From: Hyaloraphidium curvatum SAG 235-1
Lineage: Eukaryota > Fungi > Monoblepharomycota
Length of the DNA: 64,000 bases
Assembly: GCA_025558095.1 (NCBI GenBank)
Contig: JAIVFI010000015.1
Location: 186,001 to 250,000, forward strand
Reading direction: 5' to 3'
In this document: in pieces, positions 1 to 64,000 of the stretch
Position numbering within the stretch: the stretch's first letter is position 1
Layout: each line of letters opens with the position of its first letter
Made by a program: the position numbers and the translations under genes
The notes under the pieces: model-generated
Database searches by the model: none
Told to the model about the DNA's origin: nothing
Seen by the model: the letters and a program-made list of their open reading frames with translations, nothing else

Positions 1-1157
1 CCGTCCCTCCCCGCGACAGGCTTCCCGTCCACCCTCCCCACGCCCATGATCCCCCCCGCGGTCGTGCAGATGAACACCTCATCCGCGGTGTGGATGAGCT
101 CCTTGGGCACGTGGGTGACCTCGAAGGGGACGCCGAGCTCGGCGCACAGGTCCAGGACGGACTGGCGGGTGACGCCCATGAGGCAGCCGCGCTCGGGGGT
201 GAGCACCTTGCCGTCGGACACTGGAACGGCAGTGGTTGATTGAACATTTGCAGCGCAGGAGCCTCGGTGCGGCGTACCGATGAAGACGTTGAACCCCGGC
301 CCTTCTGTCAGGTACTTGCCCTCGTAGTCGACCAGCACGGCGTTGTCCGCCCCGGCATCGTCGGCCTCGAAGGCCGCTTTCGTGAGGTCGCCCCAATGGA
401 AATTCTTGATAGTAGGATCCACGCAAGCGTCTGGGATCCTAGGGACCGAGCTGACAACGATATGTGTCCCCCGAGTCTCGAAGATGTCCTTTGCGACGAC
501 CCAGGCGAAGGGCACGACGAAGGCGCCGAAGTGAGGCTGGGCGTACTTGGGGTGGCGCGGGGCTCCCGCAGGAGGCGAGCCGCGGAGGCAGTCCATGGCA
601 ACGTAGGCGGAGCGAAAGCCCGTGAGGCGGACCAGGCGGTGCAGGATCTCGGCGATCTGCTCGTCCGTCTCGGCGGGCTTCATGCGCAGCCCGTCCATGG
701 AGCGACGGAACCGCTTGATGTGGTCGTCGAGGCGGAAGAAGTAGCCGTCGAACACGCTGACAACGTCGTAGGTCACATCCGAGCGGCGGTAACCCCAATC
801 CGTCAATGAAATCTTAGCCTCGCCAATTGGGACTATCTTGCCGTGCACGTAGGCCGCGCCTTTCTCGAAAGCGTTGTAACCTGCCGGCACGTTTCCAATC
901 CCAGATAGAGGCCCGTGGAGGCTCCGTGGCCCGGCGCGAGCGACGTCCTCCGCGGCATCGACGGAGACACCCTTGAGCAGCGCCCCCAGCTTGGATTTCG
1001 CGCCGTCCAGGTCCAGCGGCCGGGCAAGCACCACCGAGCCGCTCTCGGCACACACCTCGGCGATTGAGTTGCCGGCGCCGAGCTCGAACGCCAGCAGCGG
1101 CGCGAGCGCGGGGCCCGCAACTTCAAATGCGTCCACAGATTGCTCTCCGCTCGGCAT
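1..1157 (-). CDS. Fold-type IV PLP aminotransferase, (R)-selective amine transaminase-like; 3' end runs off the window
   Basis: Manual translation from ATG at 1157: MPSGEQ...GAAYVHGKIVPIGEAKISLTDWGYRRSDVTYDVVSVFDGYFFRLDDH...DPTIKNFHWGDLT...LTEGPGFNVFI/VSDGKVLTPERGCLMGVTRQ...ADEVFICTTAGGI. In-frame 57-nt GT-AG intron at 221-277. Absent from the ORF track because it has no stop inside the window. Confidence 0.9.
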   Translation of the reverse strand, partial: MPSGEQSVDAFEVAGPALAPLLAFELGAGNSIAEVCAESGSVVLARPLDLDGAKSKLGALLKGVSVDAAEDVARAGPRSLHGPLSGIGNVPAGYNAFEKGAAYVHGKIVPIGEAKISLTDWGYRRSDVTYDVVSVFDGYFFRLDDHIKRFRRSMDGLRMKPAETDEQIAEILHRLVRLTGFRSAYVAMDCLRGSPPAGAPRHPKYAQPHFGAFVVPFAWVVAKDIFETRGTHIVVSSVPRIPDACVDPTIKNFHWGDLTKAAFEADDAGADNAVLVDYEGKYLTEGPGFNVFIGTPHRGSCAANVQSTTAVPVSDGKVLTPERGCLMGVTRQSVLDLCAELGVPFEVTHVPKELIHTADEVFICTTAGGIMGVGRVDGKPVAGRD

Positions 1158-1322
1158 TGCGGAAACGTTCCGGTCACGCGTGGGCGGAACGGAAGCGCGC
1201 TATGGGGCGCCGTCGCGACCATTTGCCACAAACACTCGGCTTCCCCCGTCTCCCACCAAAGAGGCACGGCCGCGAGCACTCAGGGTGCTCGACGCGCTAG
1301 TTTTACCGGGAGCGACACGGAC

Positions 1323-3382
1323 ATGCCGTCGGCGCCCGAGAACGTCCGTGAGGACTCGCGGCGCGCAGCGGAGGCATTTCTGCGCCCGCTGGTGGCAGGC
1401 GGCGCGTGGCTCGGCAAGCTGAGGCGGGATGCGGCCGAGCCGCTCCTGCCGGCCCCGCTCGCCACGGAGGAGAGGATCAATGAGCTGCTCGGCCTCGTCA
1501 CGCTGGAGGGCACCACGCGGCCGTGGCTGCCGACTCCGTTTCGGATCACGCCGTTCATCTCGGGCATCCACATGGCCATCGCGGTGCTTGCCAACCTCAT
1601 CGCGGAGCGCCGCGGGATCAGCCCGCAGCCTGCCCGTCTGGACACGGATCACGCAACAACTTCCCTTGCGGGACACTTTGCGGTGGAGCAGAACGGACTG
1701 ACGTACGGCGGTGTTTTCGAGAAGGACCTCGCAGCAGCAAAGGCCGCCGCGGCCGAAGCTGCGGCAAAAGGACAGGCGCCGACGTCCGACGGCGGGGCCG
1801 AGGCAAATCCGGGCGTCATGTACTACCTGTGGAACCAGACGTTTACCTGCCGCGACGGGAGGGCCATCTTCCTCTACCAGAAATGGGACTCGCCGACCTT
1901 GTTGCTCAAGACCATCGGCTTCCCGGACTCGGAGATCCCCGGCCTCCTCGCCCTCTGCGACCCTGGCCGCTCTACGGCCGAGGACCGCATGACCTTCTAC
2001 CGCCGCCTCGGCGCGCATATCCGCGCCAACTGGGATAGTTGGGACCTCGAGCGGTTCATGACCGATCGAAAAGTGGCTGCGCTCATGGTGCCGCGGTCCA
2101 GGAAGGAGTTTGAGGAGTCGCCGCACGGGCAGGCCGTCGCATGGCGGCCGCCTCTCGAGTTCGGAAGGGCGGACGGACCGCCGCCGGTGCCGTTTACCCC
2201 TCTGCGCGAGCCCGAGAGGGGGATCCTGGCCGGGATCAGGGTGGTCGAGCTCACGCGCGCGCTGATGGGGTCGCGGATCGGTACAGTGCTCGGCTACCTC
2301 GGTGCGACGGTGGTCAAGGCCACGTCGCCGGATCTGCAAGACTTTGGCATCCTCTCCGCTGCTCACAACCTTGGGAAGCTGAGCATATTCCTGGATCTGA
2401 AAAAGGGGGAGGACAAGGAGAAGCTGAGGAAGCTGGTGCGCGGCGCGGATGTCTTCATCCAGAAGTAGGTTTGCCTCCTTTCAGATTGCCTTCTTGTCTT
2501 CTCACCTTTCCATTCCAGCTACGCCGTCGGTGCCTGTGAACGCCTCGGCTTCGGCTCCGCCGACGTATTCAAGATGGTTGAAGGTCGCGGCTGGGGCATC
2601 GTCTACGTCGAAGGCTCCGCTTTCGGCTTCTCCGGCCCCCAGGCCACCGCGCCCGGCTTCGAGCACCTAGCCCAGGCCATCTCCGGCATGGCCCACGCGC
2701 AGGGCATCCACCACGCCTTCGACCCCGAACCCGAAGGCTTCCTCCCCGCCTCGGTGCCCATCAACGTGCTCGACAAGGCGACGGGCCACGTCGGCGCGAT
2801 CGGCGCCATGGTGGCGCTTCTGAGGCGGGCGGACGAGGGCGGCAACTGGCTTGTACGGACGGCGCTGGCGCAGGTCGCGGTCTTCCTGCAGGAGTTCGGG
2901 GCCTACGACGGGCTGGAGGTGCTGGATCCCGCGGCGAGGAAGAGGCCCGAGACGAGGAACCACTGGTTGCAGACCGAGGTCTGGCCGCGGTATCCAAAGG
3001 AGACGCTTGAACCCGACCCCGATTCTTACTTCTTCTATCTCGGGTGAGCTATCCTTGCGTGAACCATTCGACGGCAGCATTAGCTGATCTCTTGCAAAGC
3101 ATCTTCATGGAACAGCACATGAAGAAAGGGCATCCCGCGTCCTTTTCACCCCGCTTCTTTGACTACTACGCAGACGCTCCGTTCGGCTCCTGCAAGATTC
3201 TCAAGCCGCCGCTCTGGCGTGGCTTCGCACGGACTCCGATCTCTTACCGGATCCCTCCCCGGCCCATTGGCTACGATGAGGTGGTGGACAGCTGGGAGGA
3301 GGCGGAGCGCAAGAGCCGCGAGATCGAACGGACGATGAAGAAGGTGGACTTTGAAACCCTCCCGCAGACTGCCAAGCTGTAA
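1323..3382 (+). CDS. CoA-transferase family III (CaiB/BaiF-like), C-terminal PTS1 (AKL)
   Basis: GILAGIRVVELTRALMG...LGATVVK...NLGKLSIFLDLK...ADVFIQ/NY...GFEHLAQAISG. Introns 2465-2518 and 3044-3099. Ends ...LPQTAKL*. Confidence 0.85.
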
Positions 3383-3461
3383 GTTGGTATTGCTGGTATC
3401 AAGAGATGGCTCTACTTGGAAAAGCGTTGGCGCTTCTTCAGGCGCTGCAGAACTTGTCGGG

Positions 3462-6400
3462 TCAAGATGACAGCCGGTCGAAAATGTCGAGACTACGCAC
3501 CAGCCCCTTCCTCGCCGGCACATCCTCATCGCTGTCCTCGATGCTGTCTTCTTGATCCGCAGATTTGCTCTTGCTTCCCCTGCCGATCTTCGTCGGGGCC
3601 TCGTCGTCCGACTCCGATACGGCAGGCCGCCGGCGGATCAGCTTTCGCCGGGGTTGTTCCTCCTCGGACGACTCCTCGCTTTCCTCCTCGGTGCTGGATG
3701 CCTTCTTGCGGCGAAGATTGCGCTTGGGAGGCGCTTTGGGCTGCCTCGAACTGGTGCGCTTGGACCGGGTCCCAGCTCGGCTTTGGGTCCCCAAAGACCG
3801 ACGCGTTCCCTGCAGCGAGAGGCGTCAGAACCAAGCTGGCGAGGAAGTAAGCGTTGAGCAAACCTTTCCGTCATCCTCCTCTTCGCTCTCGTCCGAGGAC
3901 TTCGCTTCCTCGCTCTCGTCGCCCGAGCCCTGGCCTTCCTCGGATTCGCTCGGCTCGGAGCTTCCTTTCTGCTTGAAGGACGCGTTCGACCCGCCGCTCT
4001 CGCTGCCGCTTCCGTCCTTGTTGCCGTTTTCCCCGGCGTCCTCGACAGGACCCCCCTCCGCATCCTTGGGTTGCGCGGCGTCGGTGACCAGCTTCGCTGC
4101 TCGTACCGCGGCCGCCCGCTTCCCATCAGCAACCGGCTCCAGCTGGTGCGACATGACGGTGTTGGACCGAGTCGGCCTCCCGTGGACCACCTCGTCTTCA
4201 GATTCCGAATCCGCACCGCTGCCCTTGGCCATGGCTGCGTTCGCCCTGCGAGCGGCAACGCGCTGCCTTCCCGTCGGGTCAGCAGCGAGGTTCTTGTTCC
4301 GGAGCTCGTGCGGGTTCTTGCGTTCCCGCTTGGCCGCGTCCTTCGCCAGCTTGTCCATGTACACGCGTTGGTGATCCAGCAGACGGAGGCACCAAACGTG
4401 CAGCTGGGGCCCGGTCGTGATGGGCGAGGTCGCCAAGGTCAAAGTCTCCGCGTGAGTTTCCGACTCTTCGTTAACGCTGTCGGCATCGCGCTCGTGCTGC
4501 GCGTGCTTCGCATCGGAACCGTCGACGGAGACATCGTCGAGATGGGCCAAGCTCTTGGCGATCTGGGCCTTGTAGTCCTGCGGAACCTGCGCGGGATCGG
4601 CTGCTTGCACTTTCGGTGCCAAGAGGCAAAGGATACTGTCGAAAGAAGAGGGGCTCGATTCTGCGCGGAAGGCAGGCAACGCTTCCGAAAGATCAGCCAG
4701 CAATGACTCGAGGGCCGCCTGCTCCAGCTCCGCCACGTCCACGTCCTTTGGCTGCTCCAAAAGCTGGCCGCGGTTCGACGCAACCGTGTGCACGAAGACT
4801 TCGTATGCCCGGTCGAACTTCTGCCGGTGCAGGTCGCCGCCAAAGATGTTGTTCTGGCTTTTGTTCAGCGCGATTCCCTTCTGCTTGAACTCTTCCTCCA
4901 AGCACTGCTTCAGGTGCCGTTCCCTGATGCCCTTGTCGTTCAGCTTCCCATGTGCCGCAAGCAAGGTCGCAAGGTCGGGGAAGAAGAGGAACTTGGACTG
5001 GGCTCGCGGAGGAACGCCCGCAGGCGTGTCGAGGTCGTGGTAGGATTCGATCATGAGCCCGAAAGCCATGACCGGCGGGTCCTCCTTGACCTCCTTGACG
5101 CCGTCCTCCGAGCCGGTGGCCTCCGCTTCGGATGCGGAATCGTGGGCATCCGGTCCGGATTCCAGGTCGATCCACCACCAGATCCTTCCGTAGCGATCCC
5201 GCCCGCAGTCTCGCATGGACGAGTGGTTCCGTCCCTTGTTGATCTGGCGGGTCACCCAGTCCAGCTGCTCGTCGTCCACCTTGTCGGCATCGTCGAGCTT
5301 GTCCAGCTCGTTCTCGAGGGAGATTTCCTTACGCTTGCAGTTGTTCAGATCGGCCACGGCATGCTTGATTTTGCTTCGAAAAGAGCGTCAGCACTGGTGG
5401 GCCGCTTCGGTCTTAGGGGTCAAGCCCACCTGCGGTGCATGGCACGGTCCATCTCGGTCTTCTTCTTTGCCTCCATCGACTTGAGCCGCCCTGCAGCTCC
5501 CCCGAGCTCCCACTCCAGCGGTTCGGGCGTCGACATCCCTTCCAGCTCCTTCTCGAGGGCTTCCACCTGTGTGCCTGCCTCCGCTGTCTGCTTCTTGGCT
5601 TCTTCCATCTCGACGTGGATGTCCTTCCGCCTCCGCTCGCGCTCGCGCTTGTCCTTTTCGATGCGCCTCACGGATGTCATGCAATCCTCGTACGCATCGT
5701 GGAAGGCGTCCAGCTCGGGGAACTGGTGGTTGATAAGGTGGCTGAGCGCTCGAACGTGCAGATGCGGGGGAATGAGCTCCGGCCGGGTGCTGGCGAAGAT
5801 CGAAGCCAGCCTCGAAGGCAAGAGCGGAACGAGCATGGCGGAAAGAATGTGCGGATAGTTGAGTAGCTGCTCGCCTGCCGGCGGTTCGACTTCGGGCTGC
5901 AGGCGGTAGAAGAGACGGGTGTAGAGCTTCAGGAAGAAAGCCAGCGATTCGTTCGGATCCTCGACCGTCTTCATGAAGTGAGCTGCAGAAGCTTCCGGTC
6001 AACAACCGAGCCAAAGAGGCACTGGAAAACTCACAGAGTTCCAGCATTTCTCGCTCGAGGACTCCTGGCTGCCACATGGTCCCCGGCTTCCTGACCTTCT
6101 CCTTTCTCCACCGTCCCCGGCCGCGAGGCTTCGAGTCCAGCTTCTCCTCGTCCTCGACGGCGATGGCATCCTGTCCCCAGACGTAGAGAAACTCGCTGAC
6201 CTCTGCCGCGATCGCCCATTCCTCCGCGGTCAGCCTCCGCCACACCATCGAGTCCGGCTTCAGAGCTTCGGCAGGAGTGCCAGAATGCGCCGATATCTCC
6301 GACAACTCGGGCAAGGCCATGGTGGACCGCGCCACGCGGTAGTCGAAATCGTCCCGCAGCGGTCCTTCGGGGTTCTTGCGCGGATGGCCGGGACCGTGCG

Positions 6401-7738
6401 GCAAGGGTACCTCGGGAAACCCGAGGTTGCGTTCCGTGCGGTAGATCTGGAAAGCCATCGAAGCTTCGTGGATGCGGAGCTTGTCGCCCGTCATGCTAGA
6501 TTTGGGCTTGGCCGGTGAAACGCGGAAGACATTGTCGCTTGGGGGCTGCTTGGTCTTGGCAGGGCTTCCGTGCGGTGACTTCGCGCGGATTCAGTCACCG
6601 GAGAGCAGGTATCGACGGAAACACCCACCTTCGGCACGCTGTACACGACCATGCCATCGTCTTTGTCCGCAGATGGCTTGCTGGTCATGTAGCTGAACAT
6701 CGACTTCTGGACACCTTTCGCGGCGGCAGGAGCTTTGCCGGCGGGCAGCTCCTCGTCGCTGCTTTCGAGAGTGTTGACCGTCCGTGCCTGTTCAGGGGAT
6801 GGCCGACTCGAGGCGACCCGCTTTTTGTTGCCGGCGGTGATCTGCACATCGATGTCTCTGGACGGGGAGTGATTCCCAGCCGCACCGCCGCCGAGCTTGG
6901 GCCGCTTCGGAGTCACTGCGTTCCCTTTCCCCGCACGCAGATCGCTGTCCGATTCCGATGTGCCAGCCGCCTTCGACTTTCCGCGCGGAGTCGGAGGCTT
7001 CGCGCCCTTCTTCCGTGCCAAAGTGGATTGAGCAGCGTAGTTCGAGGCCTGTTCCCGAAGCACGGTATCCTCCGAATCCGAGTGCTGGGAAAGCGAACTC
7101 GAGTCGTCATGCTCGCTCAGAGGCGAATCATCGTCAGAGTCGAGCGAGATCACGGGCTGTTTTGCGGCTTGCTTGTTCGTCGACACCGACGGACCGGGGG
7201 CAGGAGCGGGGTCGACCTTGAAGAAATTCGTAATTGCTCGCTGCGAGGTATCCGGTTTCTGGGCCTGGAAAAGCACTCAGTCTCCGTTGACCTTCAGTCA
7301 ATGGCAAGAACCCACTTTGCCGCCGCTCGACGAGGACTTCTTGGGAGGCGCGGCCTTTGGTCCCGTCTGCGGGGTTGGGCCGCCCATCTTCGCGCCACTC
7401 GCGCCCAAAGCGGCAACGGCACCGGTGTTCAGATTCTTTGGAGGCGGAGTAGCCCGCGGCAGGTCCGTCAGGGGCTTCAGATTGCCCTTGGCCGCCGACG
7501 CGGAGTCCGGTCGCTCGGGGCGAACCGCGGGTTCCTCCTCGCTCATGTCCTCATCCTCGTCGTCCGACTTCATGGAATAGTGAAACGACTCGTCGCCGTG
7601 GATGTCCTCTTCGAGATCCGCGTCTGCGGCGGCCCTCGGAGAGGCCATTGGGGCACCCGTCCCAGCACCCGTCCTGTTTATAGCCTTCGTCGGAGTCGGC
7701 GCTGGTTCGTCCTCTCCGCCGTCGATATGGGATAGCAT
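3462..7738 (-). CDS. Large multi-exon chromatin-associated protein with DDT/WHIM(WSD)-like motifs (ISWI-complex subunit, Acf1/WSTF/Itc1-like)
   Basis: Joined from ORF pieces 7298-7738, 6491-7276, 5388-6494, 5420-5974, 3825-5357 and 3462-3794. Motifs EVSEFLYVWG (DDT-like), GRDRYGRIWW and LNDKGIRERHLK (WHIM2/3-like), with acidic low-complexity ends. Exon boundaries and termini are approximate. Confidence 0.6.
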
Positions 7739-7920
7739 GGTGGGAGCCGCGCCGACCCTCAGAAGCGCAGCTCAGGCCCGTTGAGGCCGTCGGCCATAAG
7801 GATGGACGTCGTGTCCAGTCGTCGACGGTTCGTCGGGGCGGGCCATCACGCGAGGCTCACTCATCGGCTCTCTAGGCATTCGAAAGACAATCGAAAAGAC
7901 CGAAACTACATCAATCAGCA

Positions 7921-10900
7921 TCAGCAGTAATTTCCATCGACGTCGTTCTTAGCGAGGACGTGCGAGACCTCCGCGTCGCAGCCGATCCTCAGCAAAGTCT
8001 CGATCCACACCTGCTGCGTCTCCGACAGCTGGTCTCCAGGCCCCTTCACCTCCGAAAACAGAACGTGGTACTTGTCCTTGACATGGTCGTACTTCCACAG
8101 CGTCAGGTCCGGGAAGCCTCCGCATCGCGAGCGCCAGCCCGTCTCGACAATCGCCTCGCACAGCTTGGCAAGGCGTTCGTTCCCAAGAGCTCGGCACACC
8201 CCGACGACGCACTCCTGGGGGACCCGCTTCCAAGCACCGATGCCGACGGGCATGCAGTGGCGCTCCCGAAGCATCCGATCGCGAGCAATGACGAGCTCGA
8301 CGCCGGTCGCCCGAATCTGCTCAATCCAAGGCGCGACCAAGTGGCCACGATTTTGAAAGAAAAGCGGTCCAGGGACGGAGAAGAGGTCGGCGGGATGGCG
8401 GCCGTATTGGTGGGGTAAAGCGTCAACGGGAGAGTCTTCGGCGCCAGGAGGAAAGAGGACGTCGAGGGCCAGTAGGCAGAACTGCGAACAGGTGTCAGTA
8501 CGGTTCAAGTTGGCCAGGACGCAAGCATTTCTGCTCACAATCAGGCCAATGACGCTGTTCTCGGCATGCACGCCGACCCAGTTCCCGTGATCACTGAACC
8601 AATCCATCGCCACCTGCTCCACTGAGACTCCGCCTTCCCATTCGCCGTTTCCGAAGTAGTTGACGCCAGAGTTGATGATCCGCTTCGGTGCCTCAAAGAA
8701 GCCGGCCTCGTGATCCACCAGAGCATCCTCGATGGGAACGTCCAGTTGGACCTCCAGCAGAGCGGCACGCTTGAGGAGCTCGCGCCGGCGGCCGCCTCGC
8801 GAAGCCCAAATACCCTCCCGCTCCTCATCAAGCGCCGCACGAACCCATTCATAGGCATGCTCCGGGAGCCGGCGCTTGTTTCCTTGAAGCACCCTCGTGA
8901 GGTCGTTGAACCAGCGGCCGCGGTGAGAGTGACCGAAGGCCCCCTGTTCCAGCAGCTCCTGCAGGACTTCGCACTGTGACTCGGCGTCCCCGAGCGAAGC
9001 ATGGAGTGCTGCAAGCAGCGTCACGAGCTCCGTGAGCACCGCGCCTTTCTCGGTGCAGCCGCGCCTCCACGCTTCCCGCCAATCGTCGGGCTCCGTGTCG
9101 CCGACCCTCTTCACCTCGGCGCGCCATTCGGCAAGGACCTCGACGGAAAGAAGCTCGACGGCCTCCGCATACGCTTCCTCGGTGCGCTGTTCGACCAGCT
9201 TTCCGATGTCGAAAGCGACTTTGCTGGCCTCGGCCCATGCGTCGAAGCCTTCTCGTCCTTCGCGCCACCAGTCCTCGGACCGCGCGCCCGGTGTGACTCT
9301 GCCCGGCGGCATAGCAAAGCCCTTGACTTGGGTCACCGCCATGTGCGCGAACTTCAGCGGAGAGTGTTTCGGGTCTGCGAGAGAGGCCGCGTACGCGAAA
9401 GGTGACGGGCGGAAGAAGACCGATAGACCAGTGTGCATGGCAGCAAAGACGGGGCCGGGGATCGATACCAGCAAGCCTGGGGAACGAGCGCATTAGTCAG
9501 GACTCGGGCGAGCGAACGAACGAAGCCAGCGCACCGATCAACGACTTCGCCTCCTCCCAGTAAGGACCGGACCGTTCTCGGCGACCCAAGGACAGTCTGA
9601 TGTTGCCATCCGTCCCCTTGATCAGATGCTTCTGGTTCGCCGCCATCTTGCATAGATGTGCGATGTAGTCCTCCTTCTTCTTGGCGCCGGTGCCCATCTT
9701 GGTCCCTCGCGCCATGGCTTTCAGCTCAGGGACGCGAAGATGCTCGAGCAATCGGCCGAGCGACTCCGACTTGTGCACCGAGTAGAGACCCAACTCGAGG
9801 AGCTGGGCATCGTAAGCTTCCAGAACAGCGTCTGGGACCGGTATGCCCCTCGCTGCAAGGCTCTCCAGCAAAATCGGAACGCGCATGGGACGCTGCTTCC
9901 GCAGAAACAATCCACCGAGCACGGCCCGCGAATGCACCGATGCGTCCCGGATCAGAGTCCAAAGCTCCATCTCTGCCGGGTTCAGCACGCGGGAGGCCTC
10001 TTCGGCTGTTGTGAGGAAGACTGCGACTTCGAGCAGTAGATTCGACAACTCCCGAGGGTTGTTCGCCATCGCGTCTGCATCTCGAGCATCCTCCTCGCCC
10101 TCGGAAGCGTCGTCCCGAGCCCGTCCGGTAGGAGCAAAGATGGCATCTTCGTCGTCAGAACCATCTGCCTCGTCGTAGAGTTCCTGCTCGGGAATCTCAA
10201 GACTCTCGGCAAGATCAGAGAGTCCTTCTTGGACCGCCTCTCCAGGAGACGAAAGGATCCCTAGGACCTTACTCTCGAGCATTGGTTCGCCGTTCTCCCC
10301 GTAGATGATCTCCTCCCACACACCGTTCTGCTCCACAGGCGAGTCGACCTCGACGGCGACAACGACTCCCTCGACCTCGACCAGCACAGTCCTCTTCTTT
10401 GGATCGAGCGTGATCCATCGCTTTGCCTTCGTGCTCGACGGCTTGAATCCGAGCACAGAGTCAGGGATTCGACGGTCCGCCAGAACAAGGGTGCGCTGGT
10501 AGCTTCCGTCGAGCCTTTTCGCCAGGTTCGGCGGAGATGGGGCAACCGGAGTTTCCTCGTCGCTGTCCAAGTCGACAAATTCCACGATCGGATTGGGATT
10601 GGTGTTCTCCTTGCACCTCGAAGCAGCCTGGGTCTTTGCAGCTTTCTGCTCGCGATCTTCGGCCTCTTGTCGACGTCGCTTCAGCTTCTCGGACGCCCAA
10701 TCAAAGTATGGAAGAAGGGGAGAGATGGCCTCCTTCTCGGGCGATGCCTTGGCGGATCGCGGGGCTCCGGGCGTTGCCGTCGGCGAAAGGGATGCTTGGC
10801 TCGGTCGCGGCAGGGGCACGCCTTGCTGAATGAACTCCACAATGGGGTCCATGAACTGAGAAGGACGATACTTGTCGCGATCATTGTCAGCTTTGTCGAG

Positions 10901-11959
10901 ACTGTTGCCAGAGGTTGACCGCCGCTTCCGCGACATCTCCTTGCCGAGGTCCGACGGATCGGGAAGCTCATCCGACGAGCCCCAGGAGTCGCTGCTGGCA
11001 GCCCGTGCCGACCGCTTGCGCTTGCCCGTCATGGGCACGACACCGGTCTCCTCGAAGCTGTCCCGCCCGTCCTTGAGAGCTTCTCGTGCTTCCTTCATCT
11101 GTTGCCTCCGACCCGCACGCTTCTCCTTCCGCACGTCCTTTGCGGTTCTCGGCGGAGGTTCGATGCCGAGCTCCAGCCGACGACGCTCTTTTGCTTCGTC
11201 TTCCCACGGGCGCTTGTGGTGGTCCGCACGGCGCCGTGGCGCTGCCTTTGGCTTGGCCGCCTTGGGCGACGACGACGCTGCTGCTGCCTTCGCTTTGGCC
11301 GGTCGCGCTTTTCCCCTGCCACGACCTTTCGAAGCTCTTGCGGGGGCAGACATCTCCACCTCGTCATCCGACGACAGCACGATAGTGTCCATTGTCGGAC
11401 CCGCTAGCAGCGTCGGTAGCGGCGAAGACCCAGAAGGCCCAGCAGCTTCAGTGCGTGCACGCGGGGTGCGCAAAGGAGACACAGTCCAAGGCAGCTTCAC
11501 GGGAGAAGCTTTTGCAGAGCTGGAGATTCCCGTGCGATCGAACGCGTCGAAATCGCCGGCGTGGACATGCATGCGCCGTGAAGGAGACTCTTCGGCACAT
11601 GGTGCACCGATGACGCCCAATTCTCCGTCATCAGCATCGAACGCCTTCTCGCTCATTGGCAGATAGTCGCTCCGACCGGAATCTTGCCTCCTCGCCAGGC
11701 TGTTTGGAGTGGGCGAAGGAGCGAAAGAAGACGAGAACCATGCCGCTTCGATGTCCATGTTGGCGTCCGGGGCCCCGTCCCGCACCGTCTCGTCCACGCT
11801 GACCGGCGCAGGTGCGTCGTCGTCGTCAAGCCCGAACGACGAGAGCGCGTATCCGGCCAAGTCTGCGAGTTCGTCCATTTCGGGCCGGCCGTCCCCGGAC
11901 GACTCCGCGTGGGAAAATGGCTCAGTGCCCGTCAAGATCGCATTCCGCACATCTATCAA
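7921..11959 (-). CDS. FAN1: Fanconi-associated nuclease 1 (VRR-NUC domain) with long disordered N-terminus and SAP-like motif
   Basis: C-terminal GVHAENS...GGFPDLTLW...FSEVKGPGDQLSETQQVW (VRR-NUC PD-(D/E)XK motif), HRGRWF in the TPR-like region, LRVPELKAMARG SAP-like motif. Exons lie in ORFs 9497-11959 and 7921-9474. Confidence 0.85.
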
Positions 11960-12187
11960 ATGTGGCGCGGCAGCTCAGACGCGCCGAGCGGTTCTCCGCG
12001 GCTTTGAGGGGGGAGTCTCTCCTGGCCGCTGCTCGCTCATTTGGCTTCACCGGCAGCGTGGGCGCACAAACATTGGCAATGGGGGCCGCCTTCTATGCCA
12101 CTTCTCTACTTCGTGACACATCTACGCTCTCTACAGGACTGTTGCTCTAATCCGCCTTGAACACCGGGTGCAACGAAAGTTCGGTGA

Positions 12188-13590
12188 TCACAACTTTGCG
12201 GGAGCCTTGACGTCGGCACCGATGGCCCGGCGAATATCGTCACGCCCAAAAAAGTGACGCAGGTCCCCAGCGAGAGTCTCGGGTTCCTCCATTGCGGCAA
12301 AGTGACCTCCCTGGGCGCGTACGAGCAAAAGGATGAGCAAAAGCCGTCATCGAGTCCGAAAACGAAGAGCCTACCTTCGGGTGTTCAGCCCAGAACCGGA
12401 TGTCGTACCACGGCGCGCACCAGCGCCTTGGCGTCTTCCCCTGCTCCTTCTCAAACATCGATACGCCCGTCGGGACGACAATCTTCCGGAAGAACACCTT
12501 CCTCAGGTCCCCGGTCTTTTGTGCTTCGCGGTAGAGCCTCGCTGCCGATCCCGCCGACCGAGTGAGGTAGTAGATGTGAATGTTCGTCATGACTCTGATT
12601 GTGAAGGCATCCTTGCCCGGATCGACAGGCCCGTCGGGAATTCTGCCGTCCGACCACGCCCGGAACTTCTCCAGAATCCATGCCAGTAGTCCGGTCGGCG
12701 AATCCGTCAGAGCGTATGCCACGGTCTGCGGCCTGGTCCTCTGAAGGAGATGGTAACCGGATTCTTCGACTCCCCATTTCATCGTCCTCTCCCGGTGCCG
12801 CAACTCCGACGGCGTGAGTGCCCAGGAAAGGGGAAGGTAGCCTTGCGCAGCAAGATAAGCAACGGGAGCCCCGAAGAGGGTGGGTTCCGGGGCCGAGATC
12901 ATGTTCAGGTGGATTGCGCGGCAACGGTGGGGGAACTCGGCGGCCAAGCAGCGCGTGATAAAGCCACCCCAGTCGCCACCTTGCGAAGCGTAGCAATTGT
13001 AGCCTAGGGCACCCATGAGCTCGTCGCAGGCCCGTGCGATCGCGATTGGTCCGTAGCCCAGCTTCTTCGGTGCCTCCGAGAAGCCGTATCCAGGAAGCGA
13101 GGGAACGACCACATGGAACGCCTGGTGTCTGGAATCCGTCGGCTCCGCCAGCAGCGGCACGATGTTCAGGAACTCGACAAAAGAGCCCGGCCACCCGTGG
13201 AGCAGCATGAGAGGCAGCGCGTCGGGCCGGGAAGACGGGAGATGAATGAAGTGGAGGTCCGTTCCACCGTTCGCGTCCGAAAGCTTGTACAGGTAGTGTG
13301 GGAGACTGTTGATCTTGGCCCGTTCCCCTTGCCAGTCGTACTGCGGGTGACAGCCGACGCCGGGTGACCGTCAGGGCAGCAAGACAGCAACAAACGACCA
13401 GAGAGCATACCTCCTCTTTCCAGAACTTTACCCAGCGCAGCACCACGTCGCGCGGGACGCCGTAGTTCCAGCCCGACCCGGGAACTTCGGGGGCGACGTC
13501 GGCGAATGCCAGGCGGTGTTTCAGCTCCGAGACGCGGTCGGCAAAGTCGGGAACCGTCCAAGCACGGGGATTTGTTTGCGATGAGGCCAT
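12188..13590 (-). CDS. Microsomal-type epoxide hydrolase (EHN + alpha/beta hydrolase), C-terminal PTS1 (AKL)
   Basis: HGWPGSF, VPSLPGYGFS, QGGDWG nucleophile motif, DSPTGLLAWILEKF. Last exon reads GGHFAAMEEP...VKAPAKL* (stop 12188-12190). Two short introns. Confidence 0.9.
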
Positions 13591-13831
13591 CGCGAGTGTG
13601 CAACCTGGGCAGTCGCGGGGAATCGGAAAGCAGTCGGGCCGACTCTTCGACTGGCCGCTGCACGGGCTCATCCGAGGCAAGAGACAAAAGTGCGAGACGC
13701 CACTGCAGTTTCAAATTCACAGATTTCAACCATGATATCAAGACACAACAGCCATGTGATCCATTACCGATGATGAAAGCGCTGATTCGTTACCGATGAA
13801 AGCGCCTCAGCGTTCCGGGGAGCCTCCTCAG

Positions 13832-14783
13832 TCATTGAACGGGGATCATGAGTTCGTTCCTTCGGAACCACGGGATCGTCCTTCATAGAAAGTCAGCAAA
13901 TTGTTGCCAACGTCAGCGCGCACGACTCACCAGGGCGGGTTGTAGCCTGCAGTGGTCGCTCCGGTTTCCGCGAGCTTGTATTTGCCGTCCTTGGCGACTA
14001 GCGACCGCAGCTCCTTCTCCATGCTGACCGACAGGGCCACGGTAAGAGAGCCAGAGCGGCGGAGGACCGCCACTGTGTGCTCGGGGATCTCGGTCAGCTT
14101 GACCCGGGAATCAAGCGGCGTTGGCAGCTGCGAGAGGGAAGTGTACCTAAAGCGAAGTAGTGCGTTGGCCTCATGAGAAGAGAAAACCACGGAGAAGAAC
14201 GACAAACGGCTCACTTGGAAGGCATCACGAAGCTCATCGTCATTTCGACTTCCTCGGGCTCTCCGGAACCGCCATCCTCAGGCACCATCCCTTGCATTAG
14301 AACCGGCGCCGTCATAGCGATCCTTTCAGATTTTGGTTCGGTGAGCACAGGAGCCGTCTTTTGGCTCTGTTCCATCAATACTGGGGCGGTCTGCAAGTGG
14401 CGAATCAGTTCATGTCCCGATCCGCACAGGAAGACACAAACCATTGCAATCTCCTCCTTTGCACCCGAGCTCGCGCGGTTGGATCCGAAGATGTACCTCG
14501 CGATCGTCATGAAGCCGCCATCTCTCCCACGTCGGGACCCCCGGGGTACCATGAATGTCGTGGTCGCCCGGATCTGCGGGGCATAGCGCCGGATCTCGAA
14601 GTATTCGGAGGACGAGGGGTCCACGCCGGGCGGAGAGTAGACCAGCTGGAACTTCGGCTGCTCGACCCTCTCGGCGCCGAAAATCTCCATTCTGAAGAGC
14701 ACAAGGAATGCCCCTGCGACGGCGAGAGACGAGAGTGGCCGGCTCTTGACGAAATCGACGACCGCGGAGAGCACGGAGCTCAT
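13832..14783 (-). CDS. SOUL heme-binding protein with N-terminal hydrophobic segment
   Basis: FEIRRY, GFMTIARYIFG, repeated IAMTAPV, MSFVMPSK/Y, GYNPPW/TIPWFRRNELMIPVQ*. Three introns. Confidence 0.9.
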
Positions 14784-14935
14784 GAGAATGATATGGAGCC
14801 GGGCGATTGGAGGCCGACGCGAGGACACGGAATGTCGGAAGGAGTTTTCGCGCGATCGGAGGCGATCGAGACCCTTCTCAGTGAGGACCTTCGAATCTCG
14901 ACGTGCAAGATCGTACTATTTGGCATACACAACAT

Positions 14936-15985
14936 TCACTGCACGTAGATGACGGACGTGACCAGATCGCCGACCCCCGAGAGCCACATGCGCTTTCCTT
15001 CGTCGTACTCGAACCAGTCCTGTACCAGGGCCGCCTTCTGCCTCCGTTTGCGCTTCTTCTCGCTGCGCTTCATCGAGTTGATGATCGCCCACTCGCTCAT
15101 GTCCTCTAGCCCTCCCTCAGTGCCCTTGAATCCGACGAGCTCTCGGAAGCGGCGCGTGATGTCCCTCTTCTCCATTTCGCGGAAGAGCTCCGGCGAGGGC
15201 GGCGCCTTCGGGTTAAACTCCAGGAGCTCGGTCCGCAGAGAAAAGTGCACCGGAAGGCGGGAACCCTGCATGATGTCCTCGATCTTGTAGTGCGAGGGCT
15301 GCTTTCCGAGCATCTGCGTCTGCCGCGCCACCTGGTGCAGATCCAAGCCGGTAGCATCCGCAGGGCGCACAGGGCGATACAAAGTGACCGTCGGCAGCAA
15401 GATGCGCTCCATGTTGGGATCCTCCGCAGGGGCAGGGGGCTCGGTCTTTCGCGAGGGAGCCGGCCTTGGATACCGGGCAGGGGAGTCGTTGGGCGCGACG
15501 GCACCCCCGGATCGACTCCGAACGCGAGCCATCGTGTCCCTGTAGCGCATCACCAGCTCAATGTCCTGGTCGTCATCGCTCCCGCTGTCGGGCCGTACGT
15601 TCGATTGATGAAACTCCGCCGCCTCCCCGTGGTCCGTGCGAACCGAAGCGACCGCGGTCGTCATGCTGCCAGTGCCACCCGACTGCTGGCGTTGCTTCCT
15701 AACGATCAGGTCCGGAAACATGGTCTCCGCCGAGGACTGTTTGGAGGTAGCTGGAGAAAGAGGCACAGCCATGCGAGAGGCGGCCGACCGAGGAGGAGGG
15801 TCCGCCACCAAAGAGTCGGGAGGGCTCTCCACGACAGCTTGGTTCCCAGACTTTGTGCGCCCTAAAGACCGATGCGCTCGCGATGCGAGTCCGGCCTTCC
15901 CTTCTCCATGGGCGTCCTTGCCAAGAGAGCGGGAACCATCGCCGCGGACGAGCGACAGGAAGCTCTGCTTCGCGGCAGTGAACAT
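14936..15985 (-). CDS. Hypothetical protein (349 aa, disordered N-terminus)
   Basis: Single ATG-initiated ORF with coding-like composition; no family recognised. Confidence 0.6.
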   Translation of the reverse strand: MFTAAKQSFLSLVRGDGSRSLGKDAHGEGKAGLASRAHRSLGRTKSGNQAVVESPPDSLVADPPPRSAASRMAVPLSPATSKQSSAETMFPDLIVRKQRQQSGGTGSMTTAVASVRTDHGEAAEFHQSNVRPDSGSDDDQDIELVMRYRDTMARVRSRSGGAVAPNDSPARYPRPAPSRKTEPPAPAEDPNMERILLPTVTLYRPVRPADATGLDLHQVARQTQMLGKQPSHYKIEDIMQGSRLPVHFSLRTELLEFNPKAPPSPELFREMEKRDITRRFRELVGFKGTEGGLEDMSEWAIINSMKRSEKKRKRRQKAALVQDWFEYDEGKRMWLSGVGDLVTSVIYVQ

Positions 15986-16192
15986 ATCGCCAACTCGAGC
16001 GCAGCTTTATCCCCGAGCAGAGGACGTAGACGACTTCCGAAGGCTGCTAGAGAACCTCCTGGGTGTGAGTCCGGGGGCAGAACTCCGCGGATCTGAGCGC
16101 AGGCGCGGCGGCGACGCCGCGCGACGCGCTCTCGCCACAACAATCGACTGTCTCCCATCGAGAGCACCGCGAACGCGTCGCTAGCGGCAACG

Positions 16193-17501
16193 ATGGCGCC
16201 GAGCAACTCTCCTTCGACGACGCAGTACCCGGCCCCGCGCATCCGACTGCGGCAGATTGCCCTGGTGGCGCCATCTCTGCCGCTCGCCGCGGCCCAGCTC
16301 GAAGCGCTTCTTGGCAGCAAATCCGTCCGCTCCGACCCGGGCGTCAACAAGTTCGGACTGGACAACATCCTCGTGCCGGTCGGAGGCAACATCGTCGAGG
16401 TTGTGGCTCCGCAGGCCGGCAAGAAGGACAACGAAACCGCCGGAGGTCGCTTCATGCTGCGCTTGCGAGCCCCCAAGGGCGCTGGGTGAGCTGGACCGCT
16501 TCCTCTTTCTCTATTTGCCCACTGACTTCTTCGCCAGGTACATGGTGAGCTGGATCGCTTCGTCTTTCTCCCTTTGCCCGCTGAGGCTCGTCCTCAGGTG
16601 ATCACGCAGACCCCGGATCCCATCGCGGAAAGGGCACGCGTCACGTCCTTGACTGTGCCGACGAACATGCTGGCATCTGGCACCCACAAAGCTCTCGTGG
16701 ACAAGAAGGCTCAAAAGATCCGCCTTGTCGCTCAGATGGACCGCCCCGACTGGTGGGTTCCGACACGGCCAATCGCCGCGCAGACATTGATCACTCGGTC
16801 GAGCAGGGCCTACAGCCAGCTGCACCCGCTCGACACTCGGGGCGGCAACATCCTGGAGATGGAAGGAACGAAGCCGGGATCGATTGGGTATCTGACCGAC
16901 GAGATGGCACCGTGGTTCCCCGTTTCGCTCGAGAATCCCGACACCGGCAAGTACGAACCCACTTGGTGGGTACCGCTTGCATCCAAGATGGCCCAGGGGA
17001 AGCGGTTCGTCGGCGTTACGATCTCGGTGTCGCCGAAGGACGATCCTGCCGGCGCGCAGGCGGTCGCGGAGTGGTGGTCCACAATCACGGATCTGCCCGT
17101 CGAGAAGCGCGGCAACGCATGGACGATCATGCTTTCGTCGGGCGTGGAACTGCGGTTTGTGGAGAACTCTGTGCTTTTCAAGGGGGCAGAGGACAAGATC
17201 GAGCACCTGAAGGACAACACTGCCATTGCCGTCATCGACATCGGCTGCGTCGCGGGGTGAGCTGGTTGCCGAGCCAATCACCGGCATAATCTTGACACTG
17301 CCTTTTAGGACCGCCTCGGCGTCGGCCAGCCACTCGTCGGCATTGCATGCGCTGGAAACTACGGACAAAAGCACGTGGACCTCGGTCCCTGCTCTCGAAG
17401 GCGTACCGGCCATTCAGGCCCTCGGCACCTGGTGGCGCTTCGTCGATCTTCCGCAGGGGAGCACTCGGGGCCTGGCCACGAGCCAAAGCAGCAAGTTGTG
17501 A
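16193..17501 (+). CDS. VOC/glyoxalase-like protein of bacterial type, C-terminal PTS1 (SKL)
   Basis: IRLRQIALVA...DPGVNKFGLDNILVPVGGNIVEVVAP...TAGGRF...G/GYM/VITQ...QLHPLDTRGG. Introns 16486-16537, 16545-16597 and one starting near 17257. Ends QSSKL*. Confidence 0.8.
16486..16597 (+). repeat. Tandem pair of near-identical introns around a 7-nt exon
   Basis: 16486-16537 gtgagctggaccgcttcctctttctctatttgcccactgac... versus 16545-16597 gtgagctggatcgcttcgtctttctccctttgcccgctgag...; 35 of the first 40 nt are identical. Confidence 0.85.
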
Positions 17502-17579
17502 GCCGTTGGAACCATCTTTTGTCTTTGGGAGAAAAGAAGCCTTCATGTCCTCCAGTGACCTCTACACACTCCCACTCCC

Positions 17580-19442
17580 CTACAACTTGGCCCCCATCTT
17601 CTTCGTCGCCATGTCCCGCAACACAACCTTCTGAACTTTCAATCCATTAGGTCCGTTTGTAGCGGGGAACTCGTCCACCACGAACACACGCGCCGGGATC
17701 TTGTAGTTGGCCAGCAAAGGTTTGGCGTGGGCAAGCACAGCAGTCTCCATGGCCTTGTCCGCCGCGCCGGAGCTGATCGAGGCGGTTTCCTTCCTGAACT
17801 CGTCGCTCGGGATAACAAATGCCACAGCATCCTCTCCCTTTCCCCCGCCCAAGTTGACGCCAACGACCTGCACTTCGGCCACAAAGCGATGCTTGACCAC
17901 CACGGCTTCAATCTCGGTCGGGTCCACCAGAAAGCCGCGCAAACGGAGAGTGTCTCCCATGCGAGCCAGGTATATGAAAGAGTCGGTGGCGTTGCCCTGG
18001 GCAAAGTTCGCAGCAGACGGCGACGAAGAATAGCCAGATCCGGGCAACGCCGGCACGAGATAGCCGAGATCCCCGGTGCGGAACCACCTCACCCCGCCGT
18101 CATCGCGCAGGTTCTTCTTCATGGCCGCTTCGTTGCGAAGGTACTCCTTCAACAAAGAGTAGCCCGAAAACTCCAGTTCGCCCTTGTGGTCAGGGCCAAG
18201 CCCGACGATCGGGCTGCCATCGCTGTCGACGACGCGCACCTTTATGCCCGGGTTCAGCCGCCCTCCGCCAAGCGCGCGCAGCTCGATCGGGTCGGCCGAC
18301 GGATCCCACGCCGACATCAACGCAAGGAGCTCGGACGAGCCGTAAAGGCCGCTCAAGTGCAAGCCCGGCAGCAGCTTGGAGAGTTCCAGGATCTCGTTGC
18401 CGAGCGAAGAGGTGAAGTTGGCGTAGCCAATGAAGCGCAAGCTCGGGAAGGTGTACGAAGTCTTGGAACCCGGCGCCTTCGAATGGAGCTCCAGAACCGT
18501 GTGGACGATGTTGTCCGGCGCCAGGAGATGGGTCACTTTCTCCGACTCCACGAGAGCTGCGCACGCTTGCGGTTGGAAGAGATTCACGAGCACGAGGGTC
18601 GAGCCCGAAAGCAAGACCATCATGGACTGGGCCAAGCCGAAAACTCCGCACAGGGGAACGGCGAGCAGAAGCCGGCTGGGGAACTGTCCAGTTGGCGAAA
18701 CGTGCCACTGCTGCGCCGTGTTCTTGGCATGGGTCACGAGCGTCCGCTGCGCATGAGAGGCAAGTTTCGGCAGTCCCGTGGTTCCCGAGCTGGACAAGAG
18801 GCATTAGTACGGAACGGAAAGCGTGCCTGAATCCCTAACGTACGTGGTGAAAGTGGCCGAAAGAGCGTCAGCAGTGCCTTGGGAAAGGAGAGGATCGCGA
18901 CGCAAGGAATCCGCGGCCGCCAGATCTTCAGGTGACGGCGCAGCGTACTTGACGATCGTCAACGAAGGCGAGCTGGACGCAACGGGAGACCCTCCAACGT
19001 CCACGACCACCATCTTGTCCACACCTGCTTCAGCTCGTGCCTTGGCAACGATGCCCAAATAATCGGTCCCGACGAAGCCCTGCTCGAGGACGGCCACTTT
19101 GGCCCCGCTCGTCCGGACGAAATGGGCCAGCTCGCTTTCCTTGAAGCGCGTGTTCAAGGCAATGGCGATTGCGCCGATCCTCGCCGTAGCGAAGAAGAAT
19201 GCGAGCCATTCAGGGGACGTCGGGAGATACAGGAGCACGGCGTCCCCTTTCTTCACGCCGCATCGCGTGACGAGGAAGCGCGCCGCAAGGAGCGAGTGCC
19301 GCGCGAGATCCCGGAAGGAAAGTGACTGTTTCGGTCCGGCGGTGGGAGACGCCGTGTCTTGGAACAGCACGGCTTGGCGGGTGCCGTGTTCCGAATCCGC
19401 AATGGCGTCAAGAGCAACGTAGACCGTGTTCGGGTCGCTCAT
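17580..19442 (-). CDS. AMP-forming acyl-CoA synthetase/ligase, C-terminal PTS1 (AKL)
   Basis: P-loop TFTT/SGTTGLPK across an intron near 18791-18843, YGSSE, FRTGDLG, RMGDTLRLRGFLVDPTEIE, NGLKVQK. Ends MGAKL*. Confidence 0.92.
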
Positions 19443-19726
19443 TGTGTCGGGCACGAGTGGTCGAGCGGGCGAGGTTGGGGTCTGCTTTGGCAGGGCGGTC
19501 GGCGGCGGAAGGTGGCAAAACCGTTCCTCTCCACGCACTTTGCAGCAAGCTCGATCGAACAAGGCGCGCCTGGAGTGGGTGCAATGAATGAGAATCTAGA
19601 GCACATTCAACGTCCGGACGGACAAGAGCACCGGTTTTGGGTCTACTGGCGTTCATTAGAACACGTGCCGCGCTTCGAGCTATCTACCCCATGTCGCTAG
19701 TGGTTCCCGGGAGCGAAAAGTTGGCT

Positions 19727-20338
19727 TCACATCTCAAACATCTCCGTCGGGAACGACGGGTCCAGAGAATCCATGACGGGCGCCCGGATGGCCCACACGC
19801 GGCGCGGCCTGCGTTCCGTTGTGCTGTCCACAAGCGCGTACGCCTTCGAAGCCTTCTCCTTGGCGACCTTCCTCTTCCTGCGCTTCCTGGTCAGCGGTAG
19901 GGGCGGCGCGGTGGAGTCTTGGCCTGCCGTCGAGTTGAGCGACGTCGAAGAGTCCTCGCAACCGTCTCCAAAGTCCTCGGCGAACCACGCGGCATGCTGC
20001 CAGGAATCGCAGGGGTCGGTCCCAGGCTGCTGCTCGGCATCGTCGAATCGCTCTTCTTCGCGCGGCGTCGACGGCTCGGGGGAATGCAGTTCCTCGTAGC
20101 GGCTCAGCTGAAAAGCCGTCCCCGTTTCGGCAGGCTCCACCTCGTCCTCGAACACCAGAGGCTCCTCCCGCATGCCAAAGAGCAGCAGCGACGTTTCGTG
20201 GCGGACGCACGCGTGGAACGAGGCGAGGCGGGCGGCGGAAGGGGACGCGGAACGAGCGCGCTTCCGCGACGCGCCGCAGTCGGCGGGCTGTTTCTCGGCC
20301 GGCGATGCCTCCGGCGCGGCCGAAGACGCGACAGCCAT
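19727..20338 (-). CDS. Hypothetical protein (203 aa) with basic NLS-like RKRRKRK
   Basis: ATG-initiated ORF filling the gap between two confident genes; acidic middle and basic C-terminal cluster. Confidence 0.45.
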   Translation of the reverse strand: MAVASSAAPEASPAEKQPADCGASRKRARSASPSAARLASFHACVRHETSLLLFGMREEPLVFEDEVEPAETGTAFQLSRYEELHSPEPSTPREEERFDDAEQQPGTDPCDSWQHAAWFAEDFGDGCEDSSTSLNSTAGQDSTAPPLPLTRKRRKRKVAKEKASKAYALVDSTTERRPRRVWAIRAPVMDSLDPSFPTEMFEM

Positions 20339-20476
20339 CTTGATGAGAGCGCTGTTGCTGGGCCTGCACTACGTGCCCCGGTCCTGGGCCTCGTGTTTTG
20401 GCGACGGTTGGTCGAGTTGATTTGGGACGCGAGCCCCGGCCGAGTCGTCGTATCTGCAACTTATACTTTTACTCCA

Positions 20477-22110
20477 TTAGAAGGCAAGGTCGCCCATCTT
20501 CTCCCTCGAGTTGCCCGCCCAGGCGCTCCCGTCCCCGCCGAACGAGATCGCCTTCTCGAAGATCCCAGTCGGGATCCAAACGGTCACGCACGCGTTGGGG
20601 ATATCCACGACGCACGAGATCCTGGAGCTGATGGGCCCGGCCGAGAGGATTGCCGCGGCCTGGTATTTCGAGTAGAAATACGGCTCGCCAGTGAGGAAGG
20701 CAATCGCGGCGAGGAGCGCGTTGCGGAAGGCCAGGGTGACGTCTGCGTTGTGCTGCACCGCGTGCTTGTGGTGATGTGCCGCGGTGGGCGCCCGGGAGGT
20801 GGCGAGGTGGGGAACGTATTCCGTGCCGGGCGGCACGGAGAAGCCCGGCTCGGAGACCGAGTAGCCCGAAAAGCACAGGAAGGAGCCGGCCAGGGACGGC
20901 GGGCCGCCAATAAAGGCCGGATTGGGGATGAACATCGGTGCCTTGTACCTGGAGCAAGCCAACAGTCAGCTGTGAACAAACTTCGACCGACAAACAGCAC
21001 CTCAGCGTCTCCATCCCCTTCTTGATCAGCCGCGTGATCCTCCAGGCAAACTGGGCGCCGCACTCGACGGCCTCGCCGCAGATTTCACCTTCGCCCTCGC
21101 AAAAGTGGGGGTCGCCCAGGGAAAGGTTCGCCCCGGGGACGTGGACGGGCATGATGATCTTGGCGCCCGGCCCGAGCTCGCGGATGTCCATGTTCCCGCC
21201 GTTTTCCGGCCGCGGTGCTGGAGGTGAAGGGGTTCAGACGCCCAGATTGCCAAAGGTAGAAGCCACGGTACCCACGAATCGTCCTGAGGCCTTCCTTCCT
21301 CGCCTTGTCGGCATCCGAGCCCGCTGCACGACCAACCAGCGCGAGCTTGTCACTCGGCAAACACGCGACGAGGGGAACAGCCGCGTCCCCTCCCGTCTGC
21401 TCCCAGATGCCCCGTTCGCGTGCGTTGATCGTGTCCACGATCTCCTGGCTCGGCGCGGTCGCGACGACCCCGAGGTGGAACATCCGCGGCAGCCTGACGT
21501 GCGGGATCGCGGACGACGTCCCGTGCGTCCGCGAAGAGAGGTCCCAGATGGCTTTGGCGGCCTTGGGCAGGTGGTCCGCGAGGAAGCCCGTAATGGCACC
21601 GGGAACTCCTGTGTGAGGCACGGTCGTGGTGAACACTCAGGGTGCTCAACGCGCTACCTTACCTGTGTACCCCCACTCGTTTCCGGAGAGCACGTCCATC
21701 TCCACCACCTCGACCTCGATCAGGTCCCCCGGCTCGGCACCTTGCACCTCGTACGGCCCCGACACGACGTGGGTCAGCTCCCCCTGGTACTTTGCCATGT
21801 CCGCCGCGCTCCCCGCGTCGGACTTCATCTGCCCCCCCGTCGCGTCCCAACATTCCGCGCGCACGAGCTCGCCGACCGCCACGGACGCGACCGGCGGGAT
21901 CAGCGGGTGAAAGCGGTTGTGGTACGGCGTCGGCTGGCGCGGATCGAAGCACGGGATCGTGGGATCGAGGGAGGAGACGGTGCGGAGGTCTGGGGGGAGC
22001 AGGGGGGACGGTTTGCCGAGCTCGGCGGGGTTGAGCACGCCGTAGACGAAGTACGGATCGTCCAGCGGCAGGCCCGATGGCACGATGCCGGGGAATGCGG
22101 CCGATGACAT
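20477..22110 (-). CDS. Acetamidase/formamidase (FmdA/AmdA family)
   Basis: HNRFHPLIPP, SGPYEVQGAEPGD, RTI/PPRPENGGNMDI, LSLGDPHFCEGEGEICG, VVDIPNA. At least three introns. Confidence 0.9.
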
Positions 22111-22403
22111 CGTTATCTGGGAGATGCCGTTGCGCGGTAGTTGCGGGAGACGCGCGATCGGGCCAGAACACCGATCGCGCGCCCCACTCGCGACCCCGCC
22201 CCGAATCTCGGTCTTCCTCGAATGCTTCTGTTAAAGATGGACGCTGGATGGATGACGTTCTTGGTTCTCCTAAGAGCAGCGTGGCCCAGGCGACGGACCG
22301 GGCGCCCTTACAGTGAGTCAGGCCGGGGATCGCGCATGCACTTCTGCTTTCAACGAGTGATATTGGATATGATGGTAATCGCACACTATCCATTTTTAAC
22401 GCC

Positions 22404-23413
22404 CTAAACGGCTTCGGTCGCCTCCGCCGGGCGAGCCGACCTCGTGCGGACCGGCCTCGCCGTCGCGCTGGCAACCTTGTCGGCGATCTCCGCGCAACGG
22501 CCCGAGATCTCGGTCTTGACCTCGGCCCAGCTCGAGGCGCCGCCGAAAGCGCGGCCAAAGAAGGTCTGCGAGGGGTTGGCGGCCTCGAGGGGGGCGATCG
22601 CGGTCAGGGCGGCTGCCGAGCACTGTGGGGAGAAAGGGTCGTAAGCGCCTCGAACGCAAGATGGAGTCGACGAGCAACGCACCTCCTCGCAGACGGTCGC
22701 GTTGAACGCGGGCGGCTGGCCCTGTCCGTCGCCGCCGGGACCGCGCCCGCCGGGCCCGCCGCGGTGCCTCCTGAACATCCTCGGCCCGCGCCCGCCGCGC
22801 CCACCGGGTCCACCGCGGCCGCCCTGGGGGCAGTAAGCCCCGGAGAGGTCCTTGGTGCATCCGAAGACGAGCTCGAGGTGGGCCTCGTCGGCGAGCTCCG
22901 AGGCGGTGAGGTTGAAGGCGGGCTGGGTGTCGTTGCGGGGGGTCACGGTGACGAGGGGCTGCAAAAGACGACCAGTCAGGTAGATGCTAAGACCGTGCAT
23001 GCACGGGAACGCACCTCAGTGCCGCAGGCGGCCTCGACGGCGGTCCAGTACGAGTCCACGGCGGACGAGCAGGCGTCGGAGCACGCGGCGTCCCTGCCCA
23101 GCGTCGAGTTGCGGTCCTCAGTGCCGTTGGTGCTCGCAGGCTTGCATGCGGCGTCGACGGCCGAGGTCGAGTTGGCCGCCGCGACGCAGCCGGCCGAGAC
23201 GGTGGAGAGGAACCGCGGCACGGGGGCGGTGAAGGGCGACCCGCGCGGGCCGGGACCGTCGGGGCGGGTGCCGTTGAAGTCGGGCCGGGTGCCGTTGCCG
23301 CCGCCGGGCGGGCCGCGATGCCGCTCGTCCAGCTGCCGCGCGGAGAGCGGGGCGGCGGAGGCGATGGCGGCGGCGAGCGCCAGGAGAAGGATGAGGAGCG
23401 CGGTGCGGGCCAT
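22404..23413 (-). CDS. Secreted Cys-rich protein with Gly/Arg-rich loop, paralog A
   Basis: Signal peptide MARTALLILLLALAAAIASA, Cys pattern C..C..CSDAC..CG/..C..YC, many N-x-T sequons. Near-identical to 32213-33189, with two conserved intron positions. Confidence 0.85.
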
Positions 23414-23681
23414 TGCGGTTCAGGAGGCTGCTGCTGGCTTTTTCGGTGATTGAGGGACCGCCTGGACGGCATTTGCTCATATACCGGTTTTGCTTCGATG
23501 CTTGCTGGAAAGCTTGCTGGATCGGCCCGGCGGCGGGATCCTCACTGGCTCAGCAATTGGGACCCTTCTTTCAAAACACACCTCCCCAACTCTCGCTGCG
23601 CCACAAAAGCCCACCGTACGAGCAAAAAGGAACATCCTCGAACGTTCAAGATCGTTTTCCGGGACGGATTCGTAATTTTTC

Positions 23682-24704
23682 TCACCCTGTCCGCCTACAT
23701 CGCACTTTCCGAAGCGACGTCCAAAACGCGAGCTCACCCGCCGCTTCGGGCTTCCTCCATCTGCCACCGATATACAAAAGAATGGATTTCAGATCGGGAG
23801 ATCGGAGCACCTCGAGCACGTCGGCGTATTCCGGCCCCTCCAGGGTTGGTATCGGGCTGTGAAGCGCGAGCGTCCGCAGACCCGGCGGCACCCCGGCCGC
23901 AAGCAGGGAAGTCTGCAGCCTCTCCACGTCCAGGCGCTCCAGCGCCGTCGATGCCCGGCACAGCGCCGTCCACAGCTCCCGATCGAGGGTGCCGTTCGAG
24001 AGGAGGTTCAGGTAGCGGAGCCGGACCCCGGGCAGGGCGAGGAACGGCCTTAGGTGGTCCCTGGGCACGGTGATTGAGCGCAGCTTGGCCAGCAATGTCG
24101 GGTGGCGCTCAAAGGGGATCCGCCGGGCGTAGGCGCTCCGGAAGTGGAACTCGGCGAGGCCGGGGGCGCCGGACTCCAGGTTGTTCAGCAGCTTAAAGTC
24201 GTCCGGCGTCGCGTCGTAGAGCTTCAGGCCGACGACCTCCACGGATGGGGGGAAGCACGTCGTCTCGTGGAAGAACTTGGCCGTGAGGAGGAGCTCGAGT
24301 TCCATGTGTCTGAGCGCGGGCGACGCCCGCTGGAGCGCGTGCCAGACGGCGGCCGTGAACGCGAGCGAGTTGGAGAAGAAGGAGAGCTGCTCCAAGCTGG
24401 CCACGCATCGTTGCAGCGTCGCGACCGCAGTCGGAAAGTCCTCGACGTGGAGCACGCGGACGTAGCGCAGCTTCCCCGTGTTCAGGTGGTCCTGCAGGAA
24501 GTGTTCCCAGGCCTTTGCCTTTGCCCCGACCATCCGGAGGTTCCGCAGCAGGTGCGGGAGGCCGAGGTGGAAGTACGTCCGGTTTCCGAACATGAGGCGG
24601 AGGAGCGTCCGCTGGCGCCCTCCGGCCCCCAGGATCCTCATTATCGGGACGAGCAGTTCCGGCGGAAGGGCCGGCTGGCCGTCCCCGCCGGGCGCCGTCT
24701 CCAT
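23682..24704 (-). CDS. F-box-like (LPPELL) protein with degenerate LRR-like C-terminal region
   Basis: Intronless 340-aa ORF: N-terminal PALPPELLVPIM followed by repeated LxxLxL-type segments. Confidence 0.6.
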   Translation of the reverse strand: METAPGGDGQPALPPELLVPIMRILGAGGRQRTLLRLMFGNRTYFHLGLPHLLRNLRMVGAKAKAWEHFLQDHLNTGKLRYVRVLHVEDFPTAVATLQRCVASLEQLSFFSNSLAFTAAVWHALQRASPALRHMELELLLTAKFFHETTCFPPSVEVVGLKLYDATPDDFKLLNNLESGAPGLAEFHFRSAYARRIPFERHPTLLAKLRSITVPRDHLRPFLALPGVRLRYLNLLSNGTLDRELWTALCRASTALERLDVERLQTSLLAAGVPPGLRTLALHSPIPTLEGPEYADVLEVLRSPDLKSILLYIGGRWRKPEAAGELAFWTSLRKVRCRRTG

Positions 24705-25498
24705 GGAACGCGTCGCGGGAATGCCCCCTTCCCGCTAATCCGTCCCCCGCTGCTGCGGCGTGGGTCCGAGCACCGATTCCCGAGCAGTCCCGGCCCCAGC
24801 AAACAATACCGTCGCCTCAACGAAGCGCCAAAGGGGCCGAACCTGCCCGGATGCTCGGTTGGGAGAGGGAACAGCCTGGACGGGAACGAGCTCCCCCTCG
24901 TCCATCTGCAGACTCGGCTCGTCCATGACCGGGGGCGCGGGACATAAAAGAAGTGGCTACATGGCATCCGATTCCATTGCTGCCTTTGTTCCTTCTGTTT
25001 TTTTTTGCTGGCTCTTTTGAAGTGCTGCCATAGAAGAGCTAGAAGAGTTGAACAGTGCTGCAACCCGAGGGGACGGTCTCGCCCTTGAAAGTTCATCAAC
25101 GAGCGACATGGCATCCGTGTTTCTAGTCAAGAATGTACGGGAAGGTGCTCTAGTCGTCGCCTGGGAGGCTCTGCCGAACGTTTTGGAAGTCTGTCAGTCG
25201 TCACAGTTCGCGGCTTTCGACCTCCGACTTCCGACGCATGTCTCGAGCCGTGCGTGCATCCGGCCGCGAAAAAATGTGGAAGCTGAACCATAACTCGGAA
25301 GCCCAATTCGATTCGTATGCAGCACGGGCGTTTTCCAGGGGCATCGCGCTGTGTCCTTCTTTCCTTCTGGGGAAGACACCTGGAGTCAACAGGACAGGGT
25401 CCCGCGTCCATCAGGGACCTGCCGACCACCAATCGCCCTCGCTCGAGGCCACCGCCCCAAGAACGCGCGCCCGTCCCGCTCCTCAAGATCCACAAGCC

Positions 25499-26606
25499 AT
25501 GACGCGCCGCGGCCTCGCGGCGCTCGCCGTCGCCCTCGCCGTCCTCGTCCTGAGCGCCACCTGTGCGGTCTCCGCCGCGCCGGCCGTCTCCGTCAACGGC
25601 GTCCCCGACGACGCAAGCTCGAGCGCCGACGGCACCAAGCACGATCTCGACAAGCGCCAGTGGACCGGCTTCGGCGGCGTGCAGCGCTGCATCCAGAGCT
25701 GCTCCGACGGCGGCTCCTACTTCATCGGCATGATGAACCCGAGCACGTCCGCCGTCTACTGCGCCGGCTCGCAGGGCGCGTGCGCGTGGTATTCCGACGC
25801 GAGCTGCTCGGTCCCGAAGCCGCTCTCCGTGAGCCCGTACGGAGACCCCGTGCCCTGCCCCAGTGCGTGGCGCCTGCCCGGCAATCATCCGCCCGATCTC
25901 ACCGCGACGATCCCGCAGTGTACCCATCCGGAGGCTGGTGCAAGGCCGCCGTCGACGTCCTGCGCAACGGCGCCCCGCTCCCGTCCTGCGGCGGCGGCGG
26001 CGGAGGGGGCGGCGGCGCCTGCTCCGCCAACTGCCCCTGCACGCCCGTCAGCTACCCGCACCTGGGGGTCGACATGGCGCCCTACTACTCGTGCGTCGCG
26101 CCCACCAACGGACCGAGCTACCCCGGCGGGCCGTGGTTCTGCCTGCAGGATGCGTCGGGGAAGGACTCGTGGGTGCCCGTGAAGAAGACCGGGGTGGGTC
26201 GTCCGCGCTGCGTTCTGCTCTCCGGTTGCTTATCGTCCGCTGACCCCGTGCGTTTGCCGTGCAGGCCGGCCAGATCGGTTGCATGAGCACCAACTCCTGG
26301 GACTGTGGGACGGCTCCTACGACGGCATTTCATCCTCCTGACTACCGTTTTCCGCGCGACAGGCATCTGGACCCCGCGCGACTGCTGCCTCAGGCTCGCG
26401 GCCACCGGCACCGACCGCTCCCCGTACTTCGAGGTCGGTCTCGGCGAACTCGGTTCCGATGCCGCATGCTAATCTCTCGCGTGCAGTGTGGTCCTCTTCA
26501 TTACCAGCTGTGGAAAACTTCGGGCTACTCGGACGCCTCGCACTGGTGCTACAGGGGCTGGCAGCTCGTCAACCCGGGCGTGCCGGTTCCCAACCTCGGG
26601 TGCTAG
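25499..26606 (+). CDS. Secreted Cys/Trp-rich two-module protein (signal peptide, KR cleavage site, poly-Gly linker)
   Basis: MTRRGLAALAVALAVLVLSATCAVSA...DKR/QW. Four GT-AG introns (first 25863-25918) give a continuous frame ending ...CMSTNSWDCIWTPRDCCLRLAATGTDRSPYFECGPLHYQLWKTSGYSDASHWCYRG...NLGC*. Confidence 0.8.
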
Positions 26607-27511
26607 TCGGCTCGCCGCAAACCAAGCCAAGCATTTCGCATTCAACTGTCAACGACGTAGTCTTTGCCTCTTCCTTCTTCTTTCTTCTTTGTCCAAGAAC
26701 TTCTGGCCTTTGTCGCAACTAAAGCTTATGTGTTTAGTCTTTGGGGAGACGTCGCTTTCCGGCCCGCCGGGTCTTGTACTGTCCTTCAAATCAACGGGGT
26801 TTCGCTTTCGTCTAACCGCGAACGTCTTCGTCGTCCTCGCGGGCGCCGGCGGCGGCGCGATGGCTGCGGACCGGGCCGGTGTGGCCGGGCGGAATAAGCG
26901 GGGGCCGGGCATCCTTCTATCCGGTCCCAACTCAACGAATCACCGATACTGCTCGTCCCGCCGTTCCAAGATGGAATCCAGGGAGGTGGTGCGTGCGGCC
27001 TCGGAGCCGAGTGCGGCGCCGGAGGGGAGGTTCCGAGGAAGGACCGATGGTCCCCCGGGGCGGGCGGTGCTGGATCCCAGTGTCCCCAGATTGCCGAATC
27101 GGTCAAACCCTCCCAGGCCCCGCCGGTCCCCTCGAAATCCGGCAATCGAAGCCGGGCGGTTGAAGAGGTGCCAGTCGCGGCGGAAAGCGGACGGACGGGC
27201 CGTGCGGAGGCACGGCGGGATTTTCGCAGGGCGCGGGGGGGATCTTTCGCCTGCTGGGGGACCGGCACCGACCGAAACCGGGCCTCGCCGGGGCCGCCGG
27301 AATTACAGGCCTTGGAACAAGCACCTGAAAGACACCGGCGCCGGCATCGCGTGCCTGCCAATCTAGGTTTGTGCCGTCCCCGTTTTGGGATGCGCGCCTG
27401 ACGACCGACCCAGTTCACCCTCCTCGAGGACCCACGGACAGCATCGGCGGGCGCATCGCGGGTCGGGCGCCTCCAGCCGTTGCCGCCGCGAGCGGCCGAC
27501 GCCGGGGGCCG

Positions 27512-30500
27512 ATGGCGGCCGCGATGGAGCCGCCGGGGCCGGCAAGACGGCGCATCTTCGCGGCGCCCGCGGGGATCGGCCCGTCGGGGTCGGGGAGCGG
27601 GACGGGCGCGCCGCCGTCGCCGGTCATCGTGGTGCCGCCGGCAAACGCGCTGGGCGCGCGGGCGAGGCGGCGGAGGCCGGCCGACGAGGACGACGACGAC
27701 ATCACCGATGAGGAGCCGATCCGCACGGCCGGCAGCCGGGGCGCAAGTAGGGCCGCCTCGCCGGAGATGCTGCCGACGCCGCCCGCCACGCCGGGCAGCG
27801 GGGCCGCCGCGGGGGGGCTGTCGCGGGGGCGGCCGGCAGCCTCCCCAGCCCCGGGCGCCACGCCGTCGGTGCCACGGGGGCCCGCCGCGGCTGCGCCCAC
27901 CGACACCGCCACGGCAAAGGGGCTGCTGCCGCGCGTGCTCTCGCTGGCCGCGTCGCCGCACGGCCTGCCCGGCCTGCAGGCGCTGCTCCAGACCGTGTCG
28001 GGCGCCTCGCTCTTCACCCTCAGGAACAACGCGCTGTTCGCCGCCGCCGGCTCGGACCGCGTGGCCACGCTGCGCTTCCTGCTGCGCGACGGCGCCCAGC
28101 TCGACTACCTCGAGCCGTCGAAACACCGCACCGCGCTGCACGAGGCCTGCTCCCGCGGCGCCGCCCGCGCAGCCAGCGTGCTGCTCAAGGCCGACCGCGG
28201 CCGCATCAGGAAACCCCGCCGCCCCGCAGCAAATCCCGCCGCCGCCGCCGCCGCCACCCCCGTGCGCCGCCGCGGCGCGTGGCTCGCCGCCTCCTCGGCC
28301 CCGCCGGACGCCTCCCCTCCCCCCGTCGCACCGCCGCCTGCCTTCCCCGCCATCGACCCCTCCGTCCCCGACGACGACGACGAGCTCTCGGACGCGGCGG
28401 GCTACGAGGAGCACGACTTCCGCCCCACCCGCTCCTCCCGCGCCGGCCGCGCCGGCGCGCGGCACCGCACCCTCGCCGAGCTGCGCGACGACAGGGGCGA
28501 CACCCCCGCGCACGTCCTCCTCCGCGACGCGCTCGCGCACCGCTCGCCCGGCGCCTCGTCGTCCTCGCGGGTGCCCGCGGCGGCGGACACGCACGCGCGG
28601 GACTACGTCCGCTGCCTGCGGTACCTGTGCCGCGAGCCGGAAAAGGCGTGGCTGGCGCTGCGGAACGACGAGGGGGACACGCCGCTGCACGTCGCGGCGA
28701 GGGTGGGGGGGGCGGTGTTTGTGGACATGCTGGTCAGGGCCGGGGCAGAGTGGCTGGGGATGGACGAGGGGAGGGGGACCGACAGGGCCGTCGGGGCCTC
28801 CCATCACGATGAGGGAAGTGCCGTTGGGAAGGTCAAAGCGGGCGAGGAGAAGGGAGAGGCGGCGGGAAGCTCTGCGAAGTACGCCGTCCCCGGCTCTACC
28901 CCCGATCAACGTCTGATCCCCACCCCCTCTAGCCACCTCGACCTCCCCCCCTCCCTCGCCCACACCCTCGAATCCATCCTCTCCCGCCCCACCCCCCGCC
29001 CCGACGCCACCCCCCCCTGGCTAGTCGCCAACAACCGCGGCCGCCTCCCCATCCACTCTGCCCTCTCGGTCCCCGACCCTCCCCCCGCCCCCGCGCTCGC
29101 CACCTCCGCGGGGCCCGTGGCCACGCACCACCAATCCTACATCCACCGCCCCCTGCCCATCACCCTCCTCCGCCTGCTGCTGTCGCGCCACCCCGCGGAG
29201 CAGCTCGCCAGCGCCGTCGCCCCAACCTCGGGCTCCCCTGCCGCCCAGCGCGCGGCCAACCCCGCCACCCAGCCCCTCGGCCTCGCGTGCGCGAGGATCA
29301 GGGCGGACGGGTACTGGGACGAGAACTCGGTCGCGTGCGTGCGGCTCTTCCTCTCCCTCGGCGCGCGCATCCGCGATCCCGTCGGGCTGATGGTCTGCCG
29401 CGAGCTGCTGGACCTCGAGTGGGCCGATCCCCTCGCCAAGGAGCAGGTGGGGGAGGCGGTGAGGGAGCACGGGGAGTGGAAGCTCGCGGTGCGGGCGGAG
29501 CGGCGGCTCGCCGCGAGGGAGAGGGATGCCGAAGGGGGGCCGAGGAGGAAGGCGAGCGGGCTCGCGTTGGGGAGCGCCGAGGGGGAGGGGGGGAAGCATG
29601 GGGTGCTGAGGCGGAAGGCGAGCAACCTTGCGGTGGGGGGGCTGCCGTATGCGAGGAGGCGGGGGAGGGGGGAGGACGGGGAGGACAGTGCCGGGGCGGC
29701 GGGACCGTCCGCGGCGGCGGTGGAGGAAGGAAAGGGCGGGTGGGGGGACGCGGAGGGGAAGGAGGTTGCCCCCGGGATGGAGATCCTGGGGACGGGCGAG
29801 TTTGCGGCGGAGGGGGGCAGGCCCGCGGACGGGGCGGCGCGGGCGCGGGCCGGTGGGGCGGACGGCGGGGAGGCGGCGGCGCATATCGCCGTCGTCGCCG
29901 CCGGGCCGGATGCTCGGGAGGCTGCTGGGGAGGCCGCGGAGCGTTCGGCGGGGGATGCTTCGGGCGCGGTCGCGGGCGATCGCGCTCGGGATGCCGAGAT
30001 CAAGGTCGAGCAGGCCGTTCCCTGCTTGGAAGAGATAAAGGGAGCAGATGGAGAACCTGCGAGGTGGGCAGCTCGGTTCGTTCAGCTGGATGACCGAACA
30101 GCCATTGACGACTGCCCACTACTTGACAGCCTGGTCGGCCAGGAATCGGTGCTCCAGGTGGTGACCGGCGGAGCCCCGACGGCCGGCACCGTCGGGGTTG
30201 GTATTGCTGCAAGGGGACCCGACGACGCGGGGACCGTCCAGGAGGCGGCCGCCGAGCAAGTGATGGCGCCGACCCCGCCCAATACCCCCGACGCCGTGCC
30301 GCGCACCCCGTTGCGCTCGCCGGCGTCGCCGAACGGCTCGCCGACCTCGTACTTCCCCGCCGTTGGCGACGTGCCGGGCACGAACGGGCCCGCCACGCTC
30401 GACATCGCCGCCGCGGGGCCGAGGCCGAGGCGCACGCCGTCAACCTCGGCGTCGATCGCCTCCGACAATTCCGAGGCGATCAAGCGGCGCAAGGTGCCCC

Positions 30501-30844
30501 CGCAAAAGGCCGAGTCGCCCCGTGCCGAGGCCCCCGCACCCCTCCCGCTGCCCGTCCCGGCGGCGGTCCAGGCTGCGACCGTCGGCACCGTATCCACCCC
30601 CGCCGAGGCGTTCGCCGCCGCCCCCATGACCCTCTCCGAGGCGCTCGCCGCGACCGCGAGGATGGCACCGGCGCCGGCCGCCCCCGCCCCCTTGCGGTCC
30701 GGCACGGGCGGGAGCTCCATCGCGGGCTCCTTCAAGAAGATGTTCTCCAAGGACAGGGACGGGGCCGCGCAGGCGCAGCCCCTTTCGCCGGGCAAGGTGC
30801 AGAACCTGATCAAGAAGTTTGGAGGGGCCCAAGCGGCCTCGTGA
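27512..30844 (+). CDS. Ankyrin-repeat protein with long low-complexity regions
   Basis: Ankyrin signatures HRTALHEAC, GDTPAHV, NDEGDTPLHVAAR, NNRGRLPIH in a long open frame. First ATG at 27512. Confidence 0.75.
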   Translation: MAAAMEPPGPARRRIFAAPAGIGPSGSGSGTGAPPSPVIVVPPANALGARARRRRPADEDDDDITDEEPIRTAGSRGASRAASPEMLPTPPATPGSGAAAGGLSRGRPAASPAPGATPSVPRGPAAAAPTDTATAKGLLPRVLSLAASPHGLPGLQALLQTVSGASLFTLRNNALFAAAGSDRVATLRFLLRDGAQLDYLEPSKHRTALHEACSRGAARAASVLLKADRGRIRKPRRPAANPAAAAAATPVRRRGAWLAASSAPPDASPPPVAPPPAFPAIDPSVPDDDDELSDAAGYEEHDFRPTRSSRAGRAGARHRTLAELRDDRGDTPAHVLLRDALAHRSPGASSSSRVPAAADTHARDYVRCLRYLCREPEKAWLALRNDEGDTPLHVAARVGGAVFVDMLVRAGAEWLGMDEGRGTDRAVGASHHDEGSAVGKVKAGEEKGEAAGSSAKYAVPGSTPDQRLIPTPSSHLDLPPSLAHTLESILSRPTPRPDATPPWLVANNRGRLPIHSALSVPDPPPAPALATSAGPVATHHQSYIHRPLPITLLRLLLSRHPAEQLASAVAPTSGSPAAQRAANPATQPLGLACARIRADGYWDENSVACVRLFLSLGARIRDPVGLMVCRELLDLEWADPLAKEQVGEAVREHGEWKLAVRAERRLAARERDAEGGPRRKASGLALGSAEGEGGKHGVLRRKASNLAVGGLPYARRRGRGEDGEDSAGAAGPSAAAVEEGKGGWGDAEGKEVAPGMEILGTGEFAAEGGRPADGAARARAGGADGGEAAAHIAVVAAGPDAREAAGEAAERSAGDASGAVAGDRARDAEIKVEQAVPCLEEIKGADGEPARWAARFVQLDDRTAIDDCPLLDSLVGQESVLQVVTGGAPTAGTVGVGIAARGPDDAGTVQEAAAEQVMAPTPPNTPDAVPRTPLRSPASPNGSPTSYFPAVGDVPGTNGPATLDIAAAGPRPRRTPSTSASIASDNSEAIKRRKVPPQKAESPRAEAPAPLPLPVPAAVQAATVGTVSTPAEAFAAAPMTLSEALAATARMAPAPAAPAPLRSGTGGSSIAGSFKKMFSKDRDGAAQAQPLSPGKVQNLIKKFGGAQAAS

Positions 30845-31018
30845 CGAGTCTGCAGAGCGGGGATCGGGGGCGTAGTGGGTGCTTAGTAGCTATGGGGAGC
30901 GGTGGGATCGGGCGCTGCTGTCTTCTGGCTGTTTTTGGCCATACCTCTCCTTATAGATCGGCTCTATTGCAATCGTTGGCGGAGCCCAACACGACGCCCG
31001 CAGCTGGGTCGATCCCGG

Positions 31019-31876
31019 CTACAGCCTGGCTTTCAGGGGCACCTCCCCCTCCAGCACCGCCCTCAGCTCCGCGGCCGTCGGCAGCGTTCCCCTGGATTCA
31101 GCCGTGGGCCGCGCGGGGACGAGGAGCCTCGCGATTGCCGCGCGGGCCGCGCTCTCCGCGTCCTGCCCCCCGGTATCCCCAATTGCAGGCCCCGCCTCGC
31201 TGCCCGCAACCGCCGCGGCCACCCTCGCCGCCATGTTCAGGAAATCCGCCACGTCCGCCGCCCCCACCTTCTCCCCGGCCTCCACGATCCTCCCCTCCCC
31301 CAGATCAGCGAGTCGCGCCTCCTCCACCTCCCCGTCGAGGCGGCCAACGAGCAGCACGTTCCTCGCATGTACGTCCCCGTGCTCCGCCCGCCGCGAATGG
31401 AGGTGCTCCAGCGCCTCCAGCACCGCGGCGAGCCAGTCCCTCGCGTCGGCCCACCGCACGTCCGGCAGCGCGTCGTTCAACGTCCGCACGCGCTCGCCGA
31501 GCCATTCCATGCCAAGAAAATAGAACCTTGGGTCCTCCCACTGCGCTCCGGGGAGGTAGCGCCGCAGCCGTTTCGCGCCGGGGCCCGAGGCGGGGTCCGA
31601 CAGGACTGGCGCGTAGTCCATTTCGAAGCTCTGTCCGCCGTCCACCGCGTCCCTCGGCAGCACCTTGACCGCCATCCTCTCCCACTTGTCCTCCGAGGAT
31701 GGCAGCCGGACGGCTTCAAAGAGGTCCCCGAAAGTGCCCGCACCGAGGAACCGGCCGACGCGGTAGTTCGCCGCGAGCGCGGGGGGCAGCGGGTGCGCGC
31801 CGGTGCGGAGGCGCTGCAGGGCGAGCGCGGCGGAGTCGTGGCCGAAGGACGCGAGGCGCCGGAGTGGGAGGCGCAT
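31019..31876 (-). CDS. Intronless protein kinase-like protein
   Basis: Gly loop LGAGTFG, MAVKVL, catalytic loop HGDVHARNVL, ADLGEG (DFG equivalent). C-lobe appears short. Ends LKARL*. Confidence 0.75.
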   Translation of the reverse strand: MRLPLRRLASFGHDSAALALQRLRTGAHPLPPALAANYRVGRFLGAGTFGDLFEAVRLPSSEDKWERMAVKVLPRDAVDGGQSFEMDYAPVLSDPASGPGAKRLRRYLPGAQWEDPRFYFLGMEWLGERVRTLNDALPDVRWADARDWLAAVLEALEHLHSRRAEHGDVHARNVLLVGRLDGEVEEARLADLGEGRIVEAGEKVGAADVADFLNMAARVAAAVAGSEAGPAIGDTGGQDAESAARAAIARLLVPARPTAESRGTLPTAAELRAVLEGEVPLKARL

Positions 31877-32212
31877 CACGGGGGGGGCGGGAGAGGGGTA
31901 GGAACGCCCGTGATGCCCGGCGCCTCCGAGCGCAGACTCCGACCGGCTCGCGAATGGAAGGTATCAGTGCATAGGAAGCGCACCGGAACGCGGCTGACAA
32001 TGCATCTATTGGCCCGATGCAAGTTCCCGGCGGGATTCGGCGCGATTCGCCACTCCTGTAGGGACGTCGCTGACGTGCTGAGGCGCGATCGTCCACAGCC
32101 GGAAGGACCCCCGGGAAGCAAACGCCCCAGCAGACATCAGCAATCCCGCTATAAGAACACGGTACGCACAGCCGGTCCTCCATCAACCAGAACAAGTATT
32201 CAACGAACAGCA

Positions 32213-33189
32213 ATGGCACGCACCGCCCTCTTCGTCCTCCTCCTCGCGCTCGTCGCCACCATGGCCTCCGCCGCGCCGCTCCACCGCCGCCAGGTCGACG
32301 GCCAGGGCCCGCCCGGCAACGGCACTCGCCCCGACTTTGGCGGCAACCGCCCCGACGGCGGCAACGGCACGCGCCCCGACGGCCCTTGCGGCTCGCCCTT
32401 CACCGCCCCCGTGCCCCGGTTCCTCTCCACCGTCTCCGCCGGCTGCGTGTCCGCCGCCAACTCCACCTCGGCCGTCGACGCCGCATGCAAGCCCGCCGAC
32501 AACAACACCACCGACCCGGCGCAGGCGAGGGACGCCTCCTGCTCCGACGCCTGCTCGAGCGCCGTGGACGCGTATTGGACCGCCGTCGAGGCCGCTTGCG
32601 GCACCGAGGTGCGTCCCTTTGCATCCATGTCTTAGCATCCACCTGATTGGCTTCCCTTGCAGGTCCTCGTCACCGTGACCCCCCGCAACGACACCCAGCC
32701 CGCCTTCAACCTCACCGCCTCGGAGCTCGCCGACGAAGCCCACCTCGAGCTCACCCTCGGATGCACCAAGGACCTCTCCGGCGCTTACTGCCCGCAAGGC
32801 CGCGGTGGCCCCGGCGGGCGCGGCGGCCGCGGCCCGCGCATGTTCCGCAGGCAGCGCGGCGGGCCCGGCGGGCGCGGACCTGGAGGCGACGGGCAGGCTC
32901 CCCCGGCTTTCAATGCGACCGTGTGCGCCGAGGTACGCCCTTTCTCGTCTTCTTTCTGCGATCGGCACGCTGATCGGCCCATTTCGCGCAGTGCTCCGCC
33001 GCCGCCCTAATTGCGATCGCGCCCCTCGAGGCCGCCAACCCCTCGCAGACCTTCTTCGGCCGCGCCTTCGGCGGCGCCTCGAGTTGGGCCGAGGTCAAGA
33101 CCGAGATCTCGGGGCGGTGCGCCGAGATCGCGGACAAAATTGCCAGCGCGACGGCGAGGCCGGCGCCGGAGGCAACCCAGGCGGCTTAG
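32213..33189 (+). CDS. Secreted Cys-rich protein with Gly/Arg-rich loop, paralog B
   Basis: MARTALFVLLLALVATMASAAPL...; long stretches identical to the reverse complement of 22404-23413; same two intron positions. Confidence 0.85.
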
Positions 33190-33551
33190 AGGCGAATCTA
33201 CGAGCGCACAAAGCGCAATTCTTGTACAGAGCATTCCCGGCATTCCCATTACATTCGTGTGGCGTGTAATCCATCTGCTTGGTGCCTTTCGACGCGTCCT
33301 GGTGCTGAACTGGAGGATCCAACCGATACCAACTGGCAATCCGGCGACATGCATGTGAGAGAAGGGATACAGCTATGGATGCGGCATCTCGGCTGTTTCG
33401 ACGCCCAGGTGTAATGGGATGACGAGGTTTGAGTGGGTGAGCTAGGGGGTTGGCTAGGGACACCGCCGCTGTCCCAAGGAACACTCCGAGTCCTTCCGGA
33501 CCGCAATCTGAACGAGAGCGCAGCGGAGCACGTCCAGTCGTCCGGGACCAC

Positions 33552-35028
33552 ATGGACAAGCCCGTGGCCGGCGCCGCGGCCGACGCGGCGGGTGCGCCGG
33601 GCCCGCCCGTCTCCCACCGCTTCGCGCTCAGCCCCGCGGAATGGCAGGTGCTCTGCCCGGCCCCGTCTTCGCAGTCGGCCACGGCCTCGCGCGTCTTTGC
33701 CAAGGCCGTCGGCGCCGGGCCGCCTGCGGACAGAGAGCGCGGCGCCGACGCGCTGGACCGCGCCGCCCTGCTGCGGTCCATCGACCAGCCCGGCCGCGCC
33801 GTCACGCAGCTGCAGCTCGCCTTTGCGCGGTGGGGGACGCCCAGGGCGATGGGCTTGCGCCTTGTGGCGGCCTGTTCCCTCTGGAACACGATGATCGGCC
33901 CGCTGTGGGCCTTCAACGGGGGCGCCTTCTCCTCGTCGCACATGGCGGCAGGCACCGCCGCAATTGCGGTCTACGCCGGCGGATGCGTCCTGGCGGGGCT
34001 CTTTCTCTGGATCCCAGGGGACGTCGGCATCTTTGCGGTGCCCGATCTCGACACGCACCCTCTGGCCCCGCTCGCCCGCTACCACCAGCTCCGCAGCAGG
34101 GACCCGTCGTCGCCGCTCCTTGTGCACGAGCCCGACGATCCCCTGTGCCCGTGTCCTGCGGGCTCCTGCGCCGGATCGCTGCCCGCGCGGGCCTCTTGGA
34201 TGCGGCTGTTCTCCCCGCTGCTGACCACGGGGCTCGAGTTGGTTTCGCACCTTGCATCCCATTGGACGGTGTTTGTCACCTTTGCCGCCGCGACGTGGGC
34301 CACATGGTGGTCGGCACTTCTGGCGGCGGCGTACATGCTCGCCATCACGCTGTATTCGGTCCCCAACGGCGTCCTCAGCGGGGCGCAGAAACCCGGTGCT
34401 GAACCTCCTCTACCGGCTCCGACACAGGGCAACCCGGCTCGCTCTGGCCGACATGCTGCGGCGCATGGCCGAGGCGGTCCGCTGCGATCGTCAGCTTATC
34501 CCCGCCGCCGACGAAACCTACGTCTCGCTGCGCATGCGGCTCGCGGACTCGTGGCACGTGCAGACCGAGTACCTCTCCCGCGGCAAGGGGATCATATTCC
34601 TCCTCGGCGCCTCCTTCATCGCCGTCGGCATCGCCGCCAACGCCGTCGCGGCCTCGTGCATCCCCGCCTGGCTCCCCATCATGGCCCTCTTCCTGGGGGT
34701 GATGTCCGCCGGCGACGTCCACTCCGTCGCCGCGCACAACGCGCAGCTGCGCGGGCTGGCGGATTTGCACGCCTCGGCGCGGGTCGAGTGCTTGCTGCTC
34801 GCATCGGGGCAGCCGCCGGCGGGGGCGCTCCGCGCGCTGCGGGACCATGCGGAGCTGCTGGCGCCGTTTTCCGCCGTGGAAGGGATGGCCAGGTTCCTGG
34901 GGTTCCCGGTCACGTACGCCTTTGCGAGGGGACTGGTGGTCACCGCCATCACGATCGCGTTCGGCCTCTGGACGCTGGTGCGCGGGGCGGGGGTCACGTT
35001 TGCTTGGTCGACGGTCTGCCCGGGATGA
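33552..35028 (+). CDS. Hypothetical multi-pass membrane protein; frame change near 34330-34390 (intron or frameshift)
   Basis: Hydrophobic helices in ORF 33450-35117 up to about 34388, continued in the frame of ORF 34252-35028 (…NPVLNLLYRL…ARFLGFPVTYAFARGLVVTAITIAFGLWTLVRG). Confidence 0.6.
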
Positions 35029-35313
35029 ATCGAAGGCGGTTGTACCCGCGTTTCTGCGGCCGTGGTCGCGTTCTTTTCGTCCGTTCGGCCGATCACGGCA
35101 GTTCTGCACCCGAATAAAGGCCTTTCCACCCTCAATTTCTCTTCCCTCCATGCATTAAGGCTTTTCGGCGGGGGTCCAATCGGAGACGGTCGGGCGGGTG
35201 GGTTTGCTGAGGCAGAGATGCCGCTCCGTCCCTAGGAGTCAGCTGCCGTTGGCCCATCGAACTCGCACCATCCACCGACGACAGCACCGCGAAACATCGT
35301 ATCCGCACCAATC

Positions 35314-36314
35314 ATGCGCTCTCCCTCCCTCCTGGCGGCCGCCCTGTGCCTCCTCGCCGCCCTCGCCCCCCCGTCCGCCGCGCACCGCGGCAGCGGGAGC
35401 AGCCCCCCCCTCCGCGGCTCGCGGTACACCCTCGCCCCCTCGCGGCTACCCAGCGGCACCTCGGAGGCCTGCATCGCCGCGGCCAACGCCACGGCGGCCG
35501 CGGACGCCGCGTGCGCGCCGGCGGGGTCGTTCGCGAGCGCCGCGGCGAGGGCCAACGCAACGTGCTCGGATGCGTGCAAGGGCGCCGTTTCGGACTACTG
35601 GACCGGCGCGCAGGGGGCTTGCGGGGACCAGGTGTGGCGGGGTTGCGCTTGGCCGGGGCACTGTTGACCGAGGACGCTCCTTCCTGCAGGTCCTCTACAC
35701 CTACACAAGCAGGAACACCTCGATTCCGGCCCGGAACCTGACCGCTGCGGACCTCGCCCCCCTCGCCGAGCTGGACCTCGCCGCCTCGTGCGCCGTCGAT
35801 TCGGCGGGAAGGAGGTGCGGCCCGGGCAAGGGTTTCCACCTCGTCAGGCGGGACCGCGGGGGCGGCAGGGGCGGCGGGAGGGGCGGCGGGAGGGGCGAGG
35901 GCGGTTTTGGAGGGGGTTACAACGCGACCCGATGCGACGAGGTGCGTGTGGTGCCCGATTTCAGGGTTGGCCGGTTGACTGGGCCCTTGGCGATGCTATG
36001 TTTGGCCACCGGTCGGCCAAGCGGGCCTTGGCCGTGCCATCAAGCCCCCCCCCCCTTCGCGACATCTTGATTGACCTCGCTCGCCCATGCAGTGCACCGC
36101 AGCCACCCTCACCGCGATCGCTCCCGTCGAGGCCGAGTACCCGTCCCTGTCCTTCTTCGGCGGCCGCTTCGGCGGCGCGTCGAGCTGGACCGAGGTGAAG
36201 ACCGAGATTTCCGGCAGATGCGACAGCATCGAGGCAAAGATATCGAGCAGGTCATCCCGCGCGGGTGGGTCGCGGCCAACGCGCGTGGCCGGCGGGCGGG
36301 GTCGGCCCTGGTAG
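35314..36314 (+). CDS. Secreted Cys-rich protein with Gly/Arg-rich loop, diverged paralog C
   Basis: Signal peptide, ACIAAANAT..ACAP..CSDACK..YW..ACG, RGG loop, FFGGRFGGASSWTEVKTEISGRC. Same intron positions as paralogs A and B. Confidence 0.8.
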
Positions 36315-36919
36315 GCTTTCGGGGGGCGGGAGATTCGGTTCTGCCAAAACGACGGCCGCGTCGGGGGTTCCCATATTCGGAGCTCTGGAAGAAAGAAGCG
36401 CAGACCATATGGATCGCAACATGCGAGCTTATGCGATAGAGACTTCCCGATCCGCATAGCCCGGTGGCGAGAGTGAGGCGGAAAATTCCTGGCGGCCGAC
36501 CCCTACGGTGCCCTTGCGTCGCCGTTGCCGCCTCTAGGTCCACATCGATCGATCGATCTCCACGCAGAGCCGTGCAACACAACGAGCGTTCACCACTGGG
36601 ATCGTTGGCTCCCGGCCAAAGGACCGCAGCGGGCTTTTAGCGTTTGAGTTTGTGGTGAGTCGCGATTCGGCGCGATCAGGGCCCGACCGGTCCCCGCCCA
36701 CAGCACGCAATGCCCAAGCCACGCGCGGCCACCAAGGAGTGTGCGGTTAGCCCGAGCTTGTTCTGATCTGCCCCGTGTATGCTGTTGCCACGGGTTGCGT
36801 GCATGAATCGGCGCCAATAGGTGGCCGTCCGTCGGGCCTTCATCGCGGACCCTCCTACTCCGCTTCCGGGTTGGCGGCTTGGCGAGCGGCTGGTGCAGCT
36901 CGGCTGCCTGAAGCGCGCG

Positions 36920-39500
36920 ATGCCGCGAGTGCGGGCCGCCGCGCGCGTCGTGCGCGACGACAGCGACTTCGAGATGGACGGGGACGACAGCGGGTCGGAC
37001 GGCGGCGACGCGAACGACACGCTGTGGAGCCCGCGGGGCGGCTCGCGCTCGTCGGCCTCCGCGGCGCCCCTGCCGCGCGGCTCGTCGTGGTGCGTCCGCG
37101 CGGGCCGCTGCCGACCGCCGCCGGGCCGCTTCTAATGGCTCCGCCCCCCTCCCGCGCGCGGCCGGCCCTGTTGACGCCGTTCTCGCGTCCTCCGGCAAAA
37201 CGGCGCCGGCCGGCTTGCGCCCCAAAGCGAGCCGTGCAGCCGGCTGAAGGCGAGCACGACGCCTCCCCGCGCGCAGATCGGGCCTGACCGCCATCCCGAG
37301 CAGATCAAGTGCGAGTTCGCCCCCGGCGCCGAGACCTGCCTGCGGTGCCAGCGCCTGAAAAAGCTCTGCGTGCCGCGGGACCCGACCACGTCGCGGCGGC
37401 AGCGGGAGCGCCTCGCCAAGCTTGAGAGGCGGCGGAGAACATCGTCGGACAGCGCCGGGACGGCCAACCCCGCCGTTGCCTCGCGCACGGGCTCCGCAGG
37501 CACCGCGTCCCTCTTCTCGGATGCCGACCGCTCGTCCACCTCGCTCAATTCACTCAGCACGGATGCCACCCTGTCGGGCGATCTTGCCCTCCTCTCGGCA
37601 ACGTCGGACCGACCTCCCTCGGGCCCGCTGGTCTCGCCAAGCGTATGGGACGCCCGCCCGGGTTCTGCGGACATCCTTGGGGACTTCCTCCGACCCCGTC
37701 GTGCCTCGCGGTTCGTCTTCCCTCCCCCGCCGCAGCAGATTGCTCTGTCGCCTCCTCCTCCGTCGGTTGAAGTCTCCGCCGGTGGGTGCCTTTTTCTCTT
37801 GCCCCGCTTGAGCATCCTTCACACCTTCCGCTCCTTGCCAGACGTGCTCATGCGGTGCACTTCCACCTATTGGAACCATCCCCACCGCCTCCTGCCTTTT
37901 GTGCACCGCGCCTCGTTCGAGCAGGCCTTCATCAGCTCCCACAGCCCCATCTACGGGTCGAAGCCGCTCGCCCTGCTGTACGCCGTCGCGGCGTGCGGCG
38001 CCTTTGCCCTGCCGGGTTCCACGGGCGCGGAGCGGGCGACGCTGGCCCGCGCCCTTGTGGAGAGGGCCAGGGAGCTGCTTGCCGTGCAGCAGACCAGGGA
38101 CGCCGAGGAAGCGCAGGCGTGCCTGCTGCTCGTGCTCGTGGCCGTCCCGCTCGGCAACGCGGCCGCGTCCTTCGACATCCTGAGGAGGGGGTTGGGGGCG
38201 GCCGACCGCCTGCACCGGTCGTCCGTCGCGGTTGCATCGCCGCGGTCTGCGGACGAGTGGATTGCACTGGAGACCGCGCTGAGGGCATGGATCGTCGCAG
38301 CAGCCGTGGACCTGTGGGTCTGATCTCCCGTTCGCCTTGCGGCCCGTTGCTGACCTCTCTGCACAGCACCTTTGCCGACCTCGCGGGGCGTGACCCGCTT
38401 TTCGACTACTTCCCGTCAGCGGTCGTGCGCCTGCCCGCGCACGAGGTGTTCTTCGACGACCCCTCGCCCGACCGGGCCTTTGCAACCCTGCACCTCGCAG
38501 GGGACCGGACACCCTCGTATGCGCCGGTCGGAGGCTTCCTCGCGCATCCCGACCTGCCCAGCGCAGAAGGGGCGCTGTGCGCTTTCCTCGGTCCTGCCTT
38601 CGCCGGCAGGGCTTCAGTGCTCTCCCTGCTGCAGGCCTCCAACATGCTCCAGCAGCATTGCTGCATCCGCCAGCCGGGTGGGCAACCCTGGCTCGCCGCC
38701 GCGGAGCCCGAAGGCCCGGCGGAACCGGCCGAGGTTGCAATGCAGGACCTCGTCGACGCCTTCTTCCGCTGCATGCCGGCGGAATTCGGCCCGGCCTTGG
38801 CATCCGGCGACGCCGGCCCCTTCCTTGCTCTCTCACCCGCCATGTTCTCGCATCCCACGCACGCACACGCCTTCCTGGACCTGTGCGCATCCCTCCGCGC
38901 CCTCTCCCTCCGCGCCGCCGCGTCGGACCCCGCGGCCTCGGGCCGGGAATTCGTCCGCTCCCCGTCGTTCCTGCGGGCGCTCGAGGACGGGATCCACGTC
39001 GCGCGCCTGCTCGAGGCCCGGCTGCGGGCGGACCCGGCGGGGGCGACGCTCCATTTCGCGCTCGCGCCGGCGTGGCTGCGGGCCGCGGCGGTCAACGCGG
39101 CAGGGGTGGGGGTGCTGCGCTCCGAGCCGGGGGGAGCGGATGCGGTGGACGGCAGCGCATTCGGGGGGGATCTGAGGGCGCTGGCGGGGGCGATCGAGCT
39201 CGTTGGGAAGAACTTCGGCCCCGTCGGTGCGTGCCCTATTGTGGCAGCCTTCGACGTGGCCCCATGCTGACCCTTCTTCCGGCAGTATCGAAGCAGGCGG
39301 CCAATTTCAGGAGCTGGATGCGCGGCCTGGGCGTCAGCATCGCGGACCCGGAGGACGCGGCCGCCGTGGACGACGCCGCCGCCGCCGATGCCCCGGGGGA
39401 TTGGGGCTCGCTTGCTGATCCCACCGACGCAGCGAGCCCTCCGTCGCTGGCGGAGCTGGTGCGGCGCGCGGACCAGGCGGCGAGGGCGTGGGTTTGCTAG
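36920..39500 (+). CDS. Zn2Cys6 transcription factor with fungal-specific middle homology region
   Basis: Spliced cluster SSC/EPCSRLK/IKCEFAPGAETCLRCQRLKKLC (introns 37090-37227 and GC-AG 37250-37303), then YW..HRLLPFVHRASF...LLYAVAACGA. Confidence 0.8.
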
Positions 39501-39804
39501 AATCTATAGAGTGTTTAATTCTCCGCGCTTGAAGGACGTTACTCCGAGTTGGCGAGCCATCCGTTCCTGAAAAGCTGATACATCCACCTTTGGATGATAC
39601 TCGTCATATGCAACGCGAGCATTTCCTTCCCGGCATCCTGCTTCGGGTTGTCGTTCGTCGGACAAATGCCGCCGGGCGGGTTCTTCCGCCGCGGAGTCCC
39701 CGACGCCACTCCTTCCCGCCGCACCGCGCTTCCGTGGAAAAGGAAACTCTCCGTGCGATCTCGGGAGAGCAAAGAACTCCAGCTCATCGGCACCCGAGAC
39801 GACG

Positions 39805-41658
39805 ATGCTGGGAATGGCGGCGGCAGTGCTCCCCCGCTCGGTTCCCCGGGTCCCCCATTCCCTCCTTCGCAGGGCGCCGAATCGCACCGCGCGCTTCTTC
39901 TCTTCCCCCGCGACGCAAGTGCCTCCTCGCTGGCGCCGTGCCCTGCGCCGCCCGTTCCGCTCCCTGTTCGCGGCCCTCGCAGGAGCGTCGGTCCTTGGCT
40001 ACGGATACGCCTCGCTGACGGACGACACCTTCCGCCCGCGCATGGCCAGGCTTCGCCTCGTCTTCGGGACCTTCCTGAGCGCCTTCGCGGACTACAAGTG
40101 GACCGCCTTCCGCCTGCGCTCTTCGACGGACGCCGTGAAGGAGGCGGCGACGCTGGCCCTGGACGAGAAATGGGCACCCCGCATGCTCGACACCATCCTC
40201 GCCGTCCGGGGAGCGTACGTCAAAATAGGGCAGGTCCTGCTTACCCGGCCCGACGTGCTCCAGAGTGCCACATACAGGCGGGTGCTGGAGCCCCTGCTGG
40301 ACTCGGTGCCGCCGATCCCCTTCGAGGAGATTGAGGCGATCGTGTGCCGCTCCCTCGGCCTGGGGTCCCTGAACGAGGCGTTTGCCGAGTTTGGCCGCGA
40401 GCCGCTGGGCACGGCCAGCATCGCGCAGGTTCATGCGGCCAGGCTGAAGTCGGGCGAGGACGTGGTGGTCAAAGTGCGGCTCCCGAGCGCTGCCGCCGAC
40501 TTTGACCTCGATCTGCGGTCCATGCGCGGCTTCACGAGGCTGACGGCACCCGAGATGATGCCGGCGATCAAGGAAATCCAGGGGATGGTCGCGCGCGAGC
40601 TGGATTTCCGCAACGAGGCGGCGTCGATGCGCACCATCGGCGACGCGGTGCGCGCCTCGGGGCGGTTCCCCGAGGTCGTCGTCCCGGTGCCCGTGGGGGA
40701 GCTGTGCACGGACGAGGTGGTGGTGATGACCCGGCTGCGCGGGGACAAGCTGTACGCGCGCGTGCTGGACCACTACGAGTCGTTCGCGCGCAACATGGGC
40801 ATGACGCTGGACGAGCTCAAGGCCAAGATGGCGGAGAAGTTCAGGAAGGGGGAGACGGGGAGCAGGAGCAAGATGGGGCTGCTGTTCTCGCAGCCGAGGG
40901 CCCTGGTCGCCGCGGCGCGGACGTACCTGCACGAGATGGTCGGCTGGTGGCTGCCCACCTTCCTCGCCAACATCTGGCGGAAGATCACCGGGATGGAGGC
41001 CCTCGCGTACCCGCCGCCGCCGCTGCCGACGAACCACCTCAAGTTGTTCGACACCGTCTGCCGCGTGCACGGGTTCCAGGTCCTCAATGTGGGGACCTTT
41101 AACGGCGATGCCCATGGTGAGCCACATTACTCGCAATTGCCCGTGAGTTCAGCAGCTCATGCTTTCCAAACAGCCGGCAATATCTTCCTTCTTGACGACG
41201 GCCGCATCGGCCTGCTCGATTTCGGGGCCTGCCGCACGCTCAACCCGACGGAGCGGCGCAACCTGGCATCCAATATTCTGCTCCTTTGCGAGCGCGAACA
41301 CGACGTGGCCAAGATCGCCGCCCGTACAAAAGCCCTCGGATTCGTTTCGGAAAAGAACCTGGACTATACGGCTTACATGTGGGCCCAGATCCTCTTTGGC
41401 CGCGACGACCCATCCGTCCTCGTGGGCCTAGACGGGGAGCGCTTCCCGGACATGGCGACCTTCCAGGACTACCTGATGAAGGTGGACAAAACGCAGCTTT
41501 TCCCGAAGCAATTCTTCCTCGCCGCCAGGCTGGCGCTGCTGATGCGCGGACTGGCGCTGCTGCTGGGGCTGCCGGGGCAGAGCGTGGCCGAGTACTGGAA
41601 GGAGGAGGCGGAGATCGCGCTGGAGGGCGACCTGAAGGAAGTAGGAGGGAGCCGATAG
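39805..41658 (+). CDS. ABC1/UbiB/ADCK atypical kinase, probably mitochondrial
   Basis: GAYVKIGQ, PLGTASIAQVHAA, VVVKV, ELDFRNEA, FNGDAH/AGNIFL, GLLDFG. Arg-rich presequence-like N-terminus; in-frame intron near 41117-41173. Confidence 0.92.
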   Translation: MLGMAAAVLPRSVPRVPHSLLRRAPNRTARFFSSPATQVPPRWRRALRRPFRSLFAALAGASVLGYGYASLTDDTFRPRMARLRLVFGTFLSAFADYKWTAFRLRSSTDAVKEAATLALDEKWAPRMLDTILAVRGAYVKIGQVLLTRPDVLQSATYRRVLEPLLDSVPPIPFEEIEAIVCRSLGLGSLNEAFAEFGREPLGTASIAQVHAARLKSGEDVVVKVRLPSAAADFDLDLRSMRGFTRLTAPEMMPAIKEIQGMVARELDFRNEAASMRTIGDAVRASGRFPEVVVPVPVGELCTDEVVVMTRLRGDKLYARVLDHYESFARNMGMTLDELKAKMAEKFRKGETGSRSKMGLLFSQPRALVAAARTYLHEMVGWWLPTFLANIWRKITGMEALAYPPPPLPTNHLKLFDTVCRVHGFQVLNVGTFNGDAHGEPHYSQLPVSSAAHAFQTAGNIFLLDDGRIGLLDFGACRTLNPTERRNLASNILLLCEREHDVAKIAARTKALGFVSEKNLDYTAYMWAQILFGRDDPSVLVGLDGERFPDMATFQDYLMKVDKTQLFPKQFFLAARLALLMRGLALLLGLPGQSVAEYWKEEAEIALEGDLKEVGGSR

Positions 41659-43001
41659 GATCGGGCTGTGAGGGAACCTCCAGGAGGGGGAGCCGGTGCT
41701 CTACCCCGAGCCGCCGCTGATTTGGGACTAGAAGGGCTTCGTGAGAGCCATACCGTAACCCTCTGAAAAGGTTACCTGGCTTCAGATGCTCGATGGCCGG
41801 GTCGGCGCACCCTCGGCGCAGGCGTTCCTGGGCAACACGTTCAACTACCTGGGCTGGGCATTCTACCGGCTCGTCCGTATCCCCGCCTTTCGCGCTCCTC
41901 CGGCGCACGCTGACCACCGTTTCCGGGCAGAGCGATCCCGGGGCGCATCCCGACTCGCTGAGGCCCGCGCAGTGCGACAAGGGTGCGGGGCGGCACGTGA
42001 CGTGCGGGAGCGCGATGGCGAGTCCGGTTACCTACACGGGGTGCGGGCTGATCTGTGGGTGTCCTTGGCTTGCGCCGAAGAGGATGAGGGCCGACTTTGG
42101 TTTGGGCCCGCAGCGAACCACCCGTTCAAGCTGTGAAAGACGCGCTGGCGTGCGTGGCATCGTCGCGGTGGCACGATCGGCTGACGAGGAAGAGGAGGCG
42201 GTTGGGGCGAGCAGTTGAAGTTGCCGTGCTGGACGCGGCCGTGTGCATTGCGTATGCTGGGATCCCGACGCCGATGTAGTTGAGGCGTATGGTGTGCCAG
42301 CTGAAAAGCATATCCGCCCGCGAGTTGCGACCTGCGCGCGTCTTGTGAATCATGTGGCTCACAGAGCGGGAAGCCTCGAAACCCGAACGCCGAAACGACT
42401 TCAAGCCGACGGCTCTTCGAGGGCACGATCGAGGCCAGACCGCACCAGCTGCGGCGATGAGAGCCTCTTTGTTCGCTGCCGTTTTCCCGCCGGGAAGCTT
42501 AAAGCGGCTGCGGCGGCGTGCGGCGGCGCATCTGGACCTCTGTTTTTTGCGCACGGCCGGCTGGCTGACGCGCGGAAGGTTTCCGGCGGTATGTTCGCCT
42601 GCCGTCGCCGCGGCCGGGGAGGGCGGGGAGCGGGGAGCTTAGTGCGATCGAATTGCTGGTGAGGGGTGCGCGGAACGCCGCGGTCCCTCGAGGGGACGGT
42701 CCCGCCCGTTCCGTTCCAGACCCTTGTGTGGTGCTCGCGAGGCGTCGGCCATCGCCCAGCCCTGTGCCAAACGCACGGCCGCCGGGGCAGCGGGCCCGGT
42801 GCGGGCACCGGCATCGCCCGATTTATTTGGCCTGGAATTTTCTCCGTCGGAGAGCGGGGGTCCGGCCGGGCCATCCCACGGCGTCGAAACGACGCCGAAT
42901 CGGCGGGTGGCAGGGACTCCGTTTCCTCGCCAGCCATCGCCCCGCCCTGCCGACGGCGCGGCCACGGCAGACGGCGCGGCCACGGCGCGGAGGCGCGGGC
43001 A

Positions 43002-43997
43002 ATGAGCAGCGACAGCGGCGGCAGCGAGGCGGCGGACGGGGAGGGCGGCGGGGGCGGCGAAAACCGCGCGGGACCGGACCAGGGCGCTGCGCCGGCCCCG
43101 GGAGGGGGGGCCGGGCCCGCTTATCCAGGCCCGGGGAAGCCGCAGCTGCGGGCATCCTGCGAGGCGTGCACGGCCGCCAGGTGGGTTGTCTCCCGGGGGC
43201 TCGGACCGACAGCTCATCCCCCACCCAGGAAACGGTGTGTTACCCCGGGCCCCCCGGAGCAGTGCCAGCGCTGCACACGCCTCGGCTGTCCTTGCACGTA
43301 TTTGGTCCCGCGGAAGCGCGGCCCACGGGGGCCCCGGGACGTGGTGATCGACGGCGTCAGGGTGCCGGCCAGCGCGGCCAGGAGGCGGGCTGCTGCGCGG
43401 GCCGAGACGCCCGCCGAGACGCCTCCAACGACGGCGGCGGCTCCGATGGAACGGCCCGCTGCGGCCGCTGCGCCGTACTACCCCCGCCCGACCTACCCGT
43501 ACGCCGATTCCTACTCCCAACCGGGCTTCCCGTACCCCCCGGCCGAATACCCCGGCCGCCCCTATACCCCGCACTTCCCCGGCGGCCCGCCCCACCCACA
43601 CTACCACCCCATGCCGCCCAGCTTCCCCTCGAGCTTCAGCTTTCCCCCACGGGCTCCGCCTGACGCCCCGCCATCAGCATCAGCACCCGGAGGCGGCCCC
43701 GCCCTGCCGCCCCTGGCATCCGTTCTCCCCCACTCGGCGCCCGAAACTGCCAGCTACCCATCCTACGCGCCCGCTGCCGGCGGCTACCCACCCAACGCAG
43801 GCCCCTACCCCCCCAACGCGGGCGCCTTTCCCCCGGGTTATCCCCCCTTCTACCCGCCGCCACCAGGCTACTACCCCTACGCCCCCTACTACCCGCAGTT
43901 CCGGCCCCCGCAGCCCGGGTTCCTCTACGGGTTCCCGGGGCAGGCGCAGCAGCCGGGGTACGGGAACCAGGCCGAGGCGGAGCAGGGGGGAAGGTGA
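43002..43997 (+). CDS. Zn2Cys6 transcription factor with Pro/Tyr-rich C-terminus
   Basis: RASCEACTAAR/KRCVTPGPPEQCQRCTRLGCPCTYLVPRKRGP after removing one in-frame intron; YP-rich low-complexity tail. Confidence 0.85.
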   Translation: MSSDSGGSEAADGEGGGGGENRAGPDQGAAPAPGGGAGPAYPGPGKPQLRASCEACTAARWVVSRGLGPTAHPPPRKRCVTPGPPEQCQRCTRLGCPCTYLVPRKRGPRGPRDVVIDGVRVPASAARRRAAARAETPAETPPTTAAAPMERPAAAAAPYYPRPTYPYADSYSQPGFPYPPAEYPGRPYTPHFPGGPPHPHYHPMPPSFPSSFSFPPRAPPDAPPSASAPGGGPALPPLASVLPHSAPETASYPSYAPAAGGYPPNAGPYPPNAGAFPPGYPPFYPPPPGYYPYAPYYPQFRPPQPGFLYGFPGQAQQPGYGNQAEAEQGGR

Positions 43998-44518
43998 TGC
44001 CGGGAAATCTGGACATCAATGGACCTCAGCGGTACGCGGACGATCGTTTCACTTTGGTGCGCGGGCGGAGGTTCGGAGCGCGGAGCGATCGGGGCGCCGT
44101 GCGCGGCCGTAGGACCCCGTTCGCCCGCGATCGGGGCGATGCGTGCAGGTAGTACATAGCTTTTGCGTGGATGCGCGTGCGAGGAATCACAATCAATCTT
44201 CATGGGTGCGGACGGCGTTGGACCGCGGCAGCGGCGGGGCGGCCAGTCAAGACTGTCCCCCACGGATCGAAGACGGGATGGAGCAGAGAAAACGGGCGGA
44301 ATTGATCCGACAGCATTCCATCTTGCGGATTTCGGATGAATCGGTCCGATTCCCGAGCCATCGTGGCTCCGCCTCGATGCGTTGTCCTGCGCCGGGTCCT
44401 CCCGGTGGCGTTGCACGTCACATTCATCTCGCCCTCGCCCAAAAAGCTCCGTTCCGACTTGCCGTCACCGAAAGCTCCGTTTACCCCCCTCCGCCGGCCG
44501 TTTGCCTCCCGCAAAGCG

Positions 44519-46522
44519 ATGAGCGCCAAGCTCCCCGGCCTCCCCGGCGCGCTGGCGGTCCCCACGGCGGGCGCCGTCGTCGCCCTGTTCTTCGTCGTCA
44601 TCGCGGTCGAACGCGCCTTCTTCTCGCTCACGGGTCGCGGCAAGCGCGACGCCGCCCCGCAGCACGGCGATGCGCGCAGGCGCAGGCTGTCGCTGGCGTC
44701 GGAGCAGTGGGCCCGGGGCCTGTTCCCGAGCGCGCTCAAGGTGCCGGCGCCCGCGATTCAAAGCATTATGTTTTTCCAGCCCGAGAACACGCCCACGGAG
44801 GAGGAAATCGCCGTCGCGTTCTACGATTCTGTCAGGGCCCACCTCCGGCTCCGCGCCGTGCTGGTCGAGTACGACGAGCACCTCCCCGAAGGCCCGCTGT
44901 GGAAGCTCCTCAAGCTGCTCGGCCTCGCGGGGGACAAGAAGGTCCCCGCCATGGCGTTCGAGGAGCGGGACGACTACCTGCTCCCCGAGCACACGGACGA
45001 GGCCAGGGCGGAGGACAGGAAGCTCGGCAGGGTGCTCACGGGCCAAGCCAGCGCCCCCTCCGGCGGACCAAGAGGCCCGGCGCTGCTGCTGGCGAAGCAC
45101 ATCCGCACGGTCGACGTTGGGAGCGAGGGGGAGATACTGAAGGACCTGGCCAAGCACATGGAGCTTGATTTCTTCGACGCTACCAAGGCTCTCTGGCAGA
45201 TCAGGATATACCGCGACCCGGACCCGGAGGCAAAACACAGGAACGCGGTTGTGTTCAGCATCAGCCACATCATCGGCGACGGTGGGCCGCCGCCGTGCCG
45301 GTTTCCGCGCAACAAGCTGACCTCCGAGGCCAGGCATCTCGCTGATGAAGCTCGCGACCAAGCTCTTCCAGTCCGCCGAGACGGGCGAGCAGCTCAAGTT
45401 CCAGGCCCCGCCGCGCTGGACGCCGCATTTTGATTCCTTCTGGGACGCCGTCAAGTTCAGGCTGTGGGACGCGTACCAAATGGTGCGGTCGACGATCCAC
45501 GTCTCGGCGTTTTTGTTCACGCAGGACACCGTCACGGAGCTCAAGGTCGGGGTGGGTGATCCGCGTCTCCCCGGCAACGAAACTTTCCTGATCCAAGCCG
45601 CAGTGGTACCCGAACTATGTCCATAACGCCCGACGGACCATCCTCCCCTTCGCCCCGCTTTCGATGGACGCCTGCTACGCCCTCCGCGAGGCCGCCAAGC
45701 AGAAGCGGCAGCTCAAGCGGAGGCCGACCATCAACGACATGCTGCACTCGCTGTTTGCGGGTACAGTCGCGACGTATCTGCGGGAGCGGGGGGATCCGGG
45801 GTTTCTCGCGGCTGAGGCGAGGGCGAAGAAGGGAGGCAGAGGGGCGCTGATCCGGATTTGGACGCCCTTCATGTTTCCGGTTCGTTGCCGTTGGCCAGAC
45901 TCGCCGAACTGGATGTTCTGACAGACACATTGGACGGCAGCACCCGGATTTCAGTGCGGATCCCACCGATGACTTGCACAACCTGTGAGTGACTGTTGGG
46001 TTGGTTACGACTCGCATTCATACCTCCACGTCTTGCAGATGGTCGATGTCTTCGACCCCTCTCCCGATCCACGAGCCGACGCCCCTCGCCCGCCTGTACA
46101 AGAGCCAAGAGATCAACTCGAACCTCCTCAAGTCCGGCCACGACGCCCGGGCGGCCATCAACACGCAGCGCCTCTTTGCCACCAACTTCGGCTGGGAGGT
46201 ACAGGGCGTGCTCAACATGCGGGCCACCACCGCGCACACGCTTACGTGGAGCAACGTCCCCGGGTTCCACAAGGACCGGATTGCCATCTGGAACCCCTCG
46301 GGCAAGGGGCCCGTGCGCGTGGTGGACGACGCCATGTTCGTCCTCTCGACGCCCACGCCGTACCTGACCTCGCACTCGTACGCGAGCAGGTTAAACGTCT
46401 GCCTTTGCGCTGATCCGGAGAAGGTCGAGGATCCGGCGAGGTTCGCCGAGATCTTCGGCGAGCAGTTCCGCGAGCTGGCGGCGGAGCTGGGCGTGGAGGT
46501 GGCGCCGGCGGATCGGTCTTGA
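44519..46522 (+). CDS. Wax ester synthase/diacylglycerol acyltransferase (WS/DGAT)-like O-acyltransferase
   Basis: N-terminal TM segment, ALWQIRI, SHIIGDG/ISL (HHxxxDG-type motif), TINDMLHS, WSNVPG, SYASRLNV..ADP..V.DP. Several introns. Confidence 0.75.
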
Positions 46523-47464
46523 GGCGGTGTGATGGCCTCGCTGGCACCGCTGTGACTCTACATCGGTGCGCGAATGGACACTGACTCTAACTTGCGCTGC
46601 GGAAGTCTGATCCGCGTCCCCGCCGCTGCCTCCCTTGCTAGCGCGTCAGCGGGCACGTACCCACGCCGCAGGCAGGCACGTTCCCCCGCCGCTACCTGCC
46701 AGCTAGCTTCGCGCGGAGCGCGCCCCGAGCGTCAGCGAGGCCGCGGCAAGCGTCAGCGCAGCCGCGGGAAGTGCGGGAGGCGGGCCGGAGGTGTCGCGGA
46801 GCTCGGGAAACGGCGGGGCGGGGCCGGGACGGGAGTCCCGGCCCGCCCCCCATGCTAGCTCGGGGTTTCGGACTTCGCCCATTTCTCGGCCGCAACGCAT
46901 CGTACGGGCCCGGACGACCCCGCAACGTGACCGCAGGGGGTCTGTTCCACGCCAAAAGTGGTGTCAGATTCCAAAAATACCCACTGCCCGTTGTGATGGC
47001 CGGGGAGCGTTGCGGGCGTGCGGAGGGGGGCGGTGCGCACGCCCAAACCCCCGAGGGGCAGCCCCCACAGACCGACCGCGTCCGAGGCACGCAGACCCCC
47101 GACGTGGCTCGGAGGACGCGCTCCATTGCGCTGCGCGGGCGGGGCTGGCGCGGGAGACGTGCCGGGAGGGGTGGGAGGTCGGCGGCACCCCTCGGCTGTA
47201 GCCCACCCCGCCCCTCCCATCTTCTGCGGCAGGGCCAGATATTCGGCGGCGGCGCAGGCACGATGGAGTACGGCAAGTTGGACGGCGCGGGCGCGGCTGA
47301 GCGGGGGTGGGCGGGCGGCTGGGCGGTGGAGACCGAGGCGGCGGACAAGGATGGGCCGCACCCAACGCGCGCGCAGGGACGCCGAGGAGCCGCCAGGACG
47401 TGGATTGGATGACGGCGAGGACCGGTCGAAGGGCGCGAACACGAGCGGGGGGGGTGCCCGTGTC

Positions 47465-47687
47465 GGAGGACTGCGAGGGCGAGCGCGTCGTGCGACTCCT
47501 CCGGCTGGGCGCAGACGTCCATTTTCCCGGCCCGCATGCCGTACCCGCCGCAGTATTCCGGCAGCGCGACAAACTGAGCTCCCTGCGACGCGGCGGACGC
47601 GATGAGGCCGTCCAGGGCGCGGAGGTTCGCGGCCGTGTCGAGGCTCGCGCAGTGCTGGACGCAGGCGACGGTGAGACGGCGGGCCAT
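47465..47687 (-). pseudogene. 5' fragment of a carbon-nitrogen hydrolase (nitrilase/Nit family)
   Basis: MARRLTVACVQHCASLDTAANL...AASQGAQFVALPEYC contains the catalytic Glu motif. Similarity stops after about 74 aa and no Lys or Cys catalytic motif is seen downstream in any frame. Confidence 0.55.
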
Positions 47688-48236
47688 CGCGGCCGGGGCG
47701 ATAGCGGATGAGCGGGTGCGGGGGGAGGAGGGGCGATTGACGATCGGTGAGCAGGGGCCGCCGCCCACGACGACCGGCGCCTGAAAGCGTCTCCTTGAAA
47801 TCCGTCCACTTCATCGTCGGGTGTTCAGCTGCCACTGCATCGCGTCCAGGCAGGAACCAGGACCCGTGGGGATGTCCTGATGGACCGCCCGGGCCGGGAA
47901 GGAACATGCCCGACGACGCTGTAGTCCGAGGTTCCAGTGAAGAGATCGGCATGGAGTAAACTGCGAATCTCCGTTTCGACTGGAGGCGCTCCGTGGCCGT
48001 CCAAGGACAGGCGGCTCTGTGACGCGGACCTGTGAAGCGATTCTCATTCCCACGCAAGAAATCAAAAGGAAATGTGATGAACTTTGGTTGGACTTGAAAT
48101 CAAATAGCAGAACCTTGCGCCGCGGCGGGCGATCAGCCTGGGTTCTGGCAAGTTGGCGAGGCAGGGGTCGTCCGGGTCCGAGCAAGCGCCCTGAAGGCAA
48201 TCTCCCCAGACGCGTCCATCGCGCCACCTTCACGCG

Positions 48237-50462
48237 ATGTCGTCGTCCGGAGGTCCTTCCTCATCGCCTGTGGCGGAAACGCCCGAGCCCTCGGGCACGC
48301 CGGTCCCGAAGCGGCGTTCCACGCTCTCGCCCAAGATGTCGCTATCTCGGTCCCTCACCGCGGGCTCCGCGCTCGGCACGAGCCCGCTGCCGGAACACTA
48401 CCTCGGGGACACGCCGCGGAGGGGCTCGCTGGCCGTGATGCAGGACCCGATCGCGGACGTGCTGCCCCAGGCGGCCGCCGCGACGACGGAGGAGCCGTCG
48501 CCGCCACCGGGCATCGGGATCAGCGGCGTCCCGGTCAGCTCGGAGCCTGCTGGAGATCCTGGGAATGGTGAAACGTCTGGAAATGGCGCGGAGACCAAGG
48601 AAGTCGTTCTCCCAAAGGGGACACCTCTGCCCTGGGGTCAAATCTTTGTGCTTCTCTGCGTGACGCTCAGCGAGTCGGTGCAGGTTCAGATTCTGGTGAG
48701 TTTCGGTCTCTAACGGTCTTCTGTCATGGAGATGGCATGCCTGGTTGGCACCTGAGCACCATGGCTCGTCGCGAAGCTGGAAAGCCCAGGACTGACCGTG
48801 CTTTCCGCCTCGTTGCCTGCCCTTTCCAGTTTCCCTTCATCTATTTCCTCGGTGAGCTCCTGTCGGAGTCTTCTCTCACGAAGGCCCGTCTGACACCGCT
48901 CACTCGTTTGCAGTGAAAAGCTGGAACATTACTGACGACGAGAAGCTGATGTCAGTGAAACTGCCCAGTCGTCAGACAACCCTTACTAAATGCTTCTTCG
49001 TGAGCAGCGGTCAATATGTCGGCCTGATCGGCGCGGCCTTCTGCTTGGCGCAGTTCCTGACCTCGGCCATGTGGGGCGCTCTGTCGGACCGGATCGGACG
49101 GAAACCCGTGCTGCTCTTCGGCCTCGTCGGTTCGACGATCACGGCTGTTGCGTTCGGTTTCTCCAAGTCCTTCTGGTTCGCCCTCAGCATGCGGGCGGCC
49201 AGCGGTCTCATGAATGGAAACGTCGGCGTCGGCAAGACGATCATGGGCGAGATCACCGACGAGTCAAACAGGGCACAGGCATTCAACCTGTTTGGTCTCA
49301 TGTGGGAAATCGGAAGGTGAATTGCGTGCGCAATCTTTGCGGAGTTCTGCTGACGATTCGGTACAGCATCATTGCGCCTATTCTGGGCGGTATCCTTGCC
49401 GACCCCGCACACCAATACCCTTGGTTGTTTGGCAACTTCCAGCTCTTTATCGATTATCCGTATGCCCTGCCCTGTATTGTCGGCGCTATGGCATCTGCTA
49501 TCGGCACCGTTGCCGGTTTCTTCTTCCTGGAAGAGACGCTTGGCCGGAAGGCAGCAAAGGTCGAAGACGAGGAGGAGGGCAGCGGTCTGAAGCTCAAGAA
49601 CATGGACAACGAGCCTCCTTTGTGCGAACGCTGTGTGGCCTCGCCGGTAGTGTTGGCTGACGCGTCGCGTGCAGCCTCTTCGGCATGCCCAAGCTCTGTG
49701 CTTATGCCATCGTTGCCTATGGAATCAACTGCTTCGCCAACATCATCTTCGAGGAGATCCTGCCGCTCTTCATCGCCAGTCCCAAGACGGAAGGCGGAAT
49801 GGAGTTCACGTCGGGGCAAATGGTACGCTGAGTCGGCTTAGTAATCCCCACATGCTGACGCAACTGTTTCTTCAGGGTGTGATGATGTCGATCCTCGGGG
49901 TGTCGGCGCTCGTTGTGCAGCTCATCTTCGTGCCCTCGTGGGAGAAGAAGTACGGCCTCCCGAACCTCAACATCTGGTTCCTCGGCATCGCCGCGGTAAC
50001 GTCCATCATCACGCCCTTCATGTCCTATATCGAAGGGCCTGTCTGGCTCATCTGGACTTGCCTCATAGTCACGCTTGGGTTCAACATCATTGGCTGGGGA
50101 ATCGCTTTCACCGCCCAGATCGTGCTCATAAACGACACCGCGCCGCGTGAGTCTGCTTGTTCGTTGTTGGCGTCGTCTTTATTTTGACAGGAACGGTCAC
50201 AGCATCCCGTCTCGGTGCGGCTCACGGCATTTCACAGACGCTCGCTGCCTTCACGCGCACTGTCGGCCCCGCGCTTGGTGGCTGGCTATACACGAGGGGC
50301 CTTACGGACGGTCTTCCTTATCCCCTGGATCGCACGATGCCGTACAACCTGTGCGCGATCGTCGCTGTCGTCGGCATCGTTCAAGGATTCTACCTGAAGA
50401 AGGAGATTGCCCTGTTCGAAGTTGAGGAGGACGAGGAGACGAAGCCGCTGCTGGACGAATGA
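48237..50462 (+). CDS. MFS transporter (ZIFL/tetracycline-efflux-like)
   Basis: TPLPWGQI, WGALSDRIGRKPVLLFG (MFS motif A), GLMNGNVGV, GEITDESN, YPYALPC, LGAAHGISQT. Multiple introns, including a 22-nt exon at 48830-48851. Confidence 0.9.
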
Positions 50463-50547
50463 AACGTGAAGATGGACGAGCTGAATCTGAATCTGGGTCC
50501 GCTGTGTTAGACAAAGGTGGAATTGGCTACACCTCTGATGAACAACC

Positions 50548-51276
50548 TCAGCGGAATGGAGCTACGGCCAGAACTTCATGAGTCCGGCTGTGCATGTAAG
50601 GCTCCGTTTCGAGAACCAAACGCACGTCGTCGACTCGAATTGAGCAGGGCGTCCATGCTCGCGCGGCCGCTTCCTCGAACCACATTCGGATGTCATCCCC
50701 GGATAAGGGCGAGGATGCCACGGCACTCCCGAACCTCAAGAACGTGCTATGAATGATCTGAGGGATCTTAAACGCAGCTTTCGCCAGTGTTTCGGGCGAC
50801 ATTCCCTGGCACCTCGGGATGAAATCGCGCTGGGCGTCTCCTATGACCTTCCGAAGTCTGGTAACCGAACCAGACGCGTCCTCTGCCCAAAAATAGCCCG
50901 CCGCAGGATCCAAAACTGGCCGAACAAAGACGATTTCGAACGGCTCCCGGGGCCAATCGGGATGTCGCGGAATGTACTCGGCGAACGCGCGAGTCCACGC
51001 GTCCTGGATCACTTCGCGCTCGCCCAGGTCCTCAAGAGAGTTGACGGTGAAAGGAACAGGCGAGGCCGCTGTGATGTGCATCGCATGATCCGGATAGAGG
51101 TGCACGAATGAAGGCAGGGCAGCTTCAAGCTCCGTAACGAGTTTCCGGTACGCCGACAAGAGCTTCTCCGGCGGCGAGGGGCCGAGGAGGTTGATGTTCA
51201 GGCCAAACACTGGCGCTGGAAGCCCGTTCCTCAAAGACTCCACGTAGGTGTCCGCCTTGAACGGAAAGGCTGCCAT
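50548..51276 (-). CDS. Putative 2H phosphoesterase-fold protein
   Basis: Intronless ORF with two HxT motifs (YP..AMHITAA and QIIHSTFLRF) about 100 aa apart. Confidence 0.6.
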   Translation of the reverse strand: MAAFPFKADTYVESLRNGLPAPVFGLNINLLGPSPPEKLLSAYRKLVTELEAALPSFVHLYPDHAMHITAASPVPFTVNSLEDLGEREVIQDAWTRAFAEYIPRHPDWPREPFEIVFVRPVLDPAAGYFWAEDASGSVTRLRKVIGDAQRDFIPRCQGMSPETLAKAAFKIPQIIHSTFLRFGSAVASSPLSGDDIRMWFEEAAARAWTPCSIRVDDVRLVLETEPYMHSRTHEVLAVAPFR

Positions 51277-51444
51277 GATTGCAGCGCATGTGGTACGCCT
51301 GTCCCCCACCCCCGGCGCAATGATGGAATCGTGCAGTCGCTGCTCGTCCGCGTACGCTGGAACAGCGCACCCTAAGGCGAATCAGATCCTCCATTTCCCC
51401 GAAGTCACAGCACTCTCATCTACATCTTATCCATGTGCCAGAGC

Positions 51445-54400
51445 TCACTTCTGCTCGCCCACGCCTGGCGAGGAGCCAGAGGGTTCCTCTGCGATAAGTG
51501 CCGATTCCTCCGCAATCGGCACGACCGCAGCATCTGCAGTGTCCGCAACAGCATCCCGCTCGCCCCCCACAGCCGCCGGCTTTTCGCTGTCCGCTGTCCC
51601 CTGCTCCAACGCAGCTGCCTCGCGTGCTGCCTCTGCCTTCCGTTCCTTCCGTCGCGCGAAATACCACATGACAAACCAGGCCAACAATACGATAGCCCAG
51701 TAGCCAAAGTAGGTGCAGACGGTAGCCACGGTACCGACAGCCCGCCAGCCAACCAGCGCCTGCAAAGACGAGACGCGTCATTCAGACGCGGTCAACTGGA
51801 TACGCAGAATGCCGACTCACGTTCATGATCTGGAAGAACGCATTGCTCTCTTCCGAGCAGCAGGCCGTCAGGTCCCACAGGACTTGCGAGCTTTCCGGAA
51901 GCTCCGGAACGAACTCCTTGTCGGCCATGGCAATTGTCCAGGTTATGTCGGGCTGCGTCGCATTCGCTTTCACGTGGTACGAAACCATCATGCCGGCGTG
52001 GATGTGGTCGGAAACATGGCAACTAGGCGTTCCGTCAATTATCTGCGCATTGAGGCGCGGACCGTCGCGATCACTCACTGGAACAGCCACTGCCCGGGTT
52101 CGTTGGCCGTCATGGTGGCAACATGGAAGCTCGCCGGAAGGAGGGGGATAACATCGGTCCGGCGCGAGGTGCCGGCCTCCACGAGCGTGTTGCCGTGCCA
52201 GTGTGCTGCATGAGCACGGTGGTCAGTTGGCATCGTCAGCAGCAATGGTGAAGTACCCACCGGTGTGCAGGTCGACCTCATTGCCAAACGCGAACGTCAT
52301 CCATCGTACCCGCTGACCAACGACCATTTCCAGCCCGTCGAGGTTGTTGTACATTCTCCCGTTGATCGAGTGCATTAAGTTCGACTCGATGAACTCATCC
52401 GCCTCCCAGACGGACGGGTCGTTGAGGACTTCGGGGGCGTACTTGGCAATGTTGTGCTCAAGCATGAGAGACTGGTTCTCGTCCGCCACCATCAGCGCCA
52501 CGGCGTACTCCCGATCGACGTCAGTGGGCTTGTCGGTCGTCTTGTCCAGAGTTCCAGGAGCGTAGACAATGAGGGGACCCAACATGCCTGAACCAAGCAA
52601 GAATCGTCATCGGTTGAACTGCACTGTGAAGTCATGCAGACCCACCAGTAAAGATGTCACGGACCTCGTGCACGTGCGAATGGTAGGCCCAGAGCACGGC
52701 GTTGCCGTCTCCCGCTGCAGGACCCGAGGTATCGCGGGCGACCCAGGTGTACACGTAGGTGGCGTTCGGCTCGATCCGGTTGCCAATGTCGTTCCATTCA
52801 ACCGTCGCTCCTTCCGACTCCATGACGTACTGGAGACCATGCGGGTGCATCGACGTGATGTTCGGCGACCGGTTGAGAAAGTTGATCTGGTTTTGGGAAA
52901 ACGGTCAGCAAAGAGCGGATTCGGGGGGTTCGCGAACACACCTTGACGATGTCGCCGACCTCGGCACGGATCACAGGTCCAAGGAAACCGAGCCACGGGC
53001 CCTCCTGCGCCTTCTTCCGCGTGAAGGAAGCGTCCTCGTACTCGACAAACATGATCCTGTCGTACACCGCCCCAATGCGACCCTCGCCGTGCAGGGTGAA
53101 TACGCCCGCTCCTTCAGGATCCCGAATGAAAGGAACTCCGTTGATGTGGTTGTAGCCCGACGGCGCATAGTCCCAAGTGACGATTTCGGCAGCGATGTAG
53201 TAGGTTCTTTGGGCGCACGAGGACGGCGCGGGCGACGAAGCGTTGACGGCCGGGCACAACGAGGACTCGACAACCTCGCGAAGCGGCGGCGACCAAGCAA
53301 CTTGCACCGATTCCTCCTGCCGTTCGTGGAGCTGCGGCGAGGAAACGTCGCGCACCCTGAGTGCCTTCCACGTGTTGGCAGGCGACTCGGCCACAGTCAG
53401 GTTCTGCGGTGCGTTCGCGTCCCACTCGGCGTAAGCAGCCTCGTTGTTTTTGATCGACACGATCTCCTCGAACTCGTGTGCCGCTCCTGCAGCTAGACCT
53501 GCGGCGATAAAGAACAGGAATATCGCCTTGTTGCCGCGTTGTTAGCGCCACTCATGGATGCCCGAAACGGCACCTACCGAAATGAGAAGGAAAAGCTGCA
53601 GTCTGAAGTGCCTCGCGCTCCGGAAAATGATGTAGCCGACGGCAAAGCCCAGGATGATGCCCGTCACACCCGGCAGGATCATGGCAAAGGGTTCGCCCTG
53701 ACCGACGCCGGCGAGAAAAATGACAGACTCCAACCCCTCGCGCAGCACGACGGTGAAAGCGATCAAAAACATGGCATAGGGCCTCGTGCTGATCCCGCCC
53801 CGGTAATCGGGGAGGTTCTCCGACGGGACAGCGGTCGTCCCGTCCGAGGAAAGAGAGCTCCGAGCTTGGGTTTCCGGGTCGACCTTGATGCCAACAGCTC
53901 CGTCGGCCGTGGTGACGACAGTGGTAGAGCCTCCGGTAGCGAGAGCCACCTTGTCGTCCGCATCCGCTACAGGCTCCTTGACGGTCGCCTTGCCCTTCTC
54001 GACGACGGCGGCGTCCTTCTCGGCCTGCAAAGCGAGCTTGGCCTCGAGCTTCTCCTCCCAGTGTTGGTACCAGTTCTTGGCCCGGAGCATGGCAAATGCC
54101 ATCCAGGTAATCAGAACGACGGCAATCGTCTTCATGATTCCCTCCCAGAGCGCCTCCATGCTCCCAAAGACGTCCGTCTTGAGCACATAAAACACGACAC
54201 AGAACACCACTCCAATGATGACGGAAATGCCCAACCCGGTGCCCGAACCCAGCCAGACCTGCCGCCGTAGGCGGGCGGCTGTGACCGGCTCATGAGGCAG
54301 CGTCTTCTTGATGTAGTTCAGGAGCACCCCGACGATGATGGCCGCCTCGAGGGTCTCGCGGAACAGAACTGAAAAGCGGGCGCCACGTCAGAAAGTCGTG

Positions 54401-54461
54401 GGAGCCGGCGCGGCGTGGCGGGCCCACTGAAGAACGCGGCTATGTTGAACAAATACACCAT
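51445..54461 (-). CDS. FTR1: Ftr1-type iron permease with a two-domain ceruloplasmin-like multicopper oxidase inserted in extracellular loop 6 (single-chain ferroxidase-permease, ~873 aa)
   Basis: Exons 54461-54428, 54368-53578, 53526-52942, 52886-52646, 52587-52261, 52205-52079, 52022-51821 and 51759-51445 total 2622 nt and stay in frame. Ftr1 motifs: RETLE, REGLE, IAAGL..AHEFE, LWDLTACC, ALVGW..TVCTYFGYW. MCO motifs: YYIAA..WDYAP, GFLGPVIRAEVGD, MHPHG, YHSH, HSINGR, HTAHWHG, WLFHCHVSDHIHAGM. Confidence 0.88.
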
Positions 54462-55037
54462 CGTGGCCCGCCTCCGTACTCGAAGGGCACGCTTTGAGAC
54501 CAATTGTGGCGCAAAAGACGGCGAGAGACCCGCCGGAACGAAAAGCGAGCGGGATGCACAGGGAAGAAAGCGGGGGTCAGCGGAAGTGGCGAACCCGCAC
54601 AAAGCGGCGGGATCCGCCCTCTCACCGGCCGTCTGGATGCCGAGGGCTCGGGACAGCCCTTCGGAACGGTCGCGGGGCGACGGCGAGGCCCTCTGGCCCG
54701 GGCGTGTCGCGAGTTTGTGCGGCCGTCGGAACCTTGGATGAGCAATTCCCAAGCGCTGGGAACCCAACGGCCTGGCTGAGCCTCCTCCACCTCGGAACTC
54801 GGAAGCGATCCCGGACCCAATCAGTTCCTATCGAATGCTAGAAAACAGCTGGTCTGACGCCGAAGGTCTGGATGCGTTCTGGCCCGGCTACGGAGCGCCA
54901 AGGAGGGATGACAACCATAGCTCTCCAAAACCCAGGTGCCATTGCGCCGGGAGCGTCGGGCGTCGGGCAAGTTCGGCCAACCCAGGCTTTCGAGAGGCAA
55001 ACTGGTAGTTATCACCACAGGAACGATACAAAGCAGG

Positions 55038-55972
55038 CTACATCAACTGATCTATCTTCCCCTTTCGTCTCGCAGCATACTAGGTTGATGTGGGCGTGAG
55101 CTCAAAGGACGGATGTTGAACGAAGGCAACTCACGGCATCATAGTTCGGTAGTTTCACGATGTCTGACTCCGTCATTTGCGGGTTCCGGGAAAGATCCAC
55201 CTGGGCGACCGGAGTCTTCAAAAAGATCTCGCCGGGAAACGTCCGAAGGCCGTTGCCCGCTAGCCTCAAGATTTTGAGACGCGGGAGCTCGCTCAGCGTC
55301 GCAGGCACGTCTGTGAGCTGGTTGTCGTCCAGAACAAGTTCTTCCAAAGAGGGCATGCCGCCCAGCGTGAGCGGGATGGAACGCAGCACGTTCTTCGACA
55401 CATCGAGCTTTATGAGCTGTCGGAGCGCGCCAATCTCGATCGGCAGGGAGGTCAGCTTGTTGGAAGAAAGGTTCAACGTCCGCAAGTTGCCGAGCGAAGC
55501 AATCTCGGGCGGGATCGAGGTCAGCTGGTTCGCGGCCAGCTGGAGGTTCTCAAGCTTGGACAACCGGAACAGTTGCGGCGGAAGGGAAGTGAGCTCGTTT
55601 GCTGGCACACAAATTAGCCGCGGAGACTTGGAACGGCCGCGAGCTCCCACAGGAGAAGTTCAGAAGCTTTAATGAGACGAAGAGAGCGATTTCCGGAGGA
55701 ATGGCGCTGAATCTGTCCTTTCGCCATCAGAAACGCGCCGCACAGGACCGAATCGAATGCCCACTTGTTAACGCTGAGGTCGAATGACCGAATCTGGTCC
55801 ACGGGCGCGTCCTGTGTGAACTTCTTTGGTATCTCTTTCAGCTTCGCGTTTGTGAGGGTCAGGACCCCAGTCTTGGTAGACCGCTCCACGCGAGTCCTGC
55901 AGCAAACGCGTTGACGCTTCCATGCGTCGTTCCTGTGGCTTAAGCCCACGTTTTTGACTGCTTCTGCCCCAT
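55038..55972 (-). CDS. LRRC57: Leucine-rich repeat protein, LRRC57-like, N-terminal Gly (possible myristoylation)
   Basis: MGQKQSK../RVERSTKTGVLTL..LKEIP, tandem LxxLxLxxNxLxxLPxxI repeats, last exon YAARRKGKIDQLM*. Several introns. Confidence 0.7.
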
Positions 55973-56189
55973 TCTGAGCAGTGTTTGATGCGTGCGGATC
56001 GACATCTCATCAACGCGGGCCCCGCCCGCGGCCGGCGGCAAAATACCGCCCGCTCCCGATCCGATTCGGTTGACACTCGCTGAAACCGCCTGCACGGGGC
56101 TCACCGACCCGGCTCGCTTGATCCGGCGACGACGCGGCCGAAGCTGACGTGCGCGCTGTCGTCGACGCGTCCGCGATCCGGTAGCCGAA

Positions 56190-58007
56190 ATGACTCTCCA
56201 TACGGCTTGGACCTTCGTCCTCGCGGCGCTGGTTGCAGGACCTCTACTGTTATTTGCCTTCAAGGGGGTTCGCCTCGTCGTTTCGAACCTTCTCGCTCGC
56301 CGCGCTCTTGAATATGCCGGCTTCGTGGTGCCTCGGACGCCCGGTTTCTCGTACTTGAAAGGCCACCTGGACCTCTTCATCCGATGCACCGGCCAGGTGT
56401 CGGCCGTGATAATGTGGCTCCGAGCAAACATGCCGGAACTCCAGGAGAAGACTTTCTCCATGTATTTGAGCTTCTTCTTCACGATGATCGTGTCGACCGA
56501 TCCCGATGTCGCCTACCAGGTGCTCCACAAGAAGAACTACGACAAGCAGGACTACGAGACCATCCGTGACGTTGTCGGCAACAGCCTCTTGACGGCCAAC
56601 GGCGAGCCGTGGGCGCGGAAGAGGCGGATTATGAACCACGGGTTCAAGCCGGAGATGATCAAGTCGATGGTTCCGACCTTTGCTCACTACGCACGCCTCA
56701 TGTGCGACATGATCGAACGGGACCTCAGGTCGCGTCCTGAAGGGCCGCAGTCGGCCTGGATCGACATGGCCGAGGTCTTTTCCAAAGCTACCCTGGACAT
56801 CATCGGGGACGTTGCCTTTGGCCACAAGGTCTGTTGATTGCTTGAAACGGGGCTTCGTGGGCGCTGAACAACTCTGTCGGTCTCAGTTCAACTTCACCAT
56901 TTCCCCCGTCAACGACGCCAGGGTCTCGAGCATCAAAGAGATGGTTTACATGTCCCTGTCGGAGCCCGCGAAGCTCCTATCCAACCCGTTGCGGATGATA
57001 ACACACCCCAGGCGGACCTACCAGTACTACCGCCACCTTCGCAAGTTCAAAGCCCTGGGAATGGACATCGTTCGCCGCGCGCGAACACGGGCCGAGGCGT
57101 TGGCTCGCGCAGATTCCAAGGACGCCGGTGACAGCATCCTTGGCCTCATCCTCAAGATGGGCACCCTGAGCGAGGACGACAAGCTCTCGGAGTCGGATCT
57201 GCTTGACGAGATCATGACCTTCCTCGTCGCAGGGTATGCTTGCGACCTCTTTGCAACGTACTGTAGCTAAAGAGCCCGCCCGCAGCCACGAGACCACGGC
57301 GGGAACGGCGTCGTTTGCCCTCCTCTACCTTGCCAAGCACCCGGATTGCCTGGCAAAGGCGGTTGCCGAGGTCGACTCGATTCTCCTCACGCGCGACGCA
57401 CCTTGCGGGTACGAGGAGCAGCACCGCATGGATTACTTGCTCGCGGTGTTTCGCGAGGTTTTGCGGCTTCATCCCGTCGCTCCGGCGGCCATGCGGATTG
57501 CACCTGCGGGCGAAATCATCGACGGCAAAGTTTTGAAGAGACCGACGCCGGTCTTTATTCCGTACGTGCACTTTTCCACACATGACGCCCTCTCACCACA
57601 TCCCTCTATGACGTCTAACTATTCACAGTTACGTCGGCCTCCATCGGAATCGAGAACTTTGGGGCGCAGACGCTGACGAGTTCAGACCGGAGCGCTGGCT
57701 CGGAGCGAGCCCGATCAAGCATCCAATGGCATATGTGCCCTTCTCCAACGGCCCGCGCATCTGCATCGGCAAGGATCTCGCCATGCTCGAGTTCAGGGTG
57801 CTCATGGCGACCTTCTTGCGGCGGTTTCGCTGGCGCATACCGCGAGACCTCGCGTACCGCGACGACGTCCGCGACGGGGATCCCGACTGTTCCGCGGAAC
57901 CGACAGACCGCGCCGCTCTCCCGCCGGGGTTCGAGGTCGCATACAACGAGCAGATCACGCAACGGCCGCGGGAATGCGTCGTGGAGATCCTCGGGCTCCG
58001 AGATTGA
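56190..58007 (+). CDS. Cytochrome P450
   Basis: N-terminal TM anchor, WARKRR, TFLVAG/HETT (I-helix), EVLR, FRPERW, PFSNGPRICIG (heme-binding Cys). Three introns. Confidence 0.95.
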
Positions 58008-58024
58008 TGTGAACCATAGAGTTC

Positions 58025-59371
58025 TTAGTACGTGCTGTACCTCATTGCCTGGTACCGATCGTCCTGGTATCTGCCCGACTGCCCGTAGGACGTGCTTGAG
58101 CCCGAGCCCACCCTGGGCACGCCATTTCGCGACGACGACGAGCTGGCGGGTGGTGCGGCGTAGGAGTCGTAGATGCCACCGTACGGCTGGTAGTTGCGCG
58201 TTGTCCTCATTTCCGGGGCCGTACGGGTGCGCTCCGGCTGGTGCCTGCCCCGGTACGGATCGCGGGAGTCTCGGTAAGGGTCCTGGGGGTCGTGGTACGG
58301 GTCTCTGGATTCCCGGTACCGCCGGGAAGCTCCGAGGTCGCGCCAGTCGGGCGGTTCACCCTGCTTGAGGGCGGCGATCGTTTCCGGAGGTAGCCAGGGG
58401 AATCGCTCGTCCAGCGTCGGCGGAGGAGGCGGGCGCGACGGCTGGGGAGGCGGTCGTGGGCGCTGGGAGCGCGAGGCTCGCGGAGGCGGTTGAGGAGGAT
58501 GGGGATGATGAGGAAGATCGGGCGACGGCGGCGGGTGCGGCGGCGACGGCGTGCGAGGGAGCATGGGAGACCCGGGAGGGGAGCGGGCAGAGAGTTCCGA
58601 GGCCGGAGGGGAGTTGCTGCCCCGGCTGCTGCCGCCCAAGAGACTCTTATCGTCGTGCGGCTTCCTCTTGATGAAGATGATGAGGGCTGCGAGGACGGCG
58701 GCGAGAAAGACGGAGCCTGCCAAGGTGATGCCGATGATCGCCCCGGTAGACAGCCCCGACGACGTGGGCGGAGCGGCGGCGCTCGCCGAGACGCCGTTGG
58801 CACTGATGACCCCCGTGCCAGTGGGCCGGGCCGTTGATGTCACGGATGTCGAGGCTTCCGTCGGGCTCAGGTAGACGAGTCCCGGCGTCTTCGTGGTCGT
58901 CGCGGGCGTTGCTGTAGTCCGCGTAGTCGTGGTGGTGGTCGTCTCGGCGAGGGTGGCAGCGGGCGCCGCGTCGCTGGCCGCGGGGTCGGGTTCGACGACC
59001 GAGGGGCCCACGAGCACGCCGTCGTCGCCGGCGGCATCCGTGGCTTGCTTCTCGTCGCCCACCGCCTTCGGGTACTCGCGCAGCCGGTCGGCGGGGATGT
59101 CCGTCTTGCAGTCCACGACGAAGGTCGTCGCGGCGTCGTACGAGAGCTTCGCGCCCGGCGGGCACGACGTCTGCACGCACTCGATGTAGCGCGGGCACTG
59201 CGCCGCGAGCTCGGTCGATGTCACCGAAGGCATTTCGATGAGCGGCGCGATGGTGTCGGCATAGCATTTGGCGTCATCGCAGTCCGTGGGGCAGGTGTAA
59301 TCGTTGCAGGCCGCCTGCCGCGGTTCCGGCTCCTGGCGGCGCCGCGGTGCCGAGCGCCTCCGGCGGCCCAT
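58025..59371 (-). CDS. Single-pass membrane protein: Cys-rich ectodomain, Thr-rich stalk, TM helix, Pro-rich tail (Mid2/Wsc-like sensor architecture)
   Basis: C..TCPTDC..C...C..C..C...C, TTTTTTTRTT, GLSTGAIIGITLAGSVFLAAVLAALIIFIKRK. No clear signal peptide, so the true start may lie upstream. Confidence 0.7.
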   Translation of the reverse strand: MGRRRRSAPRRRQEPEPRQAACNDYTCPTDCDDAKCYADTIAPLIEMPSVTSTELAAQCPRYIECVQTSCPPGAKLSYDAATTFVVDCKTDIPADRLREYPKAVGDEKQATDAAGDDGVLVGPSVVEPDPAASDAAPAATLAETTTTTTTRTTATPATTTKTPGLVYLSPTEASTSVTSTARPTGTGVISANGVSASAAAPPTSSGLSTGAIIGITLAGSVFLAAVLAALIIFIKRKPHDDKSLLGGSSRGSNSPPASELSARSPPGSPMLPRTPSPPHPPPSPDLPHHPHPPQPPPRASRSQRPRPPPQPSRPPPPPTLDERFPWLPPETIAALKQGEPPDWRDLGASRRYRESRDPYHDPQDPYRDSRDPYRGRHQPERTRTAPEMRTTRNYQPYGGIYDSYAAPPASSSSSRNGVPRVGSGSSTSYGQSGRYQDDRYQAMRYSTY

Positions 59372-59636
59372 TGCGGGCTCTCTACGACGGTCCGTTCAGC
59401 ACGGCAGAGGACTTTGGAGGAGCTCGGCGGCGTGAGACGAGTATGCGCCTTTGCGAAAATTGGGAGGGCGAAAAAGGATCAAAAGGTCCCCCGAGCCAAC
59501 GATGACAAACCGCCGCGCGCAGGCGTGCTGCAACAAGGCAGCGAAGGAACCGATTGAATAAAACGAGCCAGATTAGATTAGCAGATCACTACATACTCGC
59601 CACGCCGACCCGGAGAGGCCGGAAAAGCCGCCCGCC

Positions 59637-60590
59637 TCAGAACGACCAGCGCCCCCCGTCGTGCTCCGAGTTCGCGGGCCGATTCCTCCGCCGCACCGCC
59701 CGCCACACCTTCGTCAGCCCCGCCCGGACCTTCTGCAGCTTCGTCTGTGCGAGCGTGGCGTCCGCATCCCCCGCGACCGCCTTCCCCTCCTTCGCGGCCT
59801 TTTCCGCCGCCGCCGCCGCCGCCGCCCTCGCGCGGCGCTTCCTGACCTGCTGCCTCACCCACGTGTACATCCAGTACGCGTTCAACGGGAGGATCGCGGC
59901 GGCGATGGCGCCGATGGTGCGGTTCTCGCGGAAGAGGTCGGCCGTGAGCCAGGCGTGCCACAGGATGCGGGTGACGAAGTACGAGGAGCCGTAGCGCTTG
60001 TTGACCCGCACTTTGGGGTTCATGGCGCCGACGGCCAGCAGCACCATCGGCAGCTCCTCGAACCAGAAGAGGATGAAGACCGTCGGCAGCCTCGTGGCGA
60101 CGGCGTAGAGGGCGACGAACGAGTAGATGCAGTGGTGCACGTAGCCATTCAGCACCGTCATCTGCGAACGGTAGAAGATCACCCCGAAGGAGAGGTCCAG
60201 GAGCAGGTAGGCCTGGAAGAGCACCACGAGGTGGAAGCTCAGGTCCGTCGACCCGAAAACCGGGTACCGCTCAAAATCGTAGCGGTAAAGCACGAAGCCC
60301 ACAAGCGCGAGGAGTCCTGCGGCGGTCATGGTGGTGCACGACGCCAGCGTGAGCAACCAGCTCGACTGGCGCTCGAAGTCGACCGTCCGTTCGTACCCCT
60401 CCGACTGCCCGCGCAGGAACCACAGCCGGCCGGCGGCGAAAAAGGCCGTGTAAAAGGCGATGCTGGCCGCCAGCGACCAGAGAAACGTCGGGTGCGAGAG
60501 CACGGCGGGGAGCGTCTCGAGAAAAGGTCCCGCGGGGAACGGCGCGGGGTATTCGGCGCTGTACGCCGGGAAGGACGCGGGGAACGGCAT
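59637..60590 (-). CDS. TLC (TRAM/LAG1/CLN8) domain membrane protein
   Basis: FQAYLLLDL.FG..FYRSQMTVLNGYVHH, ELPMVLLAVG, YFVTRILWH, LNAYW. Confidence 0.85.
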   Translation of the reverse strand: MPFPASFPAYSAEYPAPFPAGPFLETLPAVLSHPTFLWSLAASIAFYTAFFAAGRLWFLRGQSEGYERTVDFERQSSWLLTLASCTTMTAAGLLALVGFVLYRYDFERYPVFGSTDLSFHLVVLFQAYLLLDLSFGVIFYRSQMTVLNGYVHHCIYSFVALYAVATRLPTVFILFWFEELPMVLLAVGAMNPKVRVNKRYGSSYFVTRILWHAWLTADLFRENRTIGAIAAAILPLNAYWMYTWVRQQVRKRRARAAAAAAAEKAAKEGKAVAGDADATLAQTKLQKVRAGLTKVWRAVRRRNRPANSEHDGGRWSF

Positions 60591-60876
60591 CGTGCCGGCC
60601 GCGGGGGAGAGCAGCGATCCCGAGGGAAGAACAGGCGCGATGGCCTCCTTCAGGCGCGGAGCCGGCCCGGATGCTCGCCCGACCTTTGGGGATCACGTGG
60701 AATGCACGGACCGATCACGTTGGGCACGAGAACGCCTTAACGCTCGTCCACTCTTGGATATTATAGGCAAAGTCCTACGTGACCTTCCGGCCCGATTCAC
60801 TCCCAGTTGGCCGCGCACGGCGCCTCCATCGTCGGCGTCACCATTCCCTCCCGATCGCCCAACACCGCCCCGCGCC

Positions 60877-62397
60877 TCAAGCGAGCGGCAGCCCCAGCGC
60901 CTCCGCGATCGCACCGGCAACATGCACCGCCGGATTATCGCACTTCCCCACCCTCGGCCCGTCGGGGAGCACCGGCACCCCGGGCGGGCACTCGCCCGCC
61001 GCGATGTCGCTGTTTGCCATCACCATGATCGTCGTCGCCCGCTCGCGGTGGCGCTGCAGGACGGTGTTGAACCCGGGGAGCTCGCCCGTGTGGCCGTACC
61101 AGCCGTTCGAATAGCCGAGGCCGAGGCCGTAGGAGCGGGAGGGCGAGTTGCCGGGGATCGAGAAATCGAACGAGTTGATGCGGGCGGCCTGCATTTCGGG
61201 GCCGAGGAAGCCCGGGCGGCCGTCGACCAGCGCCTTGGCGTAGGCGAGGAGGTCGTCCAGGGAGGAGATCATCGCGCCGGCGGCCCAGCCCCAGGAAGGG
61301 TTCCAATCGCTCGAGTCCGCGGGCTTCCCGTCGGCCTGGCCCTGGAGCGTGTATCCCCGCGCGTGCGGGTCGGGGAACGCGGCGTCCGTGGGGAACACGG
61401 TGTCCGACATGCCGAGGACGTCCAAAACGTTCTCCTGGATCACCTGGTGCAGGGGCTTGCCCGTGACCTGCTCGATCACCATGCCCAGCAGGATGGTGTT
61501 GGTGTTGGAGTAGAAGGTCCGCGTTCCGGGCTCGAAGCTGCCCTGCTCGGGCCCAAACTCGCCCGGGTTGTTTCTTACGATGTCGACCAGCCCGTCGGGG
61601 GTCCAGGGCTTGTACGGGTCCGCAAACAGCTGGTCCTGGAACCCTTCGTCGAAGGTGTAGCTCGGGATGCCGCTGCGCATCGAGGCCAGCTGGCGCAGCG
61701 TCGCCTCGGGGCGGGGCAGGCCGCCCACGTACTTGCCGATCGGGTCCTCGAGGCTGAGGTTGCCGCGCTCGGCGAGCTGCAGGAGCGCGCTGACGGTGAA
61801 GGTCTTTGTGACGCTCCCGATGCGCTGCCTCAGACCGGGTTCCATCGGGGACCTAGCGGGCCACTCCTGGGAGCCCAGCGTCGTCACCCAGCGGCCTTGG
61901 GATGTTTCGACCGCCACAATGAGGCCCGGTGCGCTGATCTCGGCAAAGGCTTTGGCGACCGCGCTTGCGAGAGCCTCCGATACGGTCCCCTTGCCGAGGT
62001 CGTCCCGGTGGACGACGACCGCGGAACCCAGGGCGCCCAGGGCGCGGCTGCACCATCCGTCGGGGCTGCCGTATCCGTCGTCCCCGTAGATCGCCTTGTG
62101 GATCGGCCCGCACTCGAGGTACGGCGTTGAGGACGTCCCGGTCGCGGCGAGGCCGTCGCAGCAGGTCCGGTCTCCGGCGACGACACAGGCCTGGCTGTCG
62201 ATGCTCATACAGGCCGAGTTGCCCCAGGGCGTGAGCTTAACCGGCAGCCATCCTCCGTTTGCCGCGATGCAGGTCCAGCCGGAGCCGGCAAAGACGGGCC
62301 CGCCCGCCGGTGCCACGCACACGGGGCCGGCGGCGACGAGCGCGGCGGGTGCCACGCAGGCGGCGGCAACAGCAGCGAGCGCAGCAGGAAGCCGCAT
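60877..62397 (-). CDS. Secreted fusion: signal peptide + Cys-rich module + serine beta-lactamase/D-Ala-D-Ala carboxypeptidase family hydrolase (intronless)
   Basis: MRLPAALAAVAAACVAPAALVAA; SxxK = RIGSVTKTF, YxN = YSNTN, HTG = GHTGELPGFN, WNPSWGWAAGAMIS. Confidence 0.9.
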   Translation of the reverse strand: MRLPAALAAVAAACVAPAALVAAGPVCVAPAGGPVFAGSGWTCIAANGGWLPVKLTPWGNSACMSIDSQACVVAGDRTCCDGLAATGTSSTPYLECGPIHKAIYGDDGYGSPDGWCSRALGALGSAVVVHRDDLGKGTVSEALASAVAKAFAEISAPGLIVAVETSQGRWVTTLGSQEWPARSPMEPGLRQRIGSVTKTFTVSALLQLAERGNLSLEDPIGKYVGGLPRPEATLRQLASMRSGIPSYTFDEGFQDQLFADPYKPWTPDGLVDIVRNNPGEFGPEQGSFEPGTRTFYSNTNTILLGMVIEQVTGKPLHQVIQENVLDVLGMSDTVFPTDAAFPDPHARGYTLQGQADGKPADSSDWNPSWGWAAGAMISSLDDLLAYAKALVDGRPGFLGPEMQAARINSFDFSIPGNSPSRSYGLGLGYSNGWYGHTGELPGFNTVLQRHRERATTIMVMANSDIAAGECPPGVPVLPDGPRVGKCDNPAVHVAGAIAEALGLPLA

Positions 62398-62518
62398 CGT
62401 TCGAGTGGGCCGTTTGGATTTCGAAGGGGGATTCGCGGGTTTAAAAGCGCCCGCGTCCGCAGCCTCGCTCAGCCCGATCGACCGGCCGCACGCGTCGACT
62501 CCAACGCGGACCGACGAA

Positions 62519-63476
62519 ATGGCGCTGCAGGAGTTCTTCACGGAGTGCTCGCGCGCTCTGGACGACAATGTAGCGGTCCCCGTGGCGCACGGGCCGTGGC
62601 CGTTCCTGTTGCGGTCCTGACGCGTCCGCCCGCCGCAGAACGACCGGCGCGAGCGCATCATCAAGCAGTCGCGCGACGTGACGATCCTCAGCAAGCGCAT
62701 GATCTTCCTGCTGCACCGGTGCGTTGCCGCCCCCCAATCCCCCGATTCGGTGTTGAGACGCGTCCGCCCCCAGCGCGACGCCGCAGACGCTGCCCGCCGT
62801 GCTCGCCGAGGCCGCCGAGAAGCAGGCCGAGCTGCTCTCCCTCATCCGCGCGCTGCGCCCCGAGCTGACCGGCCAGCGGCTGTTCCGCCACCACCGCTCC
62901 GTCGCGGGCGGCGTGGAGGAGTTCGTCGAGGCGGCAACCTTCCTGCGCTACGCCTCGCACGGCCGCGTGCCGTCCTTCGCTGAGATGCGCGCCGAGTTCG
63001 AGGCCGCAACGGGCATGCCGCTCGGCGCCGTGGACTACCTGACCGGCCTGGGCGACCTCACGGGGGAGCTCATGCGCGCGTGCCTCAACGCGGCGGCGAG
63101 GTCCGACGCGCAGGCGGCCGTGCGCGCGTGCGAGGCCGTGCGGGACATCGAGCGGGCGTATCCCGTCGCCGAATTGGCAGCGGCGGGGTGCCTGGGGGGG
63201 TACGGGGTGAGGAAAAAGGTGGACGAGATGCGGAACAGCGTGCGCAAGTGCGAGGCCGCGTGCGCGGCGCTGCGGCTGAGGGGGATGGAGAAGGTGCCCG
63301 GCAGGGTGATGGGGCTCGTCGAGGAGGAGGAGGAGGAGGGCGAGGCGGAGGTTCCGAGGCCGGCGAGCGCGCCGAGGGCGCGGGGAGGCTCGGCCGCACG
63401 GGGGCGCGGGCGGGGACGCGGGCGGGGAGACCGCGGGGACAATCCGGCTCCGATGGAGGACGTAGAGACAGGGTGA
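62519..63476 (+). CDS. TSNAX: Translin-associated factor X (TRAX, C3PO subunit)
   Basis: LDD/NDRRERIIKQSRDVTILSKRMIFLLHR, GVEEFVEA, DYLTGLGDLTGELMR, KKVDEMRNSVRKCE. Two introns. Confidence 0.9.
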
Positions 63477-63583
63477 ATTCAACGAAAAGCTGCCATCTGA
63501 GCTTTGAACTCTTCCTTTCCCCGGGTATCGCCTGCGAAGAAACCGGCAAAGTCCTGGCGCACCAAGCTCTGCGCCTCGGAGCC

Positions 63584-64000
63584 TCAGAGCCCCAGGTCGT
63601 CGTAGTCGCCATCTTCCCCGTCATTAGCCGCCCAGCCGTCCCCACCGTAGTCTTCTTCCACCACGTCTTCCTCCTCCGCCCTCCCCGCCCTCCTCCCCGG
63701 CCCCAGCCCGAGCAGCTCCAACACATCCGAATCGCACCAGCTCCTCTCCCCCTCCCTCGCCCTCTCCCGATCCCCGCACCATCCCCCCTCCTCTTCCCCC
63801 TCGGCCTCGACCCGGATCACCGGCATCGCCGGCAGCCTGTGGTCCGCGGGCTCCGCGAACGGCCTGTACCTTCCCGCCAAGTCCGCGTGCTCCACCTCGA
63901 CCGTCCCCCCCGCGCGCGTGGCAAAGTGCCACACGGGCCGCTCGCCGCCCGAGGGCAGGGCGACGGGGAGCAGCGCCCATTCCTCGCCCGTGATGCGGAG
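63584..64000 (-). CDS. 3' end of a hypothetical protein with acidic C-terminus (continues beyond the window)
   Basis: Open frame running in from the window edge, ending ...EDGDYDDLGL*. Confidence 0.45.
   Translation of the reverse strand, partial: LRITGEEWALLPVALPSGGERPVWHFATRAGGTVEVEHADLAGRYRPFAEPADHRLPAMPVIRVEAEGEEEGGWCGDRERAREGERSWCDSDVLELLGLGPGRRAGRAEEEDVVEEDYGGDGWAANDGEDGDYDDLGL

Follow-up and report, generated by a model that had tools for sequence, protein, structure and literature searches.

In yeast, Fe3+ is channelled from the oxidase Fet3 to the permease Ftr1 via loop 6 (PMC11817551). According to a 2025 review there is no structure of a ferroxidase–permease complex, and its stoichiometry and contacts are unknown (PMC11817551). 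Fet3 is a three-domain laccase-type enzyme on a separate chain. In Chlamydomonas, Ftr1 is paired with FOX1, a separate six-domain protein of the ceruloplasmin-related multicopper ferroxidases (PMC3759009, PMC3600357). Two-domain oxidases must form homotrimers to be active, the trinuclear cluster lying between protomers (PMC3738974, PMC13151041), and a secreted fungal two-domain ceruloplasmin homologue, Fusarium FOYG_17127, has been modelled as a trimer (PMC6994591). Natural fusions of Ftr1 with a soluble, periplasmic iron-handling domain are found in bacteria (EfeU/Ftr1, e.g. PF03239+PF09375), but there the partner is not a multicopper oxidase. The open-access literature searched, which leaves out the majority of subscription journals, yielded no description of a natural Ftr1–oxidase fusion, and in public records this combination of domains goes unremarked.

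The window analysed here is a 64,000-nucleotide stretch of the genome of the fungus Hyaloraphidium curvatum SAG 235-1. In it, one mRNA encodes a seven-transmembrane (7-TM) Ftr1 whose final extracytosolic loop bears one ceruloplasmin A-unit, the topology being predicted. As in yeast Fet3–Ftr1, the permease has two REXXE motifs and a TM3 glutamate, the oxidase is located at loop 6 and reductases are present (four ferric-reductase domain matches in the genome); unlike the yeast pair, there is one chain rather than two, no literal DXXE motif in loop 6, and a trimer is predicted. The partnership of Ftr1 with a ceruloplasmin-related oxidase resembles that of Chlamydomonas, but a single domain pair sits inside the permease. 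Compared with ceruloplasmin and hephaestin, identity is about 40% to each repeat and the copper ligands of domains 1 and 6 are kept, as is the E935/H940/D1025/E272 iron site of ceruloplasmin, including the Glu from another even domain; however, there is one repeat instead of three (not six domains), and the partner belongs to an importer family, whereas the animal proteins are linked to export by ferroportin. The type B oxidases SLAC and CjMCO likewise have two domains, with type 1 copper confined to domain 2 and the cluster His residues split 4+4, but the insert resembles ceruloplasmin far more than SLAC, possesses a complete iron site and is embedded in a transporter. Within the literature searched, the parts and the pathway are known, while the single-chain, inserted, predicted-trimer build is not described.

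Splicing by script reproduced an eight-exon minus-strand model of 2622 nt and 873 aa with a single terminal stop. Introns 1–7 (59, 51, 55, 58, 55, 56 and 61 nt) are all GT–AG. In RNA run X1 (Logan contigs), one 2,685-nt contig extending from the 5′ UTR to 32 nt beyond the stop joins all seven with zero mismatches, and five of the seven joints were seen in run X2, a freshwater polyA RNA sample from a separate 2025 study. Run X1 may derive from the source organism itself, and a contig does not amount to a long read; the case for a real fusion therefore rests more on the orthologues described below. The 300 nt preceding the start codon contain no upstream ATG, and the N-terminus lacks a signal peptide, as in related Ftr1 proteins. 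The features are listed below in window coordinates.

54492–54625, minus strand: 5′ UTR intron, 134 nt, GT–AG (sequence; joint in runs X1 and X2)
54428–54461, minus strand: exon 1, coding part, aa 1–11 (sequence, RNA joints)
53578–54368, minus strand: exon 2, aa 12–275, Ftr1 TM1–TM5 and the beginning of TM6 (Pfam FTR1, E = 1.4e-39; conservation)
54360–54346, minus strand: RETLE motif in exon 2 (sequence coordinates)
54144–54142, minus strand: codon of TM3 Glu87 in exon 2 (sequence coordinates)
53742–53728, minus strand: REGLE motif in exon 2 (sequence coordinates)
52942–53526, minus strand: exon 3, aa 276–470, end of TM6, linker and first part of oxidase domain 1
53463–53257, minus strand: 70-aa linker from TM6 to the oxidase, in exon 3
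51968–53214, minus strand: complete inserted two-domain (type B) ceruloplasmin-type oxidase, aa 380–720 (phmmer, orthologue model)
52646–52886, minus strand: exon 4, cluster His residues of oxidase domain 1 (sequence, site conservation)
52847–52839, minus strand: trinuclear-cluster His484/486 in exon 4
52682–52674, minus strand: trinuclear-cluster His539/541 in exon 4
52261–52587, minus strand: exon 5, oxidase domain 2, with iron ligands Glu618, His623 and Glu654 and type 1 His658 (alignment to 1KCW; PMC3738974)
52079–52205, minus strand: exon 6, His661/663 (type 2/3 copper) and His702 (sequence, site conservation)
51821–52022, minus strand: exon 7, Cys703, His704, Asp707, His708 and Met713, then the oxidase end (51968)
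51904–51890, minus strand: ELPES in the resumed loop 6, exon 7
51877–51857, minus strand: W-x5-CC in the resumed loop 6, exon 7
51445–51759, minus strand: exon 8, TM7 (about aa 781–803), basic stop-transfer run and 70-aa cytosolic tail

The first fusion junction lies inside exon 3, which also encodes the pair Cys366/Cys379, and full-length matches span it in P0002, P0004, P0017 and P0027 (alignment A1). The second lies inside exon 7, where a 28-aa linker follows the oxidase before Ftr1 loop 6 resumes. A sequence-only reading of the locus had claimed eight exons with GT–AG introns of 51–61 nt, a 2622-nt coding sequence of ~873 aa with the motifs it quoted, both domain junctions within uninterrupted exons and a single transcript, all of which held; its list of seven introns was incomplete, since an eighth is present in the 5′ UTR. 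The corresponding NCBI protein, KAI9022466.1 ('Cupredoxin', 781 aa), matches exon 3 at 100% but reads into intron 7 and ends without exon 8 and TM7. Searches were run with single exons or with the database proteins that these returned, not with the joined 873-aa model. GC3 is 0.78 both in the insert and in the N-terminal permease part, giving no sign of recent transfer. GATA sites occur at chance level, and the Rfam and tRNA searches returned no match.

On KAI9022466.1, Pfam FTR1 matches residues 8–300 above the cut-off (166.9 bits), covering only profile positions 3–215 of 284. The missing Ftr1 end comes after the oxidase, in exons 7–8, where 26 aa match the unfused Ftr1 P0294 at 58% identity and 59 aa at 41%. 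Hydropathy, positive-inside counts of basic residues and the orthologue model predict an N-out, C-in protein of seven helices with loop 6 outside. This loop is 489 aa long and carries all seven N-glycosylation sequons, each of them in the insert region. The REXXE motifs of TM1 (Arg15–Glu19) and TM4 (Arg221–Glu225) and the TM3 residue Glu87, equated with yeast Glu89 by position, are present and conserved. Most intact relatives, though not L020, have an acidic stretch of the E-x-P-E type ahead of the W-CC motif. A fold search with the Ftr1 part gave generic helical-transporter matches only (best Z = 11.8, rmsd 4.3) and the PDB holds no sequence relative of Ftr1; there is no Ftr1 structure in support of its ability to trimerize.

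The insert contains exactly two cupredoxin domains according to Pfam, phmmer and structure superposition (Cu-oxidase_3 at 456–561 and Cu-oxidase_2 at 624–720 of KAI9022466.1). Its alignments to the three single repeats of ceruloplasmin each run over the full length (214–225 bits in phmmer), whereas those to small laccases are weak (at most 69 bits). In the AlphaFold2 model of the Gonapodya orthologue both parts fold (mean pLDDT 83.7, pTM 0.58). The oxidase superposes on rat ceruloplasmin 343–696 as one contiguous domain pair (Z = 45.2, rmsd 1.7 Å, 347 residues), compared with Z = 15.4 for Fet3. With a pTM of 0.58, the orientation of the head relative to the membrane is unresolved and the linkers are of low confidence. 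The ESM Atlas returned no match by features and, by shape, nothing but oxidase clusters.

Domain 1 carries four cluster histidines (His484, His486, His539 and His541) and no Cys in its core, and therefore has no type 1 copper. Domain 2 provides the other four (His661, His663, His702 and His704) together with the type 1 site His658/Cys703/His708/Met713. By sequence, the insert is a type B two-domain oxidase with type 1 copper only in domain 2 and eight cluster histidines split 4+4. Glu618, His623, Asp707 and Glu654 align with ceruloplasmin Glu935, His940, Asp1025 and Glu272/Glu971 (alignment to 1KCW). In the mixed site alignment A3, no copper or iron ligand is missing from any fusion covering the position. 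By sequence, all 11 copper ligands, the axial Met, all four ceruloplasmin iron ligands and the permease residues are conserved across genera, the permease of P0293 excepted.

The order Ftr1(TM1–6)–oxidase–Ftr1(loop 6/TM7) recurs in Gonapodya, Cladochytrium and Nowakowskiella, and also in five environmental contigs from metagenomes or runs (P0002, P0004, P0027, P0151 and P0161), and the fusion is conserved in four fungal genera, including Hyaloraphidium. Both REXXE motifs and the copper and iron ligands are retained wherever the sequences reach, except for the permease motifs of P0293. Public gene models truncate or misname every fusion found. That of Gonapodya sp. JEL0774 (P0152) extends into a bestrophin-like segment, and that of Cladochytrium replicatum (KAI8815092.1) lacks TM1–5, although the missing exons are present in its DNA. 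Word-based searches, with only 8000 candidates scored, found no fusion in other fungi, which does not show absence; the 17 loci returned by a scan of metagenome DNA all lacked an Ftr1 part, and oxidase searches with full-length candidates were swamped by animal hephaestins.

Nowakowskiella sp. JEL0078 has two fusion copies, arranged in tandem (L040:29–450 and L040:1621–4034). The downstream copy, P0293, retains all copper and iron ligands, but neither REXXE motif nor the TM3 Glu remains. Judged from sequence alone, it is likely to be an oxidase-only, membrane-anchored copy. Separately, P0307 (JGI, 713 aa, on a 3.6-kb contig) has a signal-like N-terminus, a complete Ftr1 (29–331), a long tail, an additional hydrophobic helix (482–500) and, after these, 88 aa that match the start of a ceruloplasmin-type oxidase (43% identity, E = 3e-17). 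It could represent a tandem fusion that arose independently, for a second time, in another eukaryote, or else a gene-calling artefact.

The closest unfused Ftr1 (55% identity) is that of Quaeritorhiza haematococci, where it stands head-to-head (divergent) with the gene of an unfused two-domain oxidase that resembles the fused type and has a signal peptide, 723 bp lying between the genes (L042:8125–11671). In the oxidase tree (midpoint root, partial fusions excluded), seven fused units form one clade (99/95) nested in a larger group (96/92) of free two-domain oxidases. Most of this group is from early fungi; it draws on Paraphysoderma, Quaeritorhiza, Thamnocephalis, Tribonema and a single metagenome. 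The permease tree unites the fusions, the Quaeritorhiza genes and the plain Hyaloraphidium paralogue in one clade (100/99) without internal resolution; it does not establish a permease clade of fusions alone, and such a clade is not rejected either (p-AU = 0.139). The simplest reading, which we infer, is that the fusion arose by one insertion between two linked genes. The gene of a free, secreted two-domain oxidase would have been inserted into a neighbouring, co-regulated Ftr1 gene, and the Quaeritorhiza arrangement would be the pre-fusion state still visible. The fusion may be old and have been lost in some lineages, or it may have been transferred from one aquatic fungus to another. Among the free ceruloplasmin-type oxidases from Paraphysoderma, Thamnocephalis and the alga Tribonema (P0073, P0120 and P0147), the Paraphysoderma one has a C-terminal hydrophobic segment.

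The Hyaloraphidium genome holds a single copy of the fusion-type oxidase. Its one other Ftr1, without insert (398 aa, contig C30, about 15510–16950, minus strand, L009), belongs to the permease clade of the fusions and has an intron at about the insert position; no further fusion-type oxidase is found near it or elsewhere in the genome. This paralogue may have lost the insert or may borrow the oxidase of the fusion. Among the five other oxidase loci, two were tested and match laccases better than Fet3, and by eye the remaining three are two CotA-like and one laccase-like. The genome shows no clear standalone Fet3; its absence is likely but not proven by exon-by-exon searches.

We favour, with a probability of roughly 0.66, the reading that the fusion is a single-gene ferroxidase–permease for reductive iron uptake; activity, trimer, channelling, localization and iron regulation are all inferred. 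Two-domain oxidases need an inter-chain cluster and the fourth iron ligand of ceruloplasmin is contributed by a different repeat, from which we infer that both sites are inter-chain in the fusion. It is likely, by inference from these enzymes and without trimer data, that the protein works as a homotrimer. In an assembly of three chains, each trinuclear O2-reducing cluster would be made up by domain 1 of one chain and domain 2 of its neighbour, and Glu654 would complete the iron site of the adjacent chain, giving a ceruloplasmin-like three-fold head atop three permeases. Surface reductases would supply Fe2+, which would be oxidized by type 1 copper (three sites in the trimeric head), and Fe3+ would move through acidic loop-6 residues to the REXXE channel by analogy with yeast Fet3–Ftr1. 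The iron sites of ceruloplasmin open onto a single face of its head. Insertion at the yeast hand-off loop supports a coupled oxidase and permease, and conservation in four genera together with the unfused Quaeritorhiza pair lends independent support.

The sequence-only reading had proposed a ceruloplasmin-type rather than Fet3-type oxidase placed outside in Ftr1 loop 6, and both points held, the position by topology prediction. Its 'complete' multicopper oxidase has to be amended to one ceruloplasmin A-unit of two cupredoxin domains, not three or six. Its 'self-contained' chain has to be amended as well, as a two-domain oxidase forms the oxygen-reducing cluster between chains (PMC3738974, PMC13151041). 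Iron oxidation and iron import by the fusion remain an inference from sequence and analogy.

The rival that survives best, though we consider it unlikely, is that the oxidase is tethered without channelling: the permease would import alone and the oxidase would serve nearby redox control (oxidation of Cu+, Mn2+ or excess Fe2+). In its favour, and as a caveat to the coupled reading, RiFTR1, a fungal Ftr1, works without a ferroxidase (PMC11836134) and the fusion has no literal DXXE; the linkers are flexible, the pTM of the model is 0.58, and metallo-oxidases also oxidize Cu+ and Mn2+. Against it stand the four conserved iron ligands, the position of the insert at a known hand-off loop and the head-to-head arrangement of the unfused genes.

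Also improbable is a polyprotein, in which a Kex2-type cut in the linker between TM6 and the oxidase would yield a TM1–6 chain and an oxidase–TM7 chain of Fet3-like topology that stay associated and perform the chemistry of the main reading. KR or RR occurs in the linker of nine of ten fusions, in several at similar places. However, each is expected by chance in 15–66% of shuffles, and the Hyaloraphidium linker lacks both, containing only ER-Q. A conserved protease site was rejected as not above chance.

Equally, we doubt a vacuolar or endosomal location. Fet5–Fth1 provides the analogy for vacuolar iron mobilization. The fusion would mobilize stored iron by the same chemistry, with the plain C30 paralogue at the surface. 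The genome has two Ftr1 genes and topology cannot separate lumen from outside, but no sorting signal was identified and the paralogue has no fusion-type oxidase of its own. An assembly, splicing or gene-modelling artefact joining two genes is all but excluded by junctions within exons, spliced RNA, occurrence in four genera and a single unbroken ORF from TM1 to oxidase domain 2 in contig L019.

A bolder version of the coupled reading, for which we see the odds as evenly balanced, is an obligate homotrimeric oxidase–transporter with three Ftr1 channels under a head of three identical domain pairs. If true, it would be the first natural single-chain ferroxidase–permease, and would present, in working form and already as a ferroxidase, the two-domain unit from which ceruloplasmin is proposed to descend. 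Permease-dead copies such as P0293 might conceivably join such trimers as oxidase-only subunits. The one-gene version has a fixed 1:1 stoichiometry, and cryo-EM could be aimed directly at the three-fold assembly of 280 kDa that is predicted for it; it offers a natural single-gene model for iron passage from oxidase to channel that can be probed by point mutants. It connects the hypothetical two-domain ceruloplasmin ancestor (PMC3600357) with iron transport, and means that some early, water-dwelling fungi use a ceruloplasmin-type rather than a Fet3-type oxidase.

Some observations concern the neighbourhood of the fusion gene. Between it and the next gene lies a 54-bp element (window 51328–51381), not a tRNA and without Rfam match, of which at least 30 more copies occur genome-wide at 85–100% identity. 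The downstream ORF (window 50548–51273, minus strand, about 241 aa) has no Pfam match but shows two His-x-Thr/Ser-like motifs, and from sequence alone could be a 2H phosphoesterase. The upstream LRR gene (window 55102–58004) is syntenic in two environmental relatives (L019 and L021), and a P450 gene is likewise syntenic in L019.
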